In this document: positions 1 through 64,000 of the stretch, in pieces
Position numbering within the stretch: position 1 is the stretch's first letter
Layout: every line of letters begins with the position of its first letter
Assembly (NCBI GenBank): GCA_963664705.1
Contig: OY761556.1
Location: forward strand, 2,816,001-2,880,000
DNA: 64,000 nucleotides
Reading direction: 5' to 3'
Source of the DNA: Acidobacteriota bacterium
GTDB lineage: Bacteria > Acidobacteriota > UBA6911
Program-made: the position numbers and the translations under genes
Notes under the pieces: model-generated
What the model saw: only the letters and a program-made list of their open reading frames with translations
What the model was told of the DNA's origin: nothing
Database searches by the model: none

Positions 1-492
1 GCCGCCGACGCCCAAAGCCGTCAACAGCGGAGTGATGGACATTCCCAAAGAACTCAGCAAAATCAGGATACCGACAATGATCACGGCTACCTGGGCCATG
101 TTTTGTGTCAGGGAGGTTACCGGAAGAGTTCCCTGGACCTTGGCGCCATAATTTTTGACCGTCTCGCTCGCCAGCCTTGCACCGACAAATGTCAGCGACG
201 TGATCATCAGAAAAAGCAGGATTTTTGCAATGAGGTCGCTGATTCTGTTCGGCAGGACGGAGAGTTGAGCGGCAAGGTGAAGCGCCAGCATGATAACCCA
301 GATCATGAAAGGGCCACGCAGTGCCTGCACAACAATATCGTCAAATTTGCCCGATGTCTTTTTTGCCCAGCGCGCCAGAGTTCCAAACAGGATGCGTCGA
401 ACCACGAATCCGAGGACCAGGGTGATGAAGAATATCAATGCGGGAGTCAAGAGCTGGATACTGTGGTTGCGCATGAACTCGATCACTTTCAT
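1..492 (-). CDS. mscS: Small-conductance mechanosensitive channel (MscS family), N-terminal part; runs off the window edge
   Basis: Not in ORF track. Manual translation from ATG at 492: MKVIEFMRNHSIQLLTPALIFF...ILLSSLGMSITPLLTALGVGG, the MscS TM2-TM3 signature; GAGGG upstream. Confidence 0.85.
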   Translation of the reverse strand, partial: MKVIEFMRNHSIQLLTPALIFFITLVLGFVVRRILFGTLARWAKKTSGKFDDIVVQALRGPFMIWVIMLALHLAAQLSVLPNRISDLIAKILLFLMITSLTFVGARLASETVKNYGAKVQGTLPVTSLTQNMAQVAVIIVGILILLSSLGMSITPLLTALGVGG

Positions 493-769
493 TTCCGTTT
501 CCCTCAAACCCGAAGCTAACATACCACCGAGGAAAACGCTACAGAAGCCTGAGCCGAAAGACGCGCCGACATTGAGCGCTCTGTGTCATACTTTAGCCGA
601 GCGTATTGCGGCCTCCTTGATGTTTCGTTTGCCTTTTCCCGGACACCCGATTAAGATCGCCCCGCGGAAATTCTTAATTCGGTTCAGCTGCCAATAGACA
701 TGAAAAGGAATCAGGATTCGGGATTCCGAAGCGCCGAATTTCCTGGTCTCCACTACCGGTGTTTTCGAT

Positions 770-2905
<2,136 letters not shown>

Positions 2906-2913
2906 GTCACGTC

Positions 2914-3081
2914 ATGATTTCCATTAGTCACATTTTAGTTAGGAGTAAAAATACTCTCATCGAGAAATCTATTTTGTATGTTTATTTGGAGTTTCGCTTT
3001 GTTATACGCGGAATTCCAGGCTTAGGGACTACCAGCAAAAATCTTTATCCCCGCATCCTGCAAATCCGGACGCAATTCTGA
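2914..3081 (+). CDS. Possible 55-aa micro-ORF between the two heptamer arrays
   Basis: Open frame MISISHILVRSKNTLIEKSILYVYLEFRFVIRGIPGLGTTSKNLYPRILQIRTQF with GGGAG 9 nt upstream; AT-rich; no recognisable family. Confidence 0.25.
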   Translation: MISISHILVRSKNTLIEKSILYVYLEFRFVIRGIPGLGTTSKNLYPRILQIRTQF

Positions 3082-3107
3082 CTCCTGTCTCCTGACTCCT
3101 GTCTTCT
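3076..3107 (-). repeat. Tandem heptamer array TTCTGAC-TCCTGTC-TCCTGAC-TCCTGTC; right arm
   Basis: Reverse complement approximates the 2868-2905 array. Confidence 0.85.
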
Positions 3108-3111
3108 TCCC

Positions 3112-5184
3112 TCACACCCAACTCTTGGTAGGCTGATAGTCGAAAGGTTCCATGGAGAAGCTGCCGCGACCTTGCGTCAGCGAGCGCATATGGGTCGAAT
3201 ACCCGAACATTTCAGAGAGAGGCACCAATCCACGGACAACGGCAAAGCCGCTGATGAGATCGGTTTCGCGAATCTCGGCTCTTCGCGCGCCAAGATCCTT
3301 CATGATCGGTCCCAGGCAATCATCGGGAGTACGGACCTCAAGGCTCATCACAGGCTCGAGCACGATAGTCTGCGCTTGAGCAATCGCCTCACGCAATGCC
3401 AGGGTAAGGGTTCCCAGCAGGGGGACGACGGGATCGGGTGGATCGTTATGCCGGAATTCCAGAACGTTAATTCTCACATCCACGATCGGGTACCCATGCG
3501 ACCCGCCGGAATTACATCCGCGCATCAGAATTTCCTGGGCTTCGCGCTCGAGTGCGGAGGTGAGAACTTTTGCAATGCGGGAGACATCAACCTCTACCGG
3601 AGCCAGGCTCCGATCGCCCGCGGTCCGGGGCCGGGGCAGAATTTCCAACGCGGCCCGGCCGCTGACCAGAACATCGCTGATGCGCTTTTCGAATTCGCCC
3701 TTGCCGACGGCTCGCACGGTCGTGGTTTCCCGATAGGATACGCGCGGACGGCCAAAAAAGGCGGGGACATTAAACTCCCGCTGCATCCGGTTGCGAGTCA
3801 CTTCCAGGTGTAATTCTCCCATACCCGAAAGAATCATCTGCCCGGTTTCTTCATCCGTTGTGACACTCATGGTCGGATCTTCACGCAGCAGACGCGTAAC
3901 GATTTCGAAAAGCTTATCCCGATCCGCCGAGGTCTGGGTCTCAACGGCCATTGAAACCACGGTCTGGGGAAAGTGAATCGGCTCGTAGGTAATGTGGTGC
4001 TGCGGATCGCACAGAGTATCGCCCGTGACAACATCCTTCAAACCGTGCACCGCGATGATATCGCCGCAGCGGGCCTGATCCACTGGTTCCGTGCGGTCTG
4101 CATGCAGGCGAAGAATGCGCCGGAGGCGAATATTTTTTTTGGTGCGCGGATGATAACAACGTTCCTCCGTCGATAAAGATCCGGAATAGACTCGCATCCA
4201 CAGGTAATCGGTGCTGGTGGTCGCGACGACTTTAAAAACCAGCGCGGAAAATGGCGCTTCCAGCGTTAAAGGGCGTTCCACAGCCTTGCCTGTTTCCGGA
4301 TCCATCCCTTGCGCCGGGGGGCGATCCAGAGGCGAAGGCAGGTAATTACAGATCGCATCCAGCACTGGCTGGACACCAAGATCGCGCAAAGCAGCACCAC
4401 AAAAGACGGGGATCAGCTTGCCGCTCAGCGTGGCCTCTCGGATGCCGCGTCGAAGATCCTTGGTCGAAATAGGATCACCTGACAAATAGAGATCCGCCAG
4501 CCAGTCGACGCAATCCGCGGCATTTTCAATCAGCTGATTCCTGGCTTCTTCGACGATGTCGGCCATTTCGGCTGGGATTGGTCGGAATTCCTGGTCGCGT
4601 CCGCGCGTTGCCGGATCGAACACCGTAAGGTGCAGATCGAGCAGGTCGATTATGCCGCCCAGCTGGCTTTCCCCGCCGTAGGGTATATTCAAAAAAACGG
4701 CGCGCGCGCCAAGTCGCGTTTGAATCTGCTTCAGAACGCGTTCGTAATCGGCTCCCGCCCGATCAAGCTTGTTGATGAATGCTATTCGCGGGACCTGATA
4801 GCGGTCGGCCTGTCTCCATACCGTCTCGCTCTGCGGTTCAACTCCTTCCACTCCCGAAAAGATGACGACGGCGCCATCCAGCACTCGAAGGCTTCGCTCG
4901 ACCTCCGCCGTAAAATCCACATGGCCCGGCGTGTCGATCAGGTTGATCTGGTGGTTGCTCCAAGGGAAAGTGGTTGCCGCAGCAGATATTGTAATGCCGC
5001 GCTCGCGTTCATCGGCCCTGAAATCCATCACAGCCAGGCCGTCATGAACCTCGCCGATTTTATGGGTTCTACCGGAATAGAAAAGGAAACGCTCGGTCGC
5101 CGTGGTTTTTCCGGCATCAATATGAGCGATAATCCCTACGTTTCGCACGCGCTCGAGCGGCGTCAATGCCATCCAACCCTCCAT
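3112..5184 (-). CDS. fusA: Elongation factor G paralogue (EF-G2-like) with divergent domain IV
   Basis: AHIDAGKTT, ERGITI, DTPGHVDF, NKLD, GMGELHLE and EMFGYSTHMRSLTQGRG motifs; not next to rpsL/rpsG/tuf. Start may be ATG at 5172. Confidence 0.9.
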   Translation of the reverse strand: MEGWMALTPLERVRNVGIIAHIDAGKTTATERFLFYSGRTHKIGEVHDGLAVMDFRADERERGITISAAATTFPWSNHQINLIDTPGHVDFTAEVERSLRVLDGAVVIFSGVEGVEPQSETVWRQADRYQVPRIAFINKLDRAGADYERVLKQIQTRLGARAVFLNIPYGGESQLGGIIDLLDLHLTVFDPATRGRDQEFRPIPAEMADIVEEARNQLIENAADCVDWLADLYLSGDPISTKDLRRGIREATLSGKLIPVFCGAALRDLGVQPVLDAICNYLPSPLDRPPAQGMDPETGKAVERPLTLEAPFSALVFKVVATTSTDYLWMRVYSGSLSTEERCYHPRTKKNIRLRRILRLHADRTEPVDQARCGDIIAVHGLKDVVTGDTLCDPQHHITYEPIHFPQTVVSMAVETQTSADRDKLFEIVTRLLREDPTMSVTTDEETGQMILSGMGELHLEVTRNRMQREFNVPAFFGRPRVSYRETTTVRAVGKGEFEKRISDVLVSGRAALEILPRPRTAGDRSLAPVEVDVSRIAKVLTSALEREAQEILMRGCNSGGSHGYPIVDVRINVLEFRHNDPPDPVVPLLGTLTLALREAIAQAQTIVLEPVMSLEVRTPDDCLGPIMKDLGARRAEIRETDLISGFAVVRGLVPLSEMFGYSTHMRSLTQGRGSFSMEPFDYQPTKSWV

Positions 5185-5396
5185 CTCGAAACACAGATTT
5201 CAGTACTTTTGCAGTTCGTGCATCATTCGTCAAGAGATTAAGGGAACCCTTCAGTTATTTGCGTTTGGATCCATGTTCAAACGGGAAATATGGCGCGCCC
5301 CGTACAAAAGATTTGAGCCGCACAATGCCAACAGGCGGATAAAGGCTTGCAAGCGGGGATCCGTTCAATGCAAAATCTTCTGATCGTCAACAGCGA

Positions 5397-6122
5397 GTGA
5401 GGAGCATGAGAACGATTGTTGATTTGAATGTAGCCGATCTCACACCAACCCAGGATGAAGTGCTCTCGGCCCAGGGAATGGCAGGCCGCGCCAATATCCC
5501 GGATCGGATTCGCAGTCTGATTGATTCAGCGCTGGATCTGTTCCGTGAATTGGCTGAGCCCAAAGGGTTGATGCAGGAAGTATCTCTTTCAGAATTTGAA
5601 GCCATCTATGCAGGAGACGGCCTGAATTCTCCGGAAGGCCCGGTGCCGCTGATAATACCACGGGCAGATGGCCTTGCCATCTTTGCCGCGACCATGGGTA
5701 GTTCCCTGATATCTAAAAGCAGCGAGCTTTTTGCCAAGGGAGGGCCCGCATTGGGTTTCATGCTGGACGCCGTCAACTCGAGCGCAGCCGAACGTCTTGG
5801 GAGACAGATGGGCCTGCAATTCGTCGGTTCGATGCCGGAGGAAATCCGCGGGGCAAAGCCGCTCAAGGTTCAGTATTATTGCCCCGGTCATTGCGGCTGG
5901 CATATTTCCGGCCAGGTAAAGCTGTTTCAATCCCTTCATCCTGAGGAAATCGGAATGTCTGTGAGCGACCGATGGGTCATGCAGCCGGTCAAATCCATCT
6001 CGGGAGTCCTGGTCGCCGGCGAAATGGACATACACAGGTTTCAGCCCGCGTTCTCTTTCTGCAAGGATTGCAGGGAGCATAAATGCATCAAAAGGCTGTT
6101 GCTTCTGGAAAACGAAGGCTAA
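5397..6122 (+). CDS. Stand-alone B12-dependent methionine synthase activation-domain-like protein
   Basis: FAATMG, YCPGHCGW, MQPVKSISG and C-terminal CKDC-x4-C pattern; next to a Hcy methyltransferase domain gene. Start 5397 (GTG) or 5406 (ATG). Confidence 0.75.
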   Translation: MRSMRTIVDLNVADLTPTQDEVLSAQGMAGRANIPDRIRSLIDSALDLFRELAEPKGLMQEVSLSEFEAIYAGDGLNSPEGPVPLIIPRADGLAIFAATMGSSLISKSSELFAKGGPALGFMLDAVNSSAAERLGRQMGLQFVGSMPEEIRGAKPLKVQYYCPGHCGWHISGQVKLFQSLHPEEIGMSVSDRWVMQPVKSISGVLVAGEMDIHRFQPAFSFCKDCREHKCIKRLLLLENEG

Positions 6123-6295
6123 TGCAGCGGGTCCAACGGATCTTTATATAAGACATGTAATGGAAGCTACATACCGAGCGCCGGAGGCGTTAAAATAGCA
6201 ATTCCATAGAGCAAAGGACTTCGGATTCACTACACTGGCACCTGCCGCAGAAGGCTTTGAGTCCGGATCACGGGATTCCGATAATGGGATGAGAC

Positions 6296-7186
6296 ATGGA
6301 AAACATACTGAAACGATTGCAGCGAGGAGAAGTTATTGTCGGCGATGGTGCCTTGGGCACCATGTTGATGCAACGGGGCCTCAAACTTGGCGAACCACCG
6401 GAGGCGTTGAACCTGACAAAGCCGGGCATCCTCGAAGAAATCGCCTCGCTTTATCTAGAAGCAGGCGCCGAGATAATTACAACCAATACATTCGGGGCAT
6501 CCACTTTAAGGCTCCGGCAATTTTCACTGGACGGCGAAATTGATGCCATCAACAGAAGCGCCGTGGCGGCAGTACGCCGGGTTGTCCAGGATCGTGCTTA
6601 TGTTTCCGGATCCGTCGGGCCCTCCGCACACATGCTCGAACCTTTCGGAGATACCGATCCCAACGAAATTTTACTGAGTTTTCAAGCACAGATCCGAGCT
6701 CTCCTGTCCGCCGGAGTCGACCTGATCTGCATTGAAACAATGACGGACGTCGCGGAGGCAAAGCTCGCGATCGAGGCTGCACGAACCGTCAGTGCCGATA
6801 TTCCTATCATGGCCACCATGACTTTCAGCAGATCTCCACAGGGCGGTTTCTTTACTTTAATGCGGACGCCACTGAAAGACGCCTGCGAGGAATTGGAGAA
6901 TGCCGGCGCCAACATCGTGGGATCCAATTGCGGCGATGGCATGGAAAGCATGGTTAGTATTGCCGGCGAATTCCGGAAGTACGCGAGAGTTCCTGTCGCC
7001 ATTCAGGGCAATGCAGGACTCCCAATTGTCGAGGGAGACAAGCTAACTTACCCGGATACTCCAGAATATGTCGCGGGGAAAGCTAAAGAAATGCTGCAAC
7101 TCGGAGTACAGATTATCGGTGGCTGCTGTGGCACGCAGCCGGATCATATTCGCGAAATCAGGAAGATCGTGGATGGCAGGCGCTAA
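6296..7186 (+). CDS. Homocysteine S-methyltransferase family protein (stand-alone MetH Hcy-binding module)
   Basis: DGALGT, TNTFGA, ETM, GSNC, NAGLP and GGCCGT Zn-ligand motifs. Confidence 0.92.
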   Translation: MENILKRLQRGEVIVGDGALGTMLMQRGLKLGEPPEALNLTKPGILEEIASLYLEAGAEIITTNTFGASTLRLRQFSLDGEIDAINRSAVAAVRRVVQDRAYVSGSVGPSAHMLEPFGDTDPNEILLSFQAQIRALLSAGVDLICIETMTDVAEAKLAIEAARTVSADIPIMATMTFSRSPQGGFFTLMRTPLKDACEELENAGANIVGSNCGDGMESMVSIAGEFRKYARVPVAIQGNAGLPIVEGDKLTYPDTPEYVAGKAKEMLQLGVQIIGGCCGTQPDHIREIRKIVDGRR

Positions 7187-7260
7187 ACAGCGGACCCTGG
7201 ATAGGTTCGGTTGGGATTTTGGGTGTGCTAGACTTAAAAAAGATCCAATGGAGGCACACC

Positions 7261-7470
7261 ATGAGATTAAGTGCACGGAACGTGTTAAAGGGCAAGATCA
7301 AGCAGGTGAAAGCAGGGGCGGTCAACACTGAAATAGTAATGGAACTGGCTCAGGGCGTCGAGGTTGTCTCGATTATCACAAAGGAGTCTGCCGATAATCT
7401 GCAACTGGCACCTGGCAAGATCGCCTATGCTGTCGTCAAGGCATCCAATGTCATGATCGCGGTCGATTAA
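7261..7470 (+). CDS. Molybdate-binding TOBE protein (Mop/molbindin)
   Basis: MRLSARNVLKGKI...SIITKES...KASNVMI; GGAGG SD before ATG 7261. Confidence 0.92.
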   Translation: MRLSARNVLKGKIKQVKAGAVNTEIVMELAQGVEVVSIITKESADNLQLAPGKIAYAVVKASNVMIAVD

Positions 7471-7474
7471 GTTT

Positions 7475-7515
7475 GGGAGCCGGGAGCCGGGCCAGAATTC
7501 CGGCTCCTGGCTCCC
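7475..7515. terminator. GC-rich inverted repeat built from GGGAGCC heptamers between convergent genes
   Basis: GGGAGCCGGGAGCCGG (7475-7490) / CCGGCTCCTGGCTCCC (7500-7515). Confidence 0.6.
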
Positions 7516-7523
7516 TCGTTCAT

Positions 7524-8825
7524 TTACAGCCGCAGGAATATTTTTCTCTTGTACAGAAAGTGCGCAAAGAGAAAAACCAGCGACAGGCCGACAATTGAAA
7601 TCACCAATTCGTCGAATCCCGCGGCGATATGGTCATTTAAAAAGAGCCCTACGCTTCCCCCAACGATCCGTCCCGCAGGCTTCCGGAAGCTGCCGATGAT
7701 ACTGGCAGTCATATAAATCGTAATGGAATTCATCCCGATCCATACAAACGGCTGGCACCATTTGCGCACCTGCCAGACATCCACAATCAGGTAAAAGAGA
7801 CCCAGCAAAATCGAACTGTATCCTCCGGCAACAAGGGCGTAAGATGGAGTCCAGATTCTTTTGACCACAGGAAGCTGCAGATTCCAGAGCCATCCTGCCA
7901 GGGCAGCCGCAATGCCGAATCCAATCAGGCAGGCGGCTTTTTTCCGGCTCTCGATCGATTGAGCCAGCAGCAACAGGCCGGCAAATACCCCCAGCAGACA
8001 GGACGCAATACCTCCCAGAGAGCTCAGTAATCCCTCCGGGTCAAAAAACACATCATACTTGCGCCCGCCCAGGTACTGAAAATCCAGGTGATCGGACAGG
8101 TTGTAGCCGCGTTCATACTTCCCCGTCACGCGCATCTGCTGCCCATAAAACAGCTTTTCCGCCGCGGTCCATGCAACGCTGTCAGGCACCGCCGAAAAAT
8201 TCCGATCTTCCCGGAGGCTTTCGGCTCCCTCCCCATCGCCATTGCGTTCGGCCATGGCGGCAAGGGCGTCCCGGGTGAGATGGATATCCCGAATCGGAAC
8301 GAAACTGAGCAGCGCCCAATAGCCCACCAGCAGGCCGACGCATATGGTCGCCAGAATCTTTGGCTTGAAGAAATGAAATAGCAGCGCGGTAACCAGATAG
8401 GCAATGGCGATGCGGTTGAGCACCCCCATTAATCGCACATCCGGCCAGGGATTTGAGATCCCGCCGGAATAGAAGATCCCCAGAAGGAAGATCAGGACGC
8501 TTCTTCGAATAATGCGCGTGAGGACTGCCTTGTGCCCCGTTCCTTTGCTCCGGCCAAGCGAAAATACAATCGATACGCCCACAATAAAAAGAAACAAGGG
8601 GAATATCAGATCATAGGCGTGAAACCCCTGCCATTCGGCGTGGATAAGCTGATAGGTAAGGAAACGGGTCGCCGGCTTTTGCGACATGCGATCAAGGGCA
8701 TAGGCCAAATAGTCGGCGCCTATGATCCAGAACATATCAAAGCCACGCAAAGCATCGAGAGACATGATGCGCGGACCGACACCTACGGGTGCAGGAACCA
8801 ATGGAGAATCTGTTTGAGTTTTCAT
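7524..8825 (-). CDS. HGSNAT/NagX-like membrane acyltransferase family protein
   Basis: RIMSLDALRGFDM, DLIFPLFLFIVGVS, GVLNRIA, DPEGLLS, KRIWTPSY and GMNSITIY motifs. Confidence 0.88.
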   Translation of the reverse strand: MKTQTDSPLVPAPVGVGPRIMSLDALRGFDMFWIIGADYLAYALDRMSQKPATRFLTYQLIHAEWQGFHAYDLIFPLFLFIVGVSIVFSLGRSKGTGHKAVLTRIIRRSVLIFLLGIFYSGGISNPWPDVRLMGVLNRIAIAYLVTALLFHFFKPKILATICVGLLVGYWALLSFVPIRDIHLTRDALAAMAERNGDGEGAESLREDRNFSAVPDSVAWTAAEKLFYGQQMRVTGKYERGYNLSDHLDFQYLGGRKYDVFFDPEGLLSSLGGIASCLLGVFAGLLLLAQSIESRKKAACLIGFGIAAALAGWLWNLQLPVVKRIWTPSYALVAGGYSSILLGLFYLIVDVWQVRKWCQPFVWIGMNSITIYMTASIIGSFRKPAGRIVGGSVGLFLNDHIAAGFDELVISIVGLSLVFLFAHFLYKRKIFLRL

Positions 8826-8917
8826 GGCAGGCTAGGTCTATATTAATCTCTTTCCAGTTACAAGCCGAAATATGCAAAGAATGGGGTCGACAACACAACA
8901 ACCATCGGAGGATTTCA

Positions 8918-9595
8918 ATGCAAAAGACCTGTCTATTCTCGATACTCCTGATCCTGATCTCGGCTTCCATTGCACTGGCCGGAGAAAACGAAGGATCCCA
9001 GGGAAGCGGTTGGGCTATCAATGCCAAAGCGGGCACGCTGGGCATAGGAGCGGATATCAGCCGCTCCATCGTACCTCGAGTTTTGAACCTGCGCGTTGGC
9101 GCCGGCTTCTTTTCCTACTCAACCGACCTATCGGAAGAAGGTATCGACTATTCGGCAAAATTGAAACTGGGGGCCATCCCCATTGCACTCGATGTGTTTC
9201 CCTTCAAGAATTGGTTTCGGCTCGGAGGAGGAGTCGTTGTTAATCTGAACGAAGTGAAGGGCACGGGACATTCATCCACTGGCACTTTTACCATTGGTGA
9301 TCGCCAATACACAGCACAGGATATTGGAGAAGTCGACGCCAAGATAAAGTTCAATCGCACCGCCCCATACTTCGGATTGGGCTTTAGCAACCCCATCAAA
9401 CGATCCGGGCACGTCAGCTTCTTCACTGACATCGGGATCCTTTATCATGGAACGCCTTCTGCCAGCCTTACAACGACCAAGAGTGTTCCCGGATTGCAGA
9501 CCGAAATTGATAAAGAACTGCAAAACATCAATGAAGACATTCGGGATTTCAAGCTGTTCCCCGTCCTTCAGTTTGGGCTCAGCATTCGTTTCTAG
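8918..9595 (+). CDS. Outer-membrane beta-barrel protein, function unknown
   Basis: GGAGG SD, signal peptide (ALA), GTLGIG and APYFGLGF motifs, C-terminal Phe. Confidence 0.75.
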   Translation: MQKTCLFSILLILISASIALAGENEGSQGSGWAINAKAGTLGIGADISRSIVPRVLNLRVGAGFFSYSTDLSEEGIDYSAKLKLGAIPIALDVFPFKNWFRLGGGVVVNLNEVKGTGHSSTGTFTIGDRQYTAQDIGEVDAKIKFNRTAPYFGLGFSNPIKRSGHVSFFTDIGILYHGTPSASLTTTKSVPGLQTEIDKELQNINEDIRDFKLFPVLQFGLSIRF

Positions 9596-9690
9596 AAAGA
9601 GCCGTGCAATTCGCCGTTGCCGTTCATTCTCTGGCGGCGAATTGCATCGCCTTCACATGCTAGAATATTCATATAGTATGGAGAAGGAGA

Positions 9691-10308
9691 GTGAATACCA
9701 TTATCGCCAGGAAAGTTCACCACACCGATGCGGAAGGGCTTCCCATCCGCTCTGATTGGGAGAATGCCGTTCCCATCACCTTCTGCGCGGATTGGTGCGC
9801 GGCGAATCCTGATCCCGCGAGACAGACGGAAGTGCGGGCATTGTGGTCACCCGACCATCTCTTTTTGAGATTCTGCTGTCGCTTTCGCGAGATTTTCACC
9901 TATGAAGGAGGAAATACTCACCGAGACGGACTCTGGATGCGGGATGTGGCGGAAGTATTTGTCCGACCAGGAATGTGGGAAACCTCTCACTATCTCGAGT
10001 TTGAGGTCAGCCCCAATGGAGATTGGCTGGATCTCGATATTTCCCCGGACAGGAAAACGATTCTGTATTGCAGCATGAAAACCCGCGTCATCAGGGACGA
10101 CAAATTAAAAATCTGGATCGCTGAAATAGCAATTCCGACGACATGTTTTAATGTGCCGCTGAGTTCCGGCGAATCCTGGCGTCTGAATCTATTCCGCATT
10201 GAGGGCCGTGAACCTGCCCGCTTTTACTCAGCGTGGATTCCAACCCACACTTCAATACCAAATTTTCACGTCCCGGAATTGTTTGGCTCTTTGCTCTTTC
10301 AGGACTGA
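9691..10308 (+). CDS. Carbohydrate-binding family 9-like (DOMON-like) protein
   Basis: TEVRALWS, LWMRDVAEVF, YLEFEVSPNG, WRLNLFRIE and PNFHVPE motifs. Confidence 0.8.
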   Translation: MNTIIARKVHHTDAEGLPIRSDWENAVPITFCADWCAANPDPARQTEVRALWSPDHLFLRFCCRFREIFTYEGGNTHRDGLWMRDVAEVFVRPGMWETSHYLEFEVSPNGDWLDLDISPDRKTILYCSMKTRVIRDDKLKIWIAEIAIPTTCFNVPLSSGESWRLNLFRIEGREPARFYSAWIPTHTSIPNFHVPELFGSLLFQD

Positions 10309-10424
10309 CCGGGCGCCGGCAAGTGCCTATTAGAATTTTAAGTTTCAGATTCCAGATAAAATTTTTATCTCTTGATTGACTGACTCCCGGCTCCTATCTC
10401 CTGCCCGAACGATCAGGTCCCGGC

Positions 10425-10453
10425 TTGACAAAGCTCCTGGCACGACTTAACTT
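10425..10453 (+). promoter_or_regulatory. Sigma70-type promoter TTGACA-N17-TAACTT
   Basis: Perfect -35 at 10425-10430, -10 at 10448-10453; predicted +1 falls at about 10460, the GTG start. Confidence 0.7.
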
Positions 10454-10459
10454 CCATCT

Positions 10460-10810
10460 GTGAACATGATTCGTATGGCAAAAAGTATCGGAATGTTTTT
10501 ACTGGTCTTCCAGATACTTTTTATCTCCACCGGTTTCCATGACCTTACCTGCCATTCTGCCGCGCCGCCCGCAACAACGCCTGCGTCGCAGCGGGAATTC
10601 AGTTCCCCGAAGCTTTTGGACAACCCGGAGACGGATCACTGTAATGCCTGCTTTTTTAACAAACTGCTGAACCAGTGTGTCTTCCCTGCTTTTGAAGGGC
10701 CCTTTATCGCGGAATCATTCATACGGAGAACTCCTCTTTGCCCCGGAAGCATCGTATTCATAGCGCCCGGGAAAACAGGAAACCGCGGGCCGCCATTGCT
10801 CCTGTCTTAA
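10460..10810 (+). CDS. DUF2946-like leader protein (signal/TM, His, CxxC, C-terminal RGPP); candidate ribosome-arrest peptide
   Basis: Hydrophobic N-terminus, FHDLTCH, DHCNAC, C-terminal NRGPPLLLS; directly upstream of metal-uptake genes. Confidence 0.75.
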   Translation: MNMIRMAKSIGMFLLVFQILFISTGFHDLTCHSAAPPATTPASQREFSSPKLLDNPETDHCNACFFNKLLNQCVFPAFEGPFIAESFIRRTPLCPGSIVFIAPGKTGNRGPPLLLS

Positions 10811-10865
10811 CCTCTTTTCAACTCGACTCACAATCTACGTGTCTTATCAGCGCTGGAGAAATGGC
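10792..10865 (+). promoter_or_regulatory. Predicted anti-SD/SD stem coupling the RGPP codons to the downstream ribosome-binding site
   Basis: GCCATTGCTCC (10792-10802) is complementary at 10/11 positions to GGAGAAATGGC (10855-10865). Confidence 0.6.
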
Positions 10866-12224
10866 ATGAATACTGGCGTTTCCGTGGGAATATTGCTGCT
10901 TATCTTGTCAGGAATCACATGTGTCGCAGGCGAACAAAACTCCCCAGCCTCGACTTCAAATCAGACGACCTCGGCAATCGATCAGCTCCGAGCCGAGGTT
11001 GCGCAAATGAAGGCTCAATACGAAAGCCGCATCAAGGATCTGGAAACGAAACTTGAAGAGCTTCAGGCGGAGATGCTGCGCAATGCGCCGGAAACCGGGC
11101 TGCCGCCGACGCCATCTCCGGTATCTGCCTCAGTCCCGGCCAGTGCGGGCGCTATGAATCCAGCAATTTCCGTGGTCGGCAACCTGGTCGGGCGGGCTGA
11201 TTCCCAAAAGGCCTATACCGATGCGGGTCGTCGAATAGATAACAAGCTGCTCCTGCGTGAAGCCGAAATTGACATGCGCGTACCCATCGATCCATTTGCC
11301 GACGGAGTGCTGATAACATCTCTCGAGTCAGAAACCCCCGCCGATTTCTCCGTCGGGATTGAAGAGGGTTATGTGAATATCAAGAAATTTCCATTTCTTG
11401 ACCACCAGCCGCTGGGACTGAAACTCAAGGCTGGTCGATTCCGTCCTCTCTTCGGCAACATCAATGTCCTGCACACACATGACTTGCCGCAGACATTTCG
11501 CCCTCTCCCGGTGCAGGAATTCCTGGGGCCCGAGGGATTTGTTGCAGATGGACTCTCGACCAACATCTTTCTTCCAACGCCGGGGAAAAACGCCAACCTG
11601 GACTTTACCTTTGATGTCCTGAGTGGCGGAAATATCTCTGCTTCGCCAAGCACCGACAGTCGAATGGCCTATCTCGGCCACTTTCGCTATTACAGCACTT
11701 TCGCGGATACACACGATCTGCAGTTGGGATGGTCCAGCTACTTCCACCCGCAAGGAAATGGTATCCGAGAAGCCGACATTCATGACGTTGATTTCACCTA
11801 CCGCTGGAAGCCGCGGCGGATGGGTGAATGGAAATCCTTTGTTTTGGGCGGCGAGTTCATGTTTGGACGCCGCGCGTTTCCGGAAGCCTACGAAACACCG
11901 GATGTGGCAAGAGCCCTGGAGGGAAGGCAACCCGGAGAGGGAAAGCCGCTGGGTTATTACCTGTTTACGCAATGGCAGTTCAACAAGCGAACCTACGCGG
12001 GCATCCGCTGGGATAAGACCGATGTCCTTTTTGACCCGTCTTTGGAGCGGAAAAGCATCACTCCATCCTTTTCCTATTATTTCAGCGAGTTTCTGAGATT
12101 CCGTCTCAATTTTGAGCATCGCTGGAGCGACCTGCCATCGGAAAACAGACGGAATTCGGTTTTCGCTGAACTCAATTTCGTCTTTGGATCGCATCCACCC
12201 GAACCATTCTGGGTCAACAAATAG
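10866..12224 (+). CDS. Outer-membrane beta-barrel associated with metal uptake (often annotated zinc-regulated OM receptor)
   Basis: Signal peptide, coiled coil, NPAISVVG, EAEI...IDPF, KAGRF..FG.IN.LHTHD, SEF.RFR, C-terminal GSHP. Confidence 0.75.
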   Translation: MNTGVSVGILLLILSGITCVAGEQNSPASTSNQTTSAIDQLRAEVAQMKAQYESRIKDLETKLEELQAEMLRNAPETGLPPTPSPVSASVPASAGAMNPAISVVGNLVGRADSQKAYTDAGRRIDNKLLLREAEIDMRVPIDPFADGVLITSLESETPADFSVGIEEGYVNIKKFPFLDHQPLGLKLKAGRFRPLFGNINVLHTHDLPQTFRPLPVQEFLGPEGFVADGLSTNIFLPTPGKNANLDFTFDVLSGGNISASPSTDSRMAYLGHFRYYSTFADTHDLQLGWSSYFHPQGNGIREADIHDVDFTYRWKPRRMGEWKSFVLGGEFMFGRRAFPEAYETPDVARALEGRQPGEGKPLGYYLFTQWQFNKRTYAGIRWDKTDVLFDPSLERKSITPSFSYYFSEFLRFRLNFEHRWSDLPSENRRNSVFAELNFVFGSHPPEPFWVNK

Positions 12225-12243
12225 GCTGCCAAGGAGACCGCAC

Positions 12244-13284
12244 ATGAAGCTCTATAAATTTGCCTTAGGTTTACTGGCGCTTGCCCTGGCTACGCCGGGC
12301 CTGCTCGCTCAACAGAAAAAATTGCAGGTCGTGTGTACATTGCCAACGCTGAAAGCGCTGCTCCAGGAGGTCGGAGGGGACAGGATCGATGCATTTGCAT
12401 TGGCCAAAGGAGACCAGGATCCGCATTTCGTAACCCCGACTCCGGTGCTGATGCGAAAAACCCGTGAAGCGGATTTGTTCATTGAGAATGGATTCTCGCT
12501 CGAGCTTTGGGCTAACGAGGTGGCGAACGGATCCGGCAACTCAAAAATATTTCAGGGTACACCGGGACGCGTAATTGCAGGATCCGGCATTCCGGCGCTG
12601 GAAATACCGGCAGTTCTCACCCGCGAACTGGGAGATATTCATCCGCAGGGCAACCCTCACGTCTGGCTTGATCCGCTCCTGGCCAAGCTGGAAGCGGGCA
12701 ATATCTGCGAGGCCCTGAAGCGCGCGGATCCATCCAACGCGGATTTCTATGCATCGAGACTCGCTGATTTCAACAAGAGGATTGACGTTGCCCTTTTTGG
12801 TCCGGATCTGGTCAAAATACTCGGCACCCAGAAACTGACACGCTTGACCTGGAGTGGTGAACTGCAAAGCTTCCTCGAATCTAATAAGCTCAACGGCAAG
12901 CCATTGTCCGAATTAACCGGGGGTTGGATGAAACAGGCTGCCGCATTGCGCGGTATCAAAGCCGTGGAATTTCACAAAGTATGGGTCTATTTCGCGCGCG
13001 TCTTTGGAATGCAATTGATGGGCACCATCGAGGAACGTCCCGGAATTCCCCCGGGACCGCAGCATGTCCGGCAGGTGGTGGATATGGTGCGCACACAAAA
13101 AATCCCATTGATCATGGTAGACAACTTTTATGATCCAGCCCTCCCCAATAGCATTGCGCGCCAGACCGGCGCCAGTGTGGTTATTCTCCCCAACCAGGTC
13201 GAGGGGGATCCGGGAATCAAAACCTATTTTGATCTGATCGATCATCTGGTTCGTGAGTTGACCGCGGCTTTGAAAAAGAACTGA
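12244..13284 (+). CDS. Transition-metal ABC substrate-binding protein (ZnuA/TroA family)
   Basis: QDPH, ADLFIENG..LE, DIHPQGNPHVWLDP, FH, PGIPP; AGGAG SD before ATG 12244. Confidence 0.92.
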   Translation: MKLYKFALGLLALALATPGLLAQQKKLQVVCTLPTLKALLQEVGGDRIDAFALAKGDQDPHFVTPTPVLMRKTREADLFIENGFSLELWANEVANGSGNSKIFQGTPGRVIAGSGIPALEIPAVLTRELGDIHPQGNPHVWLDPLLAKLEAGNICEALKRADPSNADFYASRLADFNKRIDVALFGPDLVKILGTQKLTRLTWSGELQSFLESNKLNGKPLSELTGGWMKQAAALRGIKAVEFHKVWVYFARVFGMQLMGTIEERPGIPPGPQHVRQVVDMVRTQKIPLIMVDNFYDPALPNSIARQTGASVVILPNQVEGDPGIKTYFDLIDHLVRELTAALKKN

Positions 13285-13287
13285 AGC

Positions 13288-13335
13288 CACGGAAGACACA
13301 AGTACATGCGGTGCCGTTTACTTGTGTCTTCCGTG
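13288..13335. repeat. Perfect 17-bp inverted repeat between binding-protein and permease genes
   Basis: CACGGAAGACACAAGTA / TACTTGTGTCTTCCGTG. Confidence 0.9.
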
Positions 13336-13350
13336 CCCACGAGGCTGAAT

Positions 13351-14802
13351 ATGCATAACCATTTGCTGCACGTGTTGATGGAACTGAAGTGGATGCTGAT
13401 TCCATTCCTCGCTTGTCTGGTCCTTTCCATTAACCACGTGTACCTGGGCATCCATGTCATAGCTCGAAAAGTGATTTTTGTGGATCTGGCTCTTGCGCAG
13501 ATTGCCGCACTGGGAGCCACCTACGCTCTGACGCTTGGCTACGATCCGAATGCCGATTCATTCAAAGTGTCCCTTTTCTCACTTGCATTTACATTTGTCG
13601 GAGCAGGCGCTTTTGCCATCGCACGGATGCGCAAGGAAAGGATCCCGCAGGAAGCCTTTATCGGAATCATCTATGCCGCCGCATCGGCGGCAGCCATCCT
13701 GATTCTGTCGAAATCAGCCAGCGGAGGCGAAGAACTCAAGCACATGCTTGTCGGGGACGTGCTCCTGGTATCGATGCCGAATGTCATCCACATGGCACTC
13801 CTGTATGGGTCGATAGGAATCTTCCACCTGATTTTTCGAAAAAAATTCCTGGCCATTTCAATGGATCCGGAAGGAGCAGAAAACTCCGGAATGAACGTCC
13901 GGTTCTGGGACATTCTCTTCTATATGTCCTTTGGACTTGTTATCACCAAATCCGTTGCGATTGTGGGCGTCCTGCTTGTTTTCTCCTACCTGGTCGTACC
14001 CGCGGTCATCGCGCATATGTGGGCGGACACCATACGCGGACGGCTGCTCCTCGGCTGGGCAATTGCCATCCTTGCAAGCACGCTTGGCATAGTCTGGTCC
14101 TTTTATGCAGACTATCCGACCGGCCCCGCGGTTGTAGTAACTCTTGGAATTTTCCTGATTGCCTCCAGCATCGCGTATTACATCGGCAACGCCGAAGCCA
14201 GGCTCCGGGCGCTAGCGGTGGTTTCCGGCCTCATTCTGTTTGGAATTATCTTTATAGGAGGGCTGGACCACTTCAAAAAAGTGGAAGCCGGGACACCGCC
14301 AGCCAAAATCGATATCGTGGACATGTTCTTGAAGGAACTGGCGGACGACAACCAGTCTACTCAATTGGATGGCGTGAAGCATCTCCAGGAAATGAATGAT
14401 TCCAGGATTGTGCCGGCGCTGGATTCGCTGCTTGTGCGCAGCACATCCGATGAGGTGGTGGAAGCGGTTGTCTCCGCAATGAGTAAACAAAAGGATCCTC
14501 GCGCCATTCCTGCCCTGCGGAAAGCAGCCGCAGGCATTTATGATTTCTTTTTAAAGCTGACTATTGCGGAAGCACAGCTGAATGTTGGCGATCCAGAGGG
14601 TTATGCTACCCTCATCAGCATCATGAAGGAAGATGATGCCGGCTATGCCCGGCATCAAGCCAGTGATTTGTTCGAAAAGCGATCCGGACGAAAGTTCGGA
14701 TACAGTCCGGACCTCCCGGTAGCCGCGAATGGTACCCCCCTGGCGCAGATGGCCGAGTGGTACTCCACAACCGGCCGTCACACAAAGCTGCCGGCAAAAT
14801 AA
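13351..14802 (+). CDS. Metal ABC permease (ZnuB/ABC-3 type) fused to a C-terminal HEAT-repeat domain
   Basis: YLGIHVIARKVIFVDLALAQIAALG, EAFIGIIY, GVLLVFSYLVVPA, DYPTGP; then HEAT-like DSRIVPAL and DPRAIPAL. Start uncertain (13306, 13351 or 13378). Confidence 0.85.
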   Translation: MHNHLLHVLMELKWMLIPFLACLVLSINHVYLGIHVIARKVIFVDLALAQIAALGATYALTLGYDPNADSFKVSLFSLAFTFVGAGAFAIARMRKERIPQEAFIGIIYAAASAAAILILSKSASGGEELKHMLVGDVLLVSMPNVIHMALLYGSIGIFHLIFRKKFLAISMDPEGAENSGMNVRFWDILFYMSFGLVITKSVAIVGVLLVFSYLVVPAVIAHMWADTIRGRLLLGWAIAILASTLGIVWSFYADYPTGPAVVVTLGIFLIASSIAYYIGNAEARLRALAVVSGLILFGIIFIGGLDHFKKVEAGTPPAKIDIVDMFLKELADDNQSTQLDGVKHLQEMNDSRIVPALDSLLVRSTSDEVVEAVVSAMSKQKDPRAIPALRKAAAGIYDFFLKLTIAEAQLNVGDPEGYATLISIMKEDDAGYARHQASDLFEKRSGRKFGYSPDLPVAANGTPLAQMAEWYSTTGRHTKLPAK

Positions 14803-14958
14803 AAAGGCTGCAACCCGCAAGCTGAAATTTGCTTGGATGGACGCTCCCCTCCCCATAGTATATTGGGCATGGATGCCCATCATTCGGGCTCCAGGCTAGA
14901 AAAAAACGCCAGCAGCCACGACATAGTGACCGGAAACCTAATCTTTAAGGAGTGGGGT

Positions 14959-16083
14959 ATGCGAAGATCAATCCCAATCGCGATATCTCTTGCACTTTTG
15001 TTCTTGCCGTCGGTTTTGCCTTCACAGACACCCTGGGCGGATCTGAGCGCCCCGCCCACCGGAACTGCCGCGCCTGGGGATGTATTGTCTGCAGGCCACC
15101 TTGGCCGTGAAATAGGAAATGTGGAGCTGATGATCCACTTTTATCACGATCTTCTCGGCTTGAAGTTGATGGGGGCGCGCAGCCAGCCCAGGCCTTTCGG
15201 ATCCAAGGAAACCGGTCCTGCGCTTCTGGAATTTGTCCAGCTTGGCGAGGGAGTTCCAAATCCCATGGAGGCAAGGAATCGTGCGGTGATATTACCGATA
15301 CCGGGAACAGCCCCTCAGGGGGGCAACGATATGACCGTTGAAGCAATCGAGATAAAGAATATTGCCTCGCAGCCATACAAGCCTTCTCTCAAAGATCCCG
15401 GGTCGTCCCGCCTGATTCTCTTTGTTCGAAATCTGGATAAAACCCTTTCCAATCTCAAAGATGAACTCGTTCCCGTTATTACAGCGGGAGGGTCGCCAGT
15501 GGTCTTGTCCAGTCATCCAGGAATTACCGGAACAATACGTGCAGTCATGGTGTGCGATCCGGACGGCTACCCCGTCCAACTCACCGAAATAACCCCCGCC
15601 CCGCAAACCGCTGCACCGGCCGACAGCAACATCCTGGGCGCCAGGGTTGTTATGGTTACTGCAGACCTCGAAACAACGTGCCGCTGGTTTCAAAACCTGG
15701 TGGGCTCGGACCTGCGATTCTGGATGAGCCCCACGCTCATCGGGGACAAATCCGATGAAGATCTAACGGGCATTCCAGGCAAATACCGGATGGCAGCGGC
15801 TCTGATACCCGGATCGCCCGTTGTGATGGAATTCCTTCAGTATGAAAATACTCCTAAGAAATTCGTTCGTCCTCACATCCAGGATCCCGGAACAGCGCAT
15901 ATCCTGTTCATGGCCAAAGACGATGACGTAATCATACAGCGGGTACGGGCAGCTCGAATACAGACGCTCAGTGCGACCGGTGGCCCGGTTTTTATCGGCC
16001 CCGTTACGCGTTCTTTTTTCATTCCCAACCCGGACGGTTTCTGGGCAGAATTCATGGATCACAACGTCAAAAAACGACCCTAA
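14959..16083 (+). CDS. Exported two-domain VOC (glyoxalase-like) protein
   Basis: Signal peptide after AAGGAG SD; HLG...FYHDLLG, DPG, CDPDGYPVQL, NPDGFWAEF. Confidence 0.75.
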   Translation: MRRSIPIAISLALLFLPSVLPSQTPWADLSAPPTGTAAPGDVLSAGHLGREIGNVELMIHFYHDLLGLKLMGARSQPRPFGSKETGPALLEFVQLGEGVPNPMEARNRAVILPIPGTAPQGGNDMTVEAIEIKNIASQPYKPSLKDPGSSRLILFVRNLDKTLSNLKDELVPVITAGGSPVVLSSHPGITGTIRAVMVCDPDGYPVQLTEITPAPQTAAPADSNILGARVVMVTADLETTCRWFQNLVGSDLRFWMSPTLIGDKSDEDLTGIPGKYRMAAALIPGSPVVMEFLQYENTPKKFVRPHIQDPGTAHILFMAKDDDVIIQRVRAARIQTLSATGGPVFIGPVTRSFFIPNPDGFWAEFMDHNVKKRP

Positions 16084-16111
16084 AGGCATCTGAAAGGCCA
16101 AAACTCCTCTC

Positions 16112-16185
16112 AAACGCCACGAATTTCGCAAAATTGACGAATTCCCGCCCGAAGCGGTCCAGAATTCGTGAAATTCGTGGCGTTT
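16112..16185. repeat. Nonamer-based inverted repeat (CGCCACGAATTTC...GAAATTCGTGGCG) followed by a T-run; REP/terminator-like
   Basis: Related copies at 27350-27394, 30436-30510 and 33164-33207. Confidence 0.8.
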
Positions 16186-16241
16186 TTTCTTCTTCCCCTG
16201 CCGATAAGCATTCCTGAAAGCAAATTTTAGGGAAGGGTTTC

Positions 16242-17084
16242 ATGCCGGAAGCCGCGGCGTTGCTTAATCGTATTACGGATTTGATCGATTCAGGAAAACT
16301 GATCCTGCCTGTTTTCGATCCGATTACGCTTAAGCTGCAAGAAGTGATCGCCAATGGCTCTGAAGACCTTAAAGAGCTCGAAGAGCTGATCTTAAGCGAT
16401 CAGGTATTGGCAGCGGAAGTCCTCCGATCAGCCAATTCTCCCTTTTATTGCGGGCTCTCCCCCGTCAAAACGATTCGGAATGCGATCGTGCGACTTGGCA
16501 CACACCAAATGAGGCGACTGGTTATCCTGGTTTCAGAGCGGAACAAATACAAAGCCAGGAACCGGACACTGCAGACCATGATGCACGACCTCTGGAGGCA
16601 TGCGAGCACAACCGCTCTTGCAGCCCAGTGGATATCCAAACGTGTCCGGTCGACCGGAATTGAAGAAATCTGCTTTCTGGGAGGCCTCTTGCATGACATC
16701 GGGAAGCTGGTCATCCTGCACGGCGTGGACGAACTTGCACGCACGGAGGCCGGGAATATCGAGACGTTGCAGGAACCGCTTCGAGAGGTCCTGCTGGCGG
16801 CCCATTGCCAGATCGGATATCAGCTTCTCAAGAACTGGAACGCACCCGAAATCTACTGTCAGATTGCCAGAGACCATCATACCGATGATTTGGCCTCGTG
16901 GGATCTGCCATTGACCATTGTCCGTCTGGCAAATAATGGAAGCCGGAAGCTGGGACTTGGGCTCGACCCGAATCCGGCCCTGGACTTGGGCACCACGCAG
17001 GAAGCCTCGGCGCTCCGAATAGGCGAGGACCTTCTGTCTGAGTTGGAATCCATGATGGAAGATCATCTTTCCATCGCGGCCTAG
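16242..17084 (+). CDS. HDOD domain protein
   Basis: LPVF, DQVLAAEVLRSANSPFY, AIVRLG, GLLHDIGKL and H..IG.....W..P motifs. Confidence 0.92.
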   Translation: MPEAAALLNRITDLIDSGKLILPVFDPITLKLQEVIANGSEDLKELEELILSDQVLAAEVLRSANSPFYCGLSPVKTIRNAIVRLGTHQMRRLVILVSERNKYKARNRTLQTMMHDLWRHASTTALAAQWISKRVRSTGIEEICFLGGLLHDIGKLVILHGVDELARTEAGNIETLQEPLREVLLAAHCQIGYQLLKNWNAPEIYCQIARDHHTDDLASWDLPLTIVRLANNGSRKLGLGLDPNPALDLGTTQEASALRIGEDLLSELESMMEDHLSIAA

Positions 17085-17321
17085 CCATACCAAGGCAGGA
17101 GCAGCCGGTAAGCAATTGCTTTTTTAGGGTTTTGGTACGGAAATGGGTAATTGAAATTCGCCGTACAGCCGAAAAGTCGCTCATGCCATTTAATGGGTGG
17201 AGGACTTGACGCTGATGCCGGAGGTCCATTGCTTCCGTAATCAATGGAGTACCCGCAGGCCCAAAACTATTTCGGGAAGCTGATAGTGACCAGGATGTAA
17301 GTAGAAGAGCGAGGAATTTTC

Positions 17322-19454
17322 ATGAGCTTAGGCCCGGATTCTCTGCTGGTTGTGGACGATGACCCCATGAATCGCGACCTGATGGTCCGATACTTGTCCA
17401 AGCGCGGCTTCCAAGCGCTGCCAATGATCAGCTCCAGCAGCGCTCTCGAGTTTGTCAAATCCCATCCGGTCGACCTGATGCTGCTCGACATTGAAATGCC
17501 GGGCATGAATGGCCTGGATCTTCTACGACTGCTTCGGAAAACACACACTCCATCGCAGCTCCCCATCATCATGGTTACCGGGAGATCCAACAGCGATGAT
17601 GCGGTAACCGCACTGGGAGCCGGAGCCAACGATTACGTTACCAAGCCGATAGACTTTCCCGTCATCCTTGCCCGCATTCAGACGCAGCTTTCGCGGAAAC
17701 ACGCGGAGGAAGCCCTGCGCGAAAGCCAGGAGCGTTATGCACTGGCGGCTCGCGGAGCGAACGATGGGTTGTGGGATTGGGACATCGCCCCAGACAAGAT
17801 GTATTTCTCGCCGCGCTGGAAATCGATGCTCGGTTGGGAAGAGCACGAAATCAGCGACCATCCGGACGAGTGGTTTTCCCGCATCCATCCGGATGACATC
17901 GAAAGAGTGCAATCCGACATCAAAGCGCATCTGGAGGAATCGACGCCCCACTATGAGAACGAGTACAGAATGCTGCACCGGGACGGCAACTATCTCTGGA
18001 TGCTGGGCCGGGGCCTTGCAGTGCGCGACCGCGCCGGTAAAGCCTACCGGATGGCGGGATCTCAGACAGACATCACCCGAGGGAAAGTTGTAGACATCCT
18101 GACGGGACTGCCGAATCGTGTTCTGTTCATGGATCGGCTGCGGCGGGCCTTCGAGCGCGCAAGGAGACGCAAGGATAAGACCATCGCTTTGCTTTTCCTC
18201 GATCTGGACAGCTTCAAGCTTGTCAACGACAGCCTGGGGCACATGATTGGAGATCAGTTCCTCGTGGCTATCGCGGGACGTCTCGAGGCAACGCTTCGAG
18301 CCAGCGATTCAGTGGCACGGTTTGGCCGGAACCACACCATCGCCAGGTTGGGTGGAGATGAATTCACAATCCTCCTGGATGATATTTCCTGTGCCCATGA
18401 TGCGGCGCGCGTAGCCGAACGTATCTCCATTGATCTCGCAAAACCATTCGCCGTAGGCGGACAGGAACTTTTTCCCAGCGCCAGCATCGGAATTGCCCTG
18501 TATAACACTTCGTACCAGGCACCGGAGGAATTGTTGCGCGATGCCGATACTGCAATGTACAGTGCCAAAGCCCTTGGAAAAGGCCGCTTTGAAATTTTTG
18601 ATGCCAACATGCGGGCCAATACCATCGCGCGCCTTCAGCTCGAAACAGAATTCAGGCGGGCTATTGAAAACAACGAATTTGAGAACTACTACCAGGCTAT
18701 TGTCTCGCTGGAAACGGGAAGAATTCTCGGATTTGAAACTCTGGTCCGCTGGAAACACTCCGGACGCGGCATTGTCTCTCCGGCTGAGTTTATGGAGGTC
18801 GCAGAGGAGACGGGACTGATTGTTCCGCTCAGCAAATGGGTACTCCAGAACGCTTGCCAGCAGATGCGCTTCTGGCAGACGCGCTTCCTGGATAATCCGC
18901 CTTTGATGATCAGCATCAACCTTTCAGCGCGGCATTTCCTGCAGTCGGATCTCGTCCAGCAGTGCCGCGCCGTTCTGTATGAAACACAGCTTTCACACAG
19001 CAGCCTGAACATTGAAGTGACTGAAAGCGCCATGATGCAGAATCCGGAATCGGCCATCGAGCTCATGAATCAGTTGAAAACCATTGGCGTTCAGATTGCG
19101 CTGGATGATTTTGGAACCGGCTATTCTTCCCTGAGCTTTCTGCACCGGTTCCCGCTCGACTCTTTGAAAATTGATCGCGCCTTCATTACGCGGATTGCGG
19201 AAGAAGATGAAATTGTGCGCACGATTCTCACTCTCGGTCGAAACATGGGATTGAAAGTGGTCGCGGAGGGTGTGGAAACGGCGGAACAGGCGGATAAACT
19301 TCTCGAGCTCGGTTGCCAATATGCGCAGGGATTTTATTTCTGCGTACCTGTCAATGCCCAGGAAGCAACCGACCTGCTGGCCGCACAGCATCCCTGGCCG
19401 GGCAAACACATTGAGCCTCTTGTCAGCGCCGCCCCCCTGCGCCTCGTCCGATAA
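17322..19454 (+). CDS. Response regulator REC-PAS-GGDEF-EAL (diguanylate cyclase/phosphodiesterase)
   Basis: VVDDD, LLDIEMP, KP; GANDGLWDW PAS; DLDSFKLVND, RLGGDEF; ETL, DDFGTGYSS, LKIDR, AEGVE, QG. Confidence 0.95.
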   Translation: MSLGPDSLLVVDDDPMNRDLMVRYLSKRGFQALPMISSSSALEFVKSHPVDLMLLDIEMPGMNGLDLLRLLRKTHTPSQLPIIMVTGRSNSDDAVTALGAGANDYVTKPIDFPVILARIQTQLSRKHAEEALRESQERYALAARGANDGLWDWDIAPDKMYFSPRWKSMLGWEEHEISDHPDEWFSRIHPDDIERVQSDIKAHLEESTPHYENEYRMLHRDGNYLWMLGRGLAVRDRAGKAYRMAGSQTDITRGKVVDILTGLPNRVLFMDRLRRAFERARRRKDKTIALLFLDLDSFKLVNDSLGHMIGDQFLVAIAGRLEATLRASDSVARFGRNHTIARLGGDEFTILLDDISCAHDAARVAERISIDLAKPFAVGGQELFPSASIGIALYNTSYQAPEELLRDADTAMYSAKALGKGRFEIFDANMRANTIARLQLETEFRRAIENNEFENYYQAIVSLETGRILGFETLVRWKHSGRGIVSPAEFMEVAEETGLIVPLSKWVLQNACQQMRFWQTRFLDNPPLMISINLSARHFLQSDLVQQCRAVLYETQLSHSSLNIEVTESAMMQNPESAIELMNQLKTIGVQIALDDFGTGYSSLSFLHRFPLDSLKIDRAFITRIAEEDEIVRTILTLGRNMGLKVVAEGVETAEQADKLLELGCQYAQGFYFCVPVNAQEATDLLAAQHPWPGKHIEPLVSAAPLRLVR

Positions 19455-19483
19455 GTCGGGCAAATAATCAGTTCAGGGGCAGA

Positions 19484-21109
19484 TCAGGTTCTGGGATCTT
19501 CCAGATAGTCGCGTTCGCAGTATTCAAACCAATCAAAATCGGCAGGGATCTTTGTCCCGGCCAGGTCCTGACAGCACATCCCAACGAACGCTCCAGTAAA
19601 GTTGGGATTCCCCGGAGGTCCGGCTTCATCCGACAGAATGCTCGCATCAAAAACCGCAGGGATCCACTGCCAATCCCGACCCTGGACTCTATAGGCAAAA
19701 TAGAGTCGTTCAAAGTCCACTTCCACCCGCATTTCGACAGGCCCATCTGCGGGAATCGGAATTGGGGAAGTGAAAACATCCGGCTGCAATTGATCCGGAA
19801 GGCAGGACATGACCCGTATATGCCGGCCATGATACCCATGCGAGATGAAAAGGTAGTGAAACTTGGAGCCATTGTAATAGCAGATCAGTCCCGCCATATG
19901 CTGGAAAGTTGCGGGATCGAATTCAACTACGGTCGACGCACTGAAACAGTGAGCCTGCTGGCGTCTGGCGACCAGGCTCTGCCGGAAGAGGCTGCCCAAG
20001 TACTCCCGCCCGTACAGTCGCAGGTGCCCGGGCCTTTCACTTAGATTAAAAAGCTCCTCGGGCCATGGAGATCGCAGCCACTGGAATTGCAGCGGGAGCT
20101 CCGGTTCATTAAAATCCTCTCGAGATGGCGCCTCCGGAAAAGCAAACTCCGGCAACCCCGGAGCCTCCACTTCCCGATAAGGGATACCTTGGCCATCCAC
20201 GGTTCTCAGCCAGCCATCGTCCCACCATATCATCTTCTGGATGGCCGTTTCGCGACCAAGCGTGCATCGGCCGCGGTTGCGCAGAGGCCTTCCACAAAGA
20301 TGAACCATGTAGGTTTCACCCGCCTGCGTCTCAACCAGGTCTGCATGCCCGGCCCTTTGCAGTTCCAGATCGGGCCTGTTTCTGGAAGTCAGGATATGGA
20401 CATCGGGATGAAGCTCATAGGGTCCCATGAGCTCGCGCGATCGCGCCATGGTAACCGCGTGCCCCCATCCGGTCCCCCCTTCTGCGGTAATGAGATAATA
20501 GTACCCTTCGCGTTTGTAGAGATGCGGTCCCTCGGTAAAACCCAGCGCAGTGCCTTCAAATATTATGTGCGGATTTCCGGCAAGACCTATTCCCGGGCAG
20601 TACTCCTGGATGGCAATTCCAGCAAAACGGTTACAGCCGGGACGAAAGTCCCAAACCATGTTCAGGAGATATTTTCGACCATCCTCTTCATGAAACAGAG
20701 AAGGATCGAAGCCGCTGCTGTTGAGATAAACCGGATCGCTCCAGTCGCCATCGATTCTGGAACTTGTCACGAGGTAGTTATGCATGTCTCTGGGCGCGGC
20801 GCCCGCCACACCCTGCGTTGTCCGGCCGTAGCGCTTCACATCCGTATAGATCAGATAAAAACGCTCCCCGTCATGAGAAAGGCAAGGCGCCCAGATACCG
20901 CAGGAATCGGGATCTCCAAGCATATTCAGCTGGCTGGAGCGCCTCAATGGTCGCGTCAACAGGCGCCAGTGAACCAGGTCCCGCGAATGGTGGATTTGAA
21001 CACCGGGATACCATTCAAAAGTGGAAGTTGCGATGAAGTAATCTTCGCCCAACCGGAGGATGGACGGATCAGGGTTAAATCCAGCCAAAACAGGATTCCC
21101 AATCTTCAT
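19484..21109 (-). CDS. GH43 beta-xylosidase/arabinofuranosidase (XynB-like)
   Basis: NPVLAGFNPDPS, TSTFEWYPG, WAP, FDPS, TEGPH, GHADLV, GRET; GGAG SD before ATG 21109. Confidence 0.93.
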   Translation of the reverse strand: MKIGNPVLAGFNPDPSILRLGEDYFIATSTFEWYPGVQIHHSRDLVHWRLLTRPLRRSSQLNMLGDPDSCGIWAPCLSHDGERFYLIYTDVKRYGRTTQGVAGAAPRDMHNYLVTSSRIDGDWSDPVYLNSSGFDPSLFHEEDGRKYLLNMVWDFRPGCNRFAGIAIQEYCPGIGLAGNPHIIFEGTALGFTEGPHLYKREGYYYLITAEGGTGWGHAVTMARSRELMGPYELHPDVHILTSRNRPDLELQRAGHADLVETQAGETYMVHLCGRPLRNRGRCTLGRETAIQKMIWWDDGWLRTVDGQGIPYREVEAPGLPEFAFPEAPSREDFNEPELPLQFQWLRSPWPEELFNLSERPGHLRLYGREYLGSLFRQSLVARRQQAHCFSASTVVEFDPATFQHMAGLICYYNGSKFHYLFISHGYHGRHIRVMSCLPDQLQPDVFTSPIPIPADGPVEMRVEVDFERLYFAYRVQGRDWQWIPAVFDASILSDEAGPPGNPNFTGAFVGMCCQDLAGTKIPADFDWFEYCERDYLEDPRT

Positions 21110-21158
21110 AATTTCACTCCCATCGGGGTCAGACGCTGAAAAGTCAACATTAACACGT

Positions 21159-22418
21159 TCAGCACCTGACTCCGCTTTCTGCATCACGAACCACGGTCCA
21201 CAACACGATGGCTCCAAGGACATCCAGAATGCCAAGACAAATAAAAAAGGGCGTATAGCCGATCACCAAAACCAGAGCGCCGATCAGAAGCGAAAAAATC
21301 AAAACCCCGGCATTCCCGAATGTGCCGGCCATTCCGGCCACGGTTGCCACCTCGCCTTTTCTGAAGAGATCCGTCGACATGGTAATCACCGTCACAGAGA
21401 GCGTCTGGTGTGCAAACCCTGCAAGACAAAGCAGCGCCACGGCGACGGCAGGACTCTCCGCCGACCCAATGAAGCCCACGCCCAGCATCAGGACTGCGCC
21501 AACGCTAAAGGCACAGCGGCGAGCATTGACAACGCTTAGCCGGCCATACTTCTGACACGCCATACTGATCATGCCACCAAATACGGAGCCAAAATCGGCA
21601 GCAAGGAAGGGCAACCACGCATAGAGACCAATCTGTTTCAGGTCAAAGTGTCTGACGCTGCTCAAATACAGAGGCATCCACATACTGAGAGTGCCCCACG
21701 TGGGATCGGCAAGGAAGCGTGGGATAGCAATACCCCAGAAGTTGCGCTGCCTGGCAATCCCCAAAATGGATGGCCGAATGCCATCGCTTTGCAGCCGGCT
21801 CTCCTGGCCTTCCCTGATATATTTTTTTTCGCTATCCAATAATGCGGAATGCCGCTCCGGAGCCTGGTAGAATAACAGCCACAACAGGACCCAAACCAAA
21901 CCAAGTCCGCCTGTGATTACAAAAGCACTCTGCCAACTGTGAAAGAGAATAGCCCATGTTACCAGGGGTGCCGCCAGCATCGAACCGGCGGATGCCCCTA
22001 TATTATAGAGGCCTCCGGCCAATCCGCGTTCCTTTGCCGGAAACCACTCCGCAGTGGCCTTCATGCCCGCCGGGTTAGCACATCCTTCGCTAAAACCAAG
22101 CAACCCCCGAAGCCAGGCAAAAGCCTGCCAGCTATGCGCAAGGCCATGCGCCATGCTGACCAGCGACCATGCGGTGGCAAACAAGGCAAAGCCCAGCCTG
22201 AGACCGATCACATCCAGGATGTAGCCACAGATGGGCTGCAGCATGATGGCGCCCTGGAAGACACCCACAATCCAGGAATACTGTTTCTCCGTGATGTGCA
22301 GGTCCTGGAGAATTGAGGAAGCCGCAACCGAAAGCGTGCTGCGGGTCAAATAGTTGATGCTGGACCCGAGCATGATCAGTCCGATGATCCACCAGCGAAG
22401 TCCTTTTATCTTTGGCAT
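21159..22418 (-). CDS. MFS transporter, ExuT/hexuronate-like
   Basis: LRWWII, INYLTR, AEWFPAKERGLAGG and RFLADP.W motifs. Confidence 0.88.
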   Translation of the reverse strand: MPKIKGLRWWIIGLIMLGSSINYLTRSTLSVAASSILQDLHITEKQYSWIVGVFQGAIMLQPICGYILDVIGLRLGFALFATAWSLVSMAHGLAHSWQAFAWLRGLLGFSEGCANPAGMKATAEWFPAKERGLAGGLYNIGASAGSMLAAPLVTWAILFHSWQSAFVITGGLGLVWVLLWLLFYQAPERHSALLDSEKKYIREGQESRLQSDGIRPSILGIARQRNFWGIAIPRFLADPTWGTLSMWMPLYLSSVRHFDLKQIGLYAWLPFLAADFGSVFGGMISMACQKYGRLSVVNARRCAFSVGAVLMLGVGFIGSAESPAVAVALLCLAGFAHQTLSVTVITMSTDLFRKGEVATVAGMAGTFGNAGVLIFSLLIGALVLVIGYTPFFICLGILDVLGAIVLWTVVRDAESGVRC

Positions 22419-22475
22419 AGGCTTAAAAGATTAAGCGCGTGCTCGATGGTCCCTGATTACGAAAATGCAGCCTCG

Positions 22476-23216
22476 CTACCACGCCGTCAGCCCGCCATCC
22501 ACAGGAAATGAGATGCCGTTGACAAACACCGCCTCATCGCTTGCAAGATAAACGAAAGCCCTGGCCACATCCATGGTTGCTGCAATTCGGCCAAGAGGAA
22601 TCTCGCCGAATCGTTCGGCGCGACGCTCCGGATCCTGGAGCACCGCTTGAACAAATGGTGTATCAACGGTGCTGGGATGGATGGAATTGCATCGGATGTT
22701 GTATTTGGCGTACCGCGTTGCAATGGATTTGGTTAGCAGGGTTAAGGCTCCCTTTGTTGCCGTATAGGCCTCATTGGTGTATTTGTGACCAACCAATCCG
22801 CATATAGAGGACATGTTGAGAATGGCGCCGCCGCCGGAGGCCCGCATCACAGGCAATACATGCTTGATGCCGAGGAATGGCCCCTTCACATTGACGGCAA
22901 GCATCGCATCAAAGGATTCTGCAGGCATTTCCTCGATGTCCTTCCGGATATTGATCCCGGCATTATTGACCAGGACATCCAGCCGGCCGGACTTCGAGAC
23001 CACAGCCTCCACCGCAGCCTTCCAGCTTTCCTCAGAGGTAACATCCAGCCGGAGAAACGTGGCGCGATTCAACTGAGAGGCAGTCTTCATCCCCTCCGGC
23101 TCATTGATATCCGCCACAAAAACCAATGCGCCCTCAGCATCGAAATTCCTGGCAATCTCCGCACCTAATCCCTGGGCACCGCCGGTGATCAACGCAACCT
23201 TATCCCTTAAACGCAT
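22476..23216 (-). CDS. Short-chain dehydrogenase/reductase
   Basis: TGGAQGLG, NNAG, YTATK, VDGG. Confidence 0.93.
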   Translation of the reverse strand: MRLRDKVALITGGAQGLGAEIARNFDAEGALVFVADINEPEGMKTASQLNRATFLRLDVTSEESWKAAVEAVVSKSGRLDVLVNNAGINIRKDIEEMPAESFDAMLAVNVKGPFLGIKHVLPVMRASGGGAILNMSSICGLVGHKYTNEAYTATKGALTLLTKSIATRYAKYNIRCNSIHPSTVDTPFVQAVLQDPERRAERFGEIPLGRIAATMDVARAFVYLASDEAVFVNGISFPVDGGLTAW

Positions 23217-23241
23217 CTCTCCCCCTTGCCGCCTGCCGCTC

Positions 23242-24168
23242 CTACACGATTTGCCGGATGGCCGCCGCGATGTGACCCGGAGTCAATCCGTAGATCTCGG
23301 TCAAATCCTCATAGCTATGCGCCGATTGGCCGAACCTGTCATTGATGCCAATACATCGGAACGGCAGGGATTGTCCCTGCAAAACCTCCCGGATCAGGCT
23401 GGCAAGTCCGCCGATAAGCGAGTGTTCCTCCGCTGTCACAACGCCTTTCATCCCGTGGAACAATGCGGCAATCGATGCTTTGTTTGCCGGCTTGATGGAG
23501 CTGACATTGACCACTCGAAGGGAAATCCCTTCGGACTCCAGCATTTCCGCCGCGATGATTGCAGAACTAACCATCTGGCCGTTCGCATAAACAACAATAT
23601 CGCGCCCATGTCGAATCAAATGCGGTTTACCCGCGACAAAAGGCTCGTTCTCAGGCATCACATCGGGCACATCATGGCGCGGCAGACGCATGTAAACCGG
23701 CCCGCTGTATCGGGCCATCGCCCGCGTCATCATCCGCGTTTCATTCCCGTCGGCCGGCACAAGCACCGTCATGTTGGGAATAGCCCGCATGATTGCCACA
23801 TCTTCAACCGACTGATGCGTGGAGCCGTCGCCAAAATCGGATAGTCCGCAACTGGAACCGATAATCCGGACATTCAGCCCCGGGATACATATTCCCTGCC
23901 GGATCTGATCAAAAGCACGCCCCGCTGCAAACACCGCAAAGGAATTTGTGAATGGTACTTTCCCGGTTAGGGAGAGTCCCGCGGCAAACGATGTCATGTT
24001 TGCTTCGGCAATACCCATCTCGAAGAAACGTTCGGGGAATTCCTGCTCAAAGTAGCAGGACATGGTTGATTTGCCCAGGTCAGCCTCCAATACGACGATG
24101 CTCGCATCTTCGCGTCCGATCTCAACCAGTGTTCTGCCATAAACTTCTCGTGGGTTTTGCATCCTCAT
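23242..24168 (-). CDS. Transketolase C-terminal (pyrimidine-binding) subunit
   Basis: EADL, GIAEANM, DGSTHQSVED, EEHS..GGL. Confidence 0.93.
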   Translation of the reverse strand: MRMQNPREVYGRTLVEIGREDASIVVLEADLGKSTMSCYFEQEFPERFFEMGIAEANMTSFAAGLSLTGKVPFTNSFAVFAAGRAFDQIRQGICIPGLNVRIIGSSCGLSDFGDGSTHQSVEDVAIMRAIPNMTVLVPADGNETRMMTRAMARYSGPVYMRLPRHDVPDVMPENEPFVAGKPHLIRHGRDIVVYANGQMVSSAIIAAEMLESEGISLRVVNVSSIKPANKASIAALFHGMKGVVTAEEHSLIGGLASLIREVLQGQSLPFRCIGINDRFGQSAHSYEDLTEIYGLTPGHIAAAIRQIV

Positions 24169-25010
24169 CAGTCCCCACTCCTTTCATCCACCGGTTCGGC
24201 CGACAGACTGGCACAGGCGCTTTCATATTGAGCCTGATCCAGCAGCCCGTTGTGGAACTCCACACGGTTCTCCGCAAAAGAAACTCCAGCCCCCTTAACC
24301 GTCCGGGCAATGATCATTTTGGGCCGCTTCCGGACTTCGTCGGCCGCATCCAAAGCCGAAACAATCTGGCCCATGTCATGCCCGTTTATTTCCGTCACAT
24401 GCCAGCCGAATGCACGCCATTTATCCGCCATGGGGTTTGTATCGAATCGCTGCACAATCGATCCCATGGCTTGAAGACCGTTACAGTCGAGAATAGCAAC
24501 CAGGTTTTCCAGTTTGAATGCGGAAGCAGCCATGGCCGCCTCCCAGATCTGTCCTTCGGCCATTTCTCCATCGCCGACAATGCAGTACACGCGACTGTTT
24601 CGCCCATCGATTCGAAGCCCCGCCGCCATACCACAGGCGATGGATAAGCCTTGCCCAAGCGAGCCGGTATTGGCTTCTACGCCCGGAGTGGATTTGAGAT
24701 CAGGATGACCCTGTAGCACGGCTCCGCAGCGTTTCACATCTGCCAGTTCCCTTTTGGGAAAATATCCACACTCCGCCAACGCGGCATACTGAACAAGGGC
24801 CGCATGCCCCTTGCTCAATAAGAAGCGGTCCCGGTCCGGCCATTGCGGATTTGCGGGATCATGACGCATTTTGTAAAAGTAGAGCGCCGTCACAACATCC
24901 GCGATGGAACAAGAGCCGCCTATATGTCCTCTTTGTCCGACTCCCACCATTTTTACAATATCCAGACGGATGGTTCGCGCCATGCGTTCCAGGCTTTGTA
25001 TGTCGGTCAC
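24168..25010 (-). CDS. Transketolase N-terminal (TPP-binding) subunit
   Basis: GHIGGS, DRFLLSKGH, LQGHP, TGSLGQG, GDGEMAEG..WE; stop overlaps the next start. Confidence 0.94.
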   Translation of the reverse strand: MTDIQSLERMARTIRLDIVKMVGVGQRGHIGGSCSIADVVTALYFYKMRHDPANPQWPDRDRFLLSKGHAALVQYAALAECGYFPKRELADVKRCGAVLQGHPDLKSTPGVEANTGSLGQGLSIACGMAAGLRIDGRNSRVYCIVGDGEMAEGQIWEAAMAASAFKLENLVAILDCNGLQAMGSIVQRFDTNPMADKWRAFGWHVTEINGHDMGQIVSALDAADEVRKRPKMIIARTVKGAGVSFAENRVEFHNGLLDQAQYESACASLSAEPVDERSGD

Positions 25011-25176
25011 GCCCGCTGCTCCTTTCGATTTTCAGACGAATGGCCGAGATGATATCACAAGGAAAAATCAGGGCATCCATCAAAATCCCTACACCAGGCA
25101 CTGCTCTTTGGTAGGATTTGCCCTGGAATGGTGCAATCGGGATCCCTGGGATCCCCTTTTTTAGAAAGCTGGCAAT

Positions 25177-25839
25177 ATGAAGGAAAAAGTTGTGGTTGGA
25201 TGGAGCGGAGGAAAAGACTCCGCCATGGCTTTGTATGAAATCAAGAAGAGCCGCGAGATCGAGATTTCCGCTTTGCTAACTACGGTGACCGAGGGTTACG
25301 AAAGAATCAGTATGCACGGCGTCCGCCGGAACCTTTTGGTCCAACAAGCCAAATCACTCGGCTATGTTTTGGATGAGATCCTCATTCCCCAGACCTGCTC
25401 AAACGAAATCTACGAAGAACGGATGAGGACTGCGCTCGAAAGATATCGGCAGGATGGAATAACGTCCGCCGTTTTTGGTGACCTCTTTCTTCAGGAAATC
25501 CGGGAATACCGCGAAGAACGCATGCGCCGCATTGGAATGAAATGCCTATTCCCCGTCTGGGACCGCCCCACGCCGGAATTTGCGCGGGAGTTTATCGATC
25601 TGGGTTTTCGCGCAATTATCGTATGCGTAGATACGCAGGCAATCGGCAGCGAGTTTGCCGGCCGAGAGTACGACCACGATTTTCTGAAAGATCTACCTCG
25701 CAGCGCGGATCCGTGCGGCGAAAATGGGGAGTTCCATACGTTTGTGTATGACGGTCCGATTTTTAACGAACCGGTTTCGGTGAATCGCGGTGAAAAAATT
25801 CTGCGCAATGATCGCTTCTACTATTGCGACCTCTCCTGA
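25177..25839 (+). CDS. Diphthine-ammonia-ligase-like PP-loop ATP-binding protein (DUF71/MJ0570)
   Basis: WSGGKDS, MHG, FGD.FL, DPCGENGEFHTFV.DGP.F. Confidence 0.9.
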   Translation: MKEKVVVGWSGGKDSAMALYEIKKSREIEISALLTTVTEGYERISMHGVRRNLLVQQAKSLGYVLDEILIPQTCSNEIYEERMRTALERYRQDGITSAVFGDLFLQEIREYREERMRRIGMKCLFPVWDRPTPEFAREFIDLGFRAIIVCVDTQAIGSEFAGREYDHDFLKDLPRSADPCGENGEFHTFVYDGPIFNEPVSVNRGEKILRNDRFYYCDLS

Positions 25840-25878
25840 ACACGTCGAATCGGGGCCAGTCCTCGGAATGTCAAAATT

Positions 25879-26451
25879 TCAGGGGCTGACTCCGGTATTT
25901 TGTTTATTGAACAGGATCAGGCCAACGTAGGTAACGGAGTTATTGCCGTTGTAATAGGGCAAGCCCGCGCTTTTTTCCAGGGCAATGACATTCATTCCAT
26001 AAGCCTCCACAGAGGAGACCGCCTGATCGGGAAAACGGCAGGGTTGATTATCCAAATAGGCACACTTTTCGCATACGCTGCAGCATCCCGCATTCAAAGG
26101 CAACAGTTCTTCCGATGGATAGGCACTCCTTATTCCCGCCATAAGCGTGCGGAAAACCGTTTCGTGCACTTTGGCTGCCGCGAGCATCCCTTTCATATCA
26201 AAGTTGCTTTTGATCTCATGCACCGATTGAAAAAGCAGCCCCTTTTGATAGCTCCGCGCCCGGCGCTCCAGCTCGCTGATCGGGCCGATTGCCGGCGGCC
26301 CCATCCAGTTCGTGTCATACTTCCGGCAGAAATTCTTTTCGCAAGCCTTCCTGAAATCCTCGTGAAACTGAATGGTCGAAGTATCCAGGATTGCGGCATC
26401 AGAAGCCTTCGACTCCCGTGCTATCTTGACAAGCTCATCGCCATCGATCAT
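25879..26451 (-). CDS. DUF2284 Cys-rich metal-binding protein
   Basis: C..N.C..Y..NW..PP, GCC..C..C....PC..P and S.EA.G.NV motifs. Confidence 0.85.
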   Translation of the reverse strand: MIDGDELVKIARESKASDAAILDTSTIQFHEDFRKACEKNFCRKYDTNWMGPPAIGPISELERRARSYQKGLLFQSVHEIKSNFDMKGMLAAAKVHETVFRTLMAGIRSAYPSEELLPLNAGCCSVCEKCAYLDNQPCRFPDQAVSSVEAYGMNVIALEKSAGLPYYNGNNSVTYVGLILFNKQNTGVSP

Positions 26452-26540
26452 AGCTTTTCATTGTGACATATCTTCCATGCGATCTCTATCGCCGAAAACC
26501 CGCCTCCATGATATAAATCCGCATTCAGGAGGACACCCAG

Positions 26541-27332
26541 ATGAATGCCAGACATGTGATCTGTTTGTTGTTTGCGTTAACGCTCTCGCTCCCACTGTTC
26601 TTATCCCCCACCGCCTTTGCCCAGCTTCCGCCATTCAATGCAAGCGGTGTCACGATGGGCCACGTACATTTGCTTGTGCCGGATCCTGCGGTCCACACAA
26701 AGCTTTGGGTGGACCTGTTCGGCGCACAAATCGGACACGCCGGTCCCCTGGAGCTGGTCAAGATTCCGGGAATTGTTGTCCTGATCAACAAAACGCAGCC
26801 GGGGGCTATTCCGGGAGAGCCAACATTCGATCATTTTGCGCTCGTGGTCAAAGATCTCGCTGCGATCCGACAGAAATGCGCAGCCGCCAACATTCAAATC
26901 CCCGAGGGAAAAGCCCTCGCCGCATTTCCCGATGGAATAAAGATAGAATTTATCGAGGATAAGAATCTCGCGGTTCCGGTTGCTTTCCATCACTTCCATC
27001 TTTTTGTGAACGATGCGGAGGCTATTCGAAACTGGTATATGAAAACGTTTGGCGGAGTGGATTTCCCTGCAGGCGCAAACTTTCCAGGCGGCAAAATTCT
27101 TGTCACCGCTCAATCGACGCCCGCGCGTGTCCCGTCTAAAGGCCACCCGTTAGACCACATCAGCTTTGACGTAAAAGATCTTCAGGAATTCTGCAAGAAG
27201 CTCGAAGCGCAGGGAACAAAACTGGATATGCAGATTATCGATGCCACGAAAACGATTGGTCTGAAGGTTACCTTTGTCACCGATCCGGCGGGCACTCGTA
27301 TCGAGCTGACAGAAGGACTTGCGGGAAAATAA
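26541..27332 (+). CDS. Exported VOC (glyoxalase-like) protein
   Basis: Signal peptide (AFA-Q), GVTMGHVHL, HHFH, LDHISF, DPAGTRIELTEGL. Confidence 0.82.
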   Translation: MNARHVICLLFALTLSLPLFLSPTAFAQLPPFNASGVTMGHVHLLVPDPAVHTKLWVDLFGAQIGHAGPLELVKIPGIVVLINKTQPGAIPGEPTFDHFALVVKDLAAIRQKCAAANIQIPEGKALAAFPDGIKIEFIEDKNLAVPVAFHHFHLFVNDAEAIRNWYMKTFGGVDFPAGANFPGGKILVTAQSTPARVPSKGHPLDHISFDVKDLQEFCKKLEAQGTKLDMQIIDATKTIGLKVTFVTDPAGTRIELTEGLAGK

Positions 27333-27349
27333 TCCCTTCTTTTGCAATT

Positions 27350-27394
27350 CGCGAAATTCGTGGCGGTTTCCTGCATTCCGCCACGAATTTCACG
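27350..27394. repeat. Nonamer-family inverted repeat between convergent genes
   Basis: CGCGAAATTCGTGGCGG / CCGCCACGAATTTCACG. Confidence 0.8.
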
Positions 27395-27406
27395 CCATCC
27401 CGGCGG

Positions 27407-28714
27407 CTATTCCGCCAGACTTCGGCGGATATCTTCCTTCACATATCGCCCGGCCCAGAGGAAAAAGATGGAGCCCAGCATGCTTAACGCCGGGACGCAA
27501 AGCAACGAATAGCGAATAGCCATCGCGCCATAAGTCGGCTTCAGGTAGTCATTGATCGCTCCAATAATCAGCGGTCCGCCGCCGGATCCGACCAGAGTCC
27601 CGACCATAAACAACGTGGCCGCGGCAAAAGCCCTCATCCGCACTTTGACCACGCTTTGCACCAATCCAAGAATGGGCCCCATGCGAAACACCATGAGGAT
27701 CATGGCAAAGAACACCGCCACATAGGTCCAGGGCATTGGCGCAAACAAAAAGGCCAACAGCACCGGCCCGGCGAACAGAGAAGTCAGGCCGGGACCGATA
27801 ATTTTCCATCGATCATCCTTTTTGCCCAATTGCGCGATCACAGCTCCGCCGAGAAGGACGCCGGCAATGCCCGCAATGGAATTCAGAGTCCCTCCGAAAG
27901 TGCCGGCTTCAAGCATGGAGACATGGTGGACGCGTTCCATATAGGTTACAAACCATGTACTCAAAGCAAGATCAGCGGAACCGGTAAAGGTAAACCCGAC
28001 AACCATGAGGAAATACGTTTTGTTTTCAACAAAAAACCGCAGAGTCTCACCAACGCCGTAATTCCTGGTGTCCGCATTCTTTCCATCCTGAATACCGCGC
28101 GGAGGCTCCTTAATAGTAAAAAACAGAAGCGCCGCGATGATAAACCCGGGAATTGCCACAACGGTGAATGCTCCGCGCCATCCCAGCGCGGTTCCAACCA
28201 GCCCTCCAATCAATGCAGCCACCAGTCCGCCGACACAGGGCGCAGTCGACATGATAGCCATTGCCATTGGAAGTTTGTTTTTGGGGAAGTAATCGGCAAC
28301 CAGTGAATTCCCGGGTGCCGGAGAAACGGCGCCACCGATGCTGAATCCGACTCTCGCCAGAATAAGCTGAATAATGGATTGGGCCAGTCCACCCAGGATT
28401 GTCACAGCACTCCAGAAGGTAACTCCAATGGCAATCAGCGAGACTCTTCCCTTGCGGTCCGCAATGCGAGCTACCGGCAGAGACAAAATCGAACCGAAAA
28501 GGACGACTGCCAGTCCTGTTACGATTCCCATCATGGTATCGCTTGCCTGGAATTCCGTTCGGATACGCTCAAGGACAATGTTGATAATCTGAATATTTGC
28601 AAACTGCAGGCCCCACACAAGCGTCAGCAAAACAAGTGCATAATAAGCCTTGGTGAGCGAAACTGGGGCAGCGGCTTCTTTACTCTGCTGTTGGACCGCA
28701 ACGGACTGCTTCAT
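27407..28714 (-). CDS. MFS transporter, Spinster-like
   Basis: About 12 TM segments; ARIADRKGR, SLVADYFP, GWR.AF, KEPPRG, RYSL. Confidence 0.88.
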   Translation of the reverse strand: MKQSVAVQQQSKEAAAPVSLTKAYYALVLLTLVWGLQFANIQIINIVLERIRTEFQASDTMMGIVTGLAVVLFGSILSLPVARIADRKGRVSLIAIGVTFWSAVTILGGLAQSIIQLILARVGFSIGGAVSPAPGNSLVADYFPKNKLPMAMAIMSTAPCVGGLVAALIGGLVGTALGWRGAFTVVAIPGFIIAALLFFTIKEPPRGIQDGKNADTRNYGVGETLRFFVENKTYFLMVVGFTFTGSADLALSTWFVTYMERVHHVSMLEAGTFGGTLNSIAGIAGVLLGGAVIAQLGKKDDRWKIIGPGLTSLFAGPVLLAFLFAPMPWTYVAVFFAMILMVFRMGPILGLVQSVVKVRMRAFAAATLFMVGTLVGSGGGPLIIGAINDYLKPTYGAMAIRYSLLCVPALSMLGSIFFLWAGRYVKEDIRRSLAE

Positions 28715-28732
28715 TCATTCCTCCGGGCAAGT

Positions 28733-30367
28733 TTAAACGGCAGGTTCTTCCACCGGTACAGGTTGCTTTTGCTTGTCTTCAGCAGCGGCCTCCATGGAAA
28801 TCTCCGGAACACGGAGAATGAGCAGAAATGCAATCAGCATTGTAATAGCCCCGAGCAGAAACACGCTCTTCAGACCGGCAGCCATGGCGCTTCGGATCGC
28901 ATCCACCGTCTGCTCGAACAGCTCATTCCCCGCCCCTCCCGCCTTCCTGAAAGTCATTTCGAGCGTCTTCATCGCGGAGGGAGAGAGCAGGACCTTCGGA
29001 TCGCCCAGCGCGGCTATGGTGGCCTTGTCCGCGAACTGGCCCAATTCAGCCGGGAGCGACACCGCCAGTTTTTGAGCATAGGCCATATTATTTACGGACC
29101 CGAGAACGGCCGGCGCTATTGCAGTGCCCATCTGAAGATTAAAAAAGATCGCGCCCATGGCAACGCCCAGCAGTCTCTTGGGAACGGCATATTGAACCAC
29201 AAGCGTATTAATGGTCGGTATTGCGCCCAATCCAAAACCGGACACGGCAGCGGCAAGGAAACCTACGTATTGCGGAGTCTCTGCATCAAAAAAGATGATA
29301 GATGTGGTGACTATGGTGAGAAGTCCATAGCCGCAGACATACATCCACTTATACCTTTTCCACTTGGCCAGGGCAAACCCGGTTGGCACGCCAATAAAGG
29401 CCATCAGCACGGTATAGGGAGTAATGATGTGGCCGCTTCTCGTCGCACTGAGCCCCTGTACTCCCTGAAGAAACATCGGGTAGTACATCATCATCGCCGA
29501 CAGCCCGAAAAATGAGAGCATGCCCGCAGTGGCTACAAGGAGAAACGTCCGGTTGCGAAACACCTGGGGATCCATGATCGGTTCCGACGCCGTCCCTTCT
29601 GCACGGAAAAACAACACCCAGAAAATCAGTGCCGTGCCGAGCAGTCCGATGACCGGAAATGATCCCCACGGATAGGTTGTTCCTGCAAAAGATAAGCCAA
29701 TAATCGTCGCCGATGAGGCAATGGCAACAAGGATGGCCCCGCGAATGTCAATTTTGCGCCCGGCCTTTTTCTCAGTCTTTGGAATGCCTGCGGGAACAAG
29801 AAAAAGGCTCGCAATCAACAGCGGCACGCCCATCCAATACAGGTGACGCCAGCTATGATTATCGACGAACCATCCCCCCAGCGTGGGCCCAAACAAAGCC
29901 AGGATTCCGGTCGGTATATTGAGAAGCCCCACCCACTTGCTCCGCTTGCCAGGATCGGCAAACATATCGCCAAGCACCGAATAAACCAGAGGAAGAAGCG
30001 CACCCGACCCAAAACGCGCGAGCGTGTTGGCGGCAATCAGAAACGGAAACGTGGTGCTTATCGCACTCAGGATTGTTCCCGCCAGGTAAATGACCATTGA
30101 GATCAGAATGATAATTCGCCGGCCATACATATCTGAGAATTTGCTGAAGAGCAGGGTTACAAACGCAGCTGCCAGTCCGGGGATGGAGAGCGACCAGGAA
30201 TACCATGCCATTCCATTCAGGTCGGCTGCCATTCTCGGCCGGGCAATGCCGAGCGTTTGAATAAAGAAACTCATTGCGAAGGTCAACGCGAAAATCGTAA
30301 CTAACCCAAGGACAATCTGCCTGTGGCCAAATGCAGATTCCGACGCGGGCGGCGTAGGCTGTGGCAT
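28733..30367 (-). CDS. MFS drug/metabolite transporter, DHA2 (14-TM) type
   Basis: KFSDMYGRR, GPTLGGW..D..SWR, EPIM, P.FLQGVQG.SA..SG; AGGAG SD before ATG 30367. Confidence 0.88.
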   Translation of the reverse strand: MPQPTPPASESAFGHRQIVLGLVTIFALTFAMSFFIQTLGIARPRMAADLNGMAWYSWSLSIPGLAAAFVTLLFSKFSDMYGRRIIILISMVIYLAGTILSAISTTFPFLIAANTLARFGSGALLPLVYSVLGDMFADPGKRSKWVGLLNIPTGILALFGPTLGGWFVDNHSWRHLYWMGVPLLIASLFLVPAGIPKTEKKAGRKIDIRGAILVAIASSATIIGLSFAGTTYPWGSFPVIGLLGTALIFWVLFFRAEGTASEPIMDPQVFRNRTFLLVATAGMLSFFGLSAMMMYYPMFLQGVQGLSATRSGHIITPYTVLMAFIGVPTGFALAKWKRYKWMYVCGYGLLTIVTTSIIFFDAETPQYVGFLAAAVSGFGLGAIPTINTLVVQYAVPKRLLGVAMGAIFFNLQMGTAIAPAVLGSVNNMAYAQKLAVSLPAELGQFADKATIAALGDPKVLLSPSAMKTLEMTFRKAGGAGNELFEQTVDAIRSAMAAGLKSVFLLGAITMLIAFLLILRVPEISMEAAAEDKQKQPVPVEEPAV

Positions 30368-30435
30368 GCTTAGCTCCTGTTTTGGGAAAACGGTTGCAGC
30401 CTTTGTCTCATCAGTGAGTGCCCTGCCGCAACAAA

Positions 30436-30510
30436 AAAACGCCACAAATCGTACAAATTTCACAAATGCCGGTTCGGGCTTTGTGGAATTCATACCATTC
30501 GTGGCGTTTT
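30436..30510. repeat. Degenerate nonamer-family inverted repeat
   Basis: AAAACGCCACAAAT...ATTCGTGGCGTTTT with internal 9-nt periodicity. Confidence 0.7.
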
Positions 30511-30532
30511 AAACAATCGGCTAAAATCAACC

Positions 30533-31918
30533 CTACTTCTTGTACCAGCCGTCTTCCTTGATCGCAGCAAGAATTGCCCGAAGGTTTTCCAGCTTGGGGT
30601 TATCGGCCACTGCGCCGGCTGACATGATATATCCGCCGCCGGGAGCGCAATCCTCAATCAGCTTTTTGCAATAGTCCTTTGTTGCTTCCGGAGTCCCCGT
30701 AACAATAAGCGAGGATGGAATGTTGCCTTGAATCGCGCACTTGCTGCCGAGGATTTTCTTTGCCTTCGCCATATCGGTTTTGTCGAAGTACCAGCAGACC
30801 GTGCCCTTTTCAAATTCATTGACCGTTTCCAGTCTCGAGTTGTATCCGCCCTCGGCAAACATGTTCTGAATGAGCCCTTCCTTGATCAGCGCATCCATAA
30901 CCTTCTTCAACGACGGCCAGTAGAAGGTCTCGAACTGCTTCTGGGACATCCATCCGTCCGCCCCTTTGTGCAAGGGATAGGTCACCATAAAAATGTTCTG
31001 TACGCTCGGGGAGGAGAGGATCGACTTGATTGTAAAATCAGCGACCACATCGCATGCTTCCAGCAATTTCTCCGGACGACGGTACATATCTTTCAGGATC
31101 GGCGCTGTCCCGCGCAGAGTATCCCCGATCGTGTCGAACGGGGCTTTACAGAAGGCTCCGAAGGCGACAGGATAGCCGTTAGACATCCCCGATGGCCCGG
31201 AAGAAGCCATGGCTTTGAAGTATGACTGATATTCCTTGCCGACATCCATCAGCGTCTGCAGCATCTTCTGCCCTTCAGGCGTGGCAAATGGCGCGAACTG
31301 ACCCATGTTCACGATTTCAACCAAGTCCGTTGCGGGCCGGAACATCTGCATCGGCTCCAATGCGCCAAATACGCGAGGCAGATATTTCCGCATGAAGAAA
31401 TCTGAAGGATCCAGGATAAGGTCATCATATTCCTCCGCCTTCATATACTCGGCTTCCATGAACTGCACGGAACTGACATTCTCACCCAGGTTGTGGCCCG
31501 GCCAGGAATACAGCCGGTAGTCCAGCATCTCCATGACTCGGCCGGGTGTAATCCACGGGCTCGTCCAGTGCTCCAGTTCTTCTGAATATTCCTCGTTGAA
31601 TTTCCTGCAGGCGGCTATTGCTTTGTCGTAATCATACAGGGCTGTGCGGTAGTTGATGCCGTATTGAATGTACGGCAGGTTCCCCACCGGAAGGATCAAG
31701 GGCACACGATCCGGCACCTGCACGTTGTAGACATCCACAAGTCTTTGTGCCCTGACTTTGTAATCGTTTTTCGCCTTTTCGCTTACAAATTGAATGCTCT
31801 TCGGATTGAGGAAATTATTCAGTCTCCACGCCCGCTTCTGCTCAGACGTGAGCTGTGCCCAATCGCCAGGCAAGCCTGCCTGCTGCTGATTCGCGACAGC
31901 GCCCAAAAGCGATCCCAT
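30533..31918 (-). CDS. Uroporphyrinogen decarboxylase-fold protein (corrinoid methyltransferase-like)
   Basis: PDRVP, APFD.IGD.LRG, HKGADGWMS..QFE.FYWP, FAEG, GGGYI and ENL motifs. Confidence 0.85.
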   Translation of the reverse strand: MGSLLGAVANQQQAGLPGDWAQLTSEQKRAWRLNNFLNPKSIQFVSEKAKNDYKVRAQRLVDVYNVQVPDRVPLILPVGNLPYIQYGINYRTALYDYDKAIAACRKFNEEYSEELEHWTSPWITPGRVMEMLDYRLYSWPGHNLGENVSSVQFMEAEYMKAEEYDDLILDPSDFFMRKYLPRVFGALEPMQMFRPATDLVEIVNMGQFAPFATPEGQKMLQTLMDVGKEYQSYFKAMASSGPSGMSNGYPVAFGAFCKAPFDTIGDTLRGTAPILKDMYRRPEKLLEACDVVADFTIKSILSSPSVQNIFMVTYPLHKGADGWMSQKQFETFYWPSLKKVMDALIKEGLIQNMFAEGGYNSRLETVNEFEKGTVCWYFDKTDMAKAKKILGSKCAIQGNIPSSLIVTGTPEATKDYCKKLIEDCAPGGGYIMSAGAVADNPKLENLRAILAAIKEDGWYKK

Positions 31919-32032
31919 AGATTTCTCCTGTTGAATGAAGCAATTGTTTAATCAGCCGGCTATGTCGATAATTGGCTTTATCGGGCGATTATATCACCGA
32001 CCATGAAGAATTGACGATGAACGAATAAAACT

Positions 32033-32602
32033 TCAACCGACCTCCCGATATCGAAAACAGCCCACCAGATGATCGTTGACCATGCCCGTCGCCTGCATAT
32101 GGGAATAAACAATCGTTGAGCCCACGAACTTGAATCCGCGCTGCTTCATGTCACGACTGATTTTGTCCGACTCAGGGGAAGTGGCGGGAATATCGGCTAA
32201 AGTCCGGAATCGGTTTCGAACCGGCTTCCCACCCAGAAAATCCCAGATGTATCGATCGAATGATCCAAACTCCTTCTGTACGGCCAGGAATCTCTGTGCA
32301 TTTGTAATAGCGGCCTCGAGCTTCAACCGATTCCGTATGATTCCCGCATCCGATAGAAGCCGTTCGAGGTCTTGCTGCCCAAACGCCGCGACCGTCTCTG
32401 GCTTAAAGCCGCGAAATGCAGCCCGAAAATTTTCTCTTTTGCGGAGAACCGTAGCCCAACTCAGCCCCGCCTGCATTCCCTCCAACACCAGGAATTCATA
32501 GATCTTACGGTCATCGTGAAGAGGCACGCCCCATTCCGTGTCGTGATATTCGACCATCAGGGGATCCTTGCCGGCCCAGGCGCATCGCTTAATCTCGCTC
32601 AT
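32033..32602 (-). CDS. tag: DNA-3-methyladenine glycosylase I
   Basis: RC.W, YHDTEWG, LE..QAGLSW, IIRNRLK, GFKFVG, G.VNDH...C. Confidence 0.95.
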   Translation of the reverse strand: MSEIKRCAWAGKDPLMVEYHDTEWGVPLHDDRKIYEFLVLEGMQAGLSWATVLRKRENFRAAFRGFKPETVAAFGQQDLERLLSDAGIIRNRLKLEAAITNAQRFLAVQKEFGSFDRYIWDFLGGKPVRNRFRTLADIPATSPESDKISRDMKQRGFKFVGSTIVYSHMQATGMVNDHLVGCFRYREVG

Positions 32603-32763
32603 TCGCCCAGAATACACCCTAAACTTCGGGGGCGGGCCTGAAAAAATGAAAGAGCAAAAATCGTGAAAAACAGGGTCAGACCCCGATTTTCAATGAAACC
32701 GAAATTCTAATTGGATCGTACCTGTATGGATATAAGCAGGACTTTTGTTAAAGGAGAAAAGGC

Positions 32764-33150
32764 ATGAAAGTTTGCACAATTGCGGCGGCATTGTTGCTGC
32801 TACTGACTGGTTTGGCTTATGGAGCGGATATTGACGGCACCTGGGCCGGAACAATTCAAGGCCCTGATGGCGGCCAGGGATTTCCCATCAGCTATACATT
32901 CAAGGCCGATGGAGCGACTCTGACCGGAACGATGCCGGGCATGCCCGGACCGGATGGTACTCCCGGAAAACCGATCGCCATCAAAGACGGCAAAATCAAC
33001 GGCAACAACATTTCATTTGTCGTTGTAATGGACATGATGGGCCAGGAAATGAAAATGGAATACAAAGGAGTTCTATCCGGCGATACGCTCAAGCTAAGCA
33101 TGGATGCAATGGGTACGCCGATGGAATTCACGCTGAAAAAAGCGAAGTAG
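32764..33150 (+). CDS. Exported hypothetical protein (small beta-rich domain)
   Basis: AAGGAG SD, signal peptide AYG-A, IDGTW.G, TF...G..LTG, I.DGKI.G..ISF. Confidence 0.75.
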   Translation: MKVCTIAAALLLLLTGLAYGADIDGTWAGTIQGPDGGQGFPISYTFKADGATLTGTMPGMPGPDGTPGKPIAIKDGKINGNNISFVVVMDMMGQEMKMEYKGVLSGDTLKLSMDAMGTPMEFTLKKAK

Positions 33151-33224
33151 GCAAAATTTACCGAATTCGTGGATTTGGTGGCGGCACGATCCGCCACCAA
33201 TTTCATGCGCTTGCAAAGCAAAAA

Positions 33225-33722
33225 CTAAAAGAAGTTATCCCGGATAGTCTGGCGGCGCAGCCGCTGTCGCTGTTCGGGAGTCAATTGCTGCCACAATCGA
33301 AAGTTCTCCAAAAGGCGGGCTCGTTTCGCCGGATCCATCCGCAGGAATCGTCGATAGATATTCCGCAACTCCTGCTGCCTTGCTAATGGCAGAGCTCGAA
33401 ACCTCAAGTAATTCCTCTCCAGCCTCAACCTCTGTGAGGACCCCAGCTTCCGATACGCGCCATAGTTCTCCAGAATCATCTCCCTATCCTGGCGGCTCAT
33501 TTTACGCAACTGTTCCTGATAGCCACGGATAACCCGCTGCTCTTCAGGCGGCAGTTTCCGGAATGCCTGGTAACGCTCCCGCAAAGTCTCTCTCTGTTCC
33601 CGGGTCAGATTGTTCCATACCTCTTCGGGAGAAGCCTGTGGCTCCTGTGCCTGGGAAACTGCAGTCACGCAGAGGAACGCCAGGAAGAGGATGCTGAGAA
33701 TGACATCTGTGCGGCTCTTCAT
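33225..33722 (-). CDS. DUF3106-like exported Arg-rich helical repeat protein
   Basis: Signal peptide, then W/F-x-x-L-[TPS]-x-E-[QR] repeats; ATGA overlap with the upstream gene. Confidence 0.82.
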   Translation of the reverse strand: MKSRTDVILSILFLAFLCVTAVSQAQEPQASPEEVWNNLTREQRETLRERYQAFRKLPPEEQRVIRGYQEQLRKMSRQDREMILENYGAYRKLGSSQRLRLERNYLRFRALPLARQQELRNIYRRFLRMDPAKRARLLENFRLWQQLTPEQRQRLRRQTIRDNFF

Positions 33723-34027
33723 TTTTTCTTCTTCTCTTCTTTTTTGGTTTGTTTCGTACCCGATTTGGGCTTGCTCTCGGCCGAATCATCCGACGACGCG
33801 AACAGATCGAAATACCGATATTTCTCAAAATCCTGCAACAATTCGAGATTTTCCAGCAATTCCCTATCCTTCAGGATTTCCTTTTCCTCTTCGGTCAGGA
33901 CCACCTTTTGAGCCGGAGCCTCCTTCGGTTTCTGAAAAGCCGGAAGCGGGCCGGCCACGAGGACCATGGCCAAAATTCCGAAAAGCCGCTTCAGCAGATT
34001 ATTTCCAGCAAAGCCGGCATTCAACAT
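33719..34027 (-). CDS. Small exported protein carrying an anti-sigma-tail-like acidic motif
   Basis: GGAG SD, signal peptide, DRELLENLELLQDFE motif, Lys-rich tail; inside the sigma operon. Confidence 0.7.
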   Translation of the reverse strand: MLNAGFAGNNLLKRLFGILAMVLVAGPLPAFQKPKEAPAQKVVLTEEEKEILKDRELLENLELLQDFEKYRYFDLFASSDDSAESKPKSGTKQTKKEEKKKK

Positions 34028-34037
34028 AGGGCTCCGA

Positions 34038-34529
34038 TCAATTGAGCTTCTTTTCGTGAATCAGCTGCGGCAGGTTTTCAATCGTGTCAAAATCCTCTAG
34101 CAAATCCAGATTGTTGACCACAGCCATGTCCTGCAGCAGCGGAAGGTCCTGAGCTATCTGAATATCATTCATGGATGAGGCCCGCTCCGGCCCGACATCC
34201 GGTCGCTTTAGGACCAGGATGCCGGCGAAAATAATGGACGCCAGCGCACCGGCAGCTACAAGCTGTCGCGGGATCCCCCATTGTCTAATCCGGCGCCACC
34301 ACGGTTTTGGCCTGGCGTTCAGTTTAGCCTGGAACCGGGCGGAAAAATCCGCGGAAGGCTCGAGGCTGACATCCAGCGCCGGCAGGAGTTCCACCCACTC
34401 CGAAGGTGACAGGACAGCACGGCAATCCGCGCATGCGGCATAGTGAGCTCGGACCGCCCGAGCTTCTCCGCCGCTCAGTTCTCCGTTATGCACAAGTTCA
34501 AATCTCTCACGAGCCTCTTTGCAGTTCAT
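34038..34529 (-). CDS. Zinc-finger (zf-HC2/ZAS) transmembrane anti-sigma factor
   Basis: MNC...H-x3-C-x2-C (HYAACADC), single TM, acidic periplasmic tail; ATGA overlap with the sigma gene. Confidence 0.88.
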   Translation of the reverse strand: MNCKEARERFELVHNGELSGGEARAVRAHYAACADCRAVLSPSEWVELLPALDVSLEPSADFSARFQAKLNARPKPWWRRIRQWGIPRQLVAAGALASIIFAGILVLKRPDVGPERASSMNDIQIAQDLPLLQDMAVVNNLDLLEDFDTIENLPQLIHEKKLN

Positions 34530-35176
34530 TGGTGTAAAAGCTCGGGCATCAAGGGTTTCAGCCTTTCCGCCAGAGTCTCCTTTGCTCTATGGATCAGCGA
34601 TTTCACCGCTTTCTCGCTGGTTTTCATAATCTCGGCAATCTCCAAATAGGAAAGCTCCTGGTATTTGCACAAAATAAAGGCCGTTCGCTGGCTCTCAGGA
34701 ATCTGGTCCAACGCTCCCCGCAGTGCATCGGCAATAGCTTGTCTTTCCAGTATTCGCTCCGGGCCGCTGACCGCAAAGGCACCGGATGCAAAGCCTGCTT
34801 CCGGCTCCTTTTCAACGGACAGCGACCGATGCTCCGCGCGGAAGTGGGGTTTGCGCACTTCATTCAGGCAGACATTGGTCGCGATCCTGTAAAGCCAGGT
34901 AGTAAATCTGGACTTTACCGTGTAGCTGGCGGCGCTTTCATATACACGCAAAAACACCTCCTGCGCGAGCTCTTCCGCCACGCGCCGGTCCCGTACAAAT
35001 CGATAGGCAAAGTTGATCATGGATCGGGTGTACCGGTCAAATAAGCGATCAAACGCAACCGTATCCCCTTCCTTGAACCGCAGCATCAACCGCGCATCTT
35101 CGTCGCAGACCTCCGGAGCGTCCTCTTCAACCATGTGCATCCCCAGGCACCCGTCCAGGATACTTTCGGATTCCAT
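34526..35176 (-). CDS. ECF sigma factor
   Basis: AEELAQEVF, F.TWLYRIA.N, LSY.EIA, S..AVKSLIHRA; GAGG SD. Confidence 0.95.
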   Translation of the reverse strand: MESESILDGCLGMHMVEEDAPEVCDEDARLMLRFKEGDTVAFDRLFDRYTRSMINFAYRFVRDRRVAEELAQEVFLRVYESAASYTVKSRFTTWLYRIATNVCLNEVRKPHFRAEHRSLSVEKEPEAGFASGAFAVSGPERILERQAIADALRGALDQIPESQRTAFILCKYQELSYLEIAEIMKTSEKAVKSLIHRAKETLAERLKPLMPELLHQ

Positions 35177-35206
35177 ATACCCTACCTCGATAATATCCCA
35201 ATTCCG

Positions 35207-35235
35207 TTAAACACCAGGTCGCCAAAAAAGTTCCG
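35207..35235 (-). promoter_or_regulatory. ECF-type promoter CGGAACTTTT-N11-GTGTTTAA for the sigma operon
   Basis: GAACTT-N16-TTTAA spacing; same consensus as the divergent promoter. Confidence 0.75.
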
Positions 35236-35266
35236 CATAAGGACAAAATAAACAAGGCGACGGATC

Positions 35267-35295
35267 CGGAACTTTTGGGGAACCGTCGTGTTTGA
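35267..35295 (+). promoter_or_regulatory. ECF-type promoter CGGAACTTTT-N11-GTGTTTGA for the divergent repeat-protein gene
   Basis: GAACTT-N16-TTTGA; twin of the 35207-35235 element. Confidence 0.75.
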
Positions 35296-35332
35296 ACCAT
35301 CGAATGCACGATCACGAAAAAGGAGAGACGAT

Positions 35333-35647
35333 ATGGCAGCAAAAATGTTCATTTCAGGGCTCATGATAGGCGGAGCATTGCTGATGGGAACGGGAATGGC
35401 CAGTGCAGGAGAAATACGGCGCGATGTTCGGGAAATCCGAAGAGACAACCGGGAAATCCGGATGGATCGAAGAGAGATCCACAGCGATAAGGTCGAACTA
35501 AGGCAGGACCAGAGACAAGGGGCACCCCGCTCCGAAATCCGGAGTGACAAACGGGACCTGCGACGGGACACGCGGGATCTGAACAGGGATAAGGCGGACC
35601 GCCGCCAGGATGTTCGGGAACTCCGTCACGATCTCCGCACCCGCTAG
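35333..35647 (+). CDS. Exported heptad-repeat (Arg/Asp-rich) protein
   Basis: AAGGAG SD, signal peptide ASA-G, about ten [ED]-[IL]-R-x-D-x-R heptads. Confidence 0.8.
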   Translation: MAAKMFISGLMIGGALLMGTGMASAGEIRRDVREIRRDNREIRMDRREIHSDKVELRQDQRQGAPRSEIRSDKRDLRRDTRDLNRDKADRRQDVRELRHDLRTR

Positions 35648-35653
35648 GAGCGT

Positions 35654-35726
35654 TGAATACGCGGAATATGCAGACCGGCACCGCAGTGGAGCCGCCTGAG
35701 CGTATTCCGCGTACTCCGGCATATTC
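35654..35726. repeat. Nonamer-periodic inverted repeat (GAATACGCGGAATATGC / GCGTATTCCGCGTACTC)
   Basis: Read directly; lies just after the 35647 stop. Confidence 0.7.
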
Positions 35727-35793
35727 CAAGGTCAATCCGCAGCGTATTTTGCCTTAAATTTTCCCTCCGAAGCTGGTACAATCCCGCCCTCCA

Positions 35794-37611
35794 ATGACGA
35801 CGACAAGGCATCACAACTACGACGAAGACAAAATAAAATCCCTCTCGTCTCTCGAGCACATCCGCAAGAGGACAGGGATGTATATCGGTCGCGTCGGCGA
35901 CGGAACAGACTACGATGACGGCATTTATGTCCTGCTAAAGGAAATCGTCGATAATGCCGTCGATGAATACATCATGGGTTTCGGCGAAAGGGTGGCCATT
36001 ACGCTCGAAGGACCCAGGATAACCGTGCGCGATTTCGGTCGGGGCATCCCTCTTGGAAAGGTGGTCGAATGCGTCTCGCGCATCAATACCGGCGCCAAGT
36101 ACAGCGACGAAGTCTTCCAGTTCAGCGTCGGGTTGAATGGCATTGGAACCAAGGCCGTTAACGCCCTCTCGAGCAGTTTCGAGGTGTGCAGCTATCGAGG
36201 CGGCGAATTTGCCGGCGCAATCTTTGAAAAAGGAAAGCTTCTTGAAGAGCCGAAGGGCAGAAAGGAAGGCGAGCCGGACGGAACCTTCGTCAGCTTCAAA
36301 CCGGATCCGGAGATCTTTGGAGAGGTCGTCTTTTCGCCGGATCACGTCGAACGAAGGCTTCGCCTTTATTCTTTCCTGAATACCGGGCTTCGCATTGAGT
36401 ACAACGGCAAGCTCTTTTTCTCGCGCAACGGGCTTCTGGACCTGCTGAAGGACGAAGTAGGCGATGAAGCACTTTATCCTCCGCTCCATTATCAGTCCAA
36501 AACGCTGGAGCTCGCACTTACTCACACGCAGCGCTTTGAGGAAACCTTTCTGTCTTTCGTCAACGGTCAATACACCAGCGACGGCGGTTCACACCTGAGC
36601 GCATTTCGCGAAGGCCTGGTAAAAGGCTTCAACGAATACTCCAAGGGTAAGTTCGAAGGGGACGACATCCGGGAGGGGATGGCAGGCTCCATAGCCGTCC
36701 GCCTTCAGGAACCGGTCTTTGAGTCTCAAACCAAGAACAAGCTCGGCAACACGGAATTGCGCGGCGGATGGGTCACCCAGGTGCGAGATATCGTCGTTGA
36801 CCTGCTGCATCGGAATCCCAAAGCCGCCGAAATTGCGCTTGCCAAAATAGAGGAAACCGTCAAGCTGCGCCGGGAACTGCAGTCGATCAAGAAGATGGCT
36901 CGAGAGCGGGCGCGTGCAACGTCTTTGCGGGTTCCACAGCTCAAGGACTGCAAAGTCCACTACAACAAACGCAACGGCAACGGCTCCGATTCGATGCTTT
37001 TCATTACCGAAGGACAGTCCGCCGCAGGTTCGATCGTCAGTTGCCGCGACGTAAATTGCCAGGCAATTTTCACAATGCGTGGAAAACCGCTGAATGTCTG
37101 CGACCTCCAGCGGGATGTAATGTACAAAAACGAGGAACTCTATAACCTGATGCGGAGCCTCGATATCGAAGACACGCCGGAGCGCCTGCGCTATAAGAAA
37201 ATCATCCTGGCCACCGACGCCGACGTGGATGGCCTGCACATTCGCAACCTGCTCCTGACATTTTTTCTGCGCTTTTTCGAACCGGTTGTACACGACGGCT
37301 ATATTCACATACTCGAAACACCTCTGTTTCGCGTTCGCAATGCGAAGAAAACGATCTATTGCTACTCCGAGGAGGAGCGGGATGCGGCCATGCGCGAACT
37401 TCGCAGTCCCGAAGTCACGCGTTTCAAAGGGCTGGGTGAAATTTCTCCCAGCGAATTCAAGCGATTCATCGGACCGGAAATGAGATTGACCCCGGTTCGG
37501 CTGGCAAACCGACATAGCGTGCCAGCCATTCTCGGCTTTTACATGGGCCGCAATACTCCGGAACGCCGCCAATACATCATGAATCACCTGGTAGTGGAGG
37601 CAGAACCGTAA
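35794..37611 (+). CDS. parE: DNA topoisomerase IV subunit B (short type IIA B subunit)
   Basis: EIVDNAVDE, D.GRGIP, GLNGIG, FESQTK.KL, EGQSA, RGK.LN, DADVDG, RFKGLGE. Confidence 0.88.
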   Translation: MTTTRHHNYDEDKIKSLSSLEHIRKRTGMYIGRVGDGTDYDDGIYVLLKEIVDNAVDEYIMGFGERVAITLEGPRITVRDFGRGIPLGKVVECVSRINTGAKYSDEVFQFSVGLNGIGTKAVNALSSSFEVCSYRGGEFAGAIFEKGKLLEEPKGRKEGEPDGTFVSFKPDPEIFGEVVFSPDHVERRLRLYSFLNTGLRIEYNGKLFFSRNGLLDLLKDEVGDEALYPPLHYQSKTLELALTHTQRFEETFLSFVNGQYTSDGGSHLSAFREGLVKGFNEYSKGKFEGDDIREGMAGSIAVRLQEPVFESQTKNKLGNTELRGGWVTQVRDIVVDLLHRNPKAAEIALAKIEETVKLRRELQSIKKMARERARATSLRVPQLKDCKVHYNKRNGNGSDSMLFITEGQSAAGSIVSCRDVNCQAIFTMRGKPLNVCDLQRDVMYKNEELYNLMRSLDIEDTPERLRYKKIILATDADVDGLHIRNLLLTFFLRFFEPVVHDGYIHILETPLFRVRNAKKTIYCYSEEERDAAMRELRSPEVTRFKGLGEISPSEFKRFIGPEMRLTPVRLANRHSVPAILGFYMGRNTPERRQYIMNHLVVEAEP

Positions 37612-37675
37612 TAGATATCAGGCGCAATCCGAGAAAAACAGGTAGGCGAATGGGACGTCCCCGATTTATCAGGCT

Positions 37676-39724
37676 ATGAGCGATATACAGAAAGAGCTGC
37701 CGCTATTCGGCGAAACTGAATCTGAAGCAGAAACAGAAACCGCTTCTCCGGCGGCGCCGGTGAGCGGTCTGGGAGCTACCGGTGACGGGCCTCTCAAACA
37801 GCTCATGGATCAGAATTTTCTTCAGTACGCCGCCTACGTCATCCGCGATCGCGCCATTCCGGATATCGACGACGGGCTGAAACCCGTGCAGCGCCGCATC
37901 CTCTATTCGCTGCACCAGACCGATGACGGCAAGTTCATCAAGGTAGCCAATATCGTCGGGTACTGCATGCAGTTTCACCCGCATGGCGATGCGTCTATCG
38001 AGGAAGCGCTGGTCACGCTGGCCAATCGCCGCTACTTTATAGAGCGACAGGGCAATTTCGGGAACACGCTTACGGGAGATCCAGCCGCAGCATCCCGTTA
38101 CATCGAGTGCAGGCTGACCGATCTTGCGCGCGACGAAATTTTCAACGACGATCTAACCGATTTTGTCCCGACCTATGATGGACGCAGGGAGGAGCCGGTC
38201 ACCCTCCCCGCCAAGTTTCCCATCCTGTTGATGCTGGGCGCCGAGGGCATCGCCGTCGGAATTTCGACCCGCATCCTGCCTCACAACTTTCCCGAGCTTC
38301 TGGAAGCACAGATTGCAATCCTCGGGAAAAAGCCCTTCAGCGTAATGCCCGACTTCCCTCAGGGCGGCCTGATGGATACACAGGCTTACAAAAACGGGAA
38401 AGGCCACGTAATCGTCCGCGCAAAAATTGAAAAGAAGGACGATCGTACACTTGTGATCCGCGAAATCCCGGTCGGAACCACAACGGACTCCCTGACAGGG
38501 TCCATCGAAGACGCCGCCCGCAAAGGCAAAATCAAAATCAAAAGTATTAACGATTTTACCGCCGAACAGGTGGAAATCGAGATCCAGCTCCAGCAGGACC
38601 AGGATTTGGATCGCGCTACCGAGGCGCTGTATGCGTTTACCCAATGCCAGGTGCAGGTATCCAGCCGCATCGTAATAATCCGGGACAACAAGCCGGTCGA
38701 GATGGATGTCCCCTCTATCCTGAAATACAACACATCACGGCTTGTGAATATATTGCGGCGGGAGTTGCAGCGTAAAAGACGAAAATTGACGGAAGAAATG
38801 CACCACAAAACCCTGGTCCGCCTGTTCGTGGAAAATCGCATTTACAAAACGATCGAATCCTGCGATTCGACGCCTGCCATGCAGGATGCCGTTCTCGCAG
38901 GGTTGTCCCCCTATCGGGCAGAATTGCAGAGAGACATCACGCGCGAGGATGTGGAAGGTCTGCTTGGAATTGCCATCCGGCGCATTTCACTGCTTGATCT
39001 CGAAAAGAACCGAAGGGAAATTGAAAGTCTGCGCGCGGAACTGAGCGACGTGGAGGGGAACCTCGCGGAAATCGTACCTTATGCCATCCGATACCTGCGC
39101 AGTATCCTGCGCAAGTACGGAGACGAATACCCCAGGCGAACTCAACTGGCAACATTCGGCGAAATCTCGGAACGGGAATTGACCGCAAATGAACTGACGA
39201 TCAACTACGATCGCGAGAAAGGTTATGTCGGGTATAAGGTAACCGGCGAACCGCTGATCTCGTGTTCCCCGCTGGACCGTCTCCTGTTTGTCTGGAAGGA
39301 CGGCCGCTGCAAGGTCGTAGCGCCACCGGAGAAGATCTTCGTGGATTCCACGCTGATTTACTGGGCGATCCTCGAACGGGATCGTGTCATGACAGTCGTG
39401 TATGAACTCGATTTCTTCACCTATTACAAGAAATTCACCGTTGGCGGGCTGACAACGAATCGCGACTCCAGGCTCGCCCCCAAGGGCGCAAATATACGTT
39501 TCTTCGCAGACGATAGTCCCCCGGCACTGTACGTGCGCTATTCGGCCGACGCCCGCATCAAGATACGCCAGCAGCGCTATGCCGTAGACCGCCAACCGCT
39601 GCGCGGACGCGATGGTAAAGGCCTTGTCCTGACTGCCAACCTGATCGAATATATCGGCTCGGAAAAAGCCCCCGACTGGGATGATGATTTGACCGGTCCT
39701 CCCGGCAAATTCATCGAAAGCTGA
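37676..39724 (+). CDS. parC: DNA topoisomerase IV subunit A with short C-terminal domain
   Basis: RAIP...DGLKPVQRRIL, HPHGD, AAASRYIE (catalytic Tyr); no GyrA-box seen; 682 aa. Confidence 0.88.
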   Translation: MSDIQKELPLFGETESEAETETASPAAPVSGLGATGDGPLKQLMDQNFLQYAAYVIRDRAIPDIDDGLKPVQRRILYSLHQTDDGKFIKVANIVGYCMQFHPHGDASIEEALVTLANRRYFIERQGNFGNTLTGDPAAASRYIECRLTDLARDEIFNDDLTDFVPTYDGRREEPVTLPAKFPILLMLGAEGIAVGISTRILPHNFPELLEAQIAILGKKPFSVMPDFPQGGLMDTQAYKNGKGHVIVRAKIEKKDDRTLVIREIPVGTTTDSLTGSIEDAARKGKIKIKSINDFTAEQVEIEIQLQQDQDLDRATEALYAFTQCQVQVSSRIVIIRDNKPVEMDVPSILKYNTSRLVNILRRELQRKRRKLTEEMHHKTLVRLFVENRIYKTIESCDSTPAMQDAVLAGLSPYRAELQRDITREDVEGLLGIAIRRISLLDLEKNRREIESLRAELSDVEGNLAEIVPYAIRYLRSILRKYGDEYPRRTQLATFGEISERELTANELTINYDREKGYVGYKVTGEPLISCSPLDRLLFVWKDGRCKVVAPPEKIFVDSTLIYWAILERDRVMTVVYELDFFTYYKKFTVGGLTTNRDSRLAPKGANIRFFADDSPPALYVRYSADARIKIRQQRYAVDRQPLRGRDGKGLVLTANLIEYIGSEKAPDWDDDLTGPPGKFIES

Positions 39725-39853
39725 CGCGTTTCCCGCAAATCAGAAAATCTGAAATAAATCACGGCCTCCGGAAACAATGTCCCCGTGGACTGAATGAAAA
39801 CCGCTCCGTTGCGCTGGCTGAAATCAACGCCAACCCACCCGGGAGGACTGCAG

Positions 39854-40390
39854 ATGACAGCCTTACACCCAATGATCTCCTGCGGGAAAAACCAGGCCTT
39901 CCCGCTCGCCGGAACCCTGCACCAGATTGTATCCCTGAAACTGGCCGCCGCTTTGCTTCGCTACGTAGAACCACGCAACCTCGGGCAGATCATTCAGGCC
40001 CCCTTCCAGGTTGTCCTGTCCAGGGAAACCATCATCCAGCCGGATATTCTTTTTATCCGGAAAGGGCGTGTCGCGCTCATCGGCGATCACAGCCTGCATG
40101 GCACGCCGGATCTGATCATCGAAGTCATATCCCCGGAAACACGGCGGTACGATCGGCTGATTAAGAGAAAGATCTATTCATTATTTGAAGTAGCCGAGTA
40201 CTGGATCGTGGATCCATACCACCAGACAATCGAGGTACTGATCTGGAGCGAATGGGGATATGCGGAGGGCGGAGTTTACTTCAAATCAGATTACCTGGCG
40301 TCCTTCACCCTTCCAGGCTTCAGACTTCCGGCAAACAAAATATTCCCGCCTGATCGACACGGAACCACGGCGCCGCACCGACGAAGGTAA
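39854..40390 (+). CDS. Uma2 (DUF820) family PD-(D/E)xK endonuclease, N-terminus atypical
   Basis: HQ, QPDI, IIEVISP, D...K...Y, EYWIVDP; GGAGG SD before ATG 39854. Confidence 0.8.
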   Translation: MTALHPMISCGKNQAFPLAGTLHQIVSLKLAAALLRYVEPRNLGQIIQAPFQVVLSRETIIQPDILFIRKGRVALIGDHSLHGTPDLIIEVISPETRRYDRLIKRKIYSLFEVAEYWIVDPYHQTIEVLIWSEWGYAEGGVYFKSDYLASFTLPGFRLPANKIFPPDRHGTTAPHRRR

Positions 40391-40613
40391 CCCAAAAACT
40401 TCAATCTGGGCGTTTAAAACCATCTCTATCCAGAGACACAGTTTTCTGTATGTGTCCTGGTAGATCTCTCGTGAGAAACAAAACACCCTGGAGACGTATT
40501 TGCAAGGGAGGGCAGTGCCGATAAGAAATAATTTTTGAAACTGTCGGCCGCATTCGCCACTCTAATCCATTTTGTGACCAGCGCGGTCGCAAAGGGATTG
40601 TGGAATTAAGGAT

Positions 40614-42482
40614 TTGCAATTGTTAAATGTGAGATTTTTCCAGGATCTGAAGGCGGAACCACTGGGAAGAATTCAGTGGTTTTTCTTTTTTCTGTACCTA
40701 GCCCTAACCGGCAGTTTCTGCGGTCTGGAACTCGATACATACGTTTCCGATTTACCCTACTTTCAACTCAGCACCTTTCTGCTGCTGCTGAACGTAGCCG
40801 GCATCATGCTGCTCCCCCCGCTTCTATATGCGCTGACAGCGGAGAAGCGCTTTGCAGGCCGTATTGTCCTCATCGCAAATTCGGTTTATCTGCACCTGAT
40901 CGGCTTCCTGGCCCTTTACAAATCAACGCGAAAGATTGACTTCGACTTCAATTTTCTTCGCTACAACACGGCCGATGCCCTTCCGGCACTATGGAAGATT
41001 TATGCCCCGTGGCTGTTTGTCCTGGCCGGTTCCATGATGGCGGTTGTTTTTCTGCAGAAGAGCGCTTTCGCGCCCGTAAAAGCATTCGTACGAAAGTCAC
41101 GCGGGAAATATGGCTGGATACTGGTGGGAGCTTTCCTGGCAAGTATCTCCACACAAATCCTTACACTGCAAAGTGTCCGCGGATCCGCCGCGGGATTTCT
41201 GTACGCCAGTTTTCTGAGCGATCGACAGATACGCAATGAGTACCATGATTTCTACCGGAAGCATATCAACGCGCTTCGGTCGGAAAAACCGCGGGTCATT
41301 TCCCAGGGGCACCCGTCCATTCTGGGAGACGTGGTTTTCTTCGTCAAACAGGAAAGCCTGAACGGCCTGCTGGTTAGCCCGCAGATTACACCGCAGCTTT
41401 TGCGAGCGTCCCATGACGGCATTCTCTTCAAGGATTTCTACGGCAATTCCGTACAAAGTATTCGCGGGTATGAGTGCATTCTGTGTGGCGTACCGCCCAG
41501 CATTGACGGAGCTCTGATTGATGAATACGCACCGCAGGACCTGCAGGAACTAAGCTGCCTCCCGCGAATTTTCAAATCCCTCGGGTATCACCCCCTCTAC
41601 TTTTTCGGGGGAAGCCGAAACGCCCGGATTGTTCAGTTCGCGGAATCCATCGGCTTCGAGAAGGTACTGGCTGACGACATCATGCAGCCCGAGGATAAGA
41701 AATTTGACTGGGGATACAGGGAAGATGTCTTCTACTCCCGGGCATTTGAATATCTGCAGAGGTATCCTTCCGACGCCAAACTCTTCGTCTTCATGGATAC
41801 GGGCGCAACGAATCACGTTCCCTTCAGGGTCCTGGACCCGGCGTATCAGAGCAGGATTCCCTTCCCGGAACCTGAAAGTTTTTCAGAACACCTGTCGAAC
41901 ACTACCTTTGTTCAAGACGCATACTTCGGTCATTTCTATGATCTCTTCAAACAGCACTATGGATCCCGTGGTTCCATGGTGGTATCCAGCGACCACTCCT
42001 GGCCCATGTCGATTCATAAGAACAATATCTATAACGAGAGAGGTGCTTTCGAGGAAAACTTCCGCATAGCCATGCTTTTCGTCCCGCCTGAGGCCAAGAA
42101 GGAAAACTACTCCGTCGGTACCGTGGTTTCGGAGCGATTCAGTCAGATGGATATCTTTCCATCGATCCTGGATTTGGTTGGCCTGGAGCCGCAAAACCTG
42201 CTGGGGGAGTCCTTTGCGCCCTGGCTGCTGGCTTCCGAAAAAAACCGACGGGCAGAACCTCAACGGCCGAAAATACTGGTGCAGCCGTATGGGGGCGGAT
42301 TTATTTCCGCGGTGACGTACCCGGATAAATACGTCTTCAATGTACTGGGAAAGAACTACTCCGTGTACGATCTCGAAAAGGATCCGGAAGAGGCTGTGCC
42401 CGCTCTGTACAGCGACAATAGCCACGAATTCCTGATTAAAGAATTCTTTCATCCGGAAAGAATCAAGCTTGCCAGGAAGTAA
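40614..42482 (+). CDS. LTA synthase / sulfatase-like membrane protein
   Basis: N-terminal TM helices; ES, NHVPF, SDH and SQ.DI.PSIL alkaline-phosphatase-superfamily motifs. Start uncertain. Confidence 0.8.
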   Translation: MQLLNVRFFQDLKAEPLGRIQWFFFFLYLALTGSFCGLELDTYVSDLPYFQLSTFLLLLNVAGIMLLPPLLYALTAEKRFAGRIVLIANSVYLHLIGFLALYKSTRKIDFDFNFLRYNTADALPALWKIYAPWLFVLAGSMMAVVFLQKSAFAPVKAFVRKSRGKYGWILVGAFLASISTQILTLQSVRGSAAGFLYASFLSDRQIRNEYHDFYRKHINALRSEKPRVISQGHPSILGDVVFFVKQESLNGLLVSPQITPQLLRASHDGILFKDFYGNSVQSIRGYECILCGVPPSIDGALIDEYAPQDLQELSCLPRIFKSLGYHPLYFFGGSRNARIVQFAESIGFEKVLADDIMQPEDKKFDWGYREDVFYSRAFEYLQRYPSDAKLFVFMDTGATNHVPFRVLDPAYQSRIPFPEPESFSEHLSNTTFVQDAYFGHFYDLFKQHYGSRGSMVVSSDHSWPMSIHKNNIYNERGAFEENFRIAMLFVPPEAKKENYSVGTVVSERFSQMDIFPSILDLVGLEPQNLLGESFAPWLLASEKNRRAEPQRPKILVQPYGGGFISAVTYPDKYVFNVLGKNYSVYDLEKDPEEAVPALYSDNSHEFLIKEFFHPERIKLARK

Positions 42483-42716
42483 TCAGGATTGCGGATTTGA
42501 CTTTACCGCCATATCTTCGGCTTGAAACGCGATGCTCTTGTGCGTTCCATCGCAAAAGGGTTTTGTCGCTGAGGCGCCGCAGCGGCAGAGTGAAAAGCTT
42601 TCCTTTCCCGCCAGATCATAGCTGTTGCCATCGGCGTCGACCAATTCAACCGTGCCGGCAGGAGCTTCCACTCGATACGACCCGTTTCTCTTCACCGTGA
42701 TCTTTACAATCGCCAT
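42483..42716 (-). CDS. CDGSH iron-sulfur domain protein
   Basis: NG.Y, LCRCGASATKPFCDGTH; AAGGAG SD. Confidence 0.93.
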   Translation of the reverse strand: MAIVKITVKRNGSYRVEAPAGTVELVDADGNSYDLAGKESFSLCRCGASATKPFCDGTHKSIAFQAEDMAVKSNPQS

Positions 42717-42882
42717 ATTCCTCCTTGATCCGCTATCTGGCCTGACCCATGGGGGCATGGTTCCATGCCCGGCTCTCAGATTTTACTCTATCAGCACGCT
42801 CTGCAAAACCGCCGAATCGCCCGGGCCGGAGTGCATTGGGATTGGAACTTTGACCTAAAAATATCCAAAAGGCAGGTGCATA

Positions 42883-43380
42883 ATGGACTGCATGTGGAAT
42901 GAACAGAAGGTCATGAGAATAGGTCTGATTGCAGCGGTAATTCTGATTGTACTCCGGATAGTTCTGGAACAGTCCGGCGCCCCGTTCATGGCAGCAAGCA
43001 TCTTCGGCGTAGTCTGGCTCTATTTCATCCTGCCGGCGATGTTTGCCGTGGCCATAAGAAACCACTCGCAAACAAAACCCTTCGGCAGATTGATGAAAGA
43101 TGTTGTTTTGTTCGCCATCTACACTCGTGTGATGGTCGCAATGACCTATGTGATTGCGCACTATCTAAATTGGACTGCCGCCAGATTTTCCGCAGCGCAA
43201 GGAGGCACCGTCGGCCCCAGTATACAATCCGTGCAGACGCTTTTGTTCATTGCGGTCCGCAATGCGCTCATCTGGGTTGTAATGGCAACCATTATTGGCG
43301 CAATTGTAGGCTCGATTTCTCTTTATATTAAGGGAAAGAGGATGAATCGCACCAGCGTCCCGCCGAATGCTTCATACTGA
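42883..43380 (+). CDS. Hypothetical membrane protein (about 4 TM)
   Basis: Hydrophobic segments; fills the gap between genes. Confidence 0.7.
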   Translation: MDCMWNEQKVMRIGLIAAVILIVLRIVLEQSGAPFMAASIFGVVWLYFILPAMFAVAIRNHSQTKPFGRLMKDVVLFAIYTRVMVAMTYVIAHYLNWTAARFSAAQGGTVGPSIQSVQTLLFIAVRNALIWVVMATIIGAIVGSISLYIKGKRMNRTSVPPNASY

Positions 43381-43409
43381 TTTTAGGTTTCCTTATTCCG
43401 AAGCCAACA

Positions 43410-43449
43410 AATCTGGAATCTGAAATCTGGAATTTGGAATCTGAAATCC
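43410..43449 (+). repeat. Tandem heptamer array, AATCTG(G/A) x5
   Basis: AATCTGG-AATCTGA-AATCTGG-AATTTGG-AATCTGA-AATCC. Confidence 0.88.
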
Positions 43450-43493
43450 TTCAAAAAGGATGCGGCGAGACCGCTACTGCTCCTGACACGTCC

Positions 43494-44534
43494 TTAATTC
43501 CCAATGTACCGGGCGTATAGCGATTTCGCTATCCCCATGTCGTATGTGCCGTTGATTATCGCCCGTCCATCGGAAAAGACTGTCAGTTGATAACCATCGA
43601 TGGTTGCTCGAAGTAAAAAGCGGTTCTGCTCGAGGTGCGCCAGCGGTCCCAGTTTTTGGGCAATCGCGTCCAGGTTGATCCTGGTGCCATCCTGCCTGTA
43701 TATCTGCACGGAATTGCGGCCACACAACGTGGTTGCTTCCGCGCCCAGCATTCCATCAAGAAAGGGGAATTCCCGACGCCCGCAGCATGGGCAGTCGGGA
43801 CTCCTCTCCGGCAGCTCCACCATTTCATGCCGATTGATCCACAGGTCCAGGGAGCTGATTTTTCGGGATACATGCTCGCGCGCGCCGGACAGAATCTTCA
43901 TCGCCTCCGCCACCTGCATGGAGGCAACCATCCCGACAATCGGGCCGATGACGCCGGCTGTGTCACAGGACATGCCGACTCCGGCGGGGGGTTTGTTTTC
44001 AAAGATGCAGCGGAGGCAAGGCGTTTCGCCCGGCAGGATGGGAAAGGTCAATCCATTCGCACCCACGCAAGCCCCATAGACCCAGGGGATCCGATTTTTT
44101 ATGGAATAGTCGTTTACAAGATAGCGGACGTCGAAGTTGTCCGATCCATCCATGATCAAGTCGAATCCGCCGAGCAGCCGGTCAATCGACGAAGGATTGA
44201 CATCGTCCACGACGCCCTCAACTCTGACAAGCGAATTAACGAGCCGCAGCTTATTCTCGGCCGCCACTGCCTTCGGCAATACCGCGCGCACATCTTCTTC
44301 ATCAAACAGGATCTGACGCTGCAGATTGCTCTCGTCGACAAAATCGCGGTCAATGATGCGCAGCACACCCACTCCCGCACGCACAAGCATGGAAGCCTGC
44401 ACCGCACCAAGAGCCCCACAGCCAACCAGGGCGACGCGTGAAGCACAGATGCGCGCCTGGCCGTCACTTCCGATACCGTTAAACAGGATCTGGCGGGAAT
44501 AACGAGGATGTACGTTTCCGGTATCGCCGGTCAT
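43494..44534 (-). CDS. ThiF/MoeB family adenylyltransferase
   Basis: RYSRQ, GCGALG, D.D.V..SNLQRQ, DN...RY.VND, PC.RC, CDTAG, CPCC, LCGRN.VQ. Confidence 0.93.
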   Translation of the reverse strand: MTGDTGNVHPRYSRQILFNGIGSDGQARICASRVALVGCGALGAVQASMLVRAGVGVLRIIDRDFVDESNLQRQILFDEEDVRAVLPKAVAAENKLRLVNSLVRVEGVVDDVNPSSIDRLLGGFDLIMDGSDNFDVRYLVNDYSIKNRIPWVYGACVGANGLTFPILPGETPCLRCIFENKPPAGVGMSCDTAGVIGPIVGMVASMQVAEAMKILSGAREHVSRKISSLDLWINRHEMVELPERSPDCPCCGRREFPFLDGMLGAEATTLCGRNSVQIYRQDGTRINLDAIAQKLGPLAHLEQNRFLLRATIDGYQLTVFSDGRAIINGTYDMGIAKSLYARYIGN

Positions 44535-44536
44535 AT

Positions 44537-44917
44537 CTACTCCGATTCCAACAGTGAATTCATGACGCTGCACGATCGGCAGATTTTCATTTTCTCTTTC
44601 CAGCCGTGCTGCGGTTTCCCCTCGCACATGGTTCCATTGATAAACCAGCAGAGCGTCCCTGCCTTGAATTCCCAGGCCGGGCACTGGCGCTTCCGCTCCG
44701 GCGGGCACTGGCGCACGATCCAGCAGGCCTTTCTCCCCTTGCGACCTCCCTTCAGCGCCACCAGCAGCAGGATCTGGCTTTCTGCATGGGCCGGAACGCT
44801 CCGCCAGCCCTGCTCGTAGCTCTGGATGGCCTTTAGCGAAGTCTTCAGCAACTTCGCCATATCCGCCTGGGTCTTCCCCAAACGGGATCTGGCGTGGGCA
44901 AACTCATATTTATCCAT
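44537..44917 (-). CDS. XRE-type HTH protein fused to a Cys-rich two-CW domain
   Basis: TQADMA.LL..S...IQSYEQG.R HTH; CW....C......CPAW.....CW...GT.C...CRSC. Confidence 0.85.
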   Translation of the reverse strand: MDKYEFAHARSRLGKTQADMAKLLKTSLKAIQSYEQGWRSVPAHAESQILLLVALKGGRKGRKACWIVRQCPPERKRQCPAWEFKAGTLCWFINGTMCEGKPQHGWKEKMKICRSCSVMNSLLESE

Positions 44918-44994
44918 ACACCCTCACATTCGGCCCTATGGTTGTACCACACCGTGGGAGGATCCGACAACCGGAAGACGCAGCACGCCAATAT

Positions 44995-46362
44995 TTATGA
45001 AAAGATTTTTCCCGGATTGAGCAGTCCTTCCGGATCCAAGAGATTCTTGATCCGCCGCATCAGATCAAGGCTCTCTCCGTGTTCCGCGGCCAGAAAGCCT
45101 CGTTTCCCAATGCCTACGCCGTGTTCTCCCGTGCACGTCCCCTCAAACTCCAGTGCTTTTTCCACAATTCGACGGTTTGCCGTTTCCACTCTTTCCCAGC
45201 GCACTCTGTCGGAAGGCAAGTCCATTGCGATCACGTGAATGTTGCCGTCCCCCGCGTGCCCGAAAACGTAGGCAACAAGATCCTGCACTTCGTGTTTAAC
45301 AAATGCCACCATTTCGCTATAACAGGATAGCGGGACTGCGATGTCCATGATCAACGGCATCAACCCGGGGTGCTGCCGCTTGATGGATTCGAAGGTCAGG
45401 TGCCGCATCTCCCAAAGACGATCCCTTTCCGCCAACCCAAGCCCCTTGTCGATAAATGTGCTGCCGTTCTCCATGCAGATATCCTGAATATAGGCCATCT
45501 CTGCCCGGAGGCCCTCTTCACTGAAGCCATTGAATTCCATCAGAAGCGTGGGACTCTCCTGCATGGCAAGACCGCGATCCCTATTGAGCACACCAATGAC
45601 GTTGCTTTCGAGAAACTCCATCGCTCCCGGGGAGAACCCCGCGCTCATGACCTGAAATACGGTATTCGTCGCGTTCCGAGCCTCAGGAAAAGTGACGCGG
45701 AGCGCCATAAAGTTGGCCGGAAGCCCCACGAGTCTCAAAGTTGCTTCGGTGACCAGCCCGAGCGTCCCCTCCGAACCAACAAACAGATGGATAAGGTCAT
45801 AGCCCGATGAGCTCTTCCGTGCCCGGTTGCCAACCCTTATCACCTCTCCATCAGGAAGAACAACCACAAGCCTCAGGATATGATCTTTCGTTGCGCCATA
45901 TTTGACGGTCCGGATACCACTCGCATTGTTTCCTATCATCCCGCCGATTGTCGCCGCAGCCCCGGGATCCGGTGGGAAAAACAGGCCGTTTCTGCTGAGC
46001 GTTTTGTTGAGTTCCTTGTACACAACCCCCGCCTCCACATCCACCTGGAAATCCTCCGGACGGATGGAAAGCACCTTCTGCATTTGCTGGAAATCGATCA
46101 CCATTCCGCGTCGCACAGGAATCGGATTCCCCTCGAGACTCGTCCCCACGCCCCAGCCTGTAACCGGGATCCTTCGCTCGAAAGCATAGCGGACGATGCG
46201 GCGAACCTCCTCCGTACTGTGTGGCCAGACAACCGCCTCCGGCAGAACCGGCAGGTGGTAGGATTCGTCATGGGAGTGAAGACTTAAAACCGATTCGCCG
46301 GTTGAAACAAATGCCTCCCCCACAATAGACTTCAAATTCCGGAGATCATCCTGCGTTATCAT
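44995..46362 (-). CDS. FAD-linked oxidase/dehydrogenase (GlcD / D-lactate dehydrogenase family)
   Basis: GTSLEG, FPPDPG, GYDL..LF.GSEGTLG, GHAGDGNIH, GEHGVG, DP...LNPGK. Confidence 0.93.
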   Translation of the reverse strand: MITQDDLRNLKSIVGEAFVSTGESVLSLHSHDESYHLPVLPEAVVWPHSTEEVRRIVRYAFERRIPVTGWGVGTSLEGNPIPVRRGMVIDFQQMQKVLSIRPEDFQVDVEAGVVYKELNKTLSRNGLFFPPDPGAAATIGGMIGNNASGIRTVKYGATKDHILRLVVVLPDGEVIRVGNRARKSSSGYDLIHLFVGSEGTLGLVTEATLRLVGLPANFMALRVTFPEARNATNTVFQVMSAGFSPGAMEFLESNVIGVLNRDRGLAMQESPTLLMEFNGFSEEGLRAEMAYIQDICMENGSTFIDKGLGLAERDRLWEMRHLTFESIKRQHPGLMPLIMDIAVPLSCYSEMVAFVKHEVQDLVAYVFGHAGDGNIHVIAMDLPSDRVRWERVETANRRIVEKALEFEGTCTGEHGVGIGKRGFLAAEHGESLDLMRRIKNLLDPEGLLNPGKIFS

Positions 46363-46471
46363 CGTTGCTCCTCGCCTCATGGCAGAATCTACCCGCAACC
46401 ATGCGCATTCACAAATAGTTTTGTTGAGGATACAGGTTCAGTGCAGACGGCAAGGCAGGAAACAAGGATGC

Positions 46472-46529
46472 CAAAGGTGGCTGGCTACCTGATTCCCGCG
46501 CGCCGAAAACCAGGCGGCCGGCCACCTTT
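46472..46529. repeat. Imperfect inverted repeat AAAGGTGGCTGGCTACCTG / CAGGCGGCCGGCCACCTTT
   Basis: Read directly; intergenic, downstream of the small minus-strand ORF. Confidence 0.65.
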
Positions 46530-46592
46530 ACAAAAAGACCGCCCCAAAGGAAAGCGGCCTCGGTGAGGGATGTACGGTTCTATACGGCTTGG

Positions 46593-46793
46593 CTATCTCT
46601 TCCTAAGGATTGTGGCCAGGCAAATTCCCAAAAGGCTAAGGCCTGTCAGGATCGTGCAAAAAAGCAGAACAGAATTGAAGACACCTCCGGTTTCCAGGGA
46701 ATCACTCATCGTTTCGGCCTTCAGCACTGCGGTCTGGGACACAGTAATAAGGGCAATGACAAAAGCTGACCACATAAACCTCTTCATTCTCAT
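46593..46793 (-). CDS. Small membrane protein (signal peptide, short linker, TM, basic tail)
   Basis: MRMKRFMWSAFVIALITVSQTAVLKA-ETMSD...LSLLGICLATILRKR; GAGG SD and a sigma54-like promoter upstream. Confidence 0.6.
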   Translation of the reverse strand: MRMKRFMWSAFVIALITVSQTAVLKAETMSDSLETGGVFNSVLLFCTILTGLSLLGICLATILRKR

Positions 46794-46846
46794 AGCGGGC
46801 CCTCGCTGCAAAACGACCATTGGATTTTTGCGCTCTACTGCAATCA

Positions 46847-46863
46847 AGCAAATAATCGGCCAG
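46847..46863 (-). promoter_or_regulatory. Sigma54 (-24/-12) promoter CTGGCCGATTATTTGCT
   Basis: TGGC...TTGC with exact GG-N10-GC spacing, about 55 nt upstream of the small ORF. Confidence 0.65.
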
Positions 46864-46960
46864 TTTTGTATTCATGGCAAAAAAAGGGAGCCCTAACCGG
46901 ATAAGTAATAAGAAAATATGAATTTGCAGCCATCAAAATTATCCGCTCACACCTCTTTAT

Positions 46961-47088
46961 TGTAAACATTGTCAACGAATTGTAAACTCGTCCGACGAGG
47001 CATTTAGAAACTTCTATTCATGTATCCCATATCTATATGATTATATTAATTTTTCTTAACCACCATAAAATTGTAAAAAATCTTTACA
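46961..47088. promoter_or_regulatory. Three TGTAAA-N5-xxxAC(A/G) sites; candidate enhancer-binding-protein UASs
   Basis: 46961 TGTAAACATTGTCAACG, 46981 TGTAAACTCGTCCGACG, 47072 TGTAAAAAATCTTTACA (perfect arms), in AT-rich DNA. Confidence 0.6.
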
Positions 47089-47385
47089 CTCTGGAGTCGA
47101 GCGTTGACAATGCCCCCGGGATGAACGCCGAAAGCCGGCATTATTCCCAAGTTCGGGCTATGGCGAATATGTTTCAGCCGATGCCGGCCGGAATTCGGCT
47201 GGCGTGACATTTACGGCTGCGGCCCATGCCAGGCAGCGGTGCTCTGTGAAATTCGCAATCCCACATCCGGACAGCCACAGGAACTAGCCATTGCTTCCAG
47301 TTTGTGATTGCAATACCAGATCGTTTTTCCTATTCTCTTCCCACAATTTCATCGACATAGGAATTTGGGGCAGAGGGCCGCTGAT

Positions 47386-47607
47386 TTGGCAAGGATAGAT
47401 CGTTATTGAGCAAAACAGCGCGGTCAAGGTTTGACCGAATGTCTGTTGCTGACGCTGCTGGTCGCGTTGGCACTTTTTGTGCTCGCCCCGCAGATTGCCA
47501 ATCCGATTGTCCAGGTATTCTCCAAAACATCAAAAACTCTAGATCAAAATAAACAGGGCTCCTCTGTTGGCGGAGCGACGGAATCCTCGCAGGATCCGGG
47601 CCTCTAA
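47386..47607 (+). pseudogene. Flp/type IVb pilin-like gene interrupted by an in-frame TGA
   Basis: Not in ORF track. TTG start with GAGGG SD: MARIDRY*AKQRG|QGLTECLLLTLLVALALFVLAPQIANPIVQVFSKTSKTL... Confidence 0.6.
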
Positions 47608-47796
47608 GACGGGGCACAAGGTAAGATCAGAGGCTCTGGAAGCCGTCGGAATTTCATCTATAATTCCTATATGGTATGGCAGACTTCTTTGACTGCTTTG
47701 CGTTATTCCCTGCTCAAACATGCGGCTACCGCCGGAGTCCATTTCCATATAACGCGATCAAATCGTTGCGGCAAATAGCCCACAAGAGGAGGGTGC

Positions 47797-48213
47797 ATGG
47801 CCGAATTGAAAACAAAAGCCACGAAAGCTTCTGTCGATGATTTTTTGGCTGCCATTGAAAACGAGCAGATACGAACGGATTGCTATACCATTGCCGAAAT
47901 CATGGAGAAAACAGTCAAGGCGAAGGGATGCATGTGGGGCCCGAGCATCGTAGGGTTCGGCCGCCGCAAGTACAAATACCCGGACGGACGGGAGATGGAC
48001 TGGATGGTAATCGCATTTTCGCCGCGCAAGAAAAACATCACGCTGTACATCGCCACTGACTTTGCGGAAAGTCCGGATCTACTGTCCCGGCTCGGCAAAT
48101 ACTCCCTTGGCAAATCCTGCCTGTATATTAAGAGGCTGTCGGAGGTGGATATTACCGTACTCAAAAAAATCGTCAAAGCATCGGCTCAGCACGTGCTGAA
48201 AGAAAATGCCTGA
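47797..48213 (+). CDS. DUF1801 (YdhG-like) protein
   Basis: ELKTK.T..SV..F, MWG.SIVGFG, FSPRK..I.LY, LGK...GKSCLYIKRL. Confidence 0.9.
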   Translation: MAELKTKATKASVDDFLAAIENEQIRTDCYTIAEIMEKTVKAKGCMWGPSIVGFGRRKYKYPDGREMDWMVIAFSPRKKNITLYIATDFAESPDLLSRLGKYSLGKSCLYIKRLSEVDITVLKKIVKASAQHVLKENA

Positions 48214-48294
48214 ACTGGGAGTGTCCCCGGGGATCAGGCTATGTTCCTGCATGAATTTCCTCGACGACAAACCCTTGGTTTTCCCGATATAATC

Positions 48295-48329
48295 AGCTGC
48301 GGAGGGCGGGGAATCCGCCCTCCGCAGCT
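48295..48329. repeat. Perfect 15-bp GC-rich hairpin
   Basis: AGCTGCGGAGGGCGG-GGAAT-CCGCCCTCCGCAGCT. Confidence 0.9.
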
Positions 48330-48366
48330 CAACTCAAACCCAAATCAACATCCAGGATATTCGACC

Positions 48367-49521
48367 ATGAAACGAAGCGAAGATCGTATTCTCACCACGC
48401 ATGTCGGCAGCCTGATTCGCCCCGCCGAATTGCTTGATGCGCTTGCAGCAGTCCGTCACCAACCGCCGACGAGTGAACCCGGATTTATCGAAATCCTGGG
48501 GCGCGCCATAAAGGATGTGGTTCGGAAGCAGGTCGAAGTCGGGATTGACATCATCAACGACGGAGAATTCGGAAAATCGAGTTGGGCCAATTATATTCTC
48601 GAGCGGATCAGCGGATTTGAGAACCGCCCTCACCAGAAAGCTCCGGTGGAATGGCTGGGTAGCGACCCCCATCGGTTCGATCAATTTTTTGCCAAAGAGA
48701 TGCCGTTCCTGTCCGAGGGCCTGCCGGTTGACGCCTGCGTCGGGCCGATTATCTATTCGGATCCGGAGCCCATCGAGGTAAACGTCCGGCTCTTCCAGGA
48801 GGCACTGGCAGCCGTCTCGGTAAAAGAGGCCTTTCTCACAACCGTTGCGCCGGCCAGCGCCGCATTCACGGGTGTGAATGAGCATTATTCTTCAGAACGG
48901 GATTATATCTTTGCTCTGGCAGAGGCATTGCGCGTTGAGTATCTGAAGGTATATGAAGCCGGCCTGCTTGTTCAGGTGGACGACGCGGTACTGGCCAATA
49001 TGTTCGATTTTCTGGTCCAGCAAAGCCCGGAAAAGTACCTAAAATGGGCGGAATTGAGAATCGAAGCCCTGAATCACGCCCTGCGTGGCATCCCGGAAGA
49101 TCGCATTCGCTACCATATCTGTTTCGGCAGTTGGCATGTCCCTCACGTTGCGGACGCCCCTTTATCCGAAATAGCAAAACTAATCCTGAGCGTCCGAGCC
49201 CAGGCGTATTCGATCGAAGCCGCGAATCCGCGTCATGAACACGAATGGCGCGTATGGCAGGAGGTCCGGCTGCCGGCCGACAAAATCCTTATCCCCGGAG
49301 TCATCACTCACCACACGACAACCGTTGAGCATCCGCAGGTAGTGGCTGATCGAATTGTCCGCTTCGCCCGCATTGTCGGACGCGAAAACGTCATTGCGGG
49401 CACGGATTGCGGATTTGCCCAGGCTCAGTCGCTTCAGAGAGTACATCCGCAGGTTATGTGGGCGAAGTTCGAGTCCCTGGTGGAAGGCGCACGGTTGGCC
49501 ACGAAGGAGCTTTGGCACTGA
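48367..49521 (+). CDS. Cobalamin-independent methionine synthase II family protein (single-barrel MetE-like)
   Basis: ILTTHVGSL.RP, DGEFGK, Q.DD, HICFG (HxC), NPRHEHE, GTDCGF. Confidence 0.9.
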   Translation: MKRSEDRILTTHVGSLIRPAELLDALAAVRHQPPTSEPGFIEILGRAIKDVVRKQVEVGIDIINDGEFGKSSWANYILERISGFENRPHQKAPVEWLGSDPHRFDQFFAKEMPFLSEGLPVDACVGPIIYSDPEPIEVNVRLFQEALAAVSVKEAFLTTVAPASAAFTGVNEHYSSERDYIFALAEALRVEYLKVYEAGLLVQVDDAVLANMFDFLVQQSPEKYLKWAELRIEALNHALRGIPEDRIRYHICFGSWHVPHVADAPLSEIAKLILSVRAQAYSIEAANPRHEHEWRVWQEVRLPADKILIPGVITHHTTTVEHPQVVADRIVRFARIVGRENVIAGTDCGFAQAQSLQRVHPQVMWAKFESLVEGARLATKELWH

Positions 49522-49523
49522 AC

Positions 49524-49550
49524 CGATGGGAGCCTCGGCCGCTCCCATCG
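49524..49550. terminator. Hairpin between convergent genes
   Basis: CGATGGGAGC / GCTCCCATCG 10-bp stem; no U-tract. Confidence 0.5.
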
Positions 49551-49551
49551 A

Positions 49552-49827
49552 TCATAATTGTCCGGTCTGTTTGGAGTGGGAGACGTGATCCTTGAACCAC
49601 TCAATGCTCTCCGCACGATCCGTCAGCAGTTGCTGCAGAAAACTCGCTTGCGCGTCGGTAATGAAATGCGCATGCTCCCGGATATCCCCATAGGCCACGT
49701 GTTTCTGCAGATTCTCGACACCCGCCAGAACCAGATTCAGCAGACGACCGAAATGGAAAGGGGGCTTCTCTGTCGAAAAGGTTCGCAGATACTGCTCGAC
49801 ATCTTCATACTGCAGCTGTTTGCTCAT
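49552..49827 (-). CDS. Hypothetical protein
   Basis: 91-aa ORF co-oriented with the upstream SEC-C gene; protein-like composition. Confidence 0.55.
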   Translation of the reverse strand: MSKQLQYEDVEQYLRTFSTEKPPFHFGRLLNLVLAGVENLQKHVAYGDIREHAHFITDAQASFLQQLLTDRAESIEWFKDHVSHSKQTGQL

Positions 49828-49865
49828 AGCACTATCAATCCCCAGGATGCAAACTCATAGAGGAG

Positions 49866-50357
49866 CTATTTTTGCCCACAACACTTCTTGTATTTCTTGC
49901 CGCTGCCGCAATAGCAGACATCGTTCCTGCCTATCTTGGGCTGCTCGCGGCGAAATGGCTGATTTACGATTTTGCCATCGACAAAGGTCCAGGCTCCGGC
50001 CTCTTTCCGGAATGAGGCCAGCTCGTGGTGCTTGATCTCCTCATCCTTCTGAGAATAGGTGGCAATAAACTCGACGCTTCCTTCCGTATCCTGTTCCTTG
50101 CCTCCCGCGGTTGCGATTATTTCCAGGCCATGCCATTTGGAGTCTTCAGCCCATTTACGCGCACTCTCGCGGTCAAACTCGGCTTTTCCGCTCCGATGGA
50201 CCGTTCGTTCGATAAAGTCGATATTGGCGGTAGCATAAGCGGAATACCGCGCGCGCATTAAGGCTTCCGCCGTAGGAGCGGCTGCCGTGCCATTGAGAAA
50301 GGGTTCACAACATTCACTGAAGGATTTATTGCTTCCGCATGGGCAATTGGCCATCAC
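49866..50357 (-). CDS. ychJ: YchJ family SEC-C motif protein
   Basis: [44 protein letters not shown]. Confidence 0.93.
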
Positions 50358-50581
50358 TTTTTCCCTATTCCTTAATATTCAATACGCGAGTCAATTCCGA
50401 ACCGGCCCGCATCACCATTATCCTATCACGCGTCTCCCGTTGCATCTCCATTCTTCCGGGCACCGGCACTTATCCACGCTTCAGATGAATAAAGTCGCAA
50501 TCCGAAAGGTGGCCGAGTGTACATGAATTGAAGGGTATTCCGGAACAGGAATTTCAATGACGTCCCAAGGAGCGCGCTCCG

Positions 50582-50848
50582 CTATTCCTTGACCTGGAGA
50601 GCCTCCAGGCGGCGATCGATTTCAGCGATAGCGTTCCGCAAATATTGCCGCCGCGCTTCATGCACGGTTGCCACAAGTTGGCGGTCCAGATCGATCCGGG
50701 CCAAGCGCAGCGACTCTTGCGCGCGAATACTTTCGGGATCAAGCTTCGATTCCCGCTGTTTGGCCTTGCGACGGTTTTCCTGCATTTCCTCCATTCGCTC
50801 TTCGAGCCGTGAGTTTGCATCAACAAGTCCTTCGCCAGAGTCTCCCAT
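50582..50848 (-). CDS. Hypothetical coiled-coil protein
   Basis: 88-aa charged helical ORF with AAGGA upstream. Confidence 0.65.
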   Translation of the reverse strand: MGDSGEGLVDANSRLEERMEEMQENRRKAKQRESKLDPESIRAQESLRLARIDLDRQLVATVHEARRQYLRNAIAEIDRRLEALQVKE

Positions 50849-50996
50849 ACATCAAAGTCCTTTCCCCCGGGGGCGTCTTCAATTCCCATCTATGATTATA
50901 TCGGACTGGGCACACTGCCGTCTTGGCTAAACCTGCAGATTATTGGTTGCCGCAACGCGCAATGCTGAACACTATTTGTCGACGGCAAAACCCTTG

Positions 50997-51061
50997 GGAG
51001 TGCGGTGGCCTGCCACCGCCTTCGATTTTATGGTTTAGGCAGCAGCAAGCGGCCGCACTCC
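50997..51061. repeat. REP-like doublet GGAGTGCGGTGGCCTGCCACCGCC...GGCAGCAGCAAGCGGCCGCACTCC
   Basis: Inverted pair of imperfect palindromes, intergenic. Confidence 0.75.
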
Positions 51062-51139
51062 ACGGTTCCCTTCGAGAGGGTCTTTTGCAAATAATCTACG
51101 GCATTAGCCGGGACAGCGGCGTTCCCAGTGCACTTCCTG

Positions 51140-52237
51140 TCAGGGAATAAGCGTTGCCAGGTAGGTACCCTGTTCGAGATAGACCTGGCTGATCGCCCCA
51201 TAATAATACACTCCCGAGAATGACGTGAGTCCCGGCGTGTAGGCGACATCGGTCTTCATATACCCCGAGATTTCCACATTACTCGTAGCCGCACTGTTCC
51301 CGTCAAAGTGTATATGAAGTATACCGTTGGATCCGATCTGCCCCATGAGTCCGAACACATCGGGATAATTCGAGGAAACGCCATAGCCGTAAACAAAGAT
51401 GCCGTCAATCCATAGGGTCATAGTGGCAAATGGCACATAGCTACTCGTTGACGAGATCGCATAGCTTCGAGTCGTCCCGCCCAGCGGCAGCGAGGAAAAC
51501 TGGCCGCTGGCTGTCTGAGTCAGTGCGACACCGCTGACGGGAACACTGGACTGAATCTCAAGTCGTCCTCGCCAGGCAGTTTTTGAAACCGTGGGGAAAG
51601 TCTGCCATAGATACTCGGCAAAATATTCTCCCGGCTGCATGGTCCTGGTAACCGTTGTTCCCACCTGGCTATTGGCATCGGAATAGAGCGTCATCGTCAG
51701 GCTTGCCACCCTCGACAGCGTGTCGGTATTGGCAAATGCAAAGCACAGGGATGTAAAGTCCTCAAAGGGTATGGCAGAAGCAACGATCGGACTGGAAGGT
51801 ATTATACCGATGCTGTCGGCGACTTCGGCACCATCATTGATATAGTAGGTCAGGTTGCCCTCGAGAAAATTATCGATGGCCCTGGTTTCGTTCCGGATCA
51901 CCAGGTATCCCGCCTGCACATCGCCCGGTACCGTAATCTTGTAGGTGCGGGTGGCTTTTGCTGCAATCTGAACCGCCAGGCTGCCGGCCGCCACCTGCGT
52001 CCCGTTGACATAGGGATTCCATGCCGTGTGTTGTCCCGTATAAAACTTCAGGTTTCCGACCCACGGCTGCGCCCCACGGTTGGTAACCGTAATCCATGTT
52101 TGATACTGACCGCCCGCGGCAACCTGTGGAAAGATCAATTCCTTGTGAGGAAGATAGCTTCCCGTGCTGATCTGGCCCAAAGCGGTTCCCGCAAAAAACA
52201 GAAGGAAAAGAACCCACGCAAATTTTTTATTTCGCAT
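51140..52237 (-). CDS. Exported hypothetical protein with an FPQxAxGG beta-domain
   Basis: Signal peptide ALG-Q; LIFPQVAAGGQYQTWITVTN; similar to the C-terminal half of 56900-58642. Confidence 0.78.
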   Translation of the reverse strand: MRNKKFAWVLFLLFFAGTALGQISTGSYLPHKELIFPQVAAGGQYQTWITVTNRGAQPWVGNLKFYTGQHTAWNPYVNGTQVAAGSLAVQIAAKATRTYKITVPGDVQAGYLVIRNETRAIDNFLEGNLTYYINDGAEVADSIGIIPSSPIVASAIPFEDFTSLCFAFANTDTLSRVASLTMTLYSDANSQVGTTVTRTMQPGEYFAEYLWQTFPTVSKTAWRGRLEIQSSVPVSGVALTQTASGQFSSLPLGGTTRSYAISSTSSYVPFATMTLWIDGIFVYGYGVSSNYPDVFGLMGQIGSNGILHIHFDGNSAATSNVEISGYMKTDVAYTPGLTSFSGVYYYGAISQVYLEQGTYLATLIP

Positions 52238-52766
52238 AACAAGCTCCGCTTCAATGATTCTATTATCGAGGGGGATAGAAGCCACCTGGAATCGGCAGCC
52301 GATGGCTGCCCGTTTCCCTATGAGTCTGCAACAGCCTGCATTCTATTCGTTTAATTTCAAATTTTCTATTTTCTTTGTGGAAATTCGCCATTTCCTTTAA
52401 TCATGCGCCCAATTTGCAAATTGTCGATTCGGCGCCGGACGCATGGAGCCCTTGCTGAAGACACATGACTAAAAGACCATCATCCACGATCTGCCCGCAA
52501 ACGAATTCCAGATTCATATTTGAGACTAAATCCCTTTGATAAAACCGCTTACCGCCATTCCCCCATTCTCAGGGTTCCCTTGACGGATGGTTTTTTCCAC
52601 TAACTGCCGGCTCTCTTTTTACCGACAAGAATCAAGACAATCAGGAGTATCGCGTTGGAGCGCTTGTGTGCTCGAACGAGGGACCTGGCAAGACTGGATC
52701 AGCGATGGAAGTACCTCCGCGCTTTCATCTTGGCCGCCATCAAAACACCAAATTCTGGAGCCGTTT

Positions 52767-55700
52767 ATGAATGATCGCAACATCCGCAAAACCTTTGTCG
52801 GCCTTGTCGCAGTGAGCCTGATGATGATAGCCGGAATCCGTCTGACAGCGTTCTCCGCCCCGGATTTTGCGGTGCGCCGAATCACGGCGGACGGGGTCGG
52901 AAAGTTCGGCGTCATGTTGAGCGGAAGCGGAGCGACGGCAGGGTGGCTGGAATTTGTCGATGATCCCAAGGTCAGCAGCCAGGAAATTGTGATTGTGAAG
53001 GCCGCCGCAACCGACGGGTCCTGGAACAAGGAATTGTTCCGCTCGTCCAATGGCGCCTGGATCAGCGGAGTGAAGGGGCCGCATTACAACTCATCGGATA
53101 CCAGCTACAATTTGAAGCAAGGCCAGCAAAAGATTCTCTTTTCCCGCGACGGCTCCCGGATGGTGATTCACATCGATGAGTTCGCAAAATCACAGCATCA
53201 TGACTATTTTGATGTGATCGACGTGCGGACCGGCGCTGCCAGGCTGTTGCCTGTTGCCGTGCCGCCAGGGATGGGGACGTTTACCGGCTACACCAACTAT
53301 AACTCGCACGGCGTCTGGTTGACCAACGGAACGCTGGGGCAGGCACTCAGCGAAGACGGGCGCTATGTTATCTATAGCCTCAAGGCGTTTGGAACGCTGG
53401 CGGGAAATGGGAAGACCCTCGATGCGCTGGTTGCGATGGATTTGGACACCGGCGCCGCAGTGCGGATTGCCGGATACCGCAGCATGGACAGCGCGGGTAA
53501 TCTGACGCCGGGAGACATGGAGTACAGCGAGGCCAGGGCAAGCTCCACGGGCAACAGGGTCGTATTTGCCTTCAACAATGCATACTATGCGGGCGACTTT
53601 AATGGATCCCCGCTTCAGCGCATAGCTCCGGGAGACAGCGGAACGCCACAATCTGTGGGTAACGGCCAGTATGTGGCAGAAGAGCGCACAGGGAATTTTT
53701 ATCCGGTTGCCGGAGGCAGCACAATCACCACTTCCCTCCCTGGCAGAGGAGGTTTCCAGTTTCCGTTCTGGGATGGAGAAGCGGGATTTATTCTGCATCC
53801 CCATTTATCCCACGAAGGGGAGACAGTAATTGTCCGCGCCGGGAAGGCGATGCCCCTGATCAAGTCGGGGCAAGAAGGTTTGCCCGCAGGCTGGAATTTC
53901 GGCGTCAAGCAATTGTCGAGTTCTTACACCTATTCTCTCGTATCATCAGACGGCAGGAGCGTATTGCTTTCGCTTATCAGCCCCGAGGGAAAGCAGGATC
54001 TGTTTCTGCTGAAGCGGGGAATCCCGGCGACGCCTCCCCCGGCCGTTACATCCGTTCAGACACCACCGTCTCCTCTTGCCGGATCGCGTCCGAAAGAGCC
54101 CTCCGCGCAAACGCCCCAACTCATTCAGCCCGCGGACACCGTCGGCATTCTTCTGCACTCCCAGAAGCTGGTCGCCTCGGAGAAAGAACAGGTTGTAAAT
54201 TATGAAAACCTGAGTGTGCGGATCCCGGGCGGTCTTCTTGCGGCAGATGAGGAACTGCGAATCTATAAGCCAAGCGCTCAAATGACCCCTTTGATCAACG
54301 GGATGAAGCAGGTTGCACTGGTGGATATCCAGATAGGCAAACTCACGAAATTCAACAAGCCGCTGGTGATTGAAATGAAATACGACGCGGCAATTCTTGA
54401 CAAAACCCAACCGGCAAAAAAACAGCTGATTGCCTGCTATTTTGACGAGAAAATCGGCGGTTGGATCGGCACTCCATTCGAAATCGATGAACAGCGGGGC
54501 GTGCTTGCCATCAAAACCAACCACCTCACTAAATGGTCGGCCTATTACTACCTGCTGGGCTACGATACTTACCCCGACACCAAGTGCATGGTGATTTTCG
54601 ACAAGAAGGATTTAAAAAATAATAACGCGCTATATGAAGGCAGGACAGGAAGGAAAAGCACTGTCACAGGCGTTCCAGTCCTGGTACAGGATGTCGCCCT
54701 GTTTATTGATCAGGCCTATCGCTCCTATGAACAGGAGGGATTTGCGCTTCCGCCGGTAACATCCGGCAGCCCCGATACAAAGCTAAATGTTTTTGTCGGC
54801 GATGTTGCCATGTCTACAAGAAATTCCAAAAGCGGCATTATCACGATAAATGCCAACCTGGCTTCGAAGGCCAAGGGCCTCGAGCTTGTAAATTTGTTCA
54901 GGCAGGACTGCGGACATGAATTATTCCACGAAATCCAGGCCCACAAATATGGAATCTCCGGCCTGACATCGCTGTATTACGAAAATAAATCGTTCTGGCT
55001 CGAGGCTACAGCCGAATACGCGGGAGATGTCCTCGCGTGGAAGCACGCAATCGATCGAGACGGAAGCCCGATGACACGGACCAAAATTATGGGCGGGGAC
55101 ATTAAGGCCGACTATCTGAAATACTCTCTTTTGACATTTGAAGTGCCCGGCCTTCTCACTGCGGGCAGGCAGAAAGCCATGGGGCATGAATATGACAGCG
55201 CCCATTTTGTGGATTACATGGTGAAGGCAAATCCCCAGGCTCCTTTGACTGTCCTCGTGAACATGCTGAATCGGGATTCAAGTTTTGCGAAGTGTTTCAA
55301 TGATTACTTCGGACAGAATGGAAAAACCCTGGAAGGCTGGCTGGCGGATTTTGCCACCTATTTCCTTTTTGATAATGCAAGCCCCTTCCCTGCCGGAATC
55401 GCCAGAAATGATGCGGCGGATGATTTCAAAGGCATTCGGTTCAAGATGTCGGCTACCCGCCTGGGACAACTCGATCAAAGCGAGGTAACCGAAACATTCC
55501 GGTTGAAACCGAGAGAACCCTACAGCGCCGCCGTAATGTTAACGGATCTGTATATAAACGGAAAGACGGACAAGGAAAACCAATCGACCTCCTTCGAGAT
55601 CGACGTCAGTAGTGATAAAGAGATCCGATTCGTGATCACCGGGATGGAGGACCGGGCACCACAAAAGAAATCCTCGGTAATCAAGGCAGCTGTTCCAGGT

Positions 55701-56483
55701 GGAAAATTCCTGGCAAATGGGCAGGACAAGATTTACATGATCTACACCGCAGCAAACAATCTGGATGCTGCCAACGTCATCATCAAAGCGAAAGCAATTG
55801 CAAAGACGGAGATCTCCGTGGAGCCGGGAAAACTGATGACGGAACCCGGCAAGGCCTCCGAACTCTCGGCAAGAATAATCAATGGGCCCATCCAGCCCTA
55901 CGTTGTTTGGGACTATGGCGACAGCACTGTCAGACCAGGAGCCACGACGCTGAAGACGACACACGCGTATAGCAGGGTTGGAACCTACAAAGGCAAAGCC
56001 AGTCTGTATGATGCCAAAGATAGAAATAGCATCCTCGCTGAAGCGGAATTCACCGTTTTGGTCAAAGAGAGCAAACCGGAACAGGATGCCGGTATTGATC
56101 AGAGCGCAAATCCGGACAAGTTCATAGGCCGGTGGAGATTTCTGCTAAGCCAGACCAACGGCGCATCTCCCACGTGGCTCGATTCGTACTATGGCAACCA
56201 GGCAATGGGAAAAAGCACAGACAGCGGCATCGTGGAGTATTTACGGATCATCAAGGAGAACGGAAAGTACCTGCTCTATCCTGACAGCGATAAAATTCAG
56301 ATTGGCGGAAGCAAAGTAGTCATCAAATACACGGCTGAACCGAGAGTCTCGGGCGAAAATCCGGTCGATTATATTCATGAGGGCGCCATCAACCCTGAAG
56401 GCACGCGGATTGAAGGCACCTACAGGATTACGGAAAAGGGGAAGGTGCTCTCGGAAGGAAAATGGATCGGAATAAAATCGTAA
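52767..56483 (+). CDS. Large secreted multidomain protein: propeller-like, Pro linker, ZU5-like, HExxH metallopeptidase, PKD
   Basis: Signal peptide; FSRDGSRM/LSEDGRYV/VSSDGRSV repeats; GHELFHEIQ...WLEATAEY; WDYGDS...HAY...GTY. Confidence 0.75.
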   Translation: MNDRNIRKTFVGLVAVSLMMIAGIRLTAFSAPDFAVRRITADGVGKFGVMLSGSGATAGWLEFVDDPKVSSQEIVIVKAAATDGSWNKELFRSSNGAWISGVKGPHYNSSDTSYNLKQGQQKILFSRDGSRMVIHIDEFAKSQHHDYFDVIDVRTGAARLLPVAVPPGMGTFTGYTNYNSHGVWLTNGTLGQALSEDGRYVIYSLKAFGTLAGNGKTLDALVAMDLDTGAAVRIAGYRSMDSAGNLTPGDMEYSEARASSTGNRVVFAFNNAYYAGDFNGSPLQRIAPGDSGTPQSVGNGQYVAEERTGNFYPVAGGSTITTSLPGRGGFQFPFWDGEAGFILHPHLSHEGETVIVRAGKAMPLIKSGQEGLPAGWNFGVKQLSSSYTYSLVSSDGRSVLLSLISPEGKQDLFLLKRGIPATPPPAVTSVQTPPSPLAGSRPKEPSAQTPQLIQPADTVGILLHSQKLVASEKEQVVNYENLSVRIPGGLLAADEELRIYKPSAQMTPLINGMKQVALVDIQIGKLTKFNKPLVIEMKYDAAILDKTQPAKKQLIACYFDEKIGGWIGTPFEIDEQRGVLAIKTNHLTKWSAYYYLLGYDTYPDTKCMVIFDKKDLKNNNALYEGRTGRKSTVTGVPVLVQDVALFIDQAYRSYEQEGFALPPVTSGSPDTKLNVFVGDVAMSTRNSKSGIITINANLASKAKGLELVNLFRQDCGHELFHEIQAHKYGISGLTSLYYENKSFWLEATAEYAGDVLAWKHAIDRDGSPMTRTKIMGGDIKADYLKYSLLTFEVPGLLTAGRQKAMGHEYDSAHFVDYMVKANPQAPLTVLVNMLNRDSSFAKCFNDYFGQNGKTLEGWLADFATYFLFDNASPFPAGIARNDAADDFKGIRFKMSATRLGQLDQSEVTETFRLKPREPYSAAVMLTDLYINGKTDKENQSTSFEIDVSSDKEIRFVITGMEDRAPQKKSSVIKAAVPGGKFLANGQDKIYMIYTAANNLDAANVIIKAKAIAKTEISVEPGKLMTEPGKASELSARIINGPIQPYVVWDYGDSTVRPGATTLKTTHAYSRVGTYKGKASLYDAKDRNSILAEAEFTVLVKESKPEQDAGIDQSANPDKFIGRWRFLLSQTNGASPTWLDSYYGNQAMGKSTDSGIVEYLRIIKENGKYLLYPDSDKIQIGGSKVVIKYTAEPRVSGENPVDYIHEGAINPEGTRIEGTYRITEKGKVLSEGKWIGIKS

Positions 56484-56629
56484 CGCGGGATTTGATCCCC
56501 GCAAAATAGCGCACTGGCGCGTCAGGCCAGGGTTTTAAATCCTCGCCTATTGGGAGTGCCACCATCCCGGCGGCATCAGCGCATGGAAGTAGCCGCGCGC
56601 CTAATGACATTTGCTTTTTTCAGGCGTTT

Positions 56630-56837
56630 TTCTTTCGCTCCTACAGGGATCCTATTTTTCACCATTCTACCGGGGGTTCGCTCCGCTTACCGCCGGCTAT
56701 TATCTTCCGCGCCTCCAGCGCTTAGTATAGATGGAACAATGTTCCAGCGCCGGAGGCGCGAAAGATAGTAGCCCCGGGCGAGCTTGCGAGCCCGGGGTTA
56801 TATACGGTGCTCAAAAAGCCCTGAAGGGGCGAAAGAA
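56630..56837. repeat. Long composite REP-like inverted repeat between convergent genes
   Basis: 56630-56722 is imperfectly complementary to 56746-56837; a fragment (AGCGCCGGAGGCG) recurs near 6177. Confidence 0.8.
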
Positions 56838-56899
56838 CGGCAATTGCAGAAAAGTAAATGGCATTAGGCGCCTCGCCAGCGCTCCCGAGTGAATGCTCC

Positions 56900-58642
56900 T
56901 TAAAACTGCGCCGACGCGAGCGGATACAGATGAAAATTGCCTCCATCCAATATTGTGCCGTTCTCGTAAATGTACGTAACAGTCCCCTGGACATTCTGGA
57001 ATGTCAGATCCGATATCACCGCCGTACCGACGGCCATCACAGCCTGGCCATTCGTCAGAAATGAGTTCATGTGGAGGTACAATATCATCCCGCCGGAAGG
57101 TCGATAGACGATCACGCCCGTAATTGGGCTGATCACGCCAGGGCTTGTCTCCATGGTTCCATGGAGATACTGTCCCTCCAATATCATTTTCACCGGCATC
57201 GTGGTCTTGTTGGTGATGTCGATCTGCCGCTCATAAACGGCCGGAAATCCGGTCGAACTCGACCATTGGGAGTTGTTGACATTCAGTGGGAGCAGGCCAA
57301 AATACTCGGTCCCGCTGATTGTTATGTACCCCGCGGTATCCTTTGAACTGGGAAACATCTCATAAACATAGAGAGCTTGCTGATTGAGCTGGGGGAGATT
57401 GACACTCTTCTGTTCCAGGAATATTCCCTGCGCGTTGAATCGTTTGATCTGCAGAGTATTAGAAGAGAAGGTACACACGGCAAAAGCGGTGGAATTTCCG
57501 CTGGTGTTGTCATAGGCAAGATGCGCATCGCGCAACTCGCGAACGCCTCCAACGCCTATCTGAGAAACAACCGCGCCTCCGGACCGAAATCGAAATGTGA
57601 GCAACCCGGCGATGGACCCTTTGGAACTGGTATCGGACAGGATTTCGCTCACGACAATCCAGCCCGCCTGAGTCTGGGATCCGCCGGTGAGCTTATAGGT
57701 AATGGAGGACTTCGCTGCCAGCGTGAAATCCTGGGTTCCGCTGACAGAATTTCCATTAACGGTCACCGTCATTGGCTGACCGGTTTGAGTTAAAAAGACA
57801 ACGGAGCCGGAAGATGTTTCCGCTCCTTGGGCAATAAGCGTCAAATCTGTCTCCCACCCGCCGCCAATGGCGAATTGAGGGAACAGGATTTCCTGCGTTG
57901 GAATGGTGATCTGTGAGAATACGGGAACGCTGATGGGAACAATGGCATTGGCGGAGAGGGCAACCTTCAGATTATCGATGGCCAATTCCTGAAAATCCGG
58001 ATTGATGGAGTTCGGGTGAGGCGCCCGCACCATCAGCTTATCGAAGCCATCGGGATCCCGAAATCCGACGACTGTTCCCACCGGCAGAGTCTCCGTAATG
58101 CCGGCCTGCCCGGAAGAAACGACGGTATTGCCGACCAGAGTCTTCCAATCCAGGAATGCGGTATTGTTGCCCCAGGGGTAAGCGCCCCAGATATCCCCCG
58201 TGGTCCAGCCGTTCCCATACAGGAATTCCACCCCGTAGATTTTCTTGCCGTCGCTGCTCTGAATAGTCACCCAATCGAAATTGCCGGGATCGGCCTCATA
58301 GGGGAAGTAAAATCCGCCGCCTACATCGACGTAGGAATGATCTGCGGCATTGGTCAGATGAAAAGGATTGAAGGGTGTACCTACCGACAGAATTGTTCCA
58401 CGCGTATTGTCGCCGAAGTAGCTGTTTCCATTGGTGCGGATGTAAAGCCCGCTCGAGGCATAGTCGCTCAAAGGCGTGCCGCTGCCTGCAAAGTTCAGAG
58501 CATCGAAGGTGGCGGTACGGTCCACGGACAGGATCGCAGATCCTTCACCGGTCGTCTGGACTGTGCCGGCGCAGACAGGATTCAGAAATGTAAGGCAGAT
58601 GACTGAAACCATGGTTACGATAAGGAGATTTCTCAATATCAT
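56900..58642 (-). CDS. Exported hypothetical protein: N-terminal beta domain plus FPQxAxGG domain
   Basis: Signal peptide VCA-G; ILFPQFAIGGGWETDLTLI; GAGG SD. Confidence 0.8.
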   Translation of the reverse strand: MILRNLLIVTMVSVICLTFLNPVCAGTVQTTGEGSAILSVDRTATFDALNFAGSGTPLSDYASSGLYIRTNGNSYFGDNTRGTILSVGTPFNPFHLTNAADHSYVDVGGGFYFPYEADPGNFDWVTIQSSDGKKIYGVEFLYGNGWTTGDIWGAYPWGNNTAFLDWKTLVGNTVVSSGQAGITETLPVGTVVGFRDPDGFDKLMVRAPHPNSINPDFQELAIDNLKVALSANAIVPISVPVFSQITIPTQEILFPQFAIGGGWETDLTLIAQGAETSSGSVVFLTQTGQPMTVTVNGNSVSGTQDFTLAAKSSITYKLTGGSQTQAGWIVVSEILSDTSSKGSIAGLLTFRFRSGGAVVSQIGVGGVRELRDAHLAYDNTSGNSTAFAVCTFSSNTLQIKRFNAQGIFLEQKSVNLPQLNQQALYVYEMFPSSKDTAGYITISGTEYFGLLPLNVNNSQWSSSTGFPAVYERQIDITNKTTMPVKMILEGQYLHGTMETSPGVISPITGVIVYRPSGGMILYLHMNSFLTNGQAVMAVGTAVISDLTFQNVQGTVTYIYENGTILDGGNFHLYPLASAQF

Positions 58643-59004
58643 ATCGCTTTCCTCAATGCGCGGTTAAAACCCGCCGATACCACAACACGGGCTCAAACGA
58701 CGCTCAAAACCCGATCAAGATGCTGAAGATCTTTGATCTGCAAATGCGCTCAGGTGTTTCTGTATTCAAACGTAACGCCTGCCCGAAGCGTTTCACAGGC
58801 AATCATTTCCCAACGTCCGAGCCGTCCTGATAGTGATGAATCCGATGATCAACCGCATATATTAAATTCGCACCGCTCCCGGTTACGCAATCGGATGAAT
58901 TGCGTATTCTTCTATGAGCAATACTACCTATGCCCAGAGCCATAGCACGGCCATGGCTTATTGACACAAGTTTTCTCCTAAAAGTTGGATGACAGCGCCC
59001 GGGC

Positions 59005-60402
59005 CTACCTGTTTGCCGCACGCAGAGCGCGATAGGAACCGCGAGCCCGCATGAATAGCCAGAACATCAGGGGTCCCGGCAGGGCCAGGACAATAGCCAG
59101 CGAATAGCGGATCGCCAGGGGATTGCGGAACACATAGTCATTGAGCAGACCCACCAGCATCGGTCCCAAGCCCATGCCTACCAGAGAAGAAATGGTAATG
59201 TAAAGGGCCGAGACCTGTGCGCGCGCCCGGCTGGGCACGATCAGTTGAATCGATGTGCCGGCACACGGGATCGGCATGGTACTCATCAGTACAGCCGGAG
59301 CCAGGAAAAGCAGCGCCAGTTCAACCGTCGGCATCAACATGGCCAGCGCGCCGGCGACACCGCAGCCGACGAAACTGAAGGCGGCCACCTTCAGCGGCGC
59401 ATCCAACGCGCCTCGCTGCGCGAGCCGATCGGTGAGCCAGCCGGCACAGTAGGCGCCACCAGTACCACACAACAGGAGGAGCACCCCAAAAGCGAGGCCC
59501 TGCTGCGCTTTGTTCAAGCCGTGAGTGCGCTCCAGGAACGTGGGCGTCCAGAAGGCAAGTGCATTGGCAACCAGGATGACCATGGCAAAGCCTGCGAAGA
59601 TGGGCAGCAGCGCGGCACGGCGTTGCCGCACAACATCGATAACCTCGCGGACCGACAGGGGCACCTCGCCTCCGGGTCCGCGTCGCGCCGGTTCTCGAAT
59701 GAGAAGCAGCGCCGGAACCAGCAGCATCCCCGGAAATCCAACAAGGATGAAGGCAACCTGCCATGGAGCCAGGCCGCTGAACAGGCCCGAACGCAGAAAA
59801 GTAGAAGTCGTCAGCCACTGCAGCAGGCTGCCGCCGGCAATCAGGGTCATCCCCTGGCCAAACGGAGCGCTCATCAGGAATGCGCTGATCGGTCTGCCCA
59901 GCCGCTCGGGCGGAAAATGATCGCTCAGCAGAGAAAACGATGCCGGTGTGACGCTGGCTTCACCGACGCCTACGCCGATGCGCATCAGGAACAGTTGCAG
60001 GTAACTCCGGGACAGGCCCGATGCCATGGCAAACAGGCTGAATAACCCCATACAGAGGCCCAGCACCACGCGCCGGGCAAAGCGGTCCGCCAGGCGGCCG
60101 ATTGGGATACAGGCCAGCACATAGAACACGTTGAAGGCAACGCTCTGCAATATGCTGAAGGCCGTGTCGCTCAGTCCAAACTGCGCTTTAATAGGCCCTG
60201 CCATTAGCGTGACCACAGTTCGGTCCGCCTGAGAAGCAATTGATGCAAGGGCAAGCAGTCCGGCCACAATCCAACCGCGGCTGGGGTTGGGCCAGGGTGC
60301 GGCGCCATTATCCATGGCGTACGGCGTGTTCGTTGCGATAGCATTCGTTGTTTCCCGAACCAACTGTCGGGGTGTGACGCCGGAGCCCTTTTTTTCGGTC
60401 AC
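59005..60402 (-). CDS. MFS transporter, Spinster-like
   Basis: DR, GRLADRFARR, R.GVGVGEA...PA..SLLSD.FP, PWQ.AF..VG.PG, REP.R. Confidence 0.9.
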   Translation of the reverse strand: MTEKKGSGVTPRQLVRETTNAIATNTPYAMDNGAAPWPNPSRGWIVAGLLALASIASQADRTVVTLMAGPIKAQFGLSDTAFSILQSVAFNVFYVLACIPIGRLADRFARRVVLGLCMGLFSLFAMASGLSRSYLQLFLMRIGVGVGEASVTPASFSLLSDHFPPERLGRPISAFLMSAPFGQGMTLIAGGSLLQWLTTSTFLRSGLFSGLAPWQVAFILVGFPGMLLVPALLLIREPARRGPGGEVPLSVREVIDVVRQRRAALLPIFAGFAMVILVANALAFWTPTFLERTHGLNKAQQGLAFGVLLLLCGTGGAYCAGWLTDRLAQRGALDAPLKVAAFSFVGCGVAGALAMLMPTVELALLFLAPAVLMSTMPIPCAGTSIQLIVPSRARAQVSALYITISSLVGMGLGPMLVGLLNDYVFRNPLAIRYSLAIVLALPGPLMFWLFMRARGSYRALRAANR

Positions 60403-60527
60403 TCTATTTCGCTCTGCTTCCTGCCTCCATCAAATCCTTGCCGATGGTGGCGCGTGGGGAAGAATATCTCAATAATCCGGTATTTCCTGATCAACACCTA
60501 AACTGCTGCATTGGCGTTCCCCGAAGG

Positions 60528-61121
60528 CTATTCTTTCGCCTGGCGACGAAGAATTGCAACCACTTCCTGCCCGCCAATGGATGTTTCGCCCACGCTCATC
60601 CCGACGATCTGAAACCCTGCCGAGCCGGCCTCCTTCAATTCCTTTTCCATCGTTGAGGTTTTTTTGGTAGCCAGCAGTTTGTATTCATGGCGCTGAACCG
60701 GAGCCTCTTTGTCCCGCTCCACAATCACCACAACCTCTTTGCCCCCAAATGTGGAACTGAATACGGTCTGCCCCTTGAAGAGAAAGCCCGCATCGCCAAC
60801 CTGCTGCAACTCCTTTTGCATCGTGGAAGTCCTGCTTGTTGCCAATAGCTTGTACTCATATCGCGGCTTTGGATCGGCCCCGATTTGCCGGCTCATTATT
60901 ACGACGGCTTCGGACCCTCCAAATCCGGTCTCCCCTCCCATGGCCGTCTCAAATCGGAATCCCGCGTTGGCAGCCTGGTTCAACTCTTTTTCCATGGTCG
61001 AGGTCTTGTTTGTGGCAAGAAGTCTGTAGTCCATTTCCTGCCCGTATCCAATGTTCGGAACAACAGATAAGGCCAGAATAATCGCGAAAGAACCCCAAAG
61101 ACAAATAGCTGCTCTCTTCAT
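60528..61121 (-). CDS. Exported protein with three tandem repeats of about 55 aa (DUF4177-like)
   Basis: Y[RK]LLAT.[KR]TSTM.KEL......GF.....GG.E.V.I..R three times; GGAG SD. Confidence 0.8.
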
Positions 61122-61265
61122 TCTCTCCTCCGGTCTATGCACATGCTTTAGCTATGAACAGCTTTCACCACCACTCTCGACGTCGCGATACGAGGAACTG
61201 CCCGCCTGCAACCGCTATTATCTCAAGATTCGAACGGTCTACCTACTTCTCATTTGATAATGACC

Positions 61266-61823
61266 CTATCCTTTGTGGTTTTTCTCCACCCATTCGGCAA
61301 AGGCATTTATGAATTTCCGAACGAACTCCCTGGTTGAATCACTTGCAAGATTGTCGTTCGGATCAAAAAGTTTTGTAGCTCCCCCGATATAAGCCTCGGG
61401 CTGTTGCAGGGTGGGGACATTCAGGAAAACCAAAGACTGACGAAGATGATGGTTTGCCCCAAATCCACCGACAGATCCGGGCGAGACGCTGATGACGGCG
61501 CCAGGTTTACCATCCCACACGCTCTTGCCATAAGGGCGCGACCCGATGTCGATTGCGTTTTTAAGCACGCCAGGAACCGATCGATTGTATTCGGGCGTAA
61601 CAAAAAGGAAACCGTCAACTTTTATCAATAGCTCCCGAAACTCGGTCCAGGCCAGCGGCGGATTGTCGTCGAAGTCCTGGTTATAAAGCGGCAGTCCGCC
61701 GATCTCGACGATTTCAAGTTTCAAGCTTTCCGGTGCAAGCGATATCAGGTTTTTTGCCATCTTTCGATTGAACGATTCTTTGCGAAGGCTTCCAATCAGT
61801 ACAGCAATCTTCATTTGTCTCAT
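61266..61823 (-). CDS. NADPH-dependent FMN reductase (ChrR/YieF-like)
   Basis: GSLRKES.N, LPLYNQD, TPEYNRS.PG.LKNAID..SRPYG, GGFGANHHLRQ. Confidence 0.95.
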   Translation of the reverse strand: MRQMKIAVLIGSLRKESFNRKMAKNLISLAPESLKLEIVEIGGLPLYNQDFDDNPPLAWTEFRELLIKVDGFLFVTPEYNRSVPGVLKNAIDIGSRPYGKSVWDGKPGAVISVSPGSVGGFGANHHLRQSLVFLNVPTLQQPEAYIGGATKLFDPNDNLASDSTREFVRKFINAFAEWVEKNHKG

Positions 61824-62107
61824 ATGTTTTCCTCTCCGATGGTCTCGAACAAAAGAAAGGTCCATCACCCATAAATTTAGCAGTCAATTCAACCGGGAAT
61901 CAGGGGTAATCTGCTGGAGCTGCGCCGCAGGTTGAGAAGTAAAGATCTTGCATACCGTGATATAGTAGCTTCCGCAATCAACATCGAAAACTCGGATTAG
62001 TTCATGGACAGCCATGGATTGAGCAGATTGCATGAAGCGGCTTTTTTTGAGAACTGCTCAATCTGCAACTGACTTTTTCTTAACCTTCTTTTGAGGAGAA
62101 TTGCAGG

Positions 62108-63043
62108 ATGAAACGAATTGCACTGTGCCTTTTGGCTCTTGGAATGATGGCCTGCGGCAGTCTCGTATCGGCACACGCGCAGTCAGGCTGCACGCGCGAT
62201 GGCCTTAAGGGAATTATTGGGCAATATTTTACTGCGCTCGAGGCGCACAACCCGAAGAGTCTTCCGCTCGCGGCCAAGGTGAAATTTACGGAAAATGGCG
62301 TTGAGATGCCCGTAGGAGATGGTTTTTGGAAAACCGCGGGCAAAACTCTGCTCAAACGCGATCTCCTTGACACCAATAAATGCAGCACGCATTCCAATGT
62401 CGTGATTGAGGAGAAATACACGGCTCCCAAAACGGCCGCGCCGGCCCCCAAGTCGCCCTTTGCCAGCCTGTCGGCAAAACCGCCTGCGGATGGCACCATT
62501 CGGCCCATTCTCTACGGCGTCCGTCTCAAAGTTGAAAATCAGCAGATTACCGAGATTGAATCGTTTGTTGCCCGTGAAACCGAATTTGCTTTCAATGCAG
62601 CAAACGTGCTGGAGACCAAGGACCAGGATTGGGAAAGCATCATCCCCGTGGAACAGCGAAGCAGCCGGCTGGCAATGATAGCCGCTGCGGATGATTATTA
62701 TGATATGTTCGCGGAAAATCCCAAGGTGCACACACCGTTCGCCGCTGTTTGTGATCGCTGGGAGAACGGCTTTCAGACAACCAAAGGCGGAGGAACCATG
62801 GGCGGCGTCAAAATGACGGCGCACGACTGCTCCCCGAAGGGACTGGTAATCACGAACCATGGCCCGCGGCGTTTCCTGGTGGATTTGGAAGCAGGAACGG
62901 TTGTTGCCTACGTGCACTTTACGGGCAGTTTGCCGGACTTCCATATGTTCCGGATGAGAAATGGCAAAGTTGACTTGATTCAGGCGGTCATCGGTGCCAG
63001 TGCCAAATCCATGGGCTGGCCGAACGAACCAGCCTGCAAATAA
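62108..63043 (+). CDS. Exported hypothetical protein
   Basis: GAGGAG SD, signal peptide AHA-Q, KFTENG...GDG.W, RLKV....ITEIE, C.R.ENG. Confidence 0.8.
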   Translation: MKRIALCLLALGMMACGSLVSAHAQSGCTRDGLKGIIGQYFTALEAHNPKSLPLAAKVKFTENGVEMPVGDGFWKTAGKTLLKRDLLDTNKCSTHSNVVIEEKYTAPKTAAPAPKSPFASLSAKPPADGTIRPILYGVRLKVENQQITEIESFVARETEFAFNAANVLETKDQDWESIIPVEQRSSRLAMIAAADDYYDMFAENPKVHTPFAAVCDRWENGFQTTKGGGTMGGVKMTAHDCSPKGLVITNHGPRRFLVDLEAGTVVAYVHFTGSLPDFHMFRMRNGKVDLIQAVIGASAKSMGWPNEPACK

Positions 63044-63071
63044 ATTGTTATTGAACTGATTTGCCCACGAC

Positions 63072-63109
63072 AAAAAAGCCCTGAAGGAAGTATCCTTCAG
63101 GGCTTTTTT
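63072..63109. terminator. Bidirectional intrinsic terminator
   Basis: AAAAAAGCCCTGAAGGA-AGTA-TCCTTCAGGGCTTTTTT between convergent genes. Confidence 0.92.
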
Positions 63110-63182
63110 GTCGTTGTTCAGAGATTATTGTGCGGCAATCCGGTACGACTTGAACGAGAGGTTTCCCGATACAAACCCTCGT

Positions 63183-63581
63183 TCACAGGACAGCGGTGGC
63201 TTCAATCTCGACCAGGATGTCGGGGTGAAACAGCGCGGCCACGCCAAGCAATGTGGAGGCCGGCTGGCAGCCAGCCGCATGCAGGCGCTGGCCAAGTACG
63301 GCAGATGCCTGGGCAAATGCCGCTATATCCCGAGTGTAGTAATTCAGACGGACCACATTTGCGAATGTTAGGCCCGCGTGACTCAGAACCGTCTCCAGGT
63401 TATTCAAAGCCTGATTCAGCTGCGCGGCCATATCGCCGGCATGCATGGGATTACCATCCGCATCCACCGATGTTTGGCCGGCGAAATACACCGTGCGGCT
63501 TGCCCCGCGTACGTCCATCGCTTGTGAGAATCCGAATTGGTCCTGCCATTTCCAGGGATTGATCGTTTTTGTCTCTACCAT
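63183..63581 (-). CDS. RidA/YjgF family protein
   Basis: FSQA, AGQ, NL...L...G....VV.L..Y, P.ST..GV..L, VEIEATA. Confidence 0.92.
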   Translation of the reverse strand: MVETKTINPWKWQDQFGFSQAMDVRGASRTVYFAGQTSVDADGNPMHAGDMAAQLNQALNNLETVLSHAGLTFANVVRLNYYTRDIAAFAQASAVLGQRLHAAGCQPASTLLGVAALFHPDILVEIEATAVL

Positions 63582-63774
63582 AACATCTCCACGAAAATTC
63601 TCGGGTACCCGGAGTATTCCTATAAGGTTTTAGTTCTATTTGTTTATCTCCGCGTTTCGAGGCCAACATGCCACCGCCGCATGCAAGTCCGGCCAGGAGC
63701 GCCGGCGTCTCGCCCAATGCTGCATACTATTTGTCGAGCGCGAAGTCCTTCGAAATCCGGCGGTCCAGTGGTAC

Positions 63775-64000
63775 TTATCCTTTGCCCAGGGCTTGCAGAA
63801 CCCTATCCGGCGTTGCCGGCGATTCCACCCACTTGCCGATCGCATTGTGAATCGCCATGATGACCAGATGCGTATTGGCCAGAGAATGGCTGATGCCGTT
63901 TGAACCATAGCACGCATTGCCGGCTCTGGTCTCCAGCAATTCCAAATCCACCTTCGGCATATCCAGCATGCTGACCTTCTTATAATCAAACATATTGGTG
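63775..64000 (-). CDS. C-terminal end of a xanthine dehydrogenase/aldehyde oxidase-family molybdopterin-binding subunit (partial)
   Basis: DYK....D.P, YG..G, AI.NAIG, P.TPDRVL.AL C-terminal signature; the gene starts beyond the window. Confidence 0.8.
   Translation of the reverse strand, partial: TNMFDYKKVSMLDMPKVDLELLETRAGNACYGSNGISHSLANTHLVIMAIHNAIGKWVESPATPDRVLQALGKG

Follow-up and report, generated by a model that had tools for sequence, protein, structure and literature searches.

A conserved export-type leader with an RGPP motif ahead of a porin-ZnuA-ZnuB operon: a candidate zinc-responsive ribosome-arrest switch

What does a short open reading frame (ORF) with an export-type N-terminus, a CxxC and an RGPP just before its stop codon do at the head of a metal-uptake operon? 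The question arises in the window, a 64,000-nucleotide stretch of Acidobacteriota DNA, where a leader ORF (10460..10810, + strand; 116 amino acids from a GTG, as called from the sequence) is the first gene of an operon that continues in the order porin, ZnuA, ABC-3. A first-pass annotation had read it as a metal-sensing arrest peptide whose stall-site codons pair with the ribosome-binding site (RBS) of the next gene, and those of its predictions that can be computed were largely borne out. Here, we propose that it is a CruR/CutF-like arrest leader that would be relieved by zinc and would act by exposing this RBS, a reading to which we give a probability of about 0.55; some kind of regulatory arrest function for the leader is very probable.

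The leader ORF and its conservation

The anatomy given in the first pass is confirmed on the sequence: a peptide 116 residues long that starts with a hydrophobic segment and carries several His, a CxxC and, four residues before the stop, an RGPP. The hydrophobic export-type segment, read from hydropathy only, covers residues ~10-24 (10487..10531, + strand). It is followed by a putative metal site, drawn from the sequence and the family alignment and made up of H27, H32, H60, C61 and C64 (10538..10651, + strand), in which the CxxC reads C61-N-A-C64, and then, at a spacing of 44 residues from the CxxC, by the RGPP arrest-type motif (R109-G-P-P112; 10784..10795, + strand), with LLLS between it and the stop codon. 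The database protein entry for the leader begins at ATG 10466 and has 114 residues; either start is possible.

Upstream, a predicted sigma-70-type promoter (10425..10453, + strand) can be read from the sequence as TTGACA (10425-10430), a 17-nt spacer and TAACTT (10448-10453), the last ending 6 nt before the GTG at 10460. A consensus scan for promoters and terminators gave 0 sites because this -10 element matches at just 3 of 6 positions. In the family, 31 of 75 leaders have a sigma-70-like pattern upstream, while the two control windows gave 0 and 1; 25 of 30 family loci separate the -10 element from the first in-frame start by 6-10 nt. Transcription is predicted to start at ~10460, and therefore the leader mRNA would have no 5' untranslated region or almost none; the family leaders, too, are likely read from mRNAs that are leaderless or have a very short leader.

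How widely is such a leader found ahead of homologous operons? We gathered 150 loci and, after removal of 13 duplicates and 8 without a callable start, analysed 129, scoring as a leader any upstream ORF that ends at most 10 residues after R[AGSP]PP or TSPP, with or without a CxxC. By this motif rule a leader is present in 93 of the 129 loci (86/110 with at least 500 nt upstream and 7/19 with less), while as a control the rule fires upstream of 47 of 4609 genes in the window's genome. At least two of the positives (L051 and L128) look spurious and are kept in the counts. The motifs of the 93 leaders are RAPP (44), RSPP (19), RPPP (16), RGPP (13) and TSPP (1). A CxxC occurs in 74 of the 93, with a spacing to the motif of 42-47 residues in all 74 (mode 44), and the corresponding control, a CxxC at 42-47 spacing, is positive for 1 of the 4609 genes, namely the window's own leader.

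Among 77 aligned leaders, C61 is invariant and H27 and H32 are at least 90% conserved; R109, P111 and P112 are invariant too, though the motif served to select the leaders. A hydrophobic segment (a 12-residue stretch of mean hydropathy of at least 2.0) is present in 86 of 88 leaders, and at least two His lie between this stretch and the CxxC position, again in 86/88, with sequence identity to the window's leader of just 11-26%. The leader is a conserved component of the porin-ZnuA-ZnuB operon: homologous loci, whose comparison the first-pass annotation had proposed as a check, carry the leader, its CxxC spacing and its RAPP-like motif ahead of the operon (86/110). The 24 of 110 loci without a leader have no common operator by a crude scan, which gave no palindrome in common upstream of 27 leaderless loci.

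The leader matches no Pfam or NCBIfam profile, and Rfam covariance models gave 0 matches at E<=1 across 10200-11000. A comparison with DUF2946 (PF11162), also proposed in the first pass, failed for the window's leader (no match at E<=1) and succeeded for part of its family, 12 of the 77 aligned leaders matching at E<=0.5 (best E 1.7e-6). A profile built from the leader family recovers the window's leader at E 6.7e-7 (circular by construction) and collects 4173 representatives at E<=0.001, of whose best 40 matches 1 matches DUF2946, weakly and below the cut-off. The filters published for CutF-like peptides are fewer than 150 residues, a PP in the last 15, a signal peptide and a same-strand gene within 1000 nt (10.1101/2022.11.11.516240, in its available text), and the leader passes them with 116 residues, a PP at 111-112, a hydrophobic N-terminus and a same-strand gene after a 55-nt gap. 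Because it fits this description and the Pfam profile failed, we name it CruR/CutF-like rather than a member of DUF2946.

A small exported protein of no special kind, or an ORF arisen by chance whose match to the next RBS is coincidental, would be consistent with the lack of a database family and with an unremarkable local folding energy, but is extremely unlikely given a fixed spacing and an invariant motif at 11-26% identity and an occupancy of 78% against a background of 1%; moreover, RGPP and RAPP are strongly under-represented in proteomes, those of Acidobacteriota included. That the leader monitors secretion or disulfide formation in the manner of SecM or ApdA, and not metal, is more plausible and still very unlikely. 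Such monitors share the layout of an export segment with a RAPP-type motif, the window's genome has a leader of this kind upstream of a secD-like gene, and the cysteines of CutF are proposed to form disulfides in the portion of that work available to us. However, the leaders here have conserved His residues, and variants with a single Cys and His in place of the CxxC (14 of 30 loci of another phylum with a plausible leader, judged by eye) suit a metal site better than disulfide sensing. The secD-type leader of the same genome has no CxxC at 42-47 spacing, and the Sec monitors among RAPP/RGPP peptides (ApdA, ApdP, SecM and a Streptomyces set) have no His/CxxC site at a fixed distance, as far as the available passages of PMC12992588 describe them.

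The downstream operon and the sensed metal

The next gene encodes a predicted outer-membrane porin (10866..12224, + strand), which belongs to no Pfam family and was assigned with AlphaFold2, Foldseek and hhalign. An alignment-based AlphaFold2 model (141 sequences, pLDDT 93.7, 360 residues) has 16 long strands by count, and its best Foldseek matches are OmpM1, OprO/P, Omp32 and OmpF. A single-sequence model with a pLDDT of 36.9 is superseded by it. The porin profile found nothing meaningful among the sequences of solved structures, and matches in the ESM Atlas are mostly unnamed clusters, with one 'porin family' cluster. A TonB-dependent receptor is a 22-stranded barrel with a plug domain, and this identity was set aside for the porin gene on the evidence of the model, with its 16 long strands and its resemblance to porins. 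We predict a 16-stranded porin, not a TonB receptor, consistent with the outer-membrane barrel first annotated at 10866. The model indicates that a barrel of the porin type stands behind the common label 'zinc-regulated TonB-dependent receptor'.

Genes of this name have been noticed before. The supplement of PMC12992588 (2025), in the part available, lists at least nine RAPP uORFs ahead of them, one annotated DUF2946; the study pools the gene class as TonB-related, and its section 13 and the other passages available do not discuss zinc sensing, a stem or a porin fold. The pairing of leader and gene family is already in print as data rows (PMC12992588). The first-pass statement that no characterised case was known needs qualifying in that the gene pairings are tabulated there.

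The porin gene is followed by a ZnuA-family solute-binding protein (12244..13284, + strand; PF01297, E 1e-46), in which all 88 homologues share four His and 85 of the 88 a fifth, and by an ABC-3 (ZnuB-type) permease with C-terminal HEAT repeats (13306..14802, + strand; PF00950, E 8e-38; PF13646, E 9e-11). No ATPase gene comes after the permease, the next ORF being glyoxalase-like. The nearest named relatives of the porin are mostly from Acidobacteriota metagenome assemblies, with some from Binatia. Of 401 genomes in the window's phylum 129 have the gene, as do 82 of 151 in a second phylum, and the viral collections searched yielded no loci.

The sole match of the porin in the plasmid collection lies on a Vibrio campbellii replicon (L159), where the same three genes occur with 24, 26 and 28% identity to those of the window. 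This operon has no leader by the motif rule and has two one-mismatch gammaproteobacterial Zur-box cores within 70 nt of the start, compared with 0.05 expected, in the one gammaproteobacterial locus examined for them. The porin of V. parahaemolyticus is 85% identical to the V. campbellii homologue and is related to the window's family with a probability of 99.8% in hhalign. Its operon, omr-znuAII(vpa1307)-znuBII, has the same three-gene, ATPase-less layout with a porin of a homologous family (PMC9817125, PMC3794297, in the excerpts available) and differs in being listed under the Zur regulon, with induction of 1034-, 543- and 283-fold on zinc limitation in the available part of PMC9817125. According to a similarly partial text, vpa1307 aids growth under zinc depletion (PMC3794297); we take vpa1307 to be the same binding protein (znuAII), the link being gene order, name and the 85% identical homologue rather than a locus-tag sequence match. 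Because the Vibrio proteins are just 24-28% identical to those of the window, the substrate is something we infer from them rather than read off.

The window's genome encodes two Fur-family proteins, whose best scores are for Fur and PerR rather than Zur. Near the leader there is no gamma-type Zur box, by a consensus that is gammaproteobacterial and from which the Acidobacteriota Zur motif could differ. Our best guess for the sensed metal is zinc, a guess founded on a single locus with Zur boxes, a single expression table and distant homology. Other metals are possible in view of the five His conserved in the binding protein and of the copper bound by the CxxC in CruR, and the same arrest-and-unmask switch might sense copper, nickel, cobalt, manganese or several of these, which we consider rather unlikely. 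A CxxC at a comparable spacing senses copper in CruR, five conserved His exceed the three-His hallmark of ZnuA, His-only CutF-like clusters adjoin nickel/cobalt genes, and similarity to the Vibrio operon is low. Weighing against another metal are the Zur boxes of V. campbellii together with the induction of the V. parahaemolyticus operon on zinc limitation, the zinc proteins AztC and AztB as the best NCBIfam matches in the operon (below cut-off), and a Pfam scan that finds no copper genes in it.

Pairing between the stall codons and the porin RBS

If zinc is the input, what might the output be? The first-pass annotation had placed it in a stem, with complementarity at 10 of 11 positions between 10792-10802 and 10855-10865, and this is what the sequence has. 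The predicted anti-SD arm in the Pro-Pro-Leu-Leu codons, GCCATTGCTCC (10792..10802, + strand), is complementary at 10/11 positions to the 3' arm, GGAGAAATGGC (10855..10865, + strand), which holds the porin gene's SD (GGAGA) and spacer just ahead of its ATG at 10866. None of 290 SD-bearing same-strand gene pairs in the genome attains 10/11, the best reaching 9, while 8 of the 290 attain the same duplex energy of -17 kcal/mol. The folding check suggested in the first pass gave a divided answer: 9 of the 11 stem pairs have a predicted probability of 0.65-1.0, varying with the span folded, and five short segments of the locus gain nothing in folding energy over their shuffled versions (z -0.18 to 0.89). 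In addition, 7-8% of synonymous recodings of the leader pair with the RBS equally well. Because of the shuffles and the recodings, one locus fails to prove selection for a stem, and the stem of the window taken alone is suggestive only.

A family-wide comparison says more. We compared the duplex formed by a 30-nt window at the motif with its own or a foreign RBS, preferring matched against mismatched pairing to column-wise covariation because the register of the stem shifts between loci. In 39 loci (<65% porin identity) the mean is -17.3 kcal/mol for the own RBS and -14.3 for mismatched ones, and a GC-binned permutation has a mean of -14.6, with 0 of 20000 permutations as low as the matched value; in 85 loci (<90% porin identity) the matched, mismatched and permuted means are -16.1, -13.7 and -14.2 kcal/mol. 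These family statistics rest on auto-called start codons, some of them probably wrong. Along the leader, duplex strength peaks at the motif (-16 versus ~-11 in the first 22 loci). Native codons pair better than synonymous recodings in 31 of 39 loci with both Pro codons held fixed.

The codons themselves carry a related signal. CCT, from which the anti-SD CCUCC arises, is the first Pro codon at 20 of the 39 and 46 of the 85 loci, compared with 22 of 151 (15%) and 55 of 343 control Pro-Pro pairs in the same operons. For the 39 loci this enrichment has a P of 5e-6 against the control pairs and of 0.008 against the genome's ~32%, values which, like the other family P values, overstate the significance because the loci are related. 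Overall Pro usage was dropped as the expectation, CCT being already enriched at the first Pro of Pro-Pro pairs (32%); after the analysis was redone with Pro-Pro controls the CCT signal was smaller but persisted. The window's locus has the Pro codons CCG CCA with CTCC two codons later, a shifted solution, and some other loci place the anti-SD arm beyond the stop codon of the leader. Stall-site/RBS complementarity is locus-specific across the family.

Would a stalled ribosome open the RBS? We modelled it as a ribosome-sized mask from -12 to +18 of the first Pro codon, with the position taken from PMC12992588, as given in its available part. At the window's locus this mask cuts the predicted cost of opening the SD from 7.8 to 3.1 kcal/mol, or from 5.3 to 3.2 in a shorter span. 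Across the family, 17 of 38 loci have their RBS opening cost reduced by more than 1 kcal/mol, compared with 9 of 38 when the mask is placed upstream (Wilcoxon P 0.005, subject to the same relatedness). In L071, at 74% porin identity the closest relative for which upstream DNA is available, the duplex is weak (-6.6). The first-pass idea that a stalled ribosome frees the RBS is thus upheld as a prediction for the window and does not carry over to every locus, the >1 kcal/mol opening being found in just 17/38; likewise, its test of stem conservation came out positive family-wide, where matched pairs beat mismatched ones, and weak in the closest relative. Because of the 17/38 and the weak duplex of L071, we regard RBS masking as a real but not universal output.

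The roughly half of the loci without clear RBS opening leave room for another output, in which a metal-relieved stall would act mainly through Rho-dependent termination, the route taken by CruR, and the stem would play a lesser part. Between the leader and the porin gene lies a C-rich, G-poor stretch after the stop codon, a possible Rho-loading segment (10811..10850, + strand; C-G skew 0.53), and a skew above 0.3 is found in 28% of 81 family loci compared with 7% of 462 control gaps; the window's genome also has two rho-like genes by motif scan, and gaps reach 221 nt in the 38-locus set. Yet Rho loading needs neither locus-specific complementarity nor selection of CCT, the gap in the window is just 55 nt, and its stem is predicted to be well populated. 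We therefore think it quite unlikely that Rho provides the main output. RBS masking and a Rho output can coexist.

The proposed switch and its known relatives

In light of these results, how might the switch exposing the RBS work? Transcription from the promoter at 10425-10453 would be constitutive, and the leader would be translated with co-translational export, its hydrophobic N-terminus engaging the Sec machinery. When metal is scarce, the ribosome would arrest at RGPP and cover the anti-SD at 10792-10802, so that the porin RBS is free and the uptake operon on. When zinc is present, it would bind the His/CxxC cluster, the chain would fold and the stall would be released, upon which the stem would close and the uptake operon would be silenced. 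A cluster 44 residues upstream of the stall would sit just outside the exit tunnel. We infer that metal relieves, and does not induce, the stall because an uptake operon should be on in scarcity and stalling opens the RBS. Stalling at the window's RGPP is itself argued by analogy, RGPP having given the strongest and most robust arrest in several contexts in the available passages of PMC12992588.

The closest parallel for the input is CruR (Bp2923) of Bordetella pertussis, a DUF2946 protein whose CxxC-to-motif spacing is 45 residues, conserved within one or two (PMC9426467, in its available part). Like CruR, the window's leader heads a metal-uptake operon, combines an export signal, a CxxC and a RAPP-type motif near the C-terminus (spacing 44 versus 45) and would follow the same logic of stalling when metal is scarce. 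Unlike CruR, it has RGPP and added His and no match to DUF2946, and it precedes a porin-ZnuA-ZnuB operon in Acidobacteriota-related genomes, not a TonB receptor. CruR acts through Rho and is relieved by copper, as far as the same text goes; here the evidence favours RBS masking, and the metal is likely zinc.

For the output, the parallel is CutF of Rhodobacter capsulatus, an exported leader on which the stalled ribosome melts a stem shielding the next SD (10.1101/2022.11.11.516240, 10.1101/2025.02.05.636593, each in the portion available), as is predicted here. CutF has a CxxxC and a PPP tail, and in its case copper induces the stall and turns on a detoxifying oxidase; for the window's leader we would expect the opposite sign. 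A further difference, judged on those portions, is that the anti-SD of the window overlaps the stall codons.

Nascent-chain metal sensing is shown just for copper (CruR, CutF) in the literature found, as far as its available text goes; that literature, drawn from outside most subscription journals, contains no zinc-responsive arrest peptide, and members of the family may already be in print as data. To the broadest form of the proposal, a widespread zinc-sensing nascent-chain switch that replaces Zur, with a leaderless constitutive uORF, zinc-driven folding 44 residues from the catalytic centre that tugs the ribosome free of its RGPP/RAPP stall, and Pro codons selected as the anti-SD CCUCC of a porin-ZnuA-ZnuB operon without an ATPase, we give a little less than even odds. 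If it holds, it would unite a CruR-type input with a CutF-type output, and no earlier natural arrest peptide would have responded to zinc. The family suggests how lineages without a clear Zur, such as that of the window's genome, could control zinc uptake. The zinc candidate has a natural control, since what precedes the same operon is a pair of Zur boxes in Vibrio but an arrest-type leader in other phyla, Acidobacteriota among them. With its spacing fixed at 44 residues and its anti-SD signal visible in the codons, the mechanism lends itself to testing by a few point mutants. In Caulobacter, a DUF2946 gene lies in a Zur-affected efflux cluster (PMC4176598).

Leader variants in other lineages and the resemblance to ZrgD

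A 118-aa His-rich leader that carries a CxxC motif and ends in HAPP heads the same porin, binding protein and permease operon in Sulfurovum mangrovi (NZ_CP087125.1; locus L160, 2306-2662), with 69 residues separating CxxC from HAPP as against 44 between CxxC and RGPP in the window leader (window 10460-10810). Among the 30 loci from the phylum of genome G437 (L161-L190), 14 have a plausible leader as judged by eye; several of these end in a PK[TQH]SPP-like motif and have a single Cys together with His 47-49 residues upstream of it. The leader family also has a weak, below-cut-off match to DUF2607 (sequences P0123, P0154 and P0160, alignment A2). DUF2607 is ZrgD, encoded by a terminal gene of the zrg operon of Vibrio parahaemolyticus, which zinc induces (PMC9817125). 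Based on this resemblance and this position, ZrgD may also belong to this type of leader.

Transport proteins and ATPase genes

The permease ends in HEAT repeats (window 14300-14802), which are present in the closer subfamily (approximately 490 aa) and absent from the permeases of the distant subfamily (approximately 280-300 aa). The binding protein (window 12244-13284) has two further conserved His, in DIH and QHV motifs, in addition to the usual three, and its metal site may therefore be unusual. A motif scan found no ATPase gene adjoining the operon in the window (10866-14802), and across the homologous loci (L001-L150) it found 2 ATPase-like ORFs among 129 loci, most of which have short flanks. 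The counterpart operon in Vibrio likewise has no ATPase gene. Elsewhere in the genome (G000) lies another ABC-3 system, which is complete and includes an ATPase (C1:6376000-6380542).

A second RAPP leader and proline codon usage in the same genome

The genome has another RAPP leader beyond the window, approximately 139 aa long with a hydrophobic N-terminus (G000, C1:4943371-4943841, minus strand), which lies upstream of a 952-aa gene labelled secD-like on the basis of a motif. This leader has no CxxC at the spacing of the window leader, and it encodes its Pro residues with CCT CCG, codons that show modest pairing with a downstream SD; it is probably a secretion monitor of known type. Genome-wide, CCT is the first codon in 1169 of 3585 Pro-Pro pairs, compared with 17% of all Pro codons, a dicodon bias relevant to any test for CCT enrichment at the stall site. 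Another gene on this contig (C1:1994023-1994991) encodes a fusion of a Fur domain with one of the rubrerythrin/ferritin-like type.

Follow-up and report, generated by a model that had tools for sequence, protein, structure and literature searches.

The window analysed here is a 64,000-nucleotide stretch of an Acidobacteriota genome (contig OY761556.1), within which a four-gene operon and a divergently oriented neighbour were delineated as follows, with positions given in window coordinates.

33225..33722, minus strand: DUF3106 protein, 165 aa (PF11304, E=4e-21).
33719..34027, minus strand: small, likely exported protein, 102 aa (called from homologues, an AlphaFold2 model and purifying selection).
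33824..33871, minus strand: tail-motif copy carried by the small protein at K53-E68 (sequence, profile and BLASTP comparison).
34038..34529, minus strand: zinc-finger anti-sigma factor, 163 aa (zf-HC2 at residues 3-37; PF13490, E=6.9e-8, over cut-off).
34086..34133, minus strand: anti-sigma tail motif, Q133-D148, within a six-residue acidic/leucine repeat.
34526..35176, minus strand: ECF sigma factor, 216 aa (Sigma70_r2, Sigma70_r4_2 and TIGR02937, all over cut-off).
35209..35234, minus strand: promoter-like site of ECF type, GGAACTTT-N12-GTGTTT, oriented towards the sigma operon.
35268..35293, plus strand: second copy of the promoter-like site, facing the divergent gene.
35333..35647, plus strand: divergent gene, 104 aa, with a signal-like stretch and charged seven-residue repeats; no Pfam family.

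All four ORFs of the operon lie on the minus strand, in the order sigma factor, anti-sigma factor, small ORF and DUF3106. The sigma factor is of the ECF type, with regions 2 and 4 only. The anti-sigma factor has a single hydrophobic segment at approximately residues 90-107, read from the sequence and presumably transmembrane, with a C-terminal acidic tail beyond it; with a zf-HC2 head encoded at +1 and one hydrophobic segment, the pair conforms to the ECF/zinc-finger anti-sigma (ZAS) arrangement. An ATGA stop/start overlap is present at the sigma/anti-sigma junction and again at the small gene/DUF3106 junction, the latter bearing out the translational coupling of the DUF3106 gene proposed in the initial annotation. 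Downstream, a 10-bp GC-rich inverted repeat (33175-33200), spotted by eye and not flagged by a scan, lies between the DUF3106 gene and a converging gene at 32764-33150, and is possibly a two-way terminator.

Purifying selection acts on the small ORF, which is a genuine gene. It has 28 close relatives and 125 profile homologues, the database labels of its relatives point to Acidobacteriota, and the family comprises 293 representatives at 50% clustering. Values of pS/pN for the three closest core pairs were 0.21/0.00, 0.33/0.03 and 0.46/0.03, and pN was below pS in 155 of 171 core pairs, some of the distant ones being probably out of register. The ORF is conserved, which disposes of one of the grounds on which the initial annotation would have been abandoned. 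The protein comprises a signal-like stretch, a flexible linker, a motif-bearing predicted helix and a lysine-rich end, and its core is acidic; in the AlphaFold2 model one confident helix (residues 46-77) is set between flexible parts, with a pTM of 0.32. A hydrophobic N-terminal stretch is found in 140 of the 150 homologues with enough N-terminus, which suggests a signal peptide, and the small protein is likely to be exported. Some positions peculiar to it, such as R55, K69 and F76, are invariant or nearly so, suggesting further constraint.

The small protein and the anti-sigma tail share a motif to an extent beyond chance. Both peptides singled out in the initial annotation are present, at positions within one base of those claimed, and both fit the 15-residue pattern proposed for them, D-x2-[VL]2-x-N-L-[DE]-LL-x-DF-[DE], with seven identities. 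The accompanying claim of likeness at the DNA level (34087-34134 versus 33824-33871) is sound, but the likeness is secondary to that between the proteins: identity over 18 codons was 0.61, 0.89 and 0.50 at the first, second and third positions, respectively, and the maximum at second positions reflects protein constraint. BLASTP of the anti-sigma factor against the small protein returned E=1e-5, and the local alignment score of 58 (shuffle mean 22.9) was reached in none of 20,000 composition-keeping shuffles. With a profile built from 99 small-protein homologues, the window protein having been left out, the anti-sigma tail was the top non-self match among 97,603 genome ORFs (E=0.45), and a broader profile built from free copies alone again placed the adjacent anti-sigma factor first (E=0.0017). 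The motif can be read as four to five six-residue acidic/leucine units. Against the LED repeat profile (PF20854), the anti-sigma tail gave a weak match of 18.1 bits, below the cut-off of 59, and the small protein gave none. The pairwise alignment spans the membrane segment and tail of the anti-sigma factor and the signal-like stretch and core of the small protein, and an alignment running from the hydrophobic region to the motif fits an anti-sigma factor without its sigma-binding head. Additionally, the tail of another zinc-finger anti-sigma factor (P0197) falls, by its score, within the small-protein family (E=1.8e-8), and the motif is doubled in tandem in four small-protein homologues (P0035, P0036, P0123 and P0124).

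The motif is a short one in which L, E and D abound, and the small-protein family is without known function, as might be expected if the likeness were compositional convergence or a leftover and the small protein an ordinary sigma target devoid of a signalling role. However, the failure of composition-keeping shuffles to reach the observed score, the ranking of the adjacent anti-sigma factor above every other non-self ORF in the genome, and the recurrence of the linkage in two phyla, described below, make this highly improbable. As a separate observation, the next match of the broad profile after the anti-sigma factor was the DUF3106 protein itself (E=0.62), and the small-protein helix opens in a manner similar to a DUF3106 repeat (minus strand, 33840-33900 and 33590-33630, respectively).

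Comparison of 13 loci, one of which had its small core anchored one repeat off, indicated that tail and free copy are old paralogues. Identity was 53% among tails and likewise 53% among copies, as against 33-34% between tail and copy, and the last value was no higher when the two came from one genome (33%) than when they came from different genomes (34%; permutation p=0.71). Tail and copy thus did not co-vary within genomes across the 13 loci, and identical residues shared a codon in 34 of 84 cases in cis and 450 of 1043 in trans. Recent duplication or gene conversion was considered and rejected, since the sets are more alike within than between and there is no excess in cis. The locus of genome G311 (L103/L046) has no small gene; among the tails of L093-L108, its own most resembles a free copy, and its DUF3106 protein, in this one case, is without about one N-terminal repeat. 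The G311 form is possibly the product of deletion or conversion between paralogous parts.

The last gene of the operon encodes a signal-like stretch, which suggests that its product is exported, followed by basic 18-residue helical repeats. It matches PF11304 at 75.9 bits (curated cut-off 24.3) and carries 33 K+R against 18 D+E in its mature form, in keeping with its earlier description as a basic, DUF3106-like helical repeat protein. The predicted structure (pLDDT 85.9, pTM 0.58) has eight helices after the N-terminal one. Foldseek returned no match at E<=0.001, with CnrX at E=6.8, and the best Z score in the structural comparisons, 6.3, was to an unrelated protein; fold and sequence searches of solved structures together gave nothing significant.

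The distribution of the module was then examined, the locus counts being descriptions as opposed to tests, as related loci are not independent. The small-protein profile matched 22 of the 137 genomes of the class, and in one of these, G311, what it matched is the tail of the anti-sigma factor. Conservation of the four-gene order had been suggested as a check on the initial annotation, and the order sigma, anti-sigma, small gene, DUF3106 was found in 19 of the 21 remaining matched genomes, this one included, the contig ending after the small gene in the other two; three metagenome loci show the same arrangement over the length of their sequence. G311 itself has a three-gene form, and G318 a DUF3106 remnant only. 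The phylum's other classes contributed 20 DUF3106 loci, among which acidic anti-sigma tails are common and no free copy was detected. In a second phylum, DUF3106 was present in 43 of 201 genomes, and 16 of the 38 loci examined have a free copy (12 by profile, two by eye, and two variant small ORFs with an LLEFLG-type motif), none being found in the remaining 22. There the copy lies before the sigma gene in 12 loci, between the anti-sigma and DUF3106 genes in three and after DUF3106 in one. Across both phyla, a DUF3106 gene accompanies every free copy found whose locus is sequenced far enough on the side concerned. The variable position and frequent absence of the copy indicate that the core of the module is the anti-sigma tail with DUF3106, the free copy being a frequent accessory.

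DUF3106 relatives were not found in plasmids or phages, and a scan of genome contigs gave one poor match. A weak DUF3106 signal in E. coli was dismissed as chance, as it lies inside gabD and contains stops, and an apparent fusion of small protein and DUF3106 (P0060) is likely to be a frameshift artefact, having a signal-like stretch in mid-protein and an unrelated end and occurring on one contig. No fusion of tail and DUF3106 was seen in the 14 inspected of 22 longer DUF3106 proteins. A lead to PA3281-3285 of P. aeruginosa yielded no usable information. DUF3106-like repeats were also noted in long proteins of bdelloid rotifers (P0224-P0226 and P0230; Rotaria, Adineta), and DUF3106 is mentioned in two papers on Helitrons.

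An unannotated gene of about 500 aa, its product resembling an outer-membrane barrel, precedes the sigma module in ten loci (L110, L111, L114, L115, L119, L121, L122, L170, L171 and L172), and in two loci of one genus an unannotated, exported-looking and possibly barrel-type gene directly follows DUF3106 (L093:2471-3454 and L095:89-1069). All ten second-phylum loci with the upstream gene have a free copy, which, with the alignment of the small protein's hydrophobic stretch to the anti-sigma membrane segment, might point to a membrane-held headless anti-sigma factor, or to a link with an outer-membrane protein, in a trans-envelope relay. Such a relay is very unlikely, however: the ten loci are probably related, this genome lacks a homologue of the barrel-like gene (no Pfam match in those scanned), the small protein's hydrophobic stretch is short, and lipobox-like sites occur in just 13 of 140 small-protein homologues.

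With regard to regulation, the promoter that the initial annotation would have used as a reporter (35267-35295) is a plus-strand site directed at the divergent gene; the copy belonging to the operon is that at 35209-35234 on the minus strand, through which the operon is predicted to be autoregulated. The pattern GGAACTTT-N12-GTGTTT, defined from these two back-to-back copies, has three instances in the genome, where 0.03 would be expected at one spacing. The third copy is directly before a secreted-looking gene (G000:C1:6886423-6886940, minus strand; L190:1923-2441), referred to here as Spy/CpxP-like on the strength of Metal_resist and LTXXQ matches that are weak and below cut-off. Immediately upstream of it, and on that strand too, is an unannotated 440-aa ORF whose product is possibly an outer-membrane protein. 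A similar site precedes the sigma gene in six of 14 class-level loci, and homologues of the divergent gene, which is likely to be a target of this sigma factor, adjoin five of 16 (L093-L108). At L117, L118 and L124, where DUF3106 accompanies an RpoE-like sigma factor, the gene upstream of sigma encodes a charged repeat protein that also looks secreted but belongs to a different sequence type, echoing the divergent gene at 35333-35647. Envelope protein-folding stress is indicated by the nature of the predicted targets, one Spy/CpxP-like and the other a secreted charged repeat protein. Taken with the promoter sites, this suggests an autoregulated envelope-stress response, although rpoR of Cupriavidus metallidurans was not found to be autoregulated, which advises caution on autoregulation here.

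Since the genome encodes an RseP-type protease, regulated proteolysis is possible. The free copy could be pictured as a sink for whatever attacks the tail, be it an inducing cationic ligand or a site-1 protease. Produced through the sigma factor, it would serve as a negative-feedback shut-off and need no binding to DUF3106. Its place under the predicted autoregulated promoter, the protease, the mostly unstructured nature of the small protein and its acidic core all agree with this. It is nonetheless unlikely, as no protease gene linked to the module was found among the listed neighbours and the copy is invariably accompanied by DUF3106, whose start it often overlaps.

The three-gene core of sigma factor, anti-sigma factor and DUF3106 protein is already known. 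Anti-SigAb activity has been described for both AabA and AabB of the Acinetobacter baumannii SigAb-AabA-AabB system (PMC12153292), which, like the present locus, combines an ECF sigma factor, a single-pass anti-sigma factor and a periplasmic DUF3106 protein (AabB, ACX60_04555, is annotated as such) in an operon with overlapping genes, autoregulated there as is predicted here. That operon matters for fitness, and in an AlphaFold model AabB wraps around AabA at its periplasmic end, the mechanism being left open by the authors (PMC12153292). The outside support for the RseB-like role suggested earlier for DUF3106 is this published predicted model, with which such a role would be consistent. The passages on SigAb (PMC12153292) report three genes and no free tail copy, against four genes here, and AabA (107 aa) was modelled as CnrY-like, whereas the head of the anti-sigma factor here is of the zf-HC2 type. 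The signal to which SigAb responds is copper (PMC12153292); in the present locus the mature DUF3106 protein has neither His nor Cys, which argues against direct metal sensing of the CnrX type.

Group ECF37, exemplified by RpoR of C. metallidurans, has DUF3619 at +1, DUF3106 at +2 and the promoter TGTCAACC/CGTT (PMC7826278), and shares with this locus conservation of a DUF3106 protein and, at +1, an anti-sigma factor that crosses the membrane once. Here, in contrast, +1 is a zf-HC2 protein with no DUF3619 or RskA-like Pfam match at E<=1, the small gene is at +2, and DUF3106 follows behind it at +3; the repeated promoter-like site found is GGAACTTT/GTGTTT. By anti-sigma domain and gene order, the locus is not a member of ECF37. 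Group ECF281 likewise has at +1 a zinc-finger anti-sigma factor spanning the membrane by one helix, and a -35 box of GGAACTT; in one subgroup, a heavy-metal-resistance-family protein is at +2. The locus resembles ECF281 in anti-sigma type and -35 box only: the -10 of the group is given as GTCTAA, differing from the site here, and the ECF281 passages mention neither DUF3106 nor a tail copy and list phyla that exclude this one (PMC7826278). In E. coli RpoE-RseA-RseB and C. metallidurans CnrH-CnrY-CnrX, a periplasmic partner on the outer end of the anti-sigma factor controls sigma release, and a free tail copy is absent from both as described (PMC12153292, PMC6851896); DUF3106 gave a significant structural match to neither RseB nor CnrX. 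The three-gene core is thus not new. The free copy, for whose proposed role the initial annotation knew of no described example, was not found in the literature searched, most subscription papers being beyond reach.

The explanation tentatively preferred, if put at somewhat short of an even chance, is that the free copy competes with the anti-sigma tail for the basic DUF3106 protein and thereby sets the threshold for sigma release. DUF3106 would grip the anti-sigma tail, so that sigma is kept off, and the exported copy would bind the same surface of DUF3106 as the tail. Being largely unstructured, the copy would normally be cleared and would accumulate under envelope protein stress, whereupon it would pull DUF3106 off the anti-sigma factor, which could then be cut or relaxed. 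The titration or decoy role originally proposed for the small protein is compatible with the data. Tail and copy are opposite in charge to DUF3106, the three gene positions seen across phyla are as expected of a diffusible factor, and the absence of the copy from many working-looking modules is as expected of a modulator; tandem doubling, mobility within the operon and dispensability all fit a competitor. Against it stand the lack of co-variation between tail and copy, though both might be expected to track one binding site, the free copy's own conserved residues, and the translational coupling of the small gene to DUF3106, which would make a plain competitor a fixed offset unless its stability were regulated. 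Moreover, AabB alone lowered SigAb activity in E. coli, an effect that the authors placed beyond the RseB model (PMC12153292).

The coupling, the conserved residues and the lack of co-variation would also suit a small protein that serves as a third subunit, seated on a second DUF3106 repeat stretch and stabilising the inhibitory complex as a co-inhibitor, not a decoy, as would the single case of G311, where the small gene and about one DUF3106 repeat are both missing. A co-inhibitory role of this kind is nevertheless rather unlikely in view of the absence of the small gene from all 20 other-class loci and the failure to find it in 22 of 38 second-phylum loci, of its varying position, and of the tolerance of tandem motif doubling.

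Returning to competition between copy and tail, a broader version is possible, if doubtful, namely that several phyla operate a widespread extracytoplasmic partner switch, exporting a headless tail copy that frees the anti-sigma factor of its DUF3106 guard and whose level would report the load on envelope proteases or export. In the PhyR-NepR-EcfG partner switch, a cytoplasmic sigma mimic captures the anti-sigma factor; control by molecular mimicry and partner exchange would be common to both systems, whereas the mimic proposed here copies the outer tail of the anti-sigma factor and would act outside the membrane. If correct, the switch would be a periplasmic mirror image of PhyR sigma mimicry, and competition by the free copy would add control logic outside the membrane of a sort not found in the literature searched. 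DUF3106 modules occur in many phyla, A. baumannii included, and the free tail copy marks a likely DUF3106 ligand, providing a ready reagent for establishing how such sensors are held off and released.
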